Positions 1 to 64,000 of a stretch of 64,000 nt of DNA are shown piece by piece. Below the pieces are notes generated by a model, which did not search any database, was not told the origin of the DNA, and saw nothing but the letters and a program-made list of their open reading frames with translations. The stretch is taken from NCBI GenBank assembly GCA_043228905.1, contig JBHGNT010000004.1, positions 4,960,001-5,024,000 on the forward strand. The letters are read 5' to 3'. The position numbers and the translations under genes were made by a program. Numbering within the stretch: position 1 is the stretch's first letter; every line of letters starts with the position of its first letter. Source of the stretch: Azolla caroliniana (taxonomy: Eukaryota > Plantae > Polypodiophyta).

Positions 1-1010
1 ACACTGGTCACTGGTAACGCCCGTTGCTTGTGTGTTTTTGATGGGGGTGGTGCCGAGGTGAGAGTAGGATTCCGAGTGGCCGAGGGAGGTGGAGAGGGTG
101 AGGAGTCTTCCCATTCTTCCTAGGTTAACGCCAAAATCTTCTCCCGTTGTTTCCGTGGTGGTGGTGGAGAGGTAAGAATGCGACGAGGGGAAAACGAAGG
201 TGGGTAGAGGACTGTGAGGTAATGATTCATCACAGGTAGCAATTGCTTACCGGATTGAAAAGACTCCAGTGCTGCACGGACTCCTTCGCCGGTGATGATT
301 CCCCAATCGACTTTGTCGCCTTCGTACTCTCTGATGATGATGGCAGCCTTATTCTATGGCATACTCGTGGGATTTGTATGCACAAAGGAGTATTCTATCA
401 AAATTCGAGCGATCTCCCCAAAAGATTTATTTGGTCCTCCGTAAGTGTGGTAAGTTTTTCTCGACATCGAATACATCCCAAAGTATTCCTTGAGGGTCGT
501 GTGAGCAGGAATATCGACTTCATGTTCTTCGCCTCACGTAAGGTCTAGAGCAGCACAAATCATGTTGTTGATTACTGTGTCAAGGTGGATTCTGCGTGCT
601 ATTGCTTGGGCGTCAAGGTGCGCTGGGGCGTCCATGACCCGTAAGTAGCTGCCCAATCCGCGTTGTTGTAGCCAAGAACGGGTTTCCTGTGATGCTGAGA
701 GAAGCATGGTGGACTCGATGTTTTGCTGACAAGGAGAGTGGGGGGAAGCGATGAGACGAGGGCGAGATAGAGAGATTGAAGAAGGTCATTGGGGAGGACA
801 CCGTTGTTCTGTGAAGGGGCTACGAGGGCAAGAGAAGGCATGTTTGTAGGAGCGATGAGAACAAGAGAGAGCTTGGGAGCTTGAAGGCTGTGAAGGCAAG
901 AAAGCTTCTGTGTGAGTGGGCACGTTGTGTGTGGGGTAGTTTCTTTTATGTGACCGCCTAGGGTTTTGTACAGGGAGAAGATCCTTTAGATTCTTAGTTG
1001 TGGCTGCCAT
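1..1010 (-). pseudogene. Additional ORF 3' of integrase in the Gypsy element, unknown function, continues past the window edge
   Basis: One reading frame from ATG 1010 to base 1 (MAATTKNL...EYFGMY...EIARILIEY...EGDKVDWGIITGEG...LLPVMNHYL), broken only by four TGA/TAG stops and no frameshift. Confidence 0.75.
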
Positions 1011-1221
1011 AATAAGGTATTATGGCCACGTGTCACAGGAGTGCTATTCCTTGTGAGGTGTGCATGTTCCTTAAATATTCTACTTTAATGTGAAGGTGAC
1101 TAGTTTGTGCGCCTAAGAAAATGTTGTGATTTGGGGTGATTTGTTAGGTAGTTTAGGTAAGGCTAATTTAAATGCTAAAACTATTCCTAATATATAATTT
1201 TGGTGGGTAGGTCATTATTTT

Positions 1222-4200
1222 ACCGATGGGGGCACATAGCCTCCTTCGTGGCGTCGTCCGTGAACTGGTCCATGCCATGAGACTCGGCGAAGGGATTATT
1301 TGGGGTATTTCCTTGGTAAGGTCGAAGTCGGAATCCATTTATCCAGCTTTGACGATGTCTCTGGCAAGTGTGTCGAGCTGGAATGTGCCGTTAAACTCGT
1401 CAATTATCCAGAAGGGGCTTCTCCATCGGAATCGTAATTTCCCCAGCATAGCACCGAGTCGTGTTTGGAAGACTAGTATCAGTTTGCCGATGGTCAGTGT
1501 TTTCTCCGTACCTTTCCGGTGACGATCGACGAAGGCTTTGCGTTGTTGTTGGCGTTGTTCCAGTTGAGCCATGCTGGCCACTCGATGTTCGCCGAGTTCG
1601 AGGAGTTGTTCGAGCCGATATTGCTCTGATTGGGCCTCGGGTAGCCTTTCCTTAACCTGAACTTGGAGACTCCGAACTTGGAACTCGATCGGCATGACTG
1701 CTTCCAAACCAAAGGTCATCCGAAAGGGTGTAGATTGAATGCTAGTTTTAAATGTGGTGTGATATGCCCATAATGCACTCTGGAGCTTGTCATCCCAATC
1801 AGTGTGGTTCTCATTCACGATCTTTTTCAGGATTGTTTGCAAAATTTTATTAGTAGATTCCACCAATCTGTTTGCCTGAGGATAGTACGGTGTACTTTTC
1901 TTATGTAGTGAGCTCCTGAATTATGTGGTTTATAAAATGCCTGCCTTGGTCACTAATGAGCTCGATTGGGCATCCATATCGGCATCATAGATGTTCGTAA
2001 ACGAACTTTGTCGTGGATGCAGCCGTGTTTTCCCGTAGTGCCTTAGCCTCGACCCATTTTGTGCAATAGTCCGTGGCCACGATTATATATTTGTTCTAGG
2101 TGCGAGTTGCCACTGGTTTGAAAGGTCCCACAAAATCTAACCCCTACTTTTGAAATGGTTCTAACGGAAGAATGGGTTGGTGCGGCATCCGGGCTTGCTC
2201 GGTCAGTTGTCCCATGCGTTGATACAAATTGCACTGTCGACAAAATTCATGAGCATCTTTTTTCGTTATAGGCCACCATAAGCCACTCTGCCATATTTTT
2301 CTTGTTGTGGCCCCTCCAGCGTAATGTCCCCCCGCGATTCCGTGATGTGCCTCTTGGAGGATTGTGTGTTTCTCGAATTGATGGATTGCACGGTGCCAAA
2401 TGCCATCCGAGCCTTTGTGGTAGAGGGTGTCGGAGACCAGACAAAAGTTTCGGCTCCAGACAGCTAGTCGTTTCCGAGCGTCGAGGGTTAGGTGGTCAGG
2501 AGCAAGGCCGGTGCTGAGGAAATGGGTCATCTCCGTGATCCATTCATCTTCATTTTTGTTTGGCACTGTTACCAGACTAAAAAGGGCGGCGTTGGGTAGA
2601 TCATCATGCGTGGACTCGACTGGTTCTCCTGACTCGAGGCGGCTTAGGTATTCAGCTACAGCGTGTTGGACTCCGGGCCGGTGTTGGATCTGAAAATCAA
2701 ACTCTTGTAGCAGGAGCATCCATCGAACCAGGCGACCTGTGAGGGCCTATTTATTAACCAAGTAGAGGAGAGCCGAGTGATCGACGTGGAATGTGAATTT
2801 CCGGCCCAAGAGATAATGTCGGAATTTGTTGATGTTGTAGACCATACCGAGGGCCTCGCGTTCAGTTGTTGAGTAGTTCTCCGCGACCGAGAGTCTTCGG
2901 CTAGCGTAATACACTGGCCAGTACCAATTTCGTGGTGTGTGCTGCATGAGCACGCTGCCGATGGCTATATCTGATGCGTCTACGGAGACGTGAAAAGGTT
3001 CTGACCAGACTGGTGGTTGTACAACAAGGTCATGGGAGAGCATTAACTTCAAGGATTGGTAAGCCTTGTCTTCTATTGAAGCCCACTGAAATGGGAGTCT
3101 ATGCACAACCGTGTGCAATGGAGTCGCGAAATCGTCTAGGTGTCGTAACATCCGGCTATGCCATCTGATTTGGCCTAGGAATCGGTTGAGGGCCTTCGCG
3201 GTAGAGGACGCAAGAGCGTTCAAAATGGCTTGCACTTTATCCGGGTCCATGTCGATACCTTCCTGACTGACTATGTGCCCGAGCAGGTTGCCGCTTGTTA
3301 CCAAGAACGCGTATTTTGCCGGATTTAAGCTCAATCGAGCTTGTTGACATTGATCGAGACAGAGGCGTAACTGGGTCATATGCTCCAGCCGTTGGCCATA
3401 CACATCAAAGTCGTCAAGGAAAACTTGCATGAATGCCGGGATATACTCGTTGAAAATCTCGGTGATGATGTGTTGGAATGTGGCCGGTGCCGTTTTTAAT
3501 TCGAGCATCATTACCTCGGCCACGAAGACACCCCATTCCGTGACAAACACCGTTTTCTCCTGATCGTCCGGGTGTATTCTGATTTCAGGTTATAGCCACA
3601 TCAAGAAAACTGTAGCATTCATGACTAGCAACCGTGTCGAGGACACTATCCGTGAATGGGAGAGGAAACCCATCCATGATTGTTGTGGCATTGAGTTTGT
3701 GGTAATCAACGCAAACACGGATTTTCCCGTTTTTCTTGGGGACAGCGACGATTGGGCTTAACCATGTGGCTCTTTTTATTGGGCGTATAAAACCTACTCG
3801 GAGGAGCTTGTCGATTTCCTCTTTGACCTTAGCCGCGTAGTAGGGGTTCATATGGTACCGTCGTTGTTGGATTGGCCGAGCATCAGGCAGGAGGTGTATT
3901 TGGTGTTGGTAATATTGGGGATCCAATCCCTTCATATCAGTGTAAGACCATGCGAATACATCCTAATACTCCGTGAGCAGGCGTATGAGGGCTGACCGTT
4001 CGTCGGTTGGTAAGTTGTTAGCGATTTGTAGTGTACGCGGGTTCTTGTCGGAGCCGAGGTTCAGTGACTCGAGCGTTGATGCTTTGATTCGCTGGGAGAT
4101 GGCGAGTTCTCATTCAAATGCGTCCCGAGCTTGTCGTAATTCCACGATAGTTGTGGAATCAGGCTCGTACTGGGGAAGTGAATCTATCGTGACATCCTTG

Positions 4201-6372
4201 TCCGGTGGTGTGCTGAAGGCCGAGATTGCGTTTATTTCGAAGAGGGGTATGATAGTGGGATGATCTTCCAGGAAGTTATCCACCTCTTCGTCGGCTAACC
4301 CGTTGAGCATGTGTACCCCTTCCACATATAAGGGTGTGGTGTTGTGGGGCGTGGTTAGGCATTCTTCTATTATTATCTGTACCTTGGTCTTCCCCCGACG
4401 GAAAGAGATCATATTTCGTTGCCAATGTTGCTTAATATTTGCTCTACATAGCCAAGGTCGTCCAAGCAACATTGGGTAGGCGCCCGGAGCTTCGAGGCGT
4501 AACACGACTGCCGAGATAGTGAACATGTGGCCTCCTAACATGAAGTCGAGGTGGCGGATTAACCCTATGGGGCGAACCAATCGCGTATCAGCCATCCGAA
4601 GCAAAAAGGGGCAAGGTTCCCATTGGTTCAGACCGAGTGTGTGACATGTGGCCTCGCTGATGACGTTCACACCGGAGCCACCGTTGATTATGCATCCCTG
4701 AAGGTCGCGTCCTTTAATCATGATTTTCACGACTGGATTCTGGGAATCCATGATGGGTGGGCCCATCCCTGGCTCTCTCAGGTTAACAGGAGGTGCGGTT
4801 AATTTGTCGTTAGTTGTGAGCGTAGCCAAGGTATCCCGAAAGCGTGGCATAAGCGGTAAGAGCTTATGCAATGGCAACGAGATCCTAGAACTAGTAAGGG
4901 CATCTCACAAATGGTCATCTTCTGCCGCGGTGGATGGTCCTGTGGACTGTGGTGCTCCGATGATCACATCCTGCATCTTTGTGTGCATCCGCTCCACGTT
5001 GCTTTTATTGGTTGTGTCAATCCATTCCTTGGCTGCTTGTCGGACGACATCTTGTACTTGCCATTGGATGGCCTAGGTTTTGCTATGTGTAGTGACGTGT
5101 TGAACGTCGCCATAATAATATTCACGGTCGGGGCCTTGCTGCGGTCCGTGGTTGGGCATTGGGTAGCATAGTGGCCAGGTTGGTTACACTTAAAGCAACT
5201 AACCGATGCCGAGTTGCTGGTGTCACCGTGCTCAGTGTGTGGGAGAGGGTGCGAGCGGTTCCCGGCCGCTTGTGTAGGCGTGTTGGCTCGTGGCGCGTTA
5301 TGGTGAAGAGAGTTGTGCGGTTACGTTTGGAGGAGGGTCCCAACGACAATTGTCGTTATGTTGTTGATTGTTCCGCAAACCTCTGTAAGAGTTTCTTCTA
5401 TCGTTTCGTGAATACCGCTGATCGTACCGGTCATCCCGATCGTTGTCGTACCGGTCATACTCATCGTTTGCTCTATATTGGTCATCGCGGTATTGGTCAC
5501 GACAATCGTCCGATCTTCTACGGTTGTCATGGCGGTAGTGGTCGTCGTCGCGGCGTTGACGATCCGGGGATCGTGGTCGCTCGTTATCCCAATGTCGGCA
5601 TGACTGACATTTGTCTTGCCGTGAGTATGTATTTCGAAGCTCGATCTGGCGAACCAGAGCCGTCGTTGTGCGGTTGAGCATGTTGTATTCACATTCTTCG
5701 ATCATGTGAAATCGGGACTGACAGATTGGACAATGTGGCCGGTGAGGGCACTCGAGAGCCCAATGGCCTGAGCCTGAACAAGCTATGCATTGGAGGGCTT
5801 GTCGGAAATGATTGTCCTCCTGACGAAGGGTGCTTTGCAAAGAGCCCATGGAGAAAGTCGTGTTATGTTGTGTCCGATCAATGGCGAGGACACGTGCAAT
5901 GACCTGTTCGATTGTCTGGTTAGAGAAATTGGTAAATGCGACAGTCGTCCGTAGAGGCTCTCGTAGGCTGGAAAGGAAGGTATCCGGAATGTGATGTGCG
6001 GAGACATCGTCGGCCAGTTGTCGACAGAGATCCTGAAACCAGATCGTGAACTAGGCGACCGTCTCGTGAGGTTCTTGGCTCATGGAAAAGAATTGTCAGA
6101 GCAGTTTGCGCTTCGGAACTTCGCGGTGAAATAATTCTAAAAACTTTGTTTGGACATCTTGGAACGTTGTGACCTCCCCCACGTCGAAGCGGGAATACCA
6201 TCGAGCAGTCGGCCCATTGATGGATAGAGCAAATTCCGCAATTTTGGAGGACTCGATTTAGGCAACTGATAGTCGCTACGTCGAGTGGTTGGCCTACCAT
6301 GTGGACACGAAAGCACGGGTGTGCAATTCCAAGTTGGGGCCGTCTATATATCGTGGGTAAGGGTAAGGCATG
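1222..6372 (-). pseudogene. Gypsy gag-pol polyprotein, disrupted
   Basis: ORF fragments 5849-5298 (CCHC knuckles, Arg/Asp-rich tract), 4877-4110 (PR), 3935-2747 (RT/RH), 2719-1339 (IN). The gag core reads from about 6372 with in-frame stops. Confidence 0.9.
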
Positions 6373-6637
6373 GTGTCGAGATCTGGGTGACCTCTGGAGG
6401 GCTTGACAGGGAGATCGGTGCGGAATCAACTCCCGATTAGGTATTGGGTGGCGAGGATTGCAACTGGTGGGCCTCCGATAGGTCCTGGAAAGATTGGTCA
6501 GTGACCGCCGAGTCGGAAGTTCCTACGACTAGCTCAAGGCGTCGGGCAGGTGGCCGAGACCACATGCGGCAATTGGGCGTCGTAATGGCGGTTGAGGTTT
6601 GCCTCCTACATAGTTCGTTGTGACCTTACAGCTATAA

Positions 6638-6649
6638 CCGGGTGTGCCA
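6638..6649 (-). promoter_or_regulatory. Primer-binding site, probably tRNA-Arg
   Basis: TGGCACACCCGG just inside the 5' LTR, complementary to a ...CCGGGTGTGCCA tRNA 3' end. The Arg(UCU) assignment is from memory of plant tRNAs. Confidence 0.75.
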
Positions 6650-6654
6650 AATTG

Positions 6655-7157
6655 TGTTGCCCGTTTCTGGAGGAAACACCTTCGATGAGCCCACAAGCTA
6701 TCGGTATCAAGGGTTCGTGTTACGTGGAGGCTTCTTTTATATCGAGAAGACGTTAGGGGAACGGGGAGCGTACACGGGCTACAACCCGGTAGACGTAGAC
6801 GTAGCTCGGTTTACGAGTACGGGGAGAATACACAGATGAAGGAATAGTAAGAGCGAGATTTATATTAAATGAGAAAGCTCATAGTGATTACAGTACACGA
6901 CTCTCGGCCGGAAACAGTTTTGTACAGAGCTCAGTGCCACGATATTAATCCTACTAAATAATCTAGGTATCTCTCCCCCTTTCGAGGTATGGAGGTCTCG
7001 GCTTATATAGATTTCTTCTTTACACGGAGCCGAGCTGTCGGCTGATTGTGAGGGCTCAAAACTCGACTATTTTAGTTCTACCTATTTCCCCACCTACTTT
7101 TCTACCTACCAGCGAGTTTACATATTTTGTATTTATATTTCGGGCCTATGGACAACA
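6655..7157 (-). repeat. 5' LTR of the Gypsy element
   Basis: TGTTGCCC...GGACAACA imperfect inverted termini, adjacent to the PBS. Confidence 0.8.
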
Positions 7158-7832
7158 TTTGTCATTCTAAAATTGTTTGTACCTTCATGGGGTCCATAGC
7201 ACTACCATATGATGATACAACATACCCTGAAAATTCTACTTAATTCTGGCCGAAACTACACTTTTCTAATTTTGCGTAGAGACCATATTCTCGGAGTCAA
7301 CGCAATACCTGCCAGGAGTAGTACTAAGACAAAGAAGTATTGTCATGAACAGTGTCGAGAAATATGCGGATTAATCTCCAGCCACAACCAAAGGGTAGAT
7401 CACTTGATGATGATCAAACACAGAAGAAATGGGAATGGGGGTAAGTATGCAAAACAGAAAGAGAATACACTGGATGTTAACGTGGAAAACCCTCAGAGGG
7501 AAAAACCACGGGAGTCCACAGACTCCAAACTATCACTATGTCAAATAAATACAACAGGAAGCACAGAGGCAACAACCTCTTGCTCACAGTCTTCGCCTAC
7601 CAGTGCTTACAACAGAGACACGATCTCTGTATATAACTCTCTCTCTCACTCTTACGCATTGTACAGAAGTTACACCAGTAACTCTATCATCATAACTATT
7701 AAGTTTGCCCTAGGTCATATTTATACTAATGTGACTTTCGGGCTATTTACAAATATAGCCCAGTGGGCTCTCTGGAACATATTTACATATATGTCCCTTC
7801 CATCCGATGAGAGGTTCTCACTAGACCTGCAA

Positions 7833-8104
7833 CATCCGGTTCTCACCAGGTCTTCCTTGCCGGGTACTCGTCATCCGGTTATCACCGGGTCTTCCCTGTC
7901 GGGTACTCGTCATCCGGTTCTCACCAGGTCTTCCTTGCCGGGTACTCCACATCCAGTTCTCACCGGGTCTTCCGTTGTCAGGTACTCCACATCCGGTTCT
8001 CACCGGTTCTTCCGTTGCCGGGTACTTCACATCCGGTTCTCACCGGGTCTTCCATTGTCGAGTACTTCACATCCGGTTCTCACCGGGTCTTCCGATGCCA
8101 AGCC
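7833..8104. repeat. 39-40 bp tandem repeat array (7 units) in Copia 3' LTR U3
   Basis: Unit CATCCGGTTCTCACCGGGTCTTCC(G)TTGCCGGGTACTYCA repeated head to tail. Confidence 0.92.
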
Positions 8105-11100
8105 TTCGTATCCCATCCGGAGGGACCAAGATCCTAACAAACTCCCCCTTCACTCCGGCATGGGATGCCTCGTCAATCCGATCCGCTTTCGACATGCGTT
8201 TAGCTTGTCAAGCGTCAGCACCTTGATCAGCATATCCGACCCGTTCTCCTTCGTGTGGATCTTCGTCAGCACGAACTCTCGGTCTTCTAATCGCTCCCGA
8301 ATCCAGTGGTACCTCCACTGGATGTGCTTTGTCCTAGAATGATACGTTGTGTTCTTCGCAAGGTGGATGGCACTTTGACTATCGCAATAGAGCCGGTATT
8401 CCTCTTGCCGGATCCCTAGTTCTTCGATGAAGTCCTTCATCCATAGTATTTCTTTGCCAGCTTCCACAGCCGTCATGTACTCCGCTTCTGTGGTTGACAA
8501 CGCAACCGTCTTCTGCAGCCTCAATTGCCACGAAATAGCTCCCCCCGCATATGTCATGATATATCCGGATGTTTACCAGCTGGTATCCGCATCAGCCGAC
8601 ATATCCGAATCGGTGAAACTGTCAAGTTGGGGTTTTTACCGGAGCCGAATCGAAGACACATACTTGAGGTGTCTTTCAAGTATCGGAGTATCCATTTTAC
8701 CACATTCTAGTGCTCCTTGCCGGGATTGCTCATAAACCGGCTCACTACTCCTACTGCATATCCGATATCTGGTCGGGTGCACACCATTGCGTACCTTAGG
8801 TTCCCGACGGCAGAGGCATATGGTATCTTCATCATATCCGCCTTCTCTGCCTTCGTCTTCGGGCTTTTCTTACCGGATAACATGCAGTTTGCCGGAAGTG
8901 TCGATCCGACCGGTTTCGCATCTGACATGTTGAACCGCTGAAGCACCTTTGTCACGTACTTCTCCTGTGACAACCACAATTGCTTCGTTGGCCGGTCCCG
9001 AATGATATGCATCCCCAGCATCTGTCTTGCCAGACCCAAGTCTTTCATTGAGAAGGTCCGGTTCAGGGCCTTCTTCAGTATCTGTATCTTGACTTGGTCA
9101 CGTCCGATGATCAACATGTCGTCCACGTACAAGAGGAGTATTAGGAAGTCTCCACCTTTGAACTTTTCACAAATACGCAGTGATCGGCCTACGTCTTGTG
9201 GTACCCTTGATCAGTCATGAAGGAACCGAACTTCCAGTACCATTGCTGGGGAGCTTGCTTCAACCCGTAGAGGCTCTTTTTTAACCGGCAAACCAGGTGC
9301 TCCTTCCCTTTCTTCACGAATCCCTCCGGTTGCTGCATGTAAATCTCCTCTTCGAGGTCACCATGGAGGAACGTCGTCTTGACGTCTAACTGCTCTACCT
9401 CGAGGTCCATGTTTGCCGCTATGCTCAGCACTGTCCGGATGGAAGTCATCTTTACTACCGAGGGAAATATCTCATCGAAGTCTACGCTCTTCTTATGCTG
9501 GAACCCCTTCACCATGATCCTGGCTTTGTACCTTAGAGGGTTGCCGGCATCTCCTAGTTTCAGCTTGTACACCCACTTGTTTTGGAGTGCCCTCTTTCCT
9601 TTTCGCAACTCCACCAATTCATATGTGTGGTTCTCATGCAAGGAATTCATCTCGTCCTACATGGCACTCAACCACTTGCGGCTATGGGTGTCATCCTTCG
9701 CTTCTTCAAAGCTTTCCGGCTCCCCCTCATCAGTCAGCAGCACATGCTCTGCATCCGGAAATCTCCAAGGGGCCCTTCTCTCTTTGAGAGGATATCTCCG
9801 TCTTTGGCTTTCGGCAACCAGCTCCTCTATTTGTTCTTCATCCGAATCCGATTCGGGGTCTTGGCTAGTTCCGGTTTCAGCTTCCTCTACTTCTTCTTCT
9901 GCCGATTCGGTATCCTCACCGTAACCGGCTGGTTCTTCGAGTGTCAACCGGATCTTAGCCGGGTGGGTCCGAATCTCATCGGAGCTCATTATCTTCTTCT
10001 CCGACTCCCAGTCGGCAAGAGTCTTGTCCTCCATGAAGATAATATCTCGGCTCCAGAAAACCTTCTTGTCTACCGGATCCCACACTCGGTATCCGAACTC
10101 ATCATCGCTGTATCCGAGGAATATGCATGGCCGGGTCTTTGGATCCAACTTTCCTCTCCGGTCCTTAGCAACATGCACGTACGCGAGACACCCGAACACC
10201 TTCAAATGCCGGTAGGACACTTCCTTAGCGGTCCACACCTTTTGCGGCGTGTCTCCATCCAAGGGCCCTCAGGGTGATCTGTTTATCACATACGTCGTTG
10301 TCGACAGCGCCTCAGCCCAAAACGTCTTGGGTAGTTTAGCATGTGCTAGCATACTCCGGACCCTCTCCATTATGGTCCGGTTCATCCTCTCGGCTAGCCC
10401 ATTTAGTTCCGGCGTCTTCGGCACAATAAATTCGAGCCGGATTCCCTTCGAGCGGTAGTACTCCTCGAATTGCCCCCGGTATTCCCCTCCGTTATCTGCT
10501 CGAACCGCCTTCAGCTTCCGTCTGGTTTCTCTTTCCACTCTTGCGTGGAGCTCCTTGAAGACGGATAACACCTGATCCTTCGTCTTCAATGGTGTGGCCC
10601 ACAGCCTCCTGCTGTGGTCATCTATGAACGTCACAAAGTACTGCGCTCCGACATGGGACTTCGTGTCCATTTGACACACATCGGTATGAACCAACTCCAA
10701 TGGTGCATTACATCTCATCGGTGGCCTTGATCAGAAGGAGGTCCGGTTTTGCTTACCGGCTAGGCAGTCGGTGCACCTCTCAAGATGCATGTTCTTCACC
10801 AGAATGAGGTTTTCATCGGCAAGCTTCTTCATCCCCTTCACGCTCATGTGACACAATCTCTTGTGCCACAGCTCACCGGTAGTGTCAGAAGCCACGTTCA
10901 CTTCTTCCGGGCATAATCGGGCATTAATCAGGTATAGGGTGTTGACCTTCCAGGCCCGAGCCACTATCAGGCTCCCTTTGCTGAATTTCATGACTCCGTT
11001 CCGGATGCTACTCGTGTAGCCTTCATCATCTAGCCGACCAGCTGATATCAGGTTCAGTCGAACCTCCAGAACATGTCGGACATCCTTCAGCAGCAGCTTG

Positions 11101-12455
11101 CATCCGGTTGGTGTTGTCAACCACACGTCTCCTATGCCGACAATTCGGCATGTGCCTTCATTCCCCATCCGGACACAGCCATGATCACTGGCTATGTAGG
11201 ATGAGAAGCATTTCCGGTCCGGGGTAAGGTGGAAGGACGCTCTAGAATCAACAACCCACGTTGTCTCGTCTCCGGCAAGGTTCAACTCACTCTCCTCGGT
11301 GATGAGCATCAACTCTTCTTCATTTGCCGTGATTGCCATCCTTCCCTTTCGGTCCGGTCCCCTCCGGTCTTTACTGTTCCGGTCCGGAGTCTGCTTCAAA
11401 TCGGTACCAGAGTCTTACCAGAGGGATAAACGTTTCCCTTCCGGCCCGGCGTTGCCCAAAGTAACAACCAACGTCTCCTAGCTATCTAGGAGGGAACCGA
11501 GCAGGAGCAGTGCTAGTACCTCATCGGCGAGAGGTACTTCCAATGATGTTGCCTGGTGGATCAGCCCCTGGAAGGCATTCATGTGCTCCGCCATGCTAGA
11601 GCCATCTTGGTACCGGAGTCTTACTAGCTTCCGAAGTACCGAAACCTGATTAACAACATTTTTGTTCTGAAACATAATGTTGATCTTCTCCCAAAGCTCA
11701 TGAGCCTTGCTCTCTTCATTGAAGTTGTTGTATAGGTTCATATCAATGAAGCACCGTATGTACGCCGTTGTCTTCATGTGCATCACCTCCCATATCGTGG
11801 CGTTGATTTTGTCTGGTCTCTTGTCGCCGAACTGAACCGGCAACCAAAGATCTTTAACCACGAGCATGTCCCTCATCTTCGACTTCCACACTGAGTAGTT
11901 GGAGCCGGTGAGCTTGAACATGCCTCCCAACGAATCGTCCATTTTTCTGTGTCGTTTCGCTCTGATACCAAATTTGTCGAGAAATATGCGGAATAATCTC
12001 CGGCCACAACCGAAGGGTAGATCACTTGATGACGATCAAACACAGAAGAAATGGGAATGGGGGTAAGTATGCAAAACAGAAAGACAATACACTGGATGTT
12101 AACGTGGAAAACCCTCAGAGGGAAAAACCACGGGAGTCCACAGACTCCAAACTATCACTATGTCAAATAAATACAACAGGGAGCACACAGGCAACAACAT
12201 CTTGCTCACAGTCTTCGCCTAGCAGCGGTTACAACAGAGACATGATCTCTGTATATCACTCTCTCTCTCACTCTTACGCATTGTACAGAAGTTACACCAG
12301 TAACTCTATCATCATAACTATTAAGTTTGCCCTAGGTCATATTTATACTAATGTGACTTTCGGGCTATTTACAAATATAGCCCCAATGGGCTCTCTGGAA
12401 CATATTTACATATATGTCCCTTCCATCCGATGAGAGGTTCTCACCGGGCCTGCAA

Positions 12456-12766
12456 CATCCAGTTCTCACCGGGTCTTCCTTGTCGGGTACTCGTCATCCG
12501 GTTATCACCGGGTCTTCCCTGTCGGGTACTCGTCATCCGGTTCTCATCGGGTCTTCCTTGCTAGGTACTCCACATCCGGTTCTCACCGGGTCTTCCTTGC
12601 TAGGTACTCCACATCCGGTTCTCACCGGGTCTTCCGTTGCCGAGTACTCCACATCCGGTTCTCACCGGGTCTTCCGTTGCCGGGTACTTCACATCCGGTT
12701 CTCACCGGGTCTTCCGTTGCCGAGTACTTCACATCCAGTTCTCATTGGGTCTTTTGATGTCGGGCC
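12456..12766. repeat. 39-40 bp tandem repeat array (8 units) in Copia 5' LTR U3
   Basis: Same unit as 7833-8104, with one extra copy. Confidence 0.92.
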
Positions 12767-13133
12767 TTCGTATCCCATCTGGAGGGACCGAGATCCTAAC
12801 AAATTATACTAAAACAGAGAAGGAATTAGTACTAAAAGATGAGGATTAGAACTAAGGGAGGTGTAGAACTCTCGAGGGAAGGAAAGAGTGAGTGAGAGAG
12901 AGAGAATGAGGATAACAAAAGATATATTATATTAAGGGAATATACAATAGCAGCTAGGAAGCTTAAGACTGGCGTTGAACCAATTTGGTTCAAAATAATG
13001 CCTTGTGCCTCCTTTTATAGTGTTCTCAGAAGTACTCCTGAAGTTTCTAGAATGTTCCAGAGAAATCTGGAATATACATCAATTTTCTACAGTAAAACCT
13101 AAATGAAAATAATATTCTTCGTATTACAATATA

Positions 13134-13187
13134 TAGTCTAATGGTCAAGAGCTCGACCCATGTAATATAAAGTCATGGGTTCGAGTC
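13134..13187 (+). promoter_or_regulatory. tRNA-like A-box/B-box cassette in chromovirus LTR, antisense to the element
   Basis: TAGTCTAATGG (13134) and GGTTCGAGTC (13178), starts 44 nt apart. Confidence 0.6.
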
Positions 13188-16100
13188 TTGCCATATCATG
13201 ACACTATCCCCCCCCTTGAAACGACGAGCGTCGCGAGTCGTTTTGGATTGAGGACCCGGTTTATCTCGATATTGACGATGGAAGTCTTCAAGAAGAGCAC
13301 GAGCATTGGTCACATTCTCTATTGGTTCCCAAGTATGCTCGTTGGGACTATATCCTAGCCAATCAACTAAATAGTAGAGCTTGTTGCGAACAATCTTGGA
13401 ATCGAGGATGGCGACAACCTCGTATTCAGGTCCATCTTCAAGCTCGATCGGGGTTTGAGGTTGTTTAATACGACCTGGGATGGTGCTGCCTTGATAGGGT
13501 TCGAGGAGAGAACTGTGAAACACTGGATGTATCCAAAGTTGTGGAGGTAGATCGAGACGAAAAGAGACATCATTAATTTTTCCGATAATACGGAAAGGAC
13601 CTAATCGCCGGTAATCCAACTTCTCGCATGGGCGAGTAGTCTTGATGTGTCGTCATAGTAGCCACACCCGATCTCCAATGTCAAAACTGGATGGAAGCCG
13701 ATGATGATCCGCGTAAACCTTGTGTGTTTGTTGAGCTTGTTGTAGATGAGTAGATAAATCCGCTTGTATCTTACGTAGCCATTCCAAACGATCCTCTATA
13801 CAAGGATTTGTAAGTAACTCTAGGGTTTCAAATACACACCACCGAGGGTGACAGCCTGTGTAAGCATAAAATGGTGTCACCTTTGTCGATGAGTGGACGG
13901 AGTTATTATACGCAAATTCGGCGAAGTGGAGAATATTCGCCCAGCCATCTTGATGATAGCTTAAAAAGCACCGAAGATACTGCTCCAGCGTTTGATTTGT
14001 TCGTTCTGCTTGGCCGTCTATTTGCGGATGGTAGCCAGATGAGATATTACAAATGACCTTAAACATTTTAAAGAGGTGCTTCCAAAACTTCAAGAAGAAC
14101 TAGGGTCCACGGTCACTAATGATACTATCGAGAAGGCCATGATGCCGACATACTTCACGCATGACAATTTCAGCAGTTTCTTCACTGGAGATTTCCTTAG
14201 TACATGGCAAGAAATGGGCCATCTTCATATATCGATCTACTACTGTTAAGATCGCATTGAATCCCTTAGAGACCGGAAGATCTGTGATGAAATCTAGGGC
14301 AATGGATTGCCATGGCTTGCTTGGAATTGGTAATGGTTCTAATAAACCATATGGATGATGCCTTGACATTTTTGCTCTGCAACATGTATCACAAGTCCGA
14401 ACAAAATCTTCGACAAATTGTTGCATATGAGGCCACCAAAAGGATCATTGTACTAAATCTAGTGTTTTATTACTACCAAAATGCCCAACTGTATATGTGT
14501 CATGACAATTTTGGACTACTTGAAGGTGACAAGTACCATTAGGAACATACAAGAGTTTCTTAAAGAATAGTAATCCATCATGACATTCGAATTGTCGATA
14601 GTTCGTACCTAGTTGTTGCGACTGTGAACAAGATGCTCGAGAGGGATCAATTTGTGCTAGAATGGCTTGAGCGAAAACATTTGTCTTCAAGTCCTCACGT
14701 ATGGTATCGATAACCTGGGAATCCAAGGGCATACCGAAGACTTGCGTTTCTTACAGTCGTGTCGGTCCCAAGATTACTTGCTTTTGGTTATCGAAAGCCG
14801 GCTCGCCGGGACGCGGTGCTAGATACGAACGCCGAGATAATGCATTTGCCTTCCCTTGTTGCTTCCCCGGACGATATGTAATTTTGAAGTCGAAACAAGT
14901 GAGGAATTGGGCCCACCGAGCTTGACATCGATTTAACACATGAGCATTCTGAAAGTAGGCAAGGTTTTTGTGATCACTGAATACGATGACTTGATGAGAA
15001 GGCCCCTCTAGAAAATGCCTCCATTACGTAAAAGAGTCCACTATTGCTAATAGCTCCTTATCATGAATTTCATAGTTTATTTCTGCGGCGTCAAACTTGC
15101 GTGAATGGAAAGCCACAGGATGTAGCTTCTCATCATCGCCTTGTTGAGACAGAATGCTACCCAAGGCAAAATCCGACGCATCTGCTTCAATGATGAATGG
15201 TTTCTTTGGATCAACATGAGCTAAAATAGGAGCTGATGTAAATGCCTTCTTAAGAATCTCAAAAGCAATGTCTGTTGCTTCAGACCAAACGAACGATTTT
15301 CCCTTCCTGGTAAGTTGTGTGAGAGGCAGAACAAGCTTTGAGTAATCCTATATGAACTTGCGGTAAAAATTGGCAAAGCCTAAAAAGCATTGCACATCTC
15401 ACAATGCACGCGAAGTTTGCCACTCTACCACCGTTTTAACCTTAGCTAGATCCATGGAGATGCCTTCCAAGGAAATGACATAGCCCAAAAATTCTACCTA
15501 GTTGCACCCGAAACTACATTTTCCCAGTTTTGCATAAAGACCATGTTCTCGAAGTCATTTTAGTACGAACAGTACATGAGAATCATGCTCTTCTTGGGTC
15601 TTTGAATAAACCAGTAGATCATCCAAATAGATGATCAAAAAATCATCCAAGCGATCTCGGAATATATCATTTGCCATGTGTTGGAAGACTGTTGGTGCAT
15701 TAGTGAGGCTGAATGGCATGACCGTATACTTGAAGTGCCCATATCTAGTGTGAAACACAATCTTCCATTCATCTCCTGGTCGGATCCGTACGAGGCTATA
15801 TGCTCCTCATAAGTCGATCTTTGTGAAGAACCTTGCACCATTGATCCATTCTAAAAGACTTGAGATACGGGGAAGTGCATACCTATTCCTGATGGTGACT
15901 TTATTCAACCCATGGTAATCTACGACGAGACGAAGTGATCCATCATTTTTCTTGACGAAGAAAATGGGTGCGCCGGCTGGAGATTTCGAATGTCGAATGA
16001 AACCATTTGCCAAATTCTCCTCTATATATGCTCGAAGGACTTCTAGCTCGATTGGTGACAAATTGTAGATCGGTCCTCATGGTGGCTCTTTTCCCAGTTG

Positions 16101-16748
16101 TAAATCGATGGGGCAATCATACGGTCGATGGTGAGGAAGCGTATTAGCTCATACTTTATCGAACACATCGACATAATGACGATACTTCTCTGGAAGTTGA
16201 ACAATGGACTCCTCTTTATTGATACTAGAGGGGTTTACTAATATTGCGAAGAGAAACATTTCTTCCTTGCGTCCTTCCTCACGCAACTGATGTAGCGAAA
16301 TGGTTGCAATCTTATGAGTAGATCCTCGGGTTTGTCGACACCGTATTTCTCTTGTTCTCCAATCTATGGCTGGGTTATGTAATTCGAACCATGGTAATCC
16401 CAAAACAATGGGATGTTCTAGGATACTAATTATATTAAATGATACTACACACACTAAGTTATCTAGGACAATATTAACAGGTTTTGACTCTTCTATAATA
16501 TTCCCGAAAGCAATGGGACGACCATCAATGACTACTATAGAGGTTGGACATGGGAGTTTCTTTAGGGATATTTGATGAGCTTGGGCAAAATTCCTATCCA
16601 TGAAGCAAGAGTTGGCTCTGGAATCTAAGAGTGTTAAGACATGTACTAGAGGAGTACTTTTAGTACTAACCATTACTTGAGCTAAGAACACATTGCTAAC
16701 TTGCTTAGAGGAAATGGAACCACTAATGGGTTGCACAGATCTAGGGTT

Positions 16749-16793
16749 GTCCAACCAAACGGCTCCTATTTTGGCTGGACTTAATCGTTTAAT
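16749..16793 (-). promoter_or_regulatory. Putative -1 ribosomal frameshift signal (gag to pol), chromovirus copy 1
   Basis: A TTA AAC, then 6 nt ending in the gag TAA, then an 11-bp stem-loop. pol is in the -1 frame. Confidence 0.75.
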
Positions 16794-17991
16794 TCTTCTT
16801 CTAGTTGACTAAGGATTTCAAATTTGTTTGAAAGGCTTGGGCTATTAGGACTATCAGACACACCTAAAGGAATAGACTCGGGTTTAGTACTATTAGTACT
16901 AGCGGTTATTTGATTTACCTTCCTTTTCGGCTGATGGGGGCAATTCACTGCAATATGCCCCAATCCACCACAATAAAGACATAATTGATTTGCCCTGCGT
17001 CGCTGCTTTTCTTCTTCCGATAGTGGTCTGCGGCGACGTGTGGTGTCGATTTCCATTGGAGTCGGAGTATTGGTTGAAGACGTATTGAATGACTCCCTTG
17101 GGAAAGGCTTTGCTACGATTGAAGCGTAGGTGGGCTCTGATCTTGTCCGTGGCATTTGGAACTGACATTCCGAACGTCGTTTGAAGAGGAGATTATCGCA
17201 TCGCACCGCACGACTGATTGCTTCTGTCAATGACTTTAAGAGTAAATCTTTAACATCATTACGTAGGCCAAAACGAAATTGCTCCATTAGTGCCTAGTCA
17301 TCCCAGAGAATATCAGTGGCGAGAAGACGGAAATCCGTAGCATAAGCCGAGGGCGGCCGCTCACCTTGGCGCAATCTTCGGATTTTGTTGATTGTTGTTC
17401 TAACACTGTCGGTATCTCCAAAACAAGCTTTAAACTTGGTAATAAACTCTTCGAAATTATTTAACAAGGGAGAGATTTTTTCTAACAAGGGGGCGAACCA
17501 TGCCAAAGTCGTGACACTAAGTAGAGTGCCGACTAGTCCTACTCGTGATGCATCGCTGGGATATCGAGAAGGATGCATTTGAATGACTAATTGTACATGA
17601 TTAAGGAATCATCTAAATTGCGATCGTGTTCCATCGAATTTCATGGGAAGGACAATCTTGGGTTCTTTATGAATCCCTTGCGTACTGGGTCCTTGTTGTT
17701 GCATCGCTACAAAGGTTGCTTCGAGTTGTTGCACGTGTACCACTAGTTCCCCATGTTGTTGTTGCGTCTGGTACTTTTCTAAGGAGATTTGTTAAAGATC
17801 CTCCAACAACCGTTGATTTTTTTGTTCCAAAGCAAGGAACTTCTCTTTCAAGCATTGCAACTCTGAGAAAACGGATTGATATTCTTGAGCGCTAACAGTG
17901 GCCATAGTATGAGAGAAAAGAGGAATAAGAGATTAGAATGAAGGGAGGGAGAAGTAAAAAGTTAAAGGAAGAGAAGGACGCAGAGACTATG

Positions 17992-18002
17992 TCGGTTCAA
18001 AC
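17992..18002 (-). promoter_or_regulatory. Non-tRNA (putative self-priming) primer-binding site
   Basis: GTTTGAACCGA follows the 5' LTR, lacks TGG, and is complementary to LTR sequence at 18230-18240. Confidence 0.65.
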
Positions 18003-19637
18003 TGTTAGGAGTAGTACTAAGATAGAGAAGTACTTTCAGGAACAGTACTAAAACATAGAAGGAATTAGTACTAAAAGATGAGGATTAGTACTAAGGGAGG
18101 TGTAGAACTCTCGAGGGAAGGAAGTAGTGAGTGAGAGAGAGAGATTGAGAGAGAGAGAGAATGAGGATAACAAAAGATATATTATGTTACGGGAATATAC
18201 AATAGCAGTTAGGAGGCTTAAGACTGGCGTTGAACCAATTTGGTTTGAAATAATGCCTTGTGCCTCCTTTTATAATGTTCTCGGGAGTACTGTTGAAGTT
18301 TCTAGAATGTTCCAGAGAAATGTAGAATATACATCAATTTTCTATGGTAAAACCTAAATGAAAATAATATTTTTCGTATTACAAGAGCTCGACCCATGTA
18401 ACATAAGGTCATGGGTTCGAGTCTTACCTGACGAACATGTTCATCATGCTCCTCTTGAATCTTCGAGTAGATTAGAATATCATCCAAGTAAACTATAGTG
18501 AAAATCTCGAAAAATATCATTCGCCATATGTTGGAAAACTTCAGGTGCATTCGTGAGACGGAATAGCATCACAGTATACTCAAAATGGCCATAGCGAGTG
18601 CGAAAAGTTGTCTTCCATTCATCCCCCGGGCGAATCTGAACTAGATTATATGCACCTCGAAGTTCTTAACTTTGTGAAATATTTTTCTCCATTGAGACGT
18701 TCCAAAAGATTCGGGATTAACAGTAGAGCATATCTATTCCGGATAGTCACTTTGTTTAACCCTTGATAATCCACGACCAACTGAAGAGTCCCATTCTTTT
18801 TCTTGACGAAGAAGATAGGTGCGCCCGCAGGGGATCTAGAATGCTGAATGAATCTATTTGCCATATTCTCATCAATATACTCCCGCAAAGTCTCTACCTC
18901 TACAAGGGCGAGATTATAAATCGGGCCCCATGGAGGTTCTTTCCTTGGTTGTAAGTCAATAGGGCAGTCATATGGTTGATGCTCTGGCAATGTATCGGTC
19001 TTCACTTATCAAAGACATCTGAGAACTCTTTGTATTTCTCTGGTAGTTTAATGTCCGCTTCATGTAAAGTGGATGATGGATTTACTACTATTGCGAAGAC
19101 AAACATGGCCTCGTTCCCCCCTTCCTCACACAATTGTCGTAGAGAGATGGTCGATAACTCAGGGGATCTAGTATCAGATGTCGGAGAGAGGGATGCAGGG
19201 TTTGTGCTTTTTTCCCGGGTCTCCTCAATTGTTCTTTTCATCCAATCAATCTTCGGGTTATGGAGTTCAAACCAAGGGAGACCTAGCACTATTGGGTGTT
19301 CCGGACTGCGAATAATGTTGAAAGAGATTATGCTTGCCAAATCGCCAAGAACTATCCGAATTGGCTCGGACTCCTTGACTATATCTCCTGATGCTATGGG
19401 ACGGCCATCAATGATTCTTGCGGCTACTGGGCTTGGGAGCTTATTCAAGAGGATGATTTGTGACAAGGCATATTCACAATCCATGAAACAAGAGTTGGCT
19501 CCAGAATCTAGGAGGGCAGAAGCTAGGACTCGATGACATGTAGATGTGGTAAGCTCGACTTGTGTAGAAAAAACTCGACTCACTTGATTTGATGAAATGG
19601 AACCACGACTAGGAACTAACTCTACATAGCTAGGATG

Positions 19638-19682
19638 GTCCAACCAAATGGCTCCTATTTTGGCCGGACTTACTCGTTTAAC
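19638..19682 (-). promoter_or_regulatory. Putative -1 frameshift signal, chromovirus copy 2
   Basis: G TTA AAC GAG TAA followed by hairpin GTCCGGCCAAA...TTTGGTTGGAC. Confidence 0.75.
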
Positions 19683-21113
19683 ACATCCTCCAATTGGCTC
19701 AAGACATCGAATCTATTTTCATGGCATGGACTATGAGGCTTACTTATGTTAATAGAGGTAACAATGGAACTCGAAGTAGTGTTGTCATGGGCACTTACTT
19801 GGTATACTTGACGTCTAGGTTTATGTGGACTATTTACAACTATATGTCCTAGACCGCCACAATATAAGTATAGGCGATGCGCTCGACGATGTTGCTTCTC
19901 AGCATCTGATAAAGGCCCACGACGTTGTGTCGACTCTATTTCCATCAGAGTTGGGCCATCCCTTGTAATGGGTTTGGAAACTTGTGGAGGCGTTGCGACT
20001 ACGGAAGCGTAAGTCTGTTCTGGTTGGCGGTGTAACATTTGTTGGCGCTCAGAACATCGCTCAAATAGGCGATTATCACATCGCACATCTCGACTAATGA
20101 CCTCTGTAAGCAACTTTGGATCTTCAAGGAAAGTAAGAAGGAGATCTTTGACATCATTTCGCAAACCTTGACGGAATTCATCCCAAGGGATATCGCATGC
20201 CAAGAGACGAAAATCAGCTGTGTAAGCCAACGCGGGACGATCTCCTTGTCGGAGCCTTCGAATCTTGTTTATCATTGTCCTAGTACTGTCAGTGTCTCCG
20301 AAACTAGCTTGAAACTCCTTAACAAATGCCTTGAAATCCTCCAACAACGGTGATTTCTTCTCGAGAAGTGGTGCGAACCATGCTAACACCATACCGCATA
20401 GCAAAGTTCCCACTAATCCCACATGAGCAGCGTCTGTTGGATACCGATTGGGATGTAGCTGAATAACCAGACAAACTTGATTCAAAAAACCTCGAAATAA
20501 AGACCTTGTACCATCAAACTTGGTGGGGAGGCTAATCTTTGGTTCTTTAGGGCAGTTCTGAACCCCTAATGCTTGTTCTCATAATGATAATATAGTTGCC
20601 TCAAGTTGGTGACCGTTGTGATAATTCTTCATACTGTTGAGCTTTTTCGACACTCAAATGTTGTAGGTCTCCGAGTAGCCTTTGATTTTCATGCTCTAAT
20701 GCCACAAATTTATTCGTGAGCATGTCGAGCTCAAAAAGAACACGCAAATACTCCTATTTGGTCACGGACTCCATAGCTTACGAGGCGAGAGGAGAAGGAA
20801 GAAGAGAACTTGTTAGGGTTTGTGGAAGAGGAAGAAATGAAAAAAATTGGTTCAAACTGTCAAGAGAGAGAGAGAGAGAGAAAGAGAGAAAGAAAGGGAA
20901 ATGTTGTATTGCAGAGTAAAATGGATTACAAGGGGTGAACATTCTAGGTCATCCTAGAATGTAGAATAATCTAGAAGGTTTCTAGAGTATTCTAGAAGGT
21001 TCTAGTGTATAGAACACTCTAGAATATTCTAGGTTATTCTAGAATGTAGAGTAATATAGAATATCCCTATGATATTAGATTATATATTCTAAAAACTATA
21101 CATATAAGAATAT

Positions 21114-21168
21114 TAATACCATGGTTAAGGATTTGACATGTGTACAACAAGGTCATGGGTTCAAATCC
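21114..21168 (+). promoter_or_regulatory. tRNA-like A-box/B-box cassette in chromovirus copy 2 LTR
   Basis: TAATACCATGG (21114) and GGTTCAAATCC (21158), 44 nt apart. Confidence 0.6.
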
Positions 21169-21286
21169 TTTCGAGGCATGATGTGAGTGTGATCATGACA
21201 AAGTCTATTTCATTAGGCATGTCTGATAGTTCTAATAGCCCAAGCCTATCAAACAAATTTGAAGTCATTAGTCAACTAGAAGAAGA

Positions 21287-21331
21287 GTTAAACGACTAAG
21301 TCCAACCAAAATAGGAGTCGTTTGGTTGGAC
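21287..21331 (+). promoter_or_regulatory. Putative -1 frameshift signal, chromovirus copy 3
   Basis: G TTA AAC GAC TAA followed by a perfect 11-bp stem GTCCAACCAAA/TTTGGTTGGAC. Confidence 0.78.
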
Positions 21332-23749
21332 AACCCTAGATCTGTGCAGCCCATTAGTAGTTCCATTCCCTTTAAGCAAGTTAGCAATGTCTTCCTAGCT
21401 CAAGTAACAATTAGTACTAAAAGTACTCCTCTAGTACATGTCTTAGCACTCCAAGATCCTGGAGCTAATTCTTGCTTCATGGATAAGAATTTTGCCCAAG
21501 CTCATCAGATATCCTTAAGAAAACTCCCTTGCCCAACCTCTGTAGTAGTCATCGATGGTCGCCCCATTGATTCGAAATATCGCAGAAGAGTCAGAGCCAA
21601 TTAGTGTTGTCCTAGATAATTTGGCATGTGTAGTATCATTCAATATAATTAGTAGTCCAAAACATCCCGTTGTTTTGGGGTTACCATGGTTCGAGTTACA
21701 CAATCCAAACATAGATTGGAGAACAAGAGAAATCCGATATCGACAACCTCGAGAATGTACTCATAAGGTTTCAACCATTTCGCTACATACTGCGTGAGGA
21801 AGGACGCAAGGAATCAATGTTTGTATTCACAGTATCAGTGAAACCTTCCAGCACCACAGTATCATTCGACATTCAAAATCTCCAGCCAGCGCCCCCATTT
21901 TCTTTGTCAAGAAAAAGGATGGATCACTTTGTCTCGTTGTGGATTACAATGGCTTGAATGAGTTCACCATCAGGAATAGGTATGCACTTCCCCTTATCTC
22001 GAGTCTTTTAGAATGGATTAATGGTGCAAAGTTCTATCCGTGACAATTCTTCACAAAGATCGACTTATGAGGCGCATATCACCTCGTACGGATCCAACTA
22101 GGAGATGAATGGAAGACCGCTTTTCGCACCCGATACGGGCACTTCAAGTATACGGTTATGTCATTCGTTCTCACCAATGCGCCAGCAATCTTCCAGCACA
22201 TGGAAAATGATATATTCCGAGATCTCTTGGATATCTGTTTGATCATCTATTTGGGTGATCTACTAGTTTATTTGAAGACTCGAGAAGAGCATGATTCTCA
22301 TGTACTATTAGTACTAAAACGACTTCGAGAACATAGTCTTTATGCAAAACTAGAAAAATGTAGTTTTGAGTGTAACCAAGTGGAATTTCTTGGCTATGTC
22401 ATCTCCTTGGAAGGCATCTCTATGGATCCAACTAAGGTCAAAACTGTGGTAGAGTGGCAGACTCCCCGTTCATTGCGAGATGTGCAATGTTTTTTAGGCT
22501 TCGCAAATTTCTACCGCAAGTTTATACAGGATTACTCAAAGCTTATTTTGCCTCTCACACAGCTTACCAAGAAGGGGCAGTGGTTTGTTTGGTCTAAGGA
22601 AGCTGACACGGCTTTTGTAAGTCTTAAGAAAGCATTTACATCAACTCCTATTCTAGCTCATGTTGATCCAAAAAAACTGTTCATCATGGAGGCAGACACG
22701 TCGGATTTCGCCCTTGGTAGCACATTTCCTACCTTGTACTAAGGCAATCACTAGTGAAGAAACCGCTGAAATTGTCATGTGTGAGGTATTTCGGCATCAT
22801 GGCCTCCCGGATAGTATCATCAGCGACCGTGGACCTCAATTCATCTCGAAATTCTGGAAGCATTTCTTCAAAATGCTCAAGGTCACTTGTAACCTCTCCT
22901 CCAGCTATCACCCTCAAAAAGACAGACAAGCAAAACGAACAAATCAAACGCTGGAATAGTATCTTCGGTGTTTCCTAAGCTATCAACAAGATGATTGGGC
23001 GGATATTCTCCACTTTGCCGAATTTTCTTATAATAACTCTATCCACTCATCGGCTAGGATTACACCATTTTATGCTTATACATGCTATCATCCTCGATGG
23101 CGTGTGTTCGAAACCCCGGAGTTACCCACAAATCCTCGTGCAAAGGATCATTTCGAGCGGCTATGCAAGATATAGGCAAACCTATCTACCCATTTACATC
23201 AAGCTCAACAAACACATAAGGCTTATGCGGGTCGTCATCGGCTTCCATCCTGTTTTGACATTGGAAATCGGGTATGGAAATTACGACGACACATCAAGAC
23301 TACTCGACCATGCGATAAATTGGATTATCGACGATTAGGTCCTTTCTATATTATCATAAAAGTTAATGATGTCACTTTTCGTCTTGATCTACCTTGGACG
23401 CAACTATGGTTACATCCGGTTTTTCATAGTTCTCTTCTCAAACCCTATCAAGAGAACACTATTCTGAATCGTATTACACCACCTCCAACCCCGATCGAGC
23501 TTGAAGCAGGACTGGAGTACAAAGTTGATGCCATCCTCAATTCCAAGATTGTTCGCAACAAGCTCTACTATTTGGTCAATTGGCTAGGCTATAGTCCAAG
23601 CGAGCGAACCAGTCGAGAATGTCACAAATGCTCGAGCTCTTATTGAGGACTTCCATCGACAATATCCTGACAAACCAGGTCCTCCATCTAAGACGCCTTG
23701 TAACACTCATCGTCTTAAGGGGGGGTTAGTGTCATGATATAGCATGGTA

Positions 23750-23821
23750 TGGCTTCAAAAGGATTCGAACCCATATTCTTGTGTCACTTGGGTTGAAGCC
23801 CTACCATTAAGCTATAGCTAT
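23750..23821 (-). promoter_or_regulatory. tRNA-like A-box/B-box cassette in chromovirus copy 3 LTR
   Basis: Minus strand GCTATAGCTTAATGGTAGGGC...ATGGGTTCGAATCCTTTTGAAGCCA: consensus A-box and B-box 43 nt apart, with a plausible D-stem. Confidence 0.7.
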
Positions 23822-24157
23822 ATATTGTAATAAGAAAAATATTATTTCCATTTATTATTTCACTAGGAAATCCATGTATATTCTAGATTTCTCTTGAACA
23901 TTCTAGAAATGTCAAGAGTACTCCTAAGCATACTATAAAAAGAGGCACGTGGCATTATTGAGAACCAGTTTGGTTCAACGCCAATCTTAAGCCTTCTTGT
24001 TATTCTTGTATATTCTCTTCATATAATATAATATATCGTTTGTTATCATCATTCTCTCTCTCTCTCTCTCCTTCTCTCCAGAATTCGACACCCTCTTTTC
24101 CTCTTAGTAATAATCCTCATCTCTAGTACTAATTCCCTCTCTGTTTTATTCCTGACA

Positions 24158-25921
24158 ATAGGGATGCTCTTAATAATGATAAAATCTACTATCAAGATGG
24201 TAAGATTCACTTGGTCGAGACTCGACAACCACTCTTACTCAACTTCAGGCAAGGTGGAATGAAAAAGCTAATGAAAGATGTTGAGATAAAAACAATTCAA
24301 GTGATACAATCTGTGACAACCTTACGGTTGCGCATAGAAGACTCATAATAATGGTGGATCTAGCTTTTGACAAGATTTGATGGATTATGCAAGAAAATGG
24401 AAGGTTCGAGTGGATGAATTAAAAAGAGTGGGTGATAAAATACGAAACTTCACTGGATGGAATGATCCAGTAGACGCACTATCAGCATTCGTCCAAGTAA
24501 ATGCACAAGATGTACTGGTGGAAGGGAAGCAGAAGAGGGTTGAGGAGGTTGATCCGGCAAAAAGGCATGACACACAAGAACAAGAGAGAAGAGAGATGGA
24601 AAAGGATGCTCCTGAGTCAAAAGAAGTTGATAAAGTAAAAGGGAACACATACCCAACTTTCAAGCTTGCTTCGAGCTTAGAAGTCGTGATGGACATAAAA
24701 CATGTGATGGAAGAAGTTACGAGAGGGTCTGCAACAACACTCCAAGATTTGGATCGTGGCACCATTAATGTTGCAAGTTTAAAGAAGATAAATTATTTTG
24801 GGAATCATGAAGGGAATAGGAGTCATTATATAAGGAACCATTGGGCTCGAGCAACAACGAAGACACCTACAAAAATTGGGGAGCAACATATTCCTTGTAT
24901 TTCTTTGATCAATCATGGATCCGAGATTAACATTATGTCATCGGAATTTTACACTCAAGGATGGTGGCCGATCAATAAGAATCATGGGTGGAAGATAAGA
25001 GTTGTGACAGAGATGATAGAGGATCTGTTCAAAGCATGTCCCAATCTCAAGGTAACAATTGAAGATGTGTCGGTGGATCAAAATTTCTTTGTGCAGGATC
25101 AATCAACCTACCCTGTCATCCTTGGTCAACCATACATCACCGCAGTAAGGATGGAAACAAAGGTGATTAATGATGGTTCGGCTTTCACAAGGATCAAAAG
25201 TCAATATGGAAGAAAGACTACCCAATTCTTAACCGTGAGGCCTAACCATGAAAGAAACAAAAAATACTTGAGGGAACATCCAGTTTGGAAAGGGAATGAA
25301 GAGTTTTTCCAAGATTTTGGATGAACTTTGCACAACCAATGTGCAAGTTCAGAGGGGGTGGGTATCGTGAAGAAAATGCTTCATGATATAAAAATAAACT
25401 CAAATATTAGATCAAGTGACATTCAAAACACTTGAACCCACAACCTCGTATACCAAATATGAAGTATATACCATTACAATAAGTTATTTTTTATAATTAT
25501 ATTTACTTCATCATACTTATGTCATGTTTAACTTCATACATTAGAGCTTAGATGAGTATGATGGCTATCATGCATCACATGCATGCCATGCACCCTCATA
25601 TCATCATATGCATGAGAGAACCTATAAAGAGAGGCAAGGAATCAAGGGATTAATGAGGGAAAAGAAGAAAGGAATCAAGAGAAAATCATAAAATAAAAAT
25701 CAACAAGAAGAAGTTAGCTCAATCGGGAAGTGTTTTGTGTTTAGAAGTGGAAGTCGAGGGTTCAATCCAGAATTTGGTAGAGAATGGTTTTATCTTGTGA
25801 TCAAGCATTGTAAAGTTGGTAAAATCTTATATTCTTAATATAAATCATGTTCATATCATATACTCTTGCTTCTTAAATCATACATTGTCTCTGTCTCTTA
25901 TATATGATCGTCTCTCTCACA
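24158..25921 (+). mobile_element. Gypsy remnant: gag-protease ORF, PPT and probable 3' LTR (about 25367-25921)
   Basis: ORF 24377-25324 has a retropepsin-like LINHGSEINIM...VILGQPY motif. Purine tract AGAGGGGGTGGG at 25351-25362 is followed by an LTR-like region with TATA at about 25623 and a pyrimidine-rich end. LTR boundaries are approximate. Confidence 0.7.
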
Positions 25922-26429
25922 CACATTACTTTTAACTCTTCTTCTTCCTATCCTTAATCTTTATAACATCAACGCACAAGTCTTATAAAAATTTAACCAA
26001 CTCCTTTTAACCTTAGTCTCTACGACTTCGCCGCACGAACCACAACTATCCCGATAACGTCCTCATTAATAATCAACCTTGGCCTAATCAAATTCTTAAA
26101 ATGAGAACTACATAACTCAATAACCTTGATTGGGTCTACAACAACGTCATTCACTATCTTAATTTGCACCACATTTGAACAAGAATATGATGGTCTTAAT
26201 CCTTGAAAAATATATGAGATTGCGATTGATTATCTATAAATCCCTCTTTTAACTAGTGTACTCTTGCCTTATGATAACTTTGACAATACAAATTCTTCAC
26301 AATGTCTTGTAGTTGCACTTGAAGATCCAAAAGCTCTACAACATGCAAATGATTCATCAATAGTACATTGCATCGTGTAAAAATACGTGAAAACTTATCA
26401 ATCATTTGCTTACGTCTCTCTCTCTAGAA

Positions 26430-26595
26430 CATATCCATATCCATCCTTTTATAAAACATATTACACCCCATAACATTTTTGTACCATGCTATAACTCTTC
26501 TATTTATTTTTTATAATCTTATTTTTATTTTCAATGTACACCTCCCATTATTGTAACCAATTGTCTCATGGGCCAAATTTTGACTTAGAATATGT

Positions 26596-26642
<47 letters not shown>
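26430..26642 (+). repeat. Dispersed repeat with LINE-type 3' tail ending in (TC)n
   Basis: Inverted homologue of about 37822-38030; ends GTCTCATGGGCCAAATTTTGACTTAGAA followed by (TC)n. Confidence 0.7.
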
Positions 26643-26655
<13 letters not shown>

Positions 26656-28003
26656 ATATATCAATCTTCTCCCTCATACACAAACATATATTTAACACAT
26701 ATTGCTTCTACTCCTTGATCACACATGTAATTAAGAATCACTTACATAATTAGTGTACCAGTTACACATCATTAGTACCTAATTATTACATATGTAACTA
26801 TCTACAATAATTGGTCATGAATAGAATGTGTGGATGATGGAATCAAAACCCCTTGAGTTTTAACCCCTTTATTAAAGCATAAATAACAGAGTTATGAGTA
26901 GGGGTGAAATATATGGATATTGTAGACTTTACTATTATCCATGTGTCAATGCAAGCAAAATAAGTCATGAGGCCAAATCAAGAAAACATCCACGTGGATT
27001 TAAACACATGAGAATCATTTTAAAGTTGAGTACATGATAAAGTTGGACTTTCTCCAAATTATTGTTGCAAATCATGTCAACTGTTTTGCTTTGATTAGAT
27101 ATTGTATGCATTGTAAGCTTCTTCTATTCAAAGCATACATTGAGCCCAACACATCCATTATTACATGCAAGGGTTTCTCATTCTTTCCATGAGCTTGGAT
27201 CAAACCATACAATTAACATTGTCACATAATAAGAAAATTCCTAATAACGGCAAACTGCCTAATAATGTAAGAATAGTTGCCCATTAAGAAAATAAAAGAA
27301 TAAGCCACATTCATTTAGATTGCAACATGGGGAACCTTTACCTTTACTTCGAAAAGTCCCACGCCGCAAAGCTAGAACATCAACAGACCAAGAAACCATC
27401 GAAATTATTACGATTGTAACCGATAGCCATGTTGGGTGGATTGGAGCCTACCTATTTGATATGTAGTAGCCATGTTGGAATTTCTAGGGAAATGAAGGGA
27501 TATCCCCCTTGTCAACTATTGATATTTTTTTATGATTGGGGTGGATCTCCGATCGGACTTGGACTCACGTATTAACACTACTCGACTGCGTGGCGGATGA
27601 TTAAATGAAGAATTTGGACCCGCTGAACATATTGCGCAACCACTCTCTGTCCAGCTTCCAATCTCCCTATAGTCATGTCAGGTGTCATCTCCATCCGTCG
27701 AGAAGACTTAGAAGCCCACAACTCACGACGCCTTCTCAATCCGTCAAACTTGTGTGTTGTGGTTCCAATCACAGAACCCTGAACACATCGGATGAGTCAA
27801 CCCCTCCCCTCTCCCCCAAGGCCTCTATTCCCTTACAAACACGCGCACACACAACAGAAGGAAAAAAAATTACATAATGGCCGAAAGTTTCAAAGGAGAT
27901 ATACGGACTAGGCTCTCTCTCTCTTTTTTTACCCCCATGAGGGAGTAAGAGGTTCTTGGGATGTAACATTCTAGGAGTCACAACAAACATGGGGATGTGT
28001 TTC

Positions 28004-28050
28004 TTCTTTCTTCTTCTTTCTTCTTCTTCTTCTTCTTCTTCTTCTTCTTG
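28004..28050. repeat. (TTC)n microsatellite
   Basis: Direct reading of the sequence. Confidence 0.9.
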
Positions 28051-28464
28051 GGGTGTCAACGCATAGTGAAGGCCCAACAAATGGAGAGCATATCTTTTCA
28101 AGATCTCAGTTTAAACACAAAGAAAAGAAAAAGGCACCCCTCACCCCATATAAACGTGATGTGTTGCTAGTAACTGTAGAGAGAGAGAGTAATGGTGGTG
28201 GCAGTAATAGTGGTAATAGAAGTATGTACATAATAAGAACGTGAGGTTGGGGAACAGTTAGTTTTGGCTAGAGAGAGAGAGAGAGAGAAAGAGTTTCGTT
28301 TTTCAGTTACACAAGGCATAGCAGAAGAGATTGTTTTCTTCTTTCTTCTTTTTATTACTCTCTCTCTCTCTCTCTATCTATCTCTTTTTCTCTTTTCTTT
28401 GCCTCCTTAAAATTTGAAGGAAGGCGCCTTTTCTTTCACTTGTCTATTACACAAAGCAATTTCC

Positions 28465-31400
28465 ATGGCCACCTCAGGTCCTTCTGCATCCCACCATCTC
28501 ATGGCTCATTCTTGTTGCCTCCTTCATTTCCTACTACTCCTCTTGGCCGCCGCCCATTCATCCATCCCTGCTGCTGCTTCATCGTCCACAGTTTACATTG
28601 TTCGATTGAAGGGCCATGAGCCCCTCGCCGCACACCCAGATGGCATCTATTCTCAGTCAGGCACACCATCAGATTTCCTAAGGTAATCTATGTATATGTG
28701 TCTACTCTGTATGTATGTATGTATGTATGTATGTATGTATGTATGTATGTATATGTATGTATGTTGATCTGTTGATGATGCATGCAGCAGCCCATGGAGG
28801 CGGGAGTACTCCGCGTTGCTGTCGACGGTCCATGACACTGTGCTGGAGGAGTCCCTTGGTGGGCAGCAGACAAATGGAAAGGGTGCCTACCAGAAGCTCT
28901 ATAGCTACACCACCCTCCTCAATGCATTTGCAGTCAGACTCAATGACCCCATCCAGGTACCTCTACCCTCATGGAAACATATACACACATACATATCCAT
29001 ATGGACACGCACACACGAAATATCTATCGACCGAGTATCCATCATATCTATAGATAGATTATACAATGCTTGCATCAGGCTCATACAGATCATATCTATA
29101 GATACATATAATACAATGCTTGCATCAGGCTCACTCTCGGAACGCTTAATTTGTTTGCGATTCGTACAACAATTGCCCAACAAGTCGTGTTTTGTCCCCT
29201 CGGAATGTCTTTCTTTTATCTTGACATTATACAGAATCATTAGGTTAAGAAGTCAACCAATGAAGGATGAGCCAAAGAATAGAGGTAAGACCCATATGTT
29301 TGGACACTTGAAAGCATAACCCCCAATCTTGCAATATATTAAGCCATAAATTATACTATAGTTCATACATTGATCCAAGGCATAATCCTATTCTTGCACC
29401 ATATTGGGCGATAAATTATAATATAGTCATTTCTAAATAATAACCGTCTCTTTTATTGATCCAAATCACGTGAATATCGATTGAAAGATATGTTGATGGA
29501 TCTACCATTGATTGTTAACTCGCACACATGCACATGCACACCCCGAACTCATTATATAATATTGTAAAGGAGGGGTTGTGTGAGGGGTAGGGGTGACGAC
29601 AGTGCATCCAACAATAGCATCAATCTTTATATTTTAATTCTTATGATGCCAATTTCATTGAACTAACTTTCTTGTGGCTTACCATGCATCAATTCACCTT
29701 GTTGAAGTCATGATGATATCTCGTACTAATGTAATTACAAAGGCAAACATTTCACAACATATATGATTTGGACAATGTTGATTCCATGTATTTCAAGGAA
29801 ACAATCCCAAATTTTCGTTGTCATCTAACACAATTTTTTCATTGAATTCTAATCGATCATATTTTTCTTGTACACCAACTTGAACAAATTTGTAGGACCT
29901 CATTAAAAGAAGAACAAAACCTTTATTTTAAGCTTATGAATGACCAATTTATATGAAAGGATTGAATGAGTAAGATGATTTCCTTTAAGGACAACGTTAT
30001 TGTGTTCCTACCCTATTTTTAAGATATATTTTGAAGGGGCATAATTAATAGTCTCACAATTTAAATATAGAAGATGTGCAAAGTGAAATTGCAATATATT
30101 TGAATCGCAAAATTGTTAGTGTAAATGATATCAAGCATAAAACATTTAACACCAGCAAATTGTTATGGTTCGTGATCCCAAAGTAATGTAAAGTTTTTTT
30201 TATATGAACAACATCAATCCTAAACTAAAATGTGGGCTTCATTGTAAACTCAAAAAACTAAAGGCAAAAATGTTTTGGACCAATGGATAGTTTTGAAGGT
30301 ACATATACAATCTCTAGAGGCAATTCTTTCATGTTACACTTTAATGAACGATGTTTTATTTTAGCATCATTCTAGATGTCCAACTTGAATAGGAAAAATA
30401 GGATGCATTGTAACCGCCCATTTATTCTACTAAATTAGACATCAATAGATTAATTAGAACTTCGTTGTTGGAAAGCAAAGGAAGATGTAAGCGATGTTCT
30501 TAAGGAGGATGATGATTATAAGCCTTTTTTTAATGAGTTTATGTATCTGAGGTCAAGCATTGCTAAATAGTTAGTGCTCTTGTTGCTTATAAAATCTCAT
30601 AATATATTATGTCATGTCTCTAAAATATCGAAGGATTCTTGTTGTTAGAGAAAGAAAAATGGATTCTATGCTCATCCTATGAGGTCAAATATGAACTTTA
30701 GCAATAAAGTACTGAAACATTATCATGTAGCGTGTGTGGAGTTTATTAGTGACTCTCAATGTTCAAAAGTTTACTGATGTGTAGAGAGTGAGAGAAAAAA
30801 TTTGGTGTTTGGTTTTTACAGGTTGAATCATTGGGAGCACATCCAATGGTGGCTAGCATGGAGGTGGATAGTCGAATAGCAAAGACCACCACATATACAC
30901 CCAAGTTTTTAGGCTTGTTGCAAGGTGCATGGAAGGCAAGGAAAGGCTCTATCCGTAATGCTGGCAAAGGAGTGGTAGTGGGAATGTTAGATACAGGCAT
31001 CGACCCCAAACATCCATCCTTTTTTTCTACAAAACCCCCACCTCGGCAATGGCATGGAAAGTGTACAGTTTCGCCATCTTTCCCACTTGGGTCGTGTAAC
31101 TCCAAACTCGTCATCGCGCGCCACTTTTCAAAGGGCATCATTGCCGCAAATGCTTTCAATGCCACATACGACATCGATTCACCCCTTGATGGTGATGGGC
31201 ACGGCACGTAAGTACCATGTGCAATTTTATATAGTCACCCCAAATTATTGTCCGAGAGAAACTCGTGGGCAACTTTATTGTCCCGATGTGGGGAAGAACT
31301 TTCTTTCCCGAGGGTTCCATGCATCACTCAAGGTTAATATAGCAAGCAATTTTAGACAATAGTTTTGGGCCTCGCTAGAGAGGGTAACGACCCTAGGCAA

Positions 31401-34400
31401 TGCCCCTTAGGTTATGAGCTTCTACAAGTTATACTCCCCAAAGCTTGCATGGTACATTCTCCTAGGGAGTATCTCACCCTTGTTCACCACCATTTGAACA
31501 GACATAGCTAAGGTCCACATTAAAGATGATAATGTGAGTGTTTTTATCGACCAATAAGCTCATAATGTGCGGGTATGTAATGGCCAAGTTCCAACGTGCC
31601 AATCAGAGTGTAAAAGTTTTATTGTAAGAAAAGACTTATTATACAAGAGGGGTATTCTGGTAATAACCGAAAGCTTAGTGGTATATTTTTCTGTGTTTTG
31701 CGTCAATCCGCAGGCATACCAGCTCCATCGCGGTTGGAAATTATGGTGTTCCTGTGGTGGTTTCTGGATTCAATTACGGTTTGGCTAGCGGGATGGCTCC
31801 AGGCGCTCGGTATGCATCTTTTCTTCCAACATTTAGGGTTTAAGGTTTAAGGACTTAGTTGAAAAACAAATTAAATAGTGCACAAAAGAAATAGGGACGT
31901 AGGGCTTAAATTCAAAAAGAGATTAAGGGTTTAGGCTTTAGTGGAAAAAAAGAGACCGAGGATTTAGGGTTTACTGTTAAAAAGTGATTTAAGCATTTAT
32001 CATTTTAGTGGTGAAAAATAGGAGATGAAGGATTTGGGGTTCATTGACAAAAAGTAAATGAAGAATTTAGGGTATATTGACAAAAAGTAAATGAAGAATT
32101 TAGTGTTTATTGACAAAAAGGAGATTAATGGTGTAGGGCTTAGTGAAAAAAAGGAGATTAAGGATTTAGAATTTTGAGCAAGGTAAACATGGAAACACGA
32201 AGTATTTAGATACTTATACACTGTGTGTGTGTGTGTGTAATTATGATGAGGAAACATGTGCATGTGGTTTATGATGACATCTGCCTCGTAATTCATTGAT
32301 GCCAGACTTGCGGTCTACAAGGTTGTATACAGGGATGGAGGCTACCTATCTGATGTGCTTGCTGGAGTTGATCAGGCAAGTAAATCATTCATTGATGCTG
32401 GGTTATGGGCAAAGTTCTAATTTCATTTTATGTAGGTTTCCATGTATTCAAGAAACATAAACAAGATTGTTTATGGCTAATTAAGAGATGTCTATTAGAT
32501 GGTGATTAATTATTAATCAGAAGGTGGATCTTATTAACCAAGTCATTGCATGCAAAGCATAGGGATGGATTAAAACCAAGCAATAATAGAGAGAAAATTC
32601 AGGAACTCTAAACACTAAATCCTAAGAATTAATCTAATGTGACCTCATTGATTGGCATTCGGCCTTCTCGGTGAAAAATAATTATGTGAACTTGCGTAGA
32701 ATTTTCTTTTTGTTAACACTTTAGATATTGTTTTTGGAGCTACAATTTTGAAATTATGTCAGTTGAACATGAGTCGAGAATATTAGAATACGTCATGATT
32801 CAACCTGAAGGGGCATAATCAAAGAAATTGTAGAACTTATGAGAGTGCTTTCTCTGTGAGATTGATAGTAGTTCTGTAATTGAAATAAGGATAAAATTCA
32901 CAGAGGTCATATTCTCATGTAAAACATTTCGGTTGTACAGGCCATACAAGATGGAGTGAATGTATTGAGTCTGTCCTTGGGATCTACATCAAGTGCTTTG
33001 GGAGTGCCATTTTTGAGTACATTTGATCTCGCCCTCCTTTTCGCTGTGAAGGCAGGGGCTGTAGTTGTGCACGCTGCAGGAAATAATGGCCCCTCGCCGA
33101 TGACCATGAATTCCTTTGGTCCATGGATATTGTCAGTTGGAGCCTCTACAACAGATCGCTCCTATGTGAATCCAGTCATCCTTGGAAACAAACAAGAGTT
33201 CATTGGAAGTGGTTTATCAAGTATATCTCTTTCTGCCTATGATTGATTACTAGAGACTGATGTATATCTTTCCCATATAGAATGTATCAGAATGCTTGTC
33301 AGCTCTAGGTTTAATCCTACCACACAATTTCTGCTCACAATCTAAAGAGGTTTATTGAAATTTTCCAAAAAGATATTCACATATGGGCCTTGCATCTCAT
33401 TGGTGTTGGTTTGGTTTGGTTTAACCTACAGGTGGGACACCAGGAAAGAGGGAATATTCCATGATTTACTCGAAAGATGCATATATCACTGAAAGCACAG
33501 ATACATTCGATCCAGAGTATTATTCATACTGCCCTGATGCCGAAGCATTCAATAAGACTCTTGTACGAGGGAAAATTCTCATATGCAACTTCTTACAGCT
33601 GTTTACTGGAGGGGCTGGAATCGAGATTGATGATGCGATTGTGACAGCCAAGAAATTAGGTGCAGTAGGGCTTATTATTGTTTCCCCTGAGATTGCTGAA
33701 TCTTCTCAACAGCCTAAATCAACAATTTTGGATCCTCGCCCATACTCTCTACCAACCACTTTTATCACAGATACAGATGCATCCTTGGTGAGTAGTCATG
33801 TGTGTGTGTGCATATCTGCATGCGTGTATTTTGTATGTGTGTGTATCGCTAAAATATGTGTGCAAGAAACACCATTTTAACACATTTCTTTCCATTGGGC
33901 GGTGGTTATTTTCAGATTATAATGGATTATTACAATCAAAACACGCAAAGGGATGACAGCAAGAAGGTTACACACTTTGGAGCAACAGCTTGGATCAAAG
34001 ATTCTAGAATAGCGGTATTTAAATCTGTGGCCCCAGAAGTTGCCTCATATTCATCAAGGGGTCCAGTGTATGCAAACACTGCAAGTTCAATGCAATCAGA
34101 TATCCTAAAACCAGATATATTAGCTCCGGGTAGTCAAATTTGGGGTTCATGGACTCCCACTGGTATTGATTCTGTTGGATTTAAAGGTCAGTTATACAGT
34201 TCTTATCAAGAAAACTATAAAACTATAAATGCTAAATTGATTTACAGCTAGGTTAAATATGGTACTATCCACACTTATTGAGTTTTTGTCTCTATAGGAG
34301 AGCGATTTGCTATGCTCTCGGGAACAAGCATGGCCGCGCCACATATTTCTGGGATTTCTGCATTACTCATGCATGCTCATCGCGGATGGAGCAATGCTGC

Positions 34401-35291
34401 TATACGCTCTGCAATTTTGACTACAGCTTCACAATTTGACAACCGAGGCCAATATATCCATGCAAGCCAACCCTCTAGCAATGCTTCCACACCCAACAAG
34501 TTGTCCTCACCTTTTGATTATGGAAGCGGTTTTGTAAATGCCACTGCGGCAATGGACCCTGGTCTCATATTTGATGTTGGTAAGGTTCTAGTCAAGAATA
34601 TTTCAATTTTAATAAAACTAAAAGGTTTATACATGTTTTCTATGTGAGAAAGAGCCTTGTGTTTCTCTATATTATTCAACTCTAAACACTTTCTGGAAGT
34701 GATGTGAGGCTCGAATGAACCACTTAGGTAAAATATGGGCTGCTTCAGTCTCAAAAAGCTCATTTGAGGTCATAATTTTGCAATGTGGGAAATGTGAGAT
34801 GAAGTGTTACTTGTTTTTAGAGATCAATATAGATCCCAGCCTTATTATATATCTTTTGTCTTAATGCAGGCTTTCAAGACTATGTCAATTTTTTATGCAC
34901 GGTTCCCGGTGTAGATATGAATACTGTGAAAGAGGCCACTGGTGGCATATGTGGGGCCGAGGCAGCCAGAAACCGAGGTTCTGATCTCAACATGCCATCC
35001 ATCACAATTGGGAACTTGATTGGTTCACGTCGTGTAAAACGTCAAGTGACAAGTGTGAGTCGGCACCAAGAAAGGTATCGTGTGGAAGTACATGCCCCAA
35101 GCGGAGTACAAGTTGTTGTGGAGCCAATGACTTTCACAATTCGTAATGGGGAACAACAAAGTTTCATTGTCACTCTCAAGACACTAAAGACGAGTCAGTC
35201 ATTTACTTTCGGGTCGTTGTTGTGGATTGGCAACAAAGGGCATGTTGTTAGGATGCCTGTGGTAGTTTCAGCAACATTTATGGGTGCATGA
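28465..35291 (+). CDS. Subtilisin-like serine protease (S8A, plant SBT2 subfamily-like), 10 exons, 848 aa
   Basis: Exons 28465-28682, 28791-28956, 30822-31207, 31714-31809, 32306-32375, 32941-33220, 33432-33787, 33916-34186, 34298-34579, 34870-35291 splice in frame (2547 nt). Signal peptide, I9 prodomain (VYIV..., KLYSYT), catalytic D (LDTGID), H (DGHGTHT), N (AAGN), S (SGTSMAAPH), PA domain, C-terminal Fn3-like (DLNMPSI...VRMPV). Confidence 0.95.
28709..28763. repeat. (TATG)n microsatellite in subtilase intron 1
   Basis: Direct reading of the sequence. Confidence 0.9.
31830..32180. repeat. Degenerate minisatellite (about 32-40 bp units) containing TTTAGGG-like motifs, subtilase intron 4
   Basis: Recurrent GA(A)TTTAGGG...TTGACAAAAAG(T/G)A units. 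Confidence 0.6.
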
Positions 35292-36394
35292 AATGTCCAT
35301 TTTTGGCTTTGGCGTCTTCATTGATTCTCACTCATTGTTCTGAGTTGAGCTGTAGAGAGCTTATATGCAAAGAATATTGAAATTGATGGTTTTTATTGTA
35401 TCACTTTGCCAAGAGTAGCAATCACGGTGTTTGAAGCTGAGAAGGATATGTACCAGAAATCTCAGTACCTTATTAAATTGTAAGATTAGAAACATATATT
35501 TGACAGCATTGAAAATGCTCCAAAAGGATTGAATAGAAGCTGGCGCCATAACACAAGTGATGATCATCATACTGCGAATCATTGTTGGATAAACTGTAAT
35601 AAATTTCTTCATTAATTGACAAACGAGTTGAGTGGGAAAAATTTATAGGACTTGTCTAGTTGTAAGCATGCTAATTCTATTTGGCCCAAGAGACTTGGTT
35701 TATTCATTTTTTTCTCCAAATGCCACGAAGTATTGGTTATTTCATTGAATGTGCCTTTTTGTAAATGTAAAAACAATTGTAGATTTGTATGGATGGTCAA
35801 TTTGTCTCTCTTTATCTATCTGAGAATCAATGTAACAATGCAACGATGCATTTGTTGGAACAAAGCAACACAGGAAAGTGAGGATTTCCCCAAATTTAGA
35901 TCGTCAATCCCCAAAGCAATACATAGTTGTTATGTCATTGCAAATTGATGTTTACTTTTGATGCAAAATAAACATAAAGTAATTAAGTGAGGAAAGCAAA
36001 TCTTTATTCTTATAATTTGGATTTTAATCCTATATCAAGGTTGACATCAAATCTTGAACTCTCGACTATACACTATAAAGATCCATATGTCTATTATATT
36101 CAATGAAGCATTCAAAGAAAAGAGCACAAAAACATCATTGAGTTTCATGATATGTACATCAAGCATCTAATGATATCCGGATATTATTCTATTAGTATTA
36201 ACTATGACCATACATTAATATTGTAGAAGAAAAAGACCAAATTAGTAGTTGACCTCATTAAGTCCCATAAAACATAATGTGATGACGGCCAAAAATTTCT
36301 ATAATATATAAATATATATAGTAGGACCGGAGGATGAGTGATGGGGATACAACTTTGCCCCATTCACCCACCAAGGTTGAGGAATAATGTAATT

Positions 36395-37815
36395 GAGAGA
36401 GAGAGAGATAGATAGATTATATTATCGTCTTCCGAGGTCAAATATGACCTATGAGACCAAAAAAAATACATTTCACGTGATACGTGTGAAAGTGAGTAGC
36501 GACTCTTGATGTTCAAGAACTTTACCAATGAATGTCGCAACAGAGAGTGCACATTGTGGTTGTGAGAGAAATTCGTGCAAGGATTGGGCTTGGTCGAAGA
36601 TGTGTGGAAAGCATGGTCGAATATGATCAAAGGTAGAGCATAGTATCAAAGTGTGATACTCAGACTCTCGAACTTGTTTAGTGCAAAGTGTGCATAGTCA
36701 ACCACCCTCATCACTTGTGCCCCAACGCCCCGTCTCACATCGCAATGCATGTGAGCTAAGTCTTATGGAAGCAATGGTTCGAATAGAAGCCAATGGAATG
36801 GGCTCTAATATGTATCGATGTGTATGATTTCTCCATTCAGTGAAGAATATGGTCTTGTAGTTAGGTGCAACATGTGTACTATAATGTATGAAGAGTGAGC
36901 CTCCACATTTTTCCCATGTCATGATACATTGGCGTTGCAAAAAGGCCTCATTTACAGAGGATACTAGTGATGCATCATGAAGCAAATGTGTTGCATCCCA
37001 TATACCAAACCACTTTTTCATATTTTGCATCCAACCAAAACACAAAATTTTGCTTTTATGCACCTTTTGGATCTTTTTGCTTGCTTCCCATGCGATTCTA
37101 GGAAGTTGATGTGAGGGACTTTTTTGAACCTTAAGCATGTATTCAATAACTCTTTCCATGGCCAATATCTCAATGGTAATTGATCCCATCTCAAGGAGGA
37201 GGATGTATGGCGTTTGTTCCTTAACTTGTAAAAACTTTGTAAGAAAATGTTTTTGGACATTTTCAAACTCTTTCCAAGTAGATTTAGGGATGCTACCACC
37301 CCATACTTCCACCCCATAGAGAAGCAACGGTGTCACCAAAGTGTCAAAAAGGTATTTCTTGAGGACCCAACACTTAATATCTCCACTATTGCATGTGTTC
37401 TCAAATGCATAATATGCTCACTTTCCCGCCTCTAAGCGGTGTGTAGCACATTCATTCCATCTATGATTTGAGGGAACTTCAAGGCCAAGATATTTGAAGC
37501 TTTCCACACATTCAAATGGCTCATTATTGTACATAATGCATGGCTCGTCTCTTTTTTGGCTCTTCACAAGCATAATCTTTGTTTTAGAGCTATTAACACT
37601 TAATTTGGTATGCTCGCTTTCCCGCCTCTAAGCGGTGTGTAGCACATTCATTCCATCTATGATTTGAGGGAACTTCAAGGCCAAGATATTTGAAGCTTTC
37701 CACACATTCAAATGGCTCATTATTGTACATAATGCATGGCTCGTCTCTTTTTTGGCTCTTCACAAGCATAATCTTTGTTTTAGAGCTATTAACACTTAAT
37801 TTGGTATGCATGCAA
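36395..37815 (-). mobile_element. 5'-truncated LINE (end of RT, C-terminal region, 3' tail)
   Basis: KLSVNSSKTKIM...FKYLG, LLYGVEVWG, IRLSSHALRCETGRW; 3' stem-loop at 36427-36457 followed by (TCTA)/(TC)n. Confidence 0.88.
37413..37804. repeat. 196-bp tandem duplication inside the LINE
   Basis: 37413-37608 and 37609-37804 are nearly identical; TATGC microhomology at the junctions. Confidence 0.93.
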
Positions 37816-37821
37816 AATTTT

Positions 37822-38030
37822 AGAGAGAGAGAGAGAAGAAAGAGAACAAGAAGAAAGATATATTAGCGTCTTCTAAGATCAAATTTGGCCCATGAGACAA
37901 TTATTACACTAATGGAATGTGTACCCAATAATTGAAAATAAAAATAAAAAAATCATAAATAAAAGAGTTTTAGCATGGTCGAAAAAAGTTATGGGTTGTA
38001 GCATGTTCTATAAAGGAATGACTATGTACT
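37822..38030 (-). repeat. Dispersed repeat with LINE-type 3' tail, homologue of 26430-26642
   Basis: Minus strand ends GTCTCATGGGCCAAATTTGATCTTAGAAGAC followed by a TC-rich tract. Confidence 0.7.
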
Positions 38031-40210
38031 GAGACTAGTTTCGTTTTCCATCCAAGTCTCTCGAAAAAGAGTGGGGGGTGAAGGGTTTCGATGTTTGTTT
38101 GGCGTGTTGTCTCAATGTAAATGATATCCTGACCATACTTTTTAGGAGGGTAACTCACATTCCTTTATCTTCTTAATGTCTTTTGCATGACAACAAATGA
38201 CTTTGAAGCCCCAATTCACTATTTACGACCCTTCAACTCAAGTAAATAATTAACATCGCTCAACCTTAGGAATCCCACCTCTTATTGCATACCACCAATT
38301 GTAGCAACCATCTTCAAGCCATTCTCTGTATCCCAAATGAAAAACATGACCATGTTCCCACAAAGAAACCATGCCATATCCCTACCCCAAATATTACGAA
38401 TGTTGAGGTACATCTCATAGTCTTCCTTACAACTCTCCAAACGAATAATGTATCCCAAGGCCTTCAAGATGGATGAATTCAGGATGCTAATTGGTACATG
38501 TACTCTCTTGTTGACCCATTTTATACCTTCAACAACATGGGTACAAATTTCTTGTTCATGTTCCAATGACCCATAACTAAACAAAATGACGACTCCACCC
38601 ATTTAGTTTTGGGCAAACAAAATAGATATGAGTGAAGAAACAAAGCACGTGTTGACAAGAAAAGAGGAATGGATATGGAGAAAAGAAGTGTAACTTTGCA
38701 TAGATACTCTTGGCTATATGTCAAGTCAACTCACACAAGTCGACCCATAATCAACAAATGGCATGCTTGCATGAATGCCACGTGGTGATAATTATAAAAG
38801 CGTGGTGGCAAGCTTGCATGGGTAAACCATGTTATATAAGTAGGTGCTTTAGTAATTGATAAACCATTCCAATTGATGCAGTGAGATCAAGGGACTACTT
38901 TTGTCATTGTCAAGGAAAATTTCATCTTCCTATACTAAGAGTTTGTGGTCTAACGTGCAATAAAAATTTGTATAAAAAGTGTCAAATGTGGGGAAAGTGT
39001 TTGGATGATAATTGGTTATACTTTTTATGGGCTTGGTTGTCCAAGGAAAGCCCAAACTCGGTGTGTTGTGATAAGATGCTACACCATTCAAGGCCAATAG
39101 AAACATGGCAATATATTCCTTCATGTTGATGCCCTCACAAAACTTGTGATAGGAGTACACGATATTGAGTTCTTGATGGTAGAAGTGGGTAGGAGAAGAG
39201 GTAGATGAATGCCTTGGTCAAGGGACTTGTGGACGCATCATCAAGGGGAAGTCTGCAATTACCTTGTTTTTCGTGTCACTCCATGGGTTTTGGAAGGAGG
39301 TTCCAATGGGTAGAAAGTGGTGGTGGAAGCTATTAGGGATGGAGGGAAAGAGGATGAGATTGACAATGTTAAGAATATGAGAGGTTGATGAATACTATTA
39401 ATTGAGCACCAATCATTGCTTACATGGCAGAGATGGCGAAATGGGCAAGTGAGTGGTTAGTTTCATGAAAAAGTTCTATAATTGTAAAGATCTTATTTTG
39501 CAACAACCTTAGCAACTATTGATCATGGTTGTCAATTGTTTCAAACCCCTCTTGGTTGGCATTCTAGGTTTCTTTTTGTGTATTGTATCGAATAGCAACA
39601 ATCCTTCCTTTTTTCAATACCTACATAGTACCGAGAACACCTTGCAATTAGATTACCCAAAGTTGACCAAAGGAAGCACACTTTAATTGGGATATGACCA
39701 GGAGGCCTCAAGGGTCAGTTGAGCGACTACACCGTCATGTTGGGATCACCTATTTTTTGCCTCTCCCTAAGCGTCATATGGTCTATCAAATCTTACCACG
39801 TGATCTACCAATTCTTACCCAAATCGATTAATCATACCTTCACATGTTCTTAAGTTACATGGAGTCTCTCCAATTTTCTAACCATCTTCTCTCTCACTAA
39901 ACCATGACAACCACTTTGTTTACCCTCATGCATACTACGCAAACACCGTTTCAATTCCTTATCCCTTAAATCGTGTTCAATACACATGAGTAAATACAAG
40001 AACACAAAGAGAATCAGTAAACTCATGGTTTATTACAAAATATATGGTTGAATAATTACAAGTTTTTTGTTATAATTGAATACTTGGAAGAACTCAAATT
40101 GTTGGTTGACTAACCAACGATCACTTTCAACCTAACCAAGTAGGTTTTCTATTTCCTATCCTAGTCTATGTCCAAGCAATAAAGGTTATGGCCCTCTAAT
40201 CATGTTCACA

Positions 40211-40974
40211 CCCTCCAAAAAAGTAGCATATTTTTCCTCTTGCAATCCACAAAATGCATCACAGTTATGGTGGGAAGCTTTGGCTACACTCCTCTTCTCA
40301 TCCATTTTTCCATCTGCACCATGTTTGAGATCTTGAACTCCATAACACCTTTGATTAGTTCCTCAATGATGGAATCCTCAATCTTCTTCCCATTAGGCTC
40401 CTTTAGTATACAAGAGTTTGCCAGCTGAGGCTTCCATGTTTGTCGTGTGTGCCCCACCATTTGGAATTCCTCAAGCCACTTTAATTGTTTGTAAAAAAGC
40501 AACCAAATGCCCTTTTGATCGTTGCCCAATTTCCCACGAGACGATTTAGTTGAGTCAAGTCTTCTTTCGAGAAGAGTTCCAACTCTATTCTATCCTTCAC
40601 ATCCACAACTTTGAGAAATAGCAAGACCTTGCGGGGACCTTGCCTACCACTGAGAAGCATTTGATCGAGAGTTAGATGCTGCTTGAACCTTTGGCGAAAC
40701 ATGTTTAGTACTAGTGAGAAGCAAGTCATCTTCTTTCCATTGGATTGTGTCCAATCCATAAGATCTTGATGGGTCATCCTTGTTGCATCATCAAGGTTGA
40801 ATTCAACAAGTAAAGCCCATATGAACCCAACCCAAGTAGTGGGTGTAACTTGCAGTTCCCCGATGTAGGCTTCTAAGCCTGACAACACCACATCACATGT
40901 TGAAAGCATGATCTCCTTTTTGCCTCACAAACGACCGTTTCCATCGATAAACACCGATGAACTTAGTGATGTTC
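40211..40974 (-). pseudogene. Highly decayed Gypsy gag-like remnant, target of the Copia insertion
   Basis: FRQRFKQHLTLDQMLL...KVLLFLKVVDVKDR...LVGNW resembles retrotransposon gag from non-seed plants; recognised from memory only. Confidence 0.5.
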
Positions 40975-41063
40975 TGAAAAGAATGGCGTGCGGAAGCAAT
41001 ATAGGAAACTGAACAACAGAAAATGCAGGTTTAATGGAAAGCTTAGGTTTGCACAATATACAC

Positions 41064-41096
<33 letters not shown>

Positions 41097-44000
41097 AACA
41101 CAAGAACTTTTTCAAAAACAATACTCAATCTGTACATCATGTGTGTTCAATGAACACTTTTATACAAGTCCTTTTCGGACTGACAGAAGTACTGACAATA
41201 CTTCAATGCTCATAAGGAGCCCCTACACTAACTCCCAAATATATTCCTTGCAGAATATCTTTCCGATGGCCTCCCGGTTTCTGCACCGATCCGGCCTTCC
41301 TACGCACCGGTCTGCGTACCGGTTTCCAACAGATCCGGCCTAACCGATCGGTCCCAACCGATCCGGTCCTCAGCTTGCTCAGCCGATCCAGCTAATGTTG
41401 AGCTTGTCTCTCAACACTCCCCGTCAAGCTCAACTTGAGGCTCTTCGGGATCTTTTGGATCACTGTTTCGGTTCCTCCTGGCTCCACGCCTCGCTCGCGC
41501 TCCTCGGCATGTTTGACTCTGTGCGCTTCGACCCTTCTAGTCGGCTTGTCTACTCCCATAGCCCTTCACAGCTCCCTTGTTGTCGCGGTGTTGGCACTTC
41601 TCCTGCTGCCTTCTTTTCCGCTTGGCCCTCAGTTGATTCAGAGTATCCGAATCAAACATTTGAACCGACTTAGCTACCTCTGATCGGTTTTCGCTCTCAT
41701 CCGAGTTGGCTGTCTCCAACTCGTCTTCGGTCTTCTCGCACTTGACAGCATCATCTCCCCCATGCTTGGTTGGCTTCGGCTCTTTCTTTCAGTTGCTCCC
41801 CTTATGTCCGCTTTTGGACTCTTCCGCGGATTCGCCCTCGGCTTCTTCAGCCGATCCGAAGTTGAATTCGTCATCCGACTCGGTGTCACGGCCTCTTCTG
41901 CTCCCTTCCTGCTCCCTTGCTCGGTCTTTCGAGACTGTTCTCCCCCTCAAGTTTGGCACGTCGAGGTGACGCAACCCAAGCGCACCCGAGAATTGCCGCA
42001 ACTTGTCCAGACCAAGGGGCTTGGTGAAGATGTCGGTAGTTTTCCGATCCGTAGGAACATACTGAAGTTCGACTTCACCAGAAAGGACACGCTCACGGAC
42101 AAAATGGTAGTGCACCTCAATGTGCTTGGTCCATGCGTGGAAAACGGGGTTCTTCGCGAGCTGGATGCTGCTGAGGTTGTCGCAGTAGATCGTTGTCGGA
42201 TCGGACACCTCCTCTTGCAGGTCCTTAAGTAGCCGCTTCAACCATATGGCTTCGCATGTCACGACAACCGCTCCTCGGTACTCAGCTTCGGTGCTTGACA
42301 GTGCAACTGTCGGCTGCTTCTTATTGCTCCACTCTATCGTGGCACTCCCAAGAGAGAACGTGTATCCGAACGTGGATCGGCGATTGGCGGCGTTGCCAGT
42401 CCAATCAGCATTGGTGCAGCCGACCAACTGCGAGGTTGTACCGGTCCGATATAGCAGTCCCCGGTCCTTAGTGCCACTTACGTACCGCAGTACGCGTTGC
42501 GCACACTAAAGGTGCTCCTCGGTAGGTCGCGCCATGAACTAACTGATCACCCCGACCGGATAACTGAGATCGGGTCGGGTGATTGTCAAGTAGATAAGGC
42601 TTTCGACAATTTGTCGGAACCTCGTCAGGTCGCATACCTTTCCGGAATTGGGGCGAAGCTTGACGGTTCTATCCAGAGGAGTCGAGACGAACTTACAGTC
42701 GGCCATCCCGAATTTAAAGAGCATACTCAGCACATAATGGCGTTGGCTGATCAATATGCCTTCGGGGGTATGGATCACTTCGATCCCGAGGAAGTAATGA
42801 AGATCCCCCAGATCCTTCATGTCGAACGATGCCGCAAGCTGGAGCTTCGCGCGGTCGATTTCACCTAGGTCGGCGTTGGTGATGACCAAGTCATCAACAT
42901 ATAGTAAAATACTTATCGGACCGAGTCGACCTTTCCGGATGAATAGGGAAGAGTCCGATTTTGACGTTGCAAAGGTCATCCGACACAGTTGCTGCGTGAT
43001 CTTCGCGTTCCAAGCACGTGGGGCTTGCTTCAGTCCATAAAGGGACTTCTTCAATCGACACACTACTGACGTGTTCGTTCCGGAGTGAAATCCGGGGGGT
43101 TGTGCCATGTACACCTGTTCCTCAAGCCCACCTTGCAGGAACGCATTCTTTACATCCATCTGATGTAAGTGCCACCCCTTTGCCATAGCTACCGCAAGCA
43201 AGACACGGACGGTCGTCATCTTCGCGACCGGCGCAAACGTCTCATTGTAGTCGATGTCGTGTTTTTGCGCGTAGCCTTTTGCCACTAATCGGGTCTTGTA
43301 TCGGTTGACCGAGCCGTCGATGTTGTACTTGACCTTGTACACCCACCTACATCCGATCGGCTTCACACCCTTCGGTGCGTCAACCAGGTCCCAATCTTGT
43401 TTTCTGCCAATGCGTGCATCTCTTCCTCCATCGCGGTGCGCCAATTCGCGTCCTTAGCCGCTTCTGCGTAGCTCTCCGGCTCACGCACTTCCGCTACACG
43501 GGTCATGTACGCATAATGATGCGCCATGTACTCGTATCCGAACCGCATAACTGGGTTCTTTTGGCGGGTAGATCGGCGTGATCGGTCATTAGCCGATGTC
43601 GAGGTCTTCTCGGCCAACGCGGACTTCGCTCTTGAAGACCCATCACCGCTTCCCTCGGAGTCAGACTCACGTCGGTCAGACTCATTCCTATCCGTGTCGG
43701 AATCCGACACCTTCTTCTTCCCTTTCTCTTTGCGCGTAAGCCGTCTCCTCGGCTTCCTGTGCGGGGAATGCACGGCCGAGTCTCCACTATTCGCCGGCTC
43801 TTCATCGGACTGGTCGAACCGACTCAGTCGTCCATTCGGTCCACTTAACCAAAACGAAATCGGACTCTCTTCGTGGGTCCCGATTTCAGGTTCATCCGGA
43901 GGCATCTCAGTCTCGCTGACCTCATTGTCAGAGCTCGGATTGGAGTTGAGATTCGAAGTCAAAGGCAAGTACCAGGACGCGGACTCATCAAACACAACGT

Positions 44001-46754
44001 CGCGGCTCACGCGCGCTTGTTTGGTGCACGGGTTATAACACTTATAACCCTTTTGCTTGTCCGAGTAACCGACCAAGATACATTTCTTGGCCTTTGCGTC
44101 CAGCTTTTTCCGTTTCTCCTTCGGCACATGCACATACACAATGCTACCGAAAACTCGTAAGTGTCGCAAGTTCGGCTTTGTTCCGAAATATAGCTCGTGC
44201 GCCGACGCCTTGTCTCTGATCCGGTTTTGGATGTATACTGCGGTCCTTACTGCCTCGACCCAGTAGAACTTGGGCAAGTTCTTCTCCTCCAACATTGCCC
44301 GAGCCGCTTCCACAACCGACCAATTTTTCCTCTCGGCCACGCCATTTTGCCCCAGCGTGTATCTACAATTGAATTCGCGCCGAATTCCCATTTGTTGTAG
44401 ATAACCGTTGAATTGACCGGAAAAGTATTCTTTTCCGCCATCCGACCATAGGCACTTGATCTTTCTTCCTGTTTCCGTTTCCACGAACCCTTTGAGGTCT
44501 TGGAAACAGTCGAAGACTTCGCTCTTCCTCTCAATGAGGTAGATCCACGTGTGCCGCGTGTAGTCGTCGATGAAGGAGACGAAATATCGGCTCCCGCCAA
44601 GACTAACGTTTTGTGCCGGCCCCCACACACCGGAGTGTATCAAGTCGAGCTTGTTCCGGCTCCGGTTACACTTGTTGGGGAAGGGAAGTCGGTGTTGCTT
44701 CCCAAGCTGGCAGGCTTCACAAATTTGTGCCTTCTGGCCACTAAATTTGGGCAATCTGAACACCACCTGTTTCGATTGCAGGTCCTAAAGCCGCTGGTAG
44801 TTGACGTGACCTATCCGCTTGTGCCATAAATCGATGTCCGACTTGACTTTTTGTCCCTTCGCGAACATTGGGGTGCCACCGTCAGTAGAGTCGAGGATGA
44901 ACATCCTCCCATCTCTGCGCCCTTGCGCAATAACACGGCCTTCTTCCTCAATGAAGCACCCGAGGTGTGTAAACCAGACCTCCATCCCTTGGTCGACGAT
45001 CTGTCCGATCAACACCAAGTTCTTCGTGATTGTCGGAACGTGTAGCACGTTCATGAGTTTCCCTTTCTGCCCAACATAGCTCAGGGGAACTTCTCCAACA
45101 TTCGCAATCGGATGCGGAGTGTCGTCTCCGGTTGCGACTACTCCCGATTGCATCGGTTTTTCTAGGTACGAGAACCACTCCTTATGGCTCATCATGTGAT
45201 TTGACACGTCGGAGTCGACGTACCACCTCGTCCGATTTCGGGGTGGTCTGCTTCATTGAGTTTGCTTCGTGTCTCGTCACGAAGGCAAACCCTTTTCCAG
45301 TTTTTCCGGATCCTTCGGCGTAGTGCGATCGGTGCCGGTTTCCTTTGTCGGTATGTCCAGAACCAGATCCGGAACCAGTCCTCTCCAACTTGGCGCGCTT
45401 TTTCCAGCACTCGCTCTCCCTGTATCCTTTCTTGCCATAGTACCAGCATTCCGTGGCGGGTTTCCCTTGCCGGTTCTCATCGCCTCGACTCCCCCTGTTT
45501 CTTGAGGGTCCGGAATTGTTGTTGGCATCATTTCGGTGCCTCCTTCCTTGATCTCGTCAGCCGCCTCCATTGCGCACTGACTTGCCTCGTCCTCCATGTC
45601 CACGGGGCCTATCTCCCTCCGTGTACAACATCTTGCTATTGGTGTGTGTGCTCGTTGACGCACCCGTGTGGTTCTCCTCTACCAGGAGCATCGACTGTAA
45701 GTCGAAAAAGGACAGCGTATTCTCCCGAGTACACACAACAGTTCGGAATGCCCCGAACTTCGACGCCAAACCCCCGAGACAAACCTAGACCATCTCGCTT
45801 TCCTCGATGTTCACATCGATGGAAGCTAAGGAGTCGCATATGTCCTTGATCTTCGAGGTATAGTCAACCACCGACAAATCGCGTTGTCGTAGGTTGCTCA
45901 ACTCCTGTCAGAGTTGAAGCTTCTTGGCTGTGGTGCTCGCGGTGAAGATCTTCTTCAGATTTTCCCACACACCCTTCGGCGTTTTTGTATCCCGAACGTA
46001 GCTTAATAGGTGTTCGCCCACACAAGACGCGAAACAATACAACACTCTGCTCGCCGATTGTTCCCACGCCGGGAAGTCTTTGTGTGTCGATTCGGGTGCC
46101 GCGTCATTCGCTCCTTCGACATAGCTCCAGTAACCGTGCCCAAGCAGGTACTGGTGCATCTTGTAGGACCAAGATGCGTAGTTGGTTCTGTCGAGCTTCT
46201 CCGTCGGAAGCGAGCTAGCCATTCCTCTGTCCATCGGTTTTCTTGTTCTTCTTTGTTGGTTTTTTTTTTCTCTTCAAGCAAAGTTGACTGTAGAGGTTCT
46301 CATCCCTCGCGCTTTGATACCATGAAAAGAATGGCGTGCGGAAGCAATATAGGAAACCGAACAACAGAAAACGCAGGTTTAATGGAAAGCTTAGGTTTGC
46401 ATAGTATACACAGGAGAGATAGAGAGAGAGAGTAAACACAAGAACTTTTTCAAAAATAATACTCAATTTGTACATCGTGTGTGTTCAATGAACACTTTTA
46501 TACAAGTCCTTTTCGGACTGACAAAAGTACTGACAATACTTCAATGCTCATAAGGAGCCCCTACACTAACTCCCAAATATATTCCTTGCGGAATATCTTT
46601 CTGATGGCCTCCCGGTTTCTGCACCGACCCGGCCTTCCTACACACCGGTCTGCGTACCGGTTTCCAACCGATCTGGCCTAACCGATCGGTCCCAACCGAT
46701 CCGGTCCTCGGCTTGCTCAGCCGATTCGGCCGATGTTGAGCTTGTCTCTCAACA
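40975..46754 (-). mobile_element. Ty1/Copia LTR retrotransposon, full length with TSD, frameshifted ORF
   Basis: LTRs 40975-41416 and 46323-46754 (about 20 substitutions). TSD TGTTC at 40970-40974 and 46755-46759. PBS TGGTATCAAAGC at 46311-46322; PPT 41417-41430. gag (KLDRTNYASW), IN, RT (YVDDLV), RH (TKHIEVHYHFVRE). Confidence 0.97.
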
Positions 46755-47064
46755 TGTTCCTTCCTCTTAATTGGCCAACTATGTGTACAACCCCTTGTCA
46801 GTTGCGATAATGCCTAGCTCGGCCACGGGAGAGTCATTGCCTCATTTCTTTTTCTTTTTGGAACCAGATCATTAGAATTCAATGATGTGTCCTCGGGTCC
46901 TTGTGAAGGCATGTCCGTTTCGATGTGTCTAATGACCATGGCTTACTGTGATGACCGTATTAACATTTGAGGAGACGGAAGAAATTTAGACTCGGATTCC
47001 TTGGCCATTCTCTGAAGACCGTCTTCATTCACTACATAAATATTTGTTTCAATCTGAGAAGCCA

Positions 47065-47112
47065 CAGGCAGACACAGGCGCAGGCGCAGGCACAGGCACA
47101 GGCACAGGCACA
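47065..47112 (+). repeat. (CAGGCA)n hexamer repeat in the presumed 5' UTR of the complex I subunit gene
   Basis: Direct reading; ends a few nt before ATG 47118. Confidence 0.85.
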
Positions 47113-47117
47113 AAGCT

Positions 47118-47287
47118 ATGGGAACTGCTACGTTCATCGGGGCTGCCTTCGGCTTAGCTTCGCAGTTCTACTCCAACGCCATTAGGAAGCAACCTCTCAT
47201 GCGACGTAAGATCTCCTCCTCCTGTTTTTTCTCTGCACCTTTAGGGTTTTGATTTCATTCACCATCTGCAAAAAACCGTCATTCTGT

Positions 47288-47331
<44 letters not shown>

Positions 47332-50300
47332 TCATCATCTTCTTCTTCTTCGTAGCTTCTTTCCTATAAATTTTGAGGCATCTGTAAATTGTCCTTCTTA
47401 ATTTTGTTCATAAATGCAGCCCTTTTTTGGTCTTACATGTTCGATGTTGCTTTTTTTTTCTATTAAATGCCAAAATTTGGAATTTTGTATTTTCTGTACC
47501 GTTGTTTCTAAGTTTTGATTGTTGCGCTTGATGTCATTTATCTTTGATTTTTTTCATTTGCTGCGAAACATTATTTCTGTTTCTTTCTTCTCCGTTGTTT
47601 GTGTTTGTAAAAGCTATATATTTTCTGTTTCCAGATAACTTTTATTAAGTTTCTAGAACTCTTCTTCATAATTTTATCTTCTTTATGTCGTTTCTGTAAT
47701 TTTTCTTCTTTAAGTTTCTGTAGTTTGGTTTTTTGCAGTCTCTCAACCCGCTTAAACTTTTGTTTTGGCAGTTTTTCTGAATTTCCTTCTTAAGTTTTGG
47801 TTTTTGCATTTTTTCCGACTTTTGTTATTCTCTGCACAATTCTGATGAGTTATTGAGGAGGCTGTAGATCCATGGGAGCATCTTCTGCTGATCGGTCTCG
47901 GCATATCTGCAGCAAACGGTTTGGCTAATTGGGAAGAGAAACTACAGGGAGACGTAGAAAAGCATAGGCAAGAGGATGCTGAAACCAACAAAAGAAGATT
48001 CAGAGGTAAATTTTTGTATGCTGAACGAAGTCCATCTTATGTCCACGATATTGAAGGGTTTCTGGACCCTGACCACAAGAAAGTACATATTTCTCATGTT
48101 ATACTGATGTGAGCCACGGACGTATATAAGTGACCATTTAGAAGATATTACGAGTTAAAGTAAAAATGATGAAGGACTGGTGATTATATCCCACTCGTTA
48201 TTTGTGTTGACAGATTTGTACAATGCAAGAACCTACAGAATTTTTGACTAATAGAAAATCATTGCATCATACTAGTTTTCAGATAGTTTGATTCTATTAT
48301 CATGGGGAAAGACCTTTGCATGTCATATATAGATGTGTAAGAACCACACGTGGTCTCATCTATCTAGTTCACAAGGAAAAATATGATCTTCTTGAACTAA
48401 TGATCTAGAACAAGTGAAGGATCTCAATCTATAACTTCAAAGACCACAAGTTCCATTATCTTTTCCCAACCATTTGATGTGCTTGACCGTTTGAGTTTTT
48501 TTTTTCAGTATCCTTGGCTCCAAGTAGGAATAGAAATGAACATAAGGAGAAATAGACATTGAATCAGAGGAATGACCAATATCTTAAAGGTAAAGAGGGA
48601 TGTTTGAAGGAGCAGCTATTGAGGGATGATGTTCAGCAAACAGAGAGTAGAGACACAGATTTTTGGGTGTACCCAACCGCCTTGATTGGTACACAAGAAA
48701 AAAATGTTATTATATTAGTTAACCCTACAAAGAAAGAGGTGTGTTCACATTACAAAAGGAGGTGTCCTCTATAGGTGAACAATGTGTTCACATATACAAA
48801 TAATTACCTAATTTGTGAACTACAGGCCTTTACACCTAACAACCTCCCACTTAAAGGTCCGATGTGAACATTCAAGTAAATCCCACTAACTGTATGCAAT
48901 GCTCATGTTGAGTTTTGCCAAGACTTTTAGTGAGAATATCTGCAGGATTATCCCATATTTTGATCTTGGTCAATGTGACTAGACCATCCTCCAAAACTTG
49001 TTTGATAAAGTGATGTCGCGCATCAATGTGTTTGGTGCGCGAATGAAACATGGCATTCTTAGCCAGATACACAACACTCTGGCTATCACATCCTAACATA
49101 GGAGTACTAACAAACATGCCAAGATCTTCAGCAAGTCTGCTGAGCCATATAGCTTCCTTTGAAGCTTCTGTAGCTGAAATATATTTAGCTTCAGTAGTAC
49201 TCAGTGCTACAATCTTTTGCAATTTGGAGCACCAAGACACTGCTCCACCAGCAACTATAACTATATACCCGCTAGTAGACTTACGTGTATCCAAGTCACC
49301 TGCCATGTCTGCATCACAATATCCCTGCAAACTTAATGCACCCTTCCCATAGCATAAACATTTTCTGTGTACCTTTAAGATACCTGAAAACACACTTGAC
49401 AGCCTTCCAATGTGCTTTGCCGAGATTAGACATATAGCGATTGACAACTCCCACTGCATAAGCAATATCTGGACGAGTAGCTACCATAGCATACATTAGA
49501 GAACCACATGTTGATGCATAAGGAATTCCCTTCATAGCATTGACTTCCATCTCATCCTTTGGACAATCAGCTTTGCTAAGTTTAATATATGAAGGCAAAG
49601 GAACTCCAAGGGACTTTGCTTCTGCCATATCAAATCTGTTAAAGTACTTTTTCAATGTACTTTTCTTGTGACAAAAACAACAATTTGTCCTTTCTGTTTC
49701 TACTGATTCTCAAGCCCAAAATATGCTCTGCATTTCCCAAATCTTTCATAGAGAATACCCGTTTCAGTTGATCTTTTAGAGCATCAAGACTAGTCTTTCT
49801 TTTCCCAGCTAGCAACATATCATCCACATATAGAACAAGTATGATGGGACTGTTATCGATATCCTTTTTCGTGTATAAACAATGATTTGCATAGCTACGA
49901 TCAAAACCTTGAGAAAGCATAAATGTATCAAACTTCTTATACCACTGTCGTGGTGCCTGTTTTAGGCCATACAGGCTAAGTTTTAGTTTGCATACGAAAT
50001 GCTCCAGGTTGTTTCATGAGATCTCTTCATCAATATCACCATGCAAAAAAGCGGTCTTTACATCCATTTGGTACAACTCCAGATTAAGCATTGCAGTAAG
50101 AGCAAATAGCACACGAAGTGTGGTCATCTTCACAACAGGAGAGAAGACCTCTTGGAAGTCAATACCTTCCTTCTGTGCATAACCCTTGGCAACTAATCCT
50201 GCCTTGTATTTTGGTTTCCCTTCAATTTTATTTACTTTATAAACCCATTTATTCGGAAGAGGTTTCCTTCCTTCAAGTAAGGACACAAGATCCCAAGTAT

Positions 50301-53300
50301 CATTTGCATACAAAGATTTTATTTCTTCTTGCATTGCAAGCTCCCACTTACTGCTAAGTTCACATGACATTGCCTCCTTATAAGTAAGAGGTTCACCCTC
50401 ATCTGACAGCATGACATAATGCAAAGAGAGGTCATATCTATATACCTGCCTCCTTAAACGATTAGACCTACGTACCCAATGATCATTATTTTCTGGGATT
50501 GGTTTTAAATCTAGAGGAAAATCAGTTTCAGCGCTTTCTAGCTGTTGCAAACCATGTCTAGCATGTCATTCAACATCTATATTTTGTTGTTCAGTATCTT
50601 GATCTCGTTGTCCAACACCTTCATGAGCATCTCTTTGCTGTCCAACTTCTTTTGGCTCAAGGATAACCGGTTGATCATCATATTCAACCTTTGGTATAGC
50701 ATCATGAGGTTTATTTTCAGATTTTGTGGATGGCTGTAATTGCTGAAATATAACGCTCCTAGAGTTCTCAACAGAGGAACAAATATTTTTCAGCAATTTT
50801 TCTTCATTAAAAACAACATCCCAGCTGCATACACTTTTTCTGAACTGAAGTAACCAAATCCTATAGCCCATTTCACCTTCATTACCATAGCCCATAAAAA
50901 TGCCCATGGTGGACTTAGCATTGAGCTTGTTTCTCAGCTCAGTTCTAATGTGTACAAATGCATCGCAACCGAAAATTCGTAAATGGTAATATGAGGCTGG
51001 TTTGCCAGACCAAACCTCCTCAGGGATTCCATTCTTTAAGGACTTGTTGGGAGAACGATTACATATATGAACCACGGTTTTTAATGCTTCTCCCCAAAAT
51101 TCATGAGGGAGATTAGCTGTGGACAGCATGCACCGTACTCGCTCACACAAGGTCCTAGTATATCTTGTTAGATATAATCAATGATCAGCCCCAAGTTGTA
51201 AATCTATCCCCATATGTGCTCTTAGAGTGCACATTTTGTGATAGCGCCCCAAATGAGGAGCGGCTAGTGTGCAACTCGACCATATGGGTCGATAAGGTGT
51301 TAATCTAGGAAACCGTAGATGCGTAGGACACAATGTATTTAGGAAAGAGAGAAATAGGTAATAGGATTGGCTAATCAAGTCAACTAGGATATTTTGTGGG
51401 CAAGTTACGATATACTTAGTCTTGAAGTATGCGTCATTGACTTCAAGATAAGTACTATCTAGCATTAGCCTGTACCTAGGGAGTTGGTCATATTAAATGA
51501 CAAGTTAGTTGACACAAAAGGAATATCTCCACTACTATCAACTGACTTGCACATTTAATGTTATACTTAGACCAAACATAGAAAGCAATCCACTTCCTTT
51601 TCATAGTGGTTGGCTTGATTATCAGTCCCCACTAATTTTGTAGTGAGCTGTTCCATATCCTATCTAAGCTCTAAGGTGTGAGTGCATGGGAAAACTACCA
51701 TTGTGAGCTACTCTCATATGTAATAGAAGTTTTGTTTTCATATATCCCATCTCTGTAGTTGTAACTCTATATACCTATCTAATCGATTCTCAATATTTCT
51801 AACATACCTTTCTACCACCCCATTTGATGAAGAGTTATATGGAGTTGTAAGTTCTCCTTTAATACCATGTAAGTCACAAAAGGACTTAAAATCTGCAAAT
51901 GTAAACTCACCCCCATTATCTGTTCCAAGACATTTCAGTTTTGTCCCTTTTTGGGTAGTCACAAATGCATGAAAAGATTTAAATGCATTACCTTTTTTTT
52001 TCATCAAGTACACCTAAATCTTCCTAGAATAATCGATAAAGGAAATAAAATAAGCAACACCACCCAAAGATTTTACATGCATGCTACAGACATCAGAATG
52101 CACCAAATCTAGCACATTTGGTTTACGAGAGACACCAGAATAATAAGAATTTCTCACTTGTTTGCCAAATAGACAATCATTACAAAAAACCAGCTTTGAT
52201 CCTTTAACATCAAGTCTTTTTAGAGAAGAAAAGACTTCAAGTCCTTTTTGGTTCATATGTCCTAATCTCTTATGCCAAAGCTCTAAACGAGAATCAAATT
52301 CAGCAATAGCAAGAAACCTTCAGGTAAAGCTTTACATGCAAACACTAGAGAGTGCCCTTTTTGCAACCTTTCACAATATCCATAGATCCTTTCTTAAGTT
52401 TCCACTATCCACCATTGAATAATGTGGTAACCATGCAAATCCATCTGTCCTATAGATAGCAAACTTTTCTTAATGCCAGGTACATACCTGACATCAATGA
52501 GCACGAGCTCTTGACCATTATCCAAAGACAAGTGTATAGTGCCAATACCATCAATATTGCAAACACTATCGTTACCAAGATAAACTTTTCCATGCTGCTT
52601 GCATCAAATGTGGTAAAGCACTCCAAACATGGAGTAACATGAAAAGAAGCCCCAGAGTCTACTATCCACGTCTGTGTCAATCCATCATCGATTGATAATA
52701 AAGCACCAATAACATTTGTTTTGGTGATTTGCATGTCTTGAACATGAGCTATGAAGGCATCACCTGTAATACAAAGTACATCACCATCTTCACCAGATAG
52801 GTCTTCAATGATAACATTTGAAGCCATATTAGCTTTCTCTATTGTATTAAATTTATTGTCTTTATTTTTCTTCTCTCCTACATTTCTTCCTTTCTAGTTC
52901 CATCTTCGAATATCTACACTCAGGTTTCTTAAGACCTTTACAGCCACACTGATAACATGTGATATCTTGTTGCTTTCCTTTCCCTCTACTCTTACTTTTA
53001 TTTCTTTGTCCTACATTTGGGTTCTTGTTATCATATCTCCCCCTAATATGGTATGTTGAACCACTACCTTCTCCGCTAGATTGTCTTCTAATCTCTTCAT
53101 TGAGAATAGAGCCTTGCACACCATCGATTCGGCAAATATTCCTCAGCAGCTTAGCACCACGATTCGGCACGATCAGATCGGCCATCTTTGTAAGGGAGAA
53201 TCCTCCCTCATTTTTCGATCTGCAGTCGATACTGTTAGTCGAAGAAAACCATGTCCGATCAAGGAGCAATGCACAAGATGGTCAGATACTCTATTCCCAG

Positions 53301-56300
53301 TTGGATGAGGGAAGAAGCTTCGGCCGAGGAAATAGAGGCCGACATGGTCAGTCGACCTGAGAACACGACCCCCACCATTGGCAAGAAGTCAAAAACACAC
53401 CAAGGTAGTTCGGCAGAAGGGGGAGCCATCCTGCTGGACCAAGTCGCCAAAACAACCCGATTGAATGTGGGTACTATGGGAAATTTGGCCACTACGAGGA
53501 GTGCCAAAAAAAGAAACAAGAGTTGGCTTCGACCAGCCGACAACTCATGAACTGTGCCTTGAATTTCGACTATGACGACCATGGCGGAATGTTCATAATG
53601 AGGCATAAAGCACACTCGATGTCGGCACAGGGTCCAACCAACACCTCTTCTTCAGACAATGTATGGTTTGTCGACTTTGGAGCGTCCAATCACATGACGT
53701 CTCACGAAGATTGGTTCTGAGAGTTGAGAAAGCTTGATCAACCCGGCTATGTCAAAATTGGGAATGACACAACTCAGCCCATTCAGCATGTCGGAAATGT
53801 CTCATTCGGGAACGACGGCAAACAAACCTACCTCAAGAATGTCTTCCATTGTTGAATAAGGCATGCAAGTACGATTTAATCACGACGGGTGTTTTATTGA
53901 GAAAGAAGGTCGACTCATAGCTCTCGGTCAAAGAGAAGGTCGAATGTTCATCCTCGAATCGAACGAGGTGAAGTCGGCCATGTTTGCGAAAGGCCTCAAA
54001 GTCGACACCGACTTAGAATTGTAGCACAAAAGAATCGGCCACATCAATCTCCAGAAGCTCAAGGGCATGAAGTCGAAAGGAGTCGTCAACGGACACCCAA
54101 CCTTTATAGAGAAGTAGATTACCAGAGTGTGTGAAGCTTGCCAATTCGGCAAGCAACATCGACAACCGTTCCCAAAAGAGAGGAACGTAAGTAAACGAAT
54201 CCTGGATGTAATACATTCAGATGTATGGAGACCAGCCCTAACAGCCACATTAAGTGAACGTCGATACTACCTCACATTCATTGACGACTTCTCCAGGCAC
54301 ACCTGGATTTACCCAATGCGACAAAGGAGCGAAGTGTTCGGACACTTCCCGCCTTTAAAAATGAAGTCTAAAAAACAACAAGATGACATGTTCGATGTCT
54401 TTGATTGGACGGAGGAAAGGAGTGTTTCTTAGACAAATTTATAGCCTATGTCCAAAAGGAAGGAATTCGTTGGGAATTTACCTGTCGACACACACTTCAG
54501 CAAAATGGAGTAGCTGAAAGGAAAACTCGGCAACATTGGAGGTGGCAAGAGTCATGATGAATGAAAAGAACCTGCCGGACTGGGCAGAAGCGACAAACAC
54601 AGCCGTCTACCTCATGAACAGGTGCACAACATCCGGGGTACATGACATAACACCCCACGAGAAGTTTTTCGGGAAGAAGCTGGACTTATCCTATGTCAGG
54701 ATATTCGGCTCAATCACATATGTACATATTTCTGACGAGAAGAGACATAAGCTCGATCCTAAGTTGGAGAAATGTATCCTCGTAGGATACTCACTCAAAC
54801 AAAAGTGCTATAATCCATCTACCCGAAAAGATCAAGTGAGTCGTGATGTCGTTTTTTACGAGTCGGCATCTTGGTACGAACTAGAGACGAATCCGACTCC
54901 AACCCTAGTCGATCCGAACTCGGCCGACCAAGAGATAGAAGTTGAAGATCAACTCAGGCATATGTTCGAATAAAGTCCAATTACGACCAGACTGAGTGAA
55001 CCTCAAGAGCCTCCGCGCGATCAAAGCACATCTCGTCTGAATCCAAAGATGGATAAAGGGAAGGCCAAAATGCTAGAGTACGAAGATCTGGACAACGCAT
55101 TGACTCACTCACTCGATAATTAGTTCGAAGGCCTTGATGCCCCTATCATCCGGATGAATGGAGTTAAGAAAGCCATAATTGCAGCAAACGAGAAACTTTG
55201 TCCCTCTTTCCGAGGCAACTAAGGATCCATGATGGGTCGAAGCCATGAACGAGGAAATGTAGGCACTATGCAAAAACGAGACATGGGATCTCATCCCTCA
55301 CTCACCACACAAGAAAGCAGTCGGTTGTAGGTGGATCTACAAGGTAAAATATAATGCCGATGGCTCGGTAAATGGCTACGAGGCACGACTCGAAGCAATA
55401 CGATATGCGCAAACGTACGAAGTCGACTACAAGGAGACCTTTGTCCCGGTGGCAAGGATGACCAAATGTGTGGACAGTCATTTCACTCGCAGCTTCTAAA
55501 GGGTGGCATCTCCATCAAATGTGTGAAAGTGTTTTTAGAATTCAAGGTATTGAAGTCTACAAAAATATAAGGTATGGAGCATTCACACCCGAAGGCCAAG
55601 AACACGAGCTAAGGTTTCAAGTATAAGTCAAACTAAAAGCAAGAAAGATGGAGAAAAGTCAAAGAAGAAAAAAACGGGCCACCAAAATACAGTCTACAAC
55701 GAACGCCCATAACTCATTCGTTTGGAAGCCAAATATAATGTGTAAATATGGGTTAGAAAGCTTATGACGAGAGCTATCCGTAGCTTTTTAAAACTCTAAA
55801 TTTGGAGCATGGATGAGGGAGATATGACGATTAGAAGATCGTTGTGTCATAGCTAAGAATAGGAGATGGAAAAGCTCTAAAAAAAGCGTGGAAAAGAAAG
55901 CAGGCGAAACTTATCTACTAGAGGAGAACTTCATATAAAGCAAGAAGAGTGAGGTGGTGAAAGGAGAGTCTTTTTCTTGTGGGGTTTTTCTTGCCTATTC
56001 ATGTAGTGCGTTTTTTCTAGTGATCAATTCATTCTTGTAGGCTTGAGTTTATGTATCTTCTTTCTCTTGTTTCTATGATCATCACTCCTTATTAATATAT
56101 CTTTGTAGATTTGGGTTTCTATATCTTCCTTCTCTCTCTTTTCTATCATCATCTCTCTTTTCATTTTTGGCGCTCCAGGGAGGGTCGATCCTTTCTGTAT
56201 AACGGGAGGAACGGTTGTCCACTAATTGATGGTTGGATCTACCGATTCATCATCAAACTAATGGCAAGATATGGAGTTCGCGATGCGACAGATCTACGAA

Positions 56301-59300
56301 GAGAACTTTTCCAATTGCGTATGGTTTCACCAATGTGCTACCTCGAGTATGAGAAGACGTTTTTGGATATATGGTCCACTTGGATTGGACTTGTTGGAGG
56401 CGTTGAAGATGTATACTTCAAGATGGAAAGATTCAAAGCAGGGCTAGATCCATATTTTCAATATGAAGTGCATATGAAGTACCCAAGGTCTTTCCATGAT
56501 TTGCTTCGAGTATGTCAAAGTTATGATCAACAATTGAAGAAGTTGTTTTTCGGTGAAGCATATGGAGTATCGGCGTCATATACCATAAATCCAAGCTATA
56601 ATAATTGTGGATCGGTCATGAGCCAACAACCAGCCTACTTGCAATGTCCGATTCAACAGGTTCCCTCATATCATTATTCTAATTTTTGGAGTTATAATGA
56701 TGTCTATGAAGGTGATTCCAGAGACAATGAAGAAGAGGTGATGAATGTGGAGTCCCCCCATCTAGTTCATGAGGACAACCATGATATAAAGAATGATGAT
56801 GTGAAAGACGAATCTAAGGAGATTGTTATGAGAAGCGATGTTATGGATGGTGATGCCAATGTACATCATGTTGAGGACATTATTGATACAACAAGCGATA
56901 TGGTGGTTGATGATGAATATGTGCAAGATGAAATGGAAGATATGACAAAAGAAGTTGTTGATGGTGAAGTACCCACAACGAAGTTGCAAGATGAAGAAGG
57001 TAACCTAGAAGTGATAGCTGGAGATTGGCTTTTGGAGATCAATGCGTGTAAGGAAGCATTGGTAAGTGCCAAGTTGCAGTGTATGAAGGTGTTCGTGCAT
57101 GATTTATGTTTTGGATTTGCATTGAGTAGCAACAAAGTTATGTGGGCATCAACTCTTCAACAACAATTTGATCAAGAGCAAAGAGAATTACTTGCAATGC
57201 ATGATTGGAGTATCATGAACTTATCACCATCAAAGGATCCACCACAACTAATCAAATGTATAAAGGAGAAGGAATCATCTATCGATAATGGCAATCAAGA
57301 AGAGGAAAGCATAACAATTGATGAATCTTCATGGGATAGGGAAAACAAATCATTCCACATGGTGTCTAAGGAGGAAGAAGAAGTCATTGAAGAGAAAAGT
57401 ATTATCACCCTAAAGGGGAAAAAAATGATGATTTCAAACGATGTCCAAGGAGAAGAGGATCTAAGGTTTATTTCTCTTTTTTTTAAGTTTACAAAGTTAT
57501 TCATAAATGACTATTCACAGATAAGAGTAGAAGGCATCAAACACCACATCAAGTTGGAGAATTTGAAGTTTGTCTCACTTATTGTGGTTGTTCCAAAGGA
57601 GAAAGACGTCAACTTCCAACCCTTGAATGATTCAACCAAATGAGTTTTATTTTTGCTTCCTTTTCGAGATGAGATTCTAGATGAAATGGTCATACATACA
57701 AAACAAGGTAATGTGAAGAATGTGGTGTGCCAAGAAGAAAGTCATGTTGATGAAGCAAAGATCGACGTAATTCAAAATATGACAATTCTGACAAGTATCG
57801 AAGCTTTGAAGGTATTTGTACAAAAGGTTCGCTCGCTCGAAAGATTTATTCATATGTTAACATGCTTACTTCTATCAAGAGTTATGTATCACATAGACCT
57901 ACTTCTGTTTGGAAAGTTGATGAAGATATACTAATTGTTGTAACCTCTTTCTTTGTGTTGACAAGGAGAAAGATGGTGATGGCAATTGTCAATGTGTATG
58001 TGTGTGTGTTTAGAAGTGTGAGGTTTTTCCTATCGACTAGTGGGGGTTTTACTCACATCATTTGTTTTTATTTATTTATTATCTCCTTCTTTGTCTATAG
58101 CCATGAATAAGGCGAAGGAGAACCTTTAGTTTTATTAGTAGCTTAGGGTTCACCATAAATGGTTCACCAAAAAGCAAGGGGGAGGGCTAAATGTGAAAGT
58201 GTTTTTAGAATTCAAGGTATTGAAGTCTACAAAAATATAAGGTATGGAGCATTCACACCCGAAGGCCAAGAACACGAGCTAAGGTTTCAAGTATAAGTCA
58301 AACTAAAAGCAAGAAAGATGGAGAAAAGTCAAAGAAGAAAAAAACGGGCCACCAAAATACAGTCTACAACGAACGCCCATAACTCATTCGTTTGGAAGCC
58401 AAATATAATGTGTAAATATGGGTTAGAAAGCTTATGACGAGAGCTATCCGTAGCTTTTTAAAACTCTAAATTTGGAGCATGGATGAGGGAGATATGACGA
58501 TTAGAAGATCGTTGTGTCATAGCTAAGAATAGGAGATGGAAAAGCTCTAAAAAAAGCGTGGAAAAGAAAGCAGGCGAAACTTATCTACTAGAGGAGAACT
58601 TCATATAAAGCAAGAAGAGTGAGGTGGTGAAAGGAGAGTCTTTTTCTTGTGGGGTTTTTCTTGCCTATTCATGTAGTGCGTTTTTTCTAGTGATCAATTC
58701 ATTCTTGTAGGCTTGAGTTTATGTATCTTCTTTCTCTTGTTTCTATGATCATCACTCCTTATTAATATATCTTTGTAGATTTGGGTTTCTATATCTTCCT
58801 TCTCTCTCTTTTCTATCATCATCTCTCTTTTCAAAATGGACGTGAAGAACGCCTTCCTTCAAGGCGAATTAGAAGAGGAGGTTTTCATGATTCAACCACC
58901 TGGTTTCAAATCGACCAAGCATCTGACCGCAGTCTGGCAACTCAAGAAGCCATTGTACGGACTCAAACAAGCACCACGTGCTTGGCATTCGAAGATCACT
59001 CAGTATCTTCAACAAATCGACTTCCGAATGGAGGTTTTCATGATTCAACCACCTGGTTTCAAATCGACCAAGCATCCGACCGCAGTTTGCCAACTCAAGA
59101 AGCCGTTGTACGGACTCAAACAAGCACCACGTGCTTGGCATTCGAAGATCACTCAGTATCTTCAACAAATCGGCTTCCGAATGTCAAAGTTAGACAACTC
59201 CCTCTACATAAGAAGCGAATCTAATAGCTCGATTGTCATCATCTTGTACGTGGATGATCGAGTCATCAGAGGAAAGAATCTAACCAACGTCCATAAGGTC

Positions 59301-62300
59301 GAAACCCTCCTATCCGGCAAATTCGAAATGAAAGAAGTAATTCCTCAGTATAGAAGTAATTCAGACACTAGTTTGGATCATCATCTCCCAACGGCACTAC
59401 ATTCTCAACTTGTTGTACAAGTTTGGGATAACAGAATGCAAACCTGTGTCCACCCCTCTCGATCAAAACCTCAAGCTCAATGCCGACTCAGGAACCGAAG
59501 AGTTGATTGGTAGCTTCATCTATCTAACCATTACACGACTTGACCTCAGCTATTCGGCTGGTCTACTTAGCCGATTCATGCAAAAACCTCAAGATATTCA
59601 TTTGGATTGCTCTAAAAGAGTTCTCAGGTACATCAGTGGGACAATGGATTACGGCATCATGTATAAGTCGAACACGATTGTTCAACTCGAAGGGTACACA
59701 AATGCAAACTGTGTTGGCTACAAAGCTGAGAGATGATCAACATCGGGATTCTTCTTCTTCCTTGGCAGCAGAGCCATATCGTGGAGCAGCAAGAAGCAAC
59801 CGACAGTTGCACTGTCGAGCATAGAGGCCGAATATAGGGGTGCGGCAATTGCCGCCTATGAAGCCGTTTGGCTTAAACGAATCTTGAAGTATCTGGGCGT
59901 CCCCATTAAGGATCTGATTCTCCTGTATTGTGACAACATGAGTAGTATTTATCTGGCTCAGATCTTGGTGTTCCATGCACGCATGAACCATATTGAAGTG
60001 TACTATCACTTTATCGAAGTGTGTGTTCAGGCTGGAGATGTCAACCTTTAACACATCAATACAGACCTTGAGGTAGTCAACATCTTCACAAAAACCTTAG
60101 GCGTTGTCAAGCTCAGGCAATTCATGTCAGACCTTGGTCTAACTATAGTCGCATTGTCAAGCTTGAGGGGGAGTACAACACCACCGACGAGTACAATGTA
60201 GTAGCCGATCAGTCGATCGAGGTAGGAAGCCGTTTCGACCAGGGTAGTCGAAGACGAAGGAGAACAGTTGAAACCGATCTGACCAACCATTTGGACTCCG
60301 AACCGAGGAATCCAGAAAGCCGAAATGAACCAAACAACAAGACAACTTTGCGGTGACCGGAAGTTGTGTTTGAAGGGGTGTGTTGAGAATCAAACTCAAC
60401 TTCCTCAATGCAATGGCTTTCACACTAGCAATGGGCATTCTAGGTTCAGGCTAGTTTTGTAAATAGTAGAAAAGGAAGTTGCCCTAGGTTAGTTGGTATT
60501 TAAAACAACCCTTTGTAACTAAGTTACTATTGGATGTATTTCATATTTTCTAATATAGCTTCTTGTTCTCAATTCTCTGTCTCTCTAAAATCTCTCTATC
60601 TCTCTGCTTGTCTTACACACACACATAGTTTTCTTCCACTGCACAACCTCACCTACACTCTCCATTCTTTACAATATTTCTGCAATTCCTATTTTGAAAT
60701 GTAAGTTGCTAACACGTCAATTGAAAGCCAAAAACATAAATGTAATATTTTGGTTTAAGTCGAGATCTTTGTTGCATTTATTCAAGATCAAGATTTAATA
60801 ATAAGATGAAGATCATTATTCAAGGCAGTATGAAGATTAAATATTCCAAAATAAAGAAATTAGTTCATTCCCAGGTGCAATGTCTAAAATAACACAAAAC
60901 CAGAGACAGAATTTCATTAGTAGTTGGAGCATTTTTGAGTTCGTGTAAATGTTGAGAGTGGGTTATTAGAATACACCAAGTGTTCGAGTACTGCATCAAT
61001 ATTTATGCCATATTCAATCTGAGCAGTTCAAAATTTAGCCTGGTCAAAATTCAAAGAGGTTTGTGCACATAAATTTGATGCTAGCAACGGTTTTCTTTTT
61101 TCCTGTTGTGCTAGTGTGTGGATAGACCATGCTATTTGGTGGCCTATGATAAGGTGATGATGGGGATGTAGAGGTTTTTATATTTAAGAAAAAGGCTCTT
61201 TGGATTTGCATGCTGTGAATGTGTGACAAAGAGCCATCTGATTATTCTCGAAAGCCATGGCTGATAGCTCAACAGGATTGGCTTTACAGATACATACATG
61301 GCTTTATGGATTAACCTAGGAATGATAGAATAGGCTTGTAATGAAAATGCTCCAATTCATGTCATGTGGGTGTCTAGGTTGACATTTGCTCAAGAAGAAT
61401 GTAATCAAGAATAGTTGAAGTCAATCTTTGATAAAGATGAGTGCTTTGGCTCTATGTAGTACGCTGATGGTTCTCCTTGTGGGGAATCAAAAAATCTGCT
61501 AAGGACATTTTTATGAAGATGCTGGTATCAAATGTGTTTGAATAGAAGTGAGGATACTCTGGAACATTCGACAAATATCTGAAGGATTTTGTTGCTCATT
61601 ATTGGGAACACTGCATTCATAGTACTCTATGTTTGCACATTCCTCTCTTACACATCCATACATTTCACGCATTGCAAATGCTTAAGTGATCTGATCAGGC
61701 TTACTTAGATGGCCAGGTTCTTTTTTTCAATTGCAAACTGTCATTTACACAGCTTTCTCAGACTACCTCTTTTTCGAAACCTTGTAATAGATGGAAGTAT
61801 GATTGTAAATAAATCAGCAGCCTCTTGTTGTAATTATTTTGCTTTGTGTTGATAATGCTGTGGTTATCTCAAAACCACATATGGCATATCTATTGACGTT
61901 GAAGGACATTTTTACTCCTCCCATTTCGTTATACCGCTGCTTGATGCATTCTCAATCTATTTCATCAATGTTCTATTTATCCTAGATAGAGTTTCTTTTC
62001 CCCTTTTTCCAAGTTATCAGTCATTAGCTCAGATGTAAATTTCTTTGGTCTCATAAAAGCCACTCAGAGAGACTAATTGATAATTTCATTTCTATTGGCT
62101 TCTAGGAGAGGAATTTTATGTTATAATTGCCATCTTATTATACGTTGATATCGGGTGGATCTAGAAGTGTATTCTGAGGAGAGCAAAAGTTAATTATCTT
62201 TATTAAATAGAAATGTCTAGATTACCTTGTCCTAGTGTAACACGATCTCGTTTGCACTCACATATAGGGTAATTCTGTTATAAACAAGGATAGCCTCTTT

Positions 62301-62973
62301 TGAGAAGACAGTTACTAGCTTCAAGGGACGATATACTGCATAGAAAGTTCAAAAGGAGTCTGTGTGATATATATGGCCAAGTTCAAGCTTTAGCGTACCA
62401 AATCTTTGCAGTGCAGGTTGTAGGATGAAGTTCAGATGCATGAGAACTTGACCTATACTCCATTGGTCGATATACTGCATAGAAAGTTCAAAAGGAATCT
62501 GTGTGATCAAGTGGTCTGCTTTTCCCAAATCTTATCTCAGATGCATGAGAAATGGCTATTGGCATCAATCATTAGGTCATCTGGTGACCTACTTGCAAGT
62601 TTCAAAAAAGTTCTGCATTCAGAGACTTGGGTGATTCTTGAGAAAATGCTTTATGCATTGATCCTCCATTTTATTCCTGTCAACTGGCCATTTCTGCCCT
62701 AGGGAGATTAAAATTAAGCATTGGAAAACTACCCCCCGTTTTACTCACAATTTGTGAAAGGAGAAAGAAAGAAATGTCTGATTTGTCCAGTGTTAGAATG
62801 AAAATTCTGTTTGCACTTCAAAGTTTTGTAGTGTCAAGAACCCTCATGATCATAAATGAACAAGGTAATAAGTCAGTCAAAGGACATTGCTGGGTGGTTT
62901 CAATACTTAATTTGGGTTGACATTTCTTTTCTTCTCTTTTGCAGGAACTGTTAGGGCTGTACGGGATGACTAA
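47118..62973 (+). CDS. NDUFC2: Mitochondrial NADH:ubiquinone oxidoreductase (complex I) subunit B14.5b/NDUFC2 homologue, 3 exons, 84 aa
   Basis: Exons 47118-47205, 47868-48005, 62945-62973 (GT-AG, phases match) give MGTATFIGAAFGLASQFYSNAIRKQPLMRHPWEHLLLIGLG...WEEKLQGDVEK...NKRRFRGTVRAVRDD*. The YSNA.RK.P.MRHPWEH motif matches the plant B14.5b family as recalled (Arabidopsis At4g20150). Exons 1-2 are firm; the last exon is inferred. Confidence 0.85.
48560..53125 (-). mobile_element. Ty1/Copia (Tnt1/Tork-like), 5' truncated, inside NDUFC2 intron 2
   Basis: Zinc knuckle CYQCG, PR WIVDSGASFH, IN LVHSDVC/TDNGGEF, RT YVDDML, RH RTKHID; PPT 48842-48853; 3' LTR about 48560-48841. Confidence 0.9.
51166..51804. 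mobile_element. Solo LTR inserted in the Copia integrase
   Basis: TGTTAGA...TCTAACA perfect 7-bp termini; TSD TATCT/TACCT; interrupts GVVER|Y..RTLCERVR. Confidence 0.88.
55522..58833 (+). mobile_element. Young non-autonomous Gypsy-derived LTR element (Gag-only, TR-GAG-like), 3312 bp
   Basis: 642-bp LTRs 55522-56163 and 58192-58833 with no difference seen by eye. TSD AAATG; PBS TGGCGCTCCAGGGAGG at 56168-56183; PPT 58169-58186. Confidence 0.95.
56261..57643 (+). CDS. Gag-like protein with acidic linker and vestigial RT N-terminus (460 aa)
   Basis: Open from ATG 56261. Gag capsid-like LRRELFQLRM...ERFKAGL...PRSFHDLL, then a D/E-rich tract, then GIKHHIKL...SLIVVVPK...VNFQPLNDSTK. Confidence 0.75.
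   Translation: MARYGVRDATDLRRELFQLRMVSPMCYLEYEKTFLDIWSTWIGLVGGVEDVYFKMERFKAGLDPYFQYEVHMKYPRSFHDLLRVCQSYDQQLKKLFFGEAYGVSASYTINPSYNNCGSVMSQQPAYLQCPIQQVPSYHYSNFWSYNDVYEGDSRDNEEEVMNVESPHLVHEDNHDIKNDDVKDESKEIVMRSDVMDGDANVHHVEDIIDTTSDMVVDDEYVQDEMEDMTKEVVDGEVPTTKLQDEEGNLEVIAGDWLLEINACKEALVSAKLQCMKVFVHDLCFGFALSSNKVMWASTLQQQFDQEQRELLAMHDWSIMNLSPSKDPPQLIKCIKEKESSIDNGNQEEESITIDESSWDRENKSFHMVSKEEEEVIEEKSIITLKGKKMMISNDVQGEEDLRFISLFFKFTKLFINDYSQIRVEGIKHHIKLENLKFVSLIVVVPKEKDVNFQPLNDSTK
58877..59182 (+). repeat. 153-bp in-frame tandem duplication in Copia RT
   Basis: 58877-59029 and 59030-59182 both encode EVFMIQPPGF...QYLQQI(D/G)FRM. Confidence 0.93.
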
Positions 62974-64000
62974 AACTTCTTTATAGTGAACTTATTTGGG
63001 GATCAGCATAAAAAACATTACAACAGATTCCATATCTCACTTCTGTCCACTTATACTTTAATGTTTTGATATCATAAATAGTCTGAAACGTTGTTGGGCT
63101 TTGCCTTTAATTCTTTGATGATGTAAGAGAATTGGATGCATGAAGGGTGCTAGATTCTAGGGTTTTGGGCAATTTATGGTTAATAAAAGGCAGATATTTA
63201 TACTTCTTGCCAAGTCAATTTTGGCACTGCACATATTTTGAACTGTTTTTAACAAATTCTTGTTTGCCTTCCATTATCCTTTCTGCAGCTTGCTTCACCT
63301 CTCACTCTTCTCATATCCTTGTATGTCCATTAGGTACTCTGTTTCACACATGCAAAATACCTTTAATCTTTCTGTTAATGTCATGAAATTCTATTTTGGG
63401 TTTGATGTGAATAAGTACTCCTGTAAGACACATATTTCTCATGGAAATATTAAAGCTGTAGCCATTACTTCAATGGTCATGTGTCTTCCAATGATGTAAT
63501 GGGATGTATATATTCTATTCTCTCTTTTAGGAATTATAACCTTTTGATGTTGTTTTGCAAGCTTATATTATCATGTACATTTTGTTACCCTTTCTCTTGC
63601 AATAGAAATATCATGGGTTGATATAGTTTGAAGGAGTAGTAGCTAAATATATATCTATTGGAAAGCAACCAAGTATTCAATATTTTTGCTATTCAGATGC
63701 TAGATTTAGGTTATCATTATCCCAACAGTTTATAAGTAATCATTTTACGTGTTGTCTGTGAACGTTGTTACATATATTAATGTGTAATCATTTTAAGTGA
63801 GCTTTACTTTAATTCGATAGTATCATTTCATTGGTTATGTGGTGAAATTTATTTTTTTATTTAGTGTCAGAAAGTTTGCTAAATTGAATCATGTTATATC
63901 TGGTTTTGAAATTATAATTTTTCAGTAATATTGGTTTTCCACAACACTATTGTAATTGGAATACATTTTATTGTATGGACGAAATTGTCAACATGTGTTG

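What the first reader, a model, noticed from the sequence alone, without database searches (positions are those of the whole stretch)
13134..23821. Chromovirus LTRs carry an outward-facing tRNA-type Pol III (A-box/B-box) cassette at the U3 tip
Seen: three diverged LTRs each have an A-box and a B-box within about 15-85 bp of the U3 terminus, antisense to the element. They are TAGTCTAATGG/GGTTCGAGTC (13134/13178), TAATACCATGG/GGTTCAAATCC (21114/21158) and TAGCTTAATGG/GGTTCGAATCC (23814/23771, minus). Box starts are 44, 44 and 43 nt apart. The sequence between boxes has diverged and the anticodon and acceptor arms do not pair. Known: this is the T8-to-G52 spacing of tRNA genes; A/B boxes recruit TFIIIC, which can drive Pol III or act as a chromatin barrier; Cassandra TRIMs carry 5S rRNA Pol III promoters in their LTRs. 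Inference: boxes and spacing are under selection as a TFIIIC insulator shielding the LTR promoter from flanking heterochromatin, or as an antisense Pol III promoter. I do not know of a description of this in chromoviruses.
Basis: partly seen in the sequence, partly recalled or inferred. Interest (0 to 1): 0.85.

Follow-up and report, generated by a model that had tools for sequence, protein, structure and literature searches.

The report
Outward tRNA promoter in moss retrotransposons
The end-repeats of one group of protein-coding plant jumping genes, likely from a moss, keep the two promoter boxes of a tRNA gene facing outward at their tip while the DNA around them has diverged to near background, so host RNA polymerase III factors likely bind there, where they would shield the element's own promoter from silencing.

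Summary
Confirmed and extended. All three A/B-box pairs lie at the stated places, antisense at the U3 tip of chromovirus LTRs with Tcn1 features. The cassette occurs in 17 of the 99 fetched loci (plus one with a B box only), all in one clade, and in none of 45 other scorable LTRs. Across 10 LTR families B-box positions are 85% identical and A-box positions 73%, against 31-41% for spacer and flanks and 38% for synonymous sites; spacing is 43-44 nt in 10 of 10. It is therefore under selection. There is no cloverleaf, and the elements self-prime, so a DNA-level TFIIIC/Pol III promoter fits best; a chromatin barrier is my preferred role but is untested. Closest known: Helenus/Cassandra (non-autonomous, sense in the examples seen) and foamy-virus U3 Pol III units. 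Ten literature searches found no description; this scan noted similar cassettes in fungal genomes. New variant; interest 0.62.

The parts
12802..13203 (-). Element A 3' LTR (U3 tip at 13203); its last ~45 nt of U5 are displaced to ~7310-7352 by a nested LTR element at 7353-12801
   Evidence: 29 and 42 contigs with unrelated flanks end at 13203
13134..13144 (+). A box, antisense to element A
13178..13188 (+). B box, 44 nt from the A-box start
13094..13114 (+). AT-rich stretch 20-40 nt upstream of the A box (predicted TFIIIB platform); mean 88% AT in 10 families vs about 60% at 100-140 nt
13013..13019 (-). TATA box of the element's own Pol II promoter, back to back with the cassette (114-208 nt from the A box in 11 LTRs)
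12974..12985 (-). Predicted R start that serves as self-primer; complementary to the PBS
13204..13219 (-). Polypurine tract of element A
13173..13652 (-). End of pol: Tf2-type SH3 and chromodomain with aromatic-cage residues (P0001)
17994..18002 (-). Self-priming PBS of element A, directly after the 5' LTR
18003..18429 (-). Element A 5' LTR, tip truncated; B box at 18414-18424 kept, A box removed by a 19-nt deletion at 18384/18385
20858..21200 (-). Element B 5' LTR (unalignable to A and C by blastn; TATA/R-start segment deleted); PBS at 20849-20857; gag follows
21114..21124 (+). A box, antisense to element B
21158..21168 (+). B box, 44 nt from the A-box start
23176..23646 (+). End of pol of element C: SH3 and chromodomain (degenerate)
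23730..24157 (+). Element C 3' LTR, complete, after PPT 23716-23729
23804..23814 (-). A box, antisense to element C
23761..23771 (-). B box, 43 nt from the A-box start, followed at once by T4
24371..25324 (+). Element D: end of a DUF4100-type Gag/protease ORF of a different Ty3/gypsy lineage; no RT or chromodomain follows
25363..25968 (+). Putative 3' LTR of element D (after purine tract 25351-25362; TATA 25623; ends in CA); single copy, boundaries inferred
25428..25481 (-). Antisense A+B cassette in the putative U3 of element D (spacing 43; matrix score 32.6, not in the training set)
25715..25769 (+). Second, sense A+B cassette downstream of the TATA of element D (generic score 17/17, spacing 44)

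Best explanation
A tRNA-type A-box/B-box pair sits outward-facing at the U3 tip in one clade of self-priming chromoviruses and is conserved across diverged families; it likely works as DNA, binding host TFIIIC and loading TFIIIB/Pol III, and this complex would act as a barrier that keeps the element's own Pol II promoter open in the heterochromatin where its chromodomain is predicted to place it. Shown: the boxes, their position, orientation, spacing and conservation, the AT-rich stretch upstream, the back-to-back TATA promoter, the aromatic-cage chromodomain and the R/PBS complementarity. Inferred: origin from a tRNA gene or tRNA-derived SINE captured once in the clade's ancestor and copied to both LTRs by reverse transcription; TFIIIC binding; short outward Pol III transcripts as a by-product; barrier function. 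The outward orientation would keep Pol III from running into the TATA box, and the 5' LTR tip is the side that faces flanking chromatin.
For: Pairwise identity over 10 families: B-box defined positions 0.85, A-box defined positions 0.73, A-box N positions 0.40, mid-spacer 0.31-0.41, 60 nt upstream 0.37, 11 nt downstream 0.33; 4-fold sites of the adjacent pol 0.38 (random 0.30). Spacing 43-44 nt in 10 of 10 families while the B-box-to-tip distance ranges 16-49 nt. Leave-one-out matrix scores 22-43 bits, with 0.3 hits >=20 expected in 552,527 shuffled bases. Present in 17 loci of one branch (SH-aLRT 85, quick tree) that holds no scored negative; absent from 45 of 45 scorable LTRs outside it. Not explained by coding, cloverleaf or priming. 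AT content peaks (0.88) 20-40 nt upstream of the A box; TFIIIC recruits TFIIIB to an AT-rich region within 50 nt upstream (PMC13578239, passages). Group I chromodomain of MAGGY targets H3K9me heterochromatin (PMC3350952, passages); the moss chromovirus RLG1 lies in heterochromatic islands yet is transcribed (PMC7466625, passages). TFIIIC sites as barriers: reference titles only, otherwise recalled.
Against: No binding, chromatin or transcription data. G10 of the A box is kept in only 4 of 10 families. Positions outside the textbook boxes are also conserved (tRNA 44-51: 0.68; 20-24: 0.61), and fixed spacing is stricter than TFIIIC is thought to need (recalled), which leaves room for an RNA-level role. 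45 other chromovirus LTRs do without it. A barrier can be built from a B box alone (recalled), so the kept A box fits transcription as well. One window LTR lacks the A box, as does L022. All 18 positive loci carry contig names of one series, so host breadth is unknown and the families are related. A B2 SINE boundary in mouse limits open rather than closed chromatin and lowers neighbouring expression (PMC8136502, abstract), the opposite direction.
Confidence: 0.45

Rival explanations
1. The cassette is a Pol III promoter whose selected product is a short antisense RNA (about 70-125 nt, over the U3 tip and PPT) that regulates the element: copy-number control, small-RNA source or plus-strand priming control.
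For: Both boxes and the AT platform are kept. A T4 follows the B box within 1-53 nt in 7 of 10 families. No T4 lies inside the predicted transcribed part in 10 of 10 (2.8 expected, P(0)=0.027). Family A folds into a ~20-bp hairpin (z -7.3). Foamy viruses make Pol III miRNAs from U3 (PMC3993851, passages).
Against: A4 runs are depleted too (1 vs 3.0 expected), so the T4 signal is not strand-specific. Terminator position is not conserved and 3 of 10 families have none nearby; folding z-scores of the other 9 families are -1.9 to +1.1; own-family hairpin halves pair barely better than mixed pairs (p=0.07). The transcribed sequence between and after the boxes is not conserved.
Confidence: 0.2
2. 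The motif works on the sense RNA: U3 carries the complement of a host tRNA's D and T loops and anneals to a packaged tRNA to aid dimerisation or strand transfer, like the 3' half of the bipartite Ty3 primer site.
For: In Ty3 the T-arm and D-arm of tRNA-iMet pair with sites in U3 (PMC5371799, passages). This would explain the antisense orientation, fixed spacing and conserved positions 44-51. A tRNA-like stretch in HIV-1 U3/R is recalled; one search did not retrieve it.
Against: These elements are predicted to self-prime: R start and PBS are complementary over 9-12 nt in L004, L012, L013, L029 (imperfect in L024) and co-vary in L004 while the B box does not. Departures tolerated by G-U pairing (G>A 3 of 85, T>C 2 of 136) are no commoner than disruptive ones (C>T 6 of 34, A>G 5 of 68). 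Conservation is punctate, skipping positions 12-13, as a protein site would.
Confidence: 0.1
3. TFIIIC bound at the LTR end serves integration or nuclear positioning (tethering cDNA or copies to Pol III sites), or the cassette acts as a landing pad that draws Pol III-targeting elements.
For: The B box lies 16-49 nt from the integrase-bound end. Ty3 integrates at Pol III genes (search listing). Unreviewed notes on fungal genomes describe insertions upstream of LTR-borne boxes.
Against: No insertion upstream of an A box in the 3 window LTRs; loose contig ends at 13115 resemble LTR variants and do not start with an LTR terminus. No tRNA gene in the window or in 60 of 99 loci scanned. The variable distance to the tip argues against a fixed integrase contact.
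Confidence: 0.1
4. A neutral relic of an old SINE insertion, or a site for some other protein that merely resembles the boxes.
For: tRNA-like cassettes occur in other repeats of these genomes (L007:300-540; element D); Repbase LTRs often contain tRNA-like pieces (PMC10886601). Some copies lack the A box.
Against: Boxes stay at 0.73-0.85 identity while synonymous sites are near saturation (0.38) and the spacer has decayed; both boxes, in order and at tRNA spacing, are kept in 10 of 10 families.
Confidence: 0.1

Closest known systems
Helenus / TRIMp3 (Kojima 2024, PMC10886601; main text parts 1-4 of 6 read, plus supplement passages)
   Same: tRNA-derived sequence in the LTR, conserved at boxes A and B, cloverleaf mostly lost; proposed to come from a SINE insertion; function inferred from conservation only.
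   Different: Helenus is non-autonomous (311-1263 bp), tRNA-primed, and in the two LTRs seen in the supplement the tRNA is in sense, to transcribe the element. Here the hosts are protein-coding chromoviruses with a TATA promoter and self-priming PBS, and the cassette faces outward. The paper argues autonomous elements must use Pol II and analysed only TRIMs, though it says 'not a few LTRs' in Repbase contain part of a tRNA.
Cassandra and Ajax TRIMs (as described in PMC10886601)
   Same: Pol III internal promoter carried in LTRs and conserved over long times.
   Different: 5S rRNA type (box A, IE, box C), non-autonomous, drives the element's own RNA.
Foamy-virus U3 Pol III miRNA units (PMC3993851, passages)
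   Same: Autonomous LTR retroelement with A/B-box Pol III units in U3 alongside a Pol II promoter.
   Different: There the product is a hairpin miRNA with a terminator, shown by experiment; here hairpin and terminator are not conserved across families and nothing is shown to be transcribed.
Ty3 bipartite primer-binding site (PMC5371799, passages)
   Same: U3 of a Ty3/gypsy element carries sequence complementary to tRNA D and T arms.
   Different: Ty3 is primed by tRNA-iMet; these elements are predicted to self-prime and the conserved positions follow the promoter consensus.
tDNA/TFIIIC barriers of yeasts and B2 SINE boundaries (reference titles in PMC13578239; abstract of PMC8136502; rest recalled)
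   Same: A/B-box DNA acting on chromatin rather than through its RNA; mobile in the case of B2.
   Different: Host loci or SINEs, not a fixed part of an LTR; B2 boundaries are tied to CTCF; not tested here.
Tcn1 chromoviruses of mosses and club mosses (PMC6317226, PMC2864245, PMC3350952; passages)
   Same: Aromatic-cage chromodomain, Tf2-type SH3, predicted self-priming.
   Different: The passages seen describe no tRNA-type boxes in their LTRs; only one sub-branch of the relatives fetched here has them.

Membership tests
Tcn1 chromovirus (Ty3/gypsy) | Chromodomain at the end of pol with aromatic cage | tested here: met
   Pfam Chromo E 1e-14 and SH3_Tf2-1; Y..W..Y visible in P0001
Tcn1 chromovirus (Ty3/gypsy) | Self-priming PBS, no tRNA PBS | tested here: met
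   PBS complementary to the R start in 4 of 5 loci, imperfect in the fifth, with covariation in L004; criterion from PMC6317226
Tcn1 chromovirus (Ty3/gypsy) | Placement with REXdb Tcn1 references on RT/RH/INT trees | not testable with these tools
   No reference set on hand; tree holds unnamed loci only
Tcn1 chromovirus (Ty3/gypsy) | Host is a moss or club moss | tested here: inconclusive
   A 56% relative clusters with a Ceratodon purpureus protein; best named hits of the neighbouring DUF4100 ORF are Physcomitrium; the host itself is unnamed
Type 2 (tRNA-type) Pol III promoter | A box and B box in order at tRNA spacing | tested here: met
   G10 is degenerate in 6 of 10 families
Type 2 (tRNA-type) Pol III promoter | AT-rich/TATA-like region within 50 nt upstream | tested here: met
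   88% AT at -20 to -40 from the A box; criterion; LTRs are AT-rich in general
Type 2 (tRNA-type) Pol III promoter | Oligo-T terminator downstream | tested here: inconclusive
   T4 within 53 nt in 7 of 10 families, position not conserved
Type 2 (tRNA-type) Pol III promoter | TFIIIC/Pol III occupancy or transcription | not testable with these tools
   No ChIP or stranded RNA reads available
Helenus / TRIMp3 | tRNA-like sequence in the LTR conserved at boxes A and B | tested here: met
Helenus / TRIMp3 | Short non-coding TRIM | tested here: not met
   gag, RT, RNase H, SH3 and chromodomain lie beside these LTRs
Helenus / TRIMp3 | Sense orientation able to transcribe the element; tRNA PBS | tested here: not met
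   Antisense in all 20 chromovirus copies aligned; self-priming PBS
tRNA gene | Cloverleaf with acceptor and anticodon stems; passes ARAGORN/Rfam | tested here: not met
Ty3-type 3' primer site in U3 | Element primed by a tRNA | tested here: not met
Ty3-type 3' primer site in U3 | Contiguous complementarity to one host tRNA | not testable with these tools
   No host tRNA set held; the indirect wobble test was negative
Foamy-virus-type Pol III miRNA unit | Conserved hairpin followed by a terminator | tested here: inconclusive
   Strong hairpin in 1 of 10 family representatives; no covariation

The most novel reading that the evidence does not exclude
Heterochromatin-seeking retrotransposons carry their own portable TFIIIC/Pol III insulator at the LTR edge, and two unrelated Ty3/gypsy lineages in this host (the Tcn1-like clade and a DUF4100 element, whose promoter is bracketed by two divergent cassettes) arrived at it independently; this would explain how elements that land in silent chromatin stay transcribed.
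Probability: 0.3. Interest if true: 0.82.

Novelty: new variant of a known kind. Interest (0 to 1): 0.62.

Why it matters
How chromoviruses that insert into heterochromatin remain expressible is unexplained. A conserved, two-box site at the LTR edge gives a precise, mutable candidate in plants where gene targeting is routine (mosses). High-copy families would also scatter thousands of potential TFIIIC sites through the genome (8,428 contigs of one run lie on an 899-nt piece of family A), with possible effects on Pol III factor titration, chromatin borders and tRNA gene mis-annotation. It extends small-RNA-gene capture in LTRs from non-coding TRIMs to protein-coding elements, in the opposite orientation.

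Tried and rejected
Viral-contig scans gave 0, 1 and 0 loci, so element D's family could not be sampled. Expression: no RNA holder listed; only contigs could be laid, which show neither strand nor start. Coding overlap as the cause of B-box conservation: rejected. Cloverleaf or shared hairpin: rejected as general features. B box as partner of the self-primer: rejected, it does not co-vary with R/PBS in L004. T4 depletion: not strand-specific. Landing pad: no sign. One negative locus, L046, had a borderline generic score (14, spacing 41, shuffle p 0.005) but no matrix hit >=15; counted as negative. Rows dropped: of 99 loci, 3 had no chromodomain match and 37 had no located LTR or under 110 nt of it; 4 of those 37 (L002, L005, L056 full; L022 B only) proved positive on inspection and the other 33 are unscored. 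Weak matrix hits (15-20) inside coding or other DNA match the null (5.6 expected at >=15). The careful tree did not finish; the quick tree is cited and no clade test was run. A likeness of the cassette to an arginine tRNA is recalled and untested. Two papers that matched 'box B' were false hits. Supplements of PMC6317226 (element tables) were not read and might list such elements.

Full report
Observation. The three box pairs are at the coordinates given, with spacings of 44, 44 and 43 nt. They lie in three LTRs: the 3' LTR of a minus-strand element A (tip 13203), the 5' LTR of a minus-strand element B (tip 21200) and the 3' LTR of a plus-strand element C (tip 23730). Each reads antisense to its element and points at the tip. 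Perfect generic A+B pairs number 3 in the window against 0.01 expected. They are not tRNA genes: ARAGORN finds none, the best Rfam score is 18.8 bits against 29, and acceptor and anticodon arms pair at background.

The elements. The pol ends encode a Tf2-type SH3 and a chromodomain with its aromatic residues. The PBS follows the LTR directly and is complementary to the R start about 38 nt below the TATA box: 12 nt in L004, L012 and L013, 9 in L029, imperfect in L024, with both sides changed together in L004. Aromatic cage plus self-priming are the marks of Tcn1, found in mosses and club mosses (PMC6317226, passages). A 56% relative clusters with a Ceratodon protein. The host is therefore likely a moss; this is inferred, and no reference tree was possible.

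Relatives. No genome is held. I fetched 99 loci by the chromodomain protein alignment, not by the boxes. Of 59 with a located LTR start, 14 carry the antisense pair in the first 150 nt and 45 do not. Among the 37 short or unlocated ones, three more carry the full pair and one a B box only; 3 loci had no chromodomain match. On a quick tree all 19 positive rows included (L056 was too short) lie on one branch (SH-aLRT 85) with three unscored rows and no negative. All positives carry contig names of one series, so host range is unknown; family A itself lies in runs of at least three coded organisms.

Selection. I took one copy from each of 10 LTR families, whose U3 beyond the cassette aligns at 46-65% except A with C at 74%. 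Mean pairwise identity: B-box defined positions 0.85, A-box defined 0.73, A-box N positions 0.40, mid-spacer 0.31-0.41, upstream 0.37, downstream 0.33; 4-fold sites of the adjacent pol 0.38 over 36 pairs of 9 families (random 0.30), amino acids 0.66. Anchoring on the B box alone, the A-box consensus scores 70 of 80 at 43-44 nt and 28-50 at the 24 other spacing pairs, while the B-box-to-tip distance ranges 16-49 nt. The pol frame stops before the B box in 10 of 11 copies followed. Against a pure textbook promoter: G10 is kept in 4 of 10, and tRNA positions 44-51 and 20-24 are also conserved (0.68, 0.61). The families share ancestry, so they are not independent samples, but saturation of neighbouring sites makes neutral retention unlikely.

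DNA or RNA. No cloverleaf and no shared fold: family A has a strong hairpin (z -7.3), the other nine representatives do not, and the hairpin halves show no clear covariation (p 0.07). A tRNA-annealing role as in Ty3 U3 (PMC5371799, passages) is weakened by self-priming and by the lack of G-U bias among departures. The layout instead matches a complete type 2 promoter: AT content peaks at 88% 20-40 nt upstream of the A box, where TFIIIB is placed (PMC13578239, passages), and the Pol II TATA box lies 114-208 nt further in, back to back. A T4 follows within 53 nt in 7 of 10 families, at no fixed place.

Mechanism. I put about 0.75 on TFIIIC-type binding and 0.45 on the whole barrier model. Group I chromodomains can direct integration to H3K9-methylated chromatin (PMC3350952, passages), and the moss chromovirus RLG1 sits in heterochromatic islands yet is transcribed (PMC7466625, passages). 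A TFIIIC/TFIIIB complex between flank and promoter, facing away so that Pol III does not cross the TATA box, would keep that promoter open. TFIIIC barriers are known from yeasts (reference titles; details recalled). None of this was measured. An antisense RNA product (0.2), tRNA annealing (0.1), an integration or landing-pad role (0.1) and a relic (0.1) remain.

A second lineage. Right of element C lies the end of a DUF4100-type Gag/protease ORF, a purine tract and a putative LTR (25363-25968) with no blastn similarity to the chromovirus LTRs. It holds an antisense cassette at 25481-25428 that scores 32.6 on the matrix built without it (0.3 hits >=20 expected) and a sense cassette at 25715-25769 below its TATA. 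It is a single copy and its family could not be sampled, so convergence is a lead, not a result; tRNA-like cassettes also occur in another repeat (L007:300-540), so SINE debris is an alternative for this copy.

Comparison. Helenus is the closest described case: tRNA-derived boxes in LTRs, but in short non-coding, tRNA-primed TRIMs, in sense in the two LTRs I saw (PMC10886601, main text parts 1-4 of 6 and supplement passages). That paper notes that other Repbase LTRs contain tRNA parts but did not study them. Foamy viruses carry proven Pol III units in U3 (PMC3993851, passages). Ten searches found no description of an outward A/B-box cassette in chromovirus LTRs; the library lacks most subscription papers and Repbase notes. 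Earlier unreviewed notes of this scan report tRNA-like boxes in fungal Gypsy and chromovirus elements on other DNA and nothing like this sequence.

Verdict. Real, selected, clade-specific and apparently undescribed in this form, with function untested: a new variant of small-RNA-gene capture in LTRs. Interest 0.62.

Noticed in passing
window 25363-25968: Putative LTR of a DUF4100 Gag/protease-only element with two divergent tRNA-type cassettes bracketing its TATA box (25481 -, 25715 +).
   Followed up: partly
window 12962-12988; L001, L008, L010-L013, L029: The predicted R start is the second arm of a conserved small palindrome (GAACC...GGTTC), so the self-primer has an upstream inverted partner as well as the PBS; in L004 the downstream arm changed with the PBS.
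   Followed up: partly
window 13145-13192: In families A and C, and in LTR B and L008, the stretch after the A box is a near inverted copy of the B-box region, giving a hairpin of up to about 20 bp; absent from other families.
   Followed up: yes
L007:300-540: Another repeat with two or three degenerate A/B-box cassettes in both orientations, suggesting tRNA-derived SINE pieces are common in these genomes.
   Followed up: no
window 20937-21076: LTR B has an array of short TTCTAGAA-type palindromic repeats in U3 (also L003, L004, L014) and has lost its TATA/R-start segment.
   Followed up: no
window 7310-24157: Stack of nested and deleted elements: an LTR element (7353-12801) split U5 of element A; A's 5' LTR tip is fused to the RT of element B; B's 5' LTR abuts the gag of element C.
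   Followed up: partly
window 31909-32176: Tandem 33-nt repeat with telomere-like TTTAGGG motifs.
   Followed up: no
L081-L098: Eukaryote-type chromovirus fragments sit in 18 contigs of prokaryotic genome assemblies, likely contamination.
   Followed up: no
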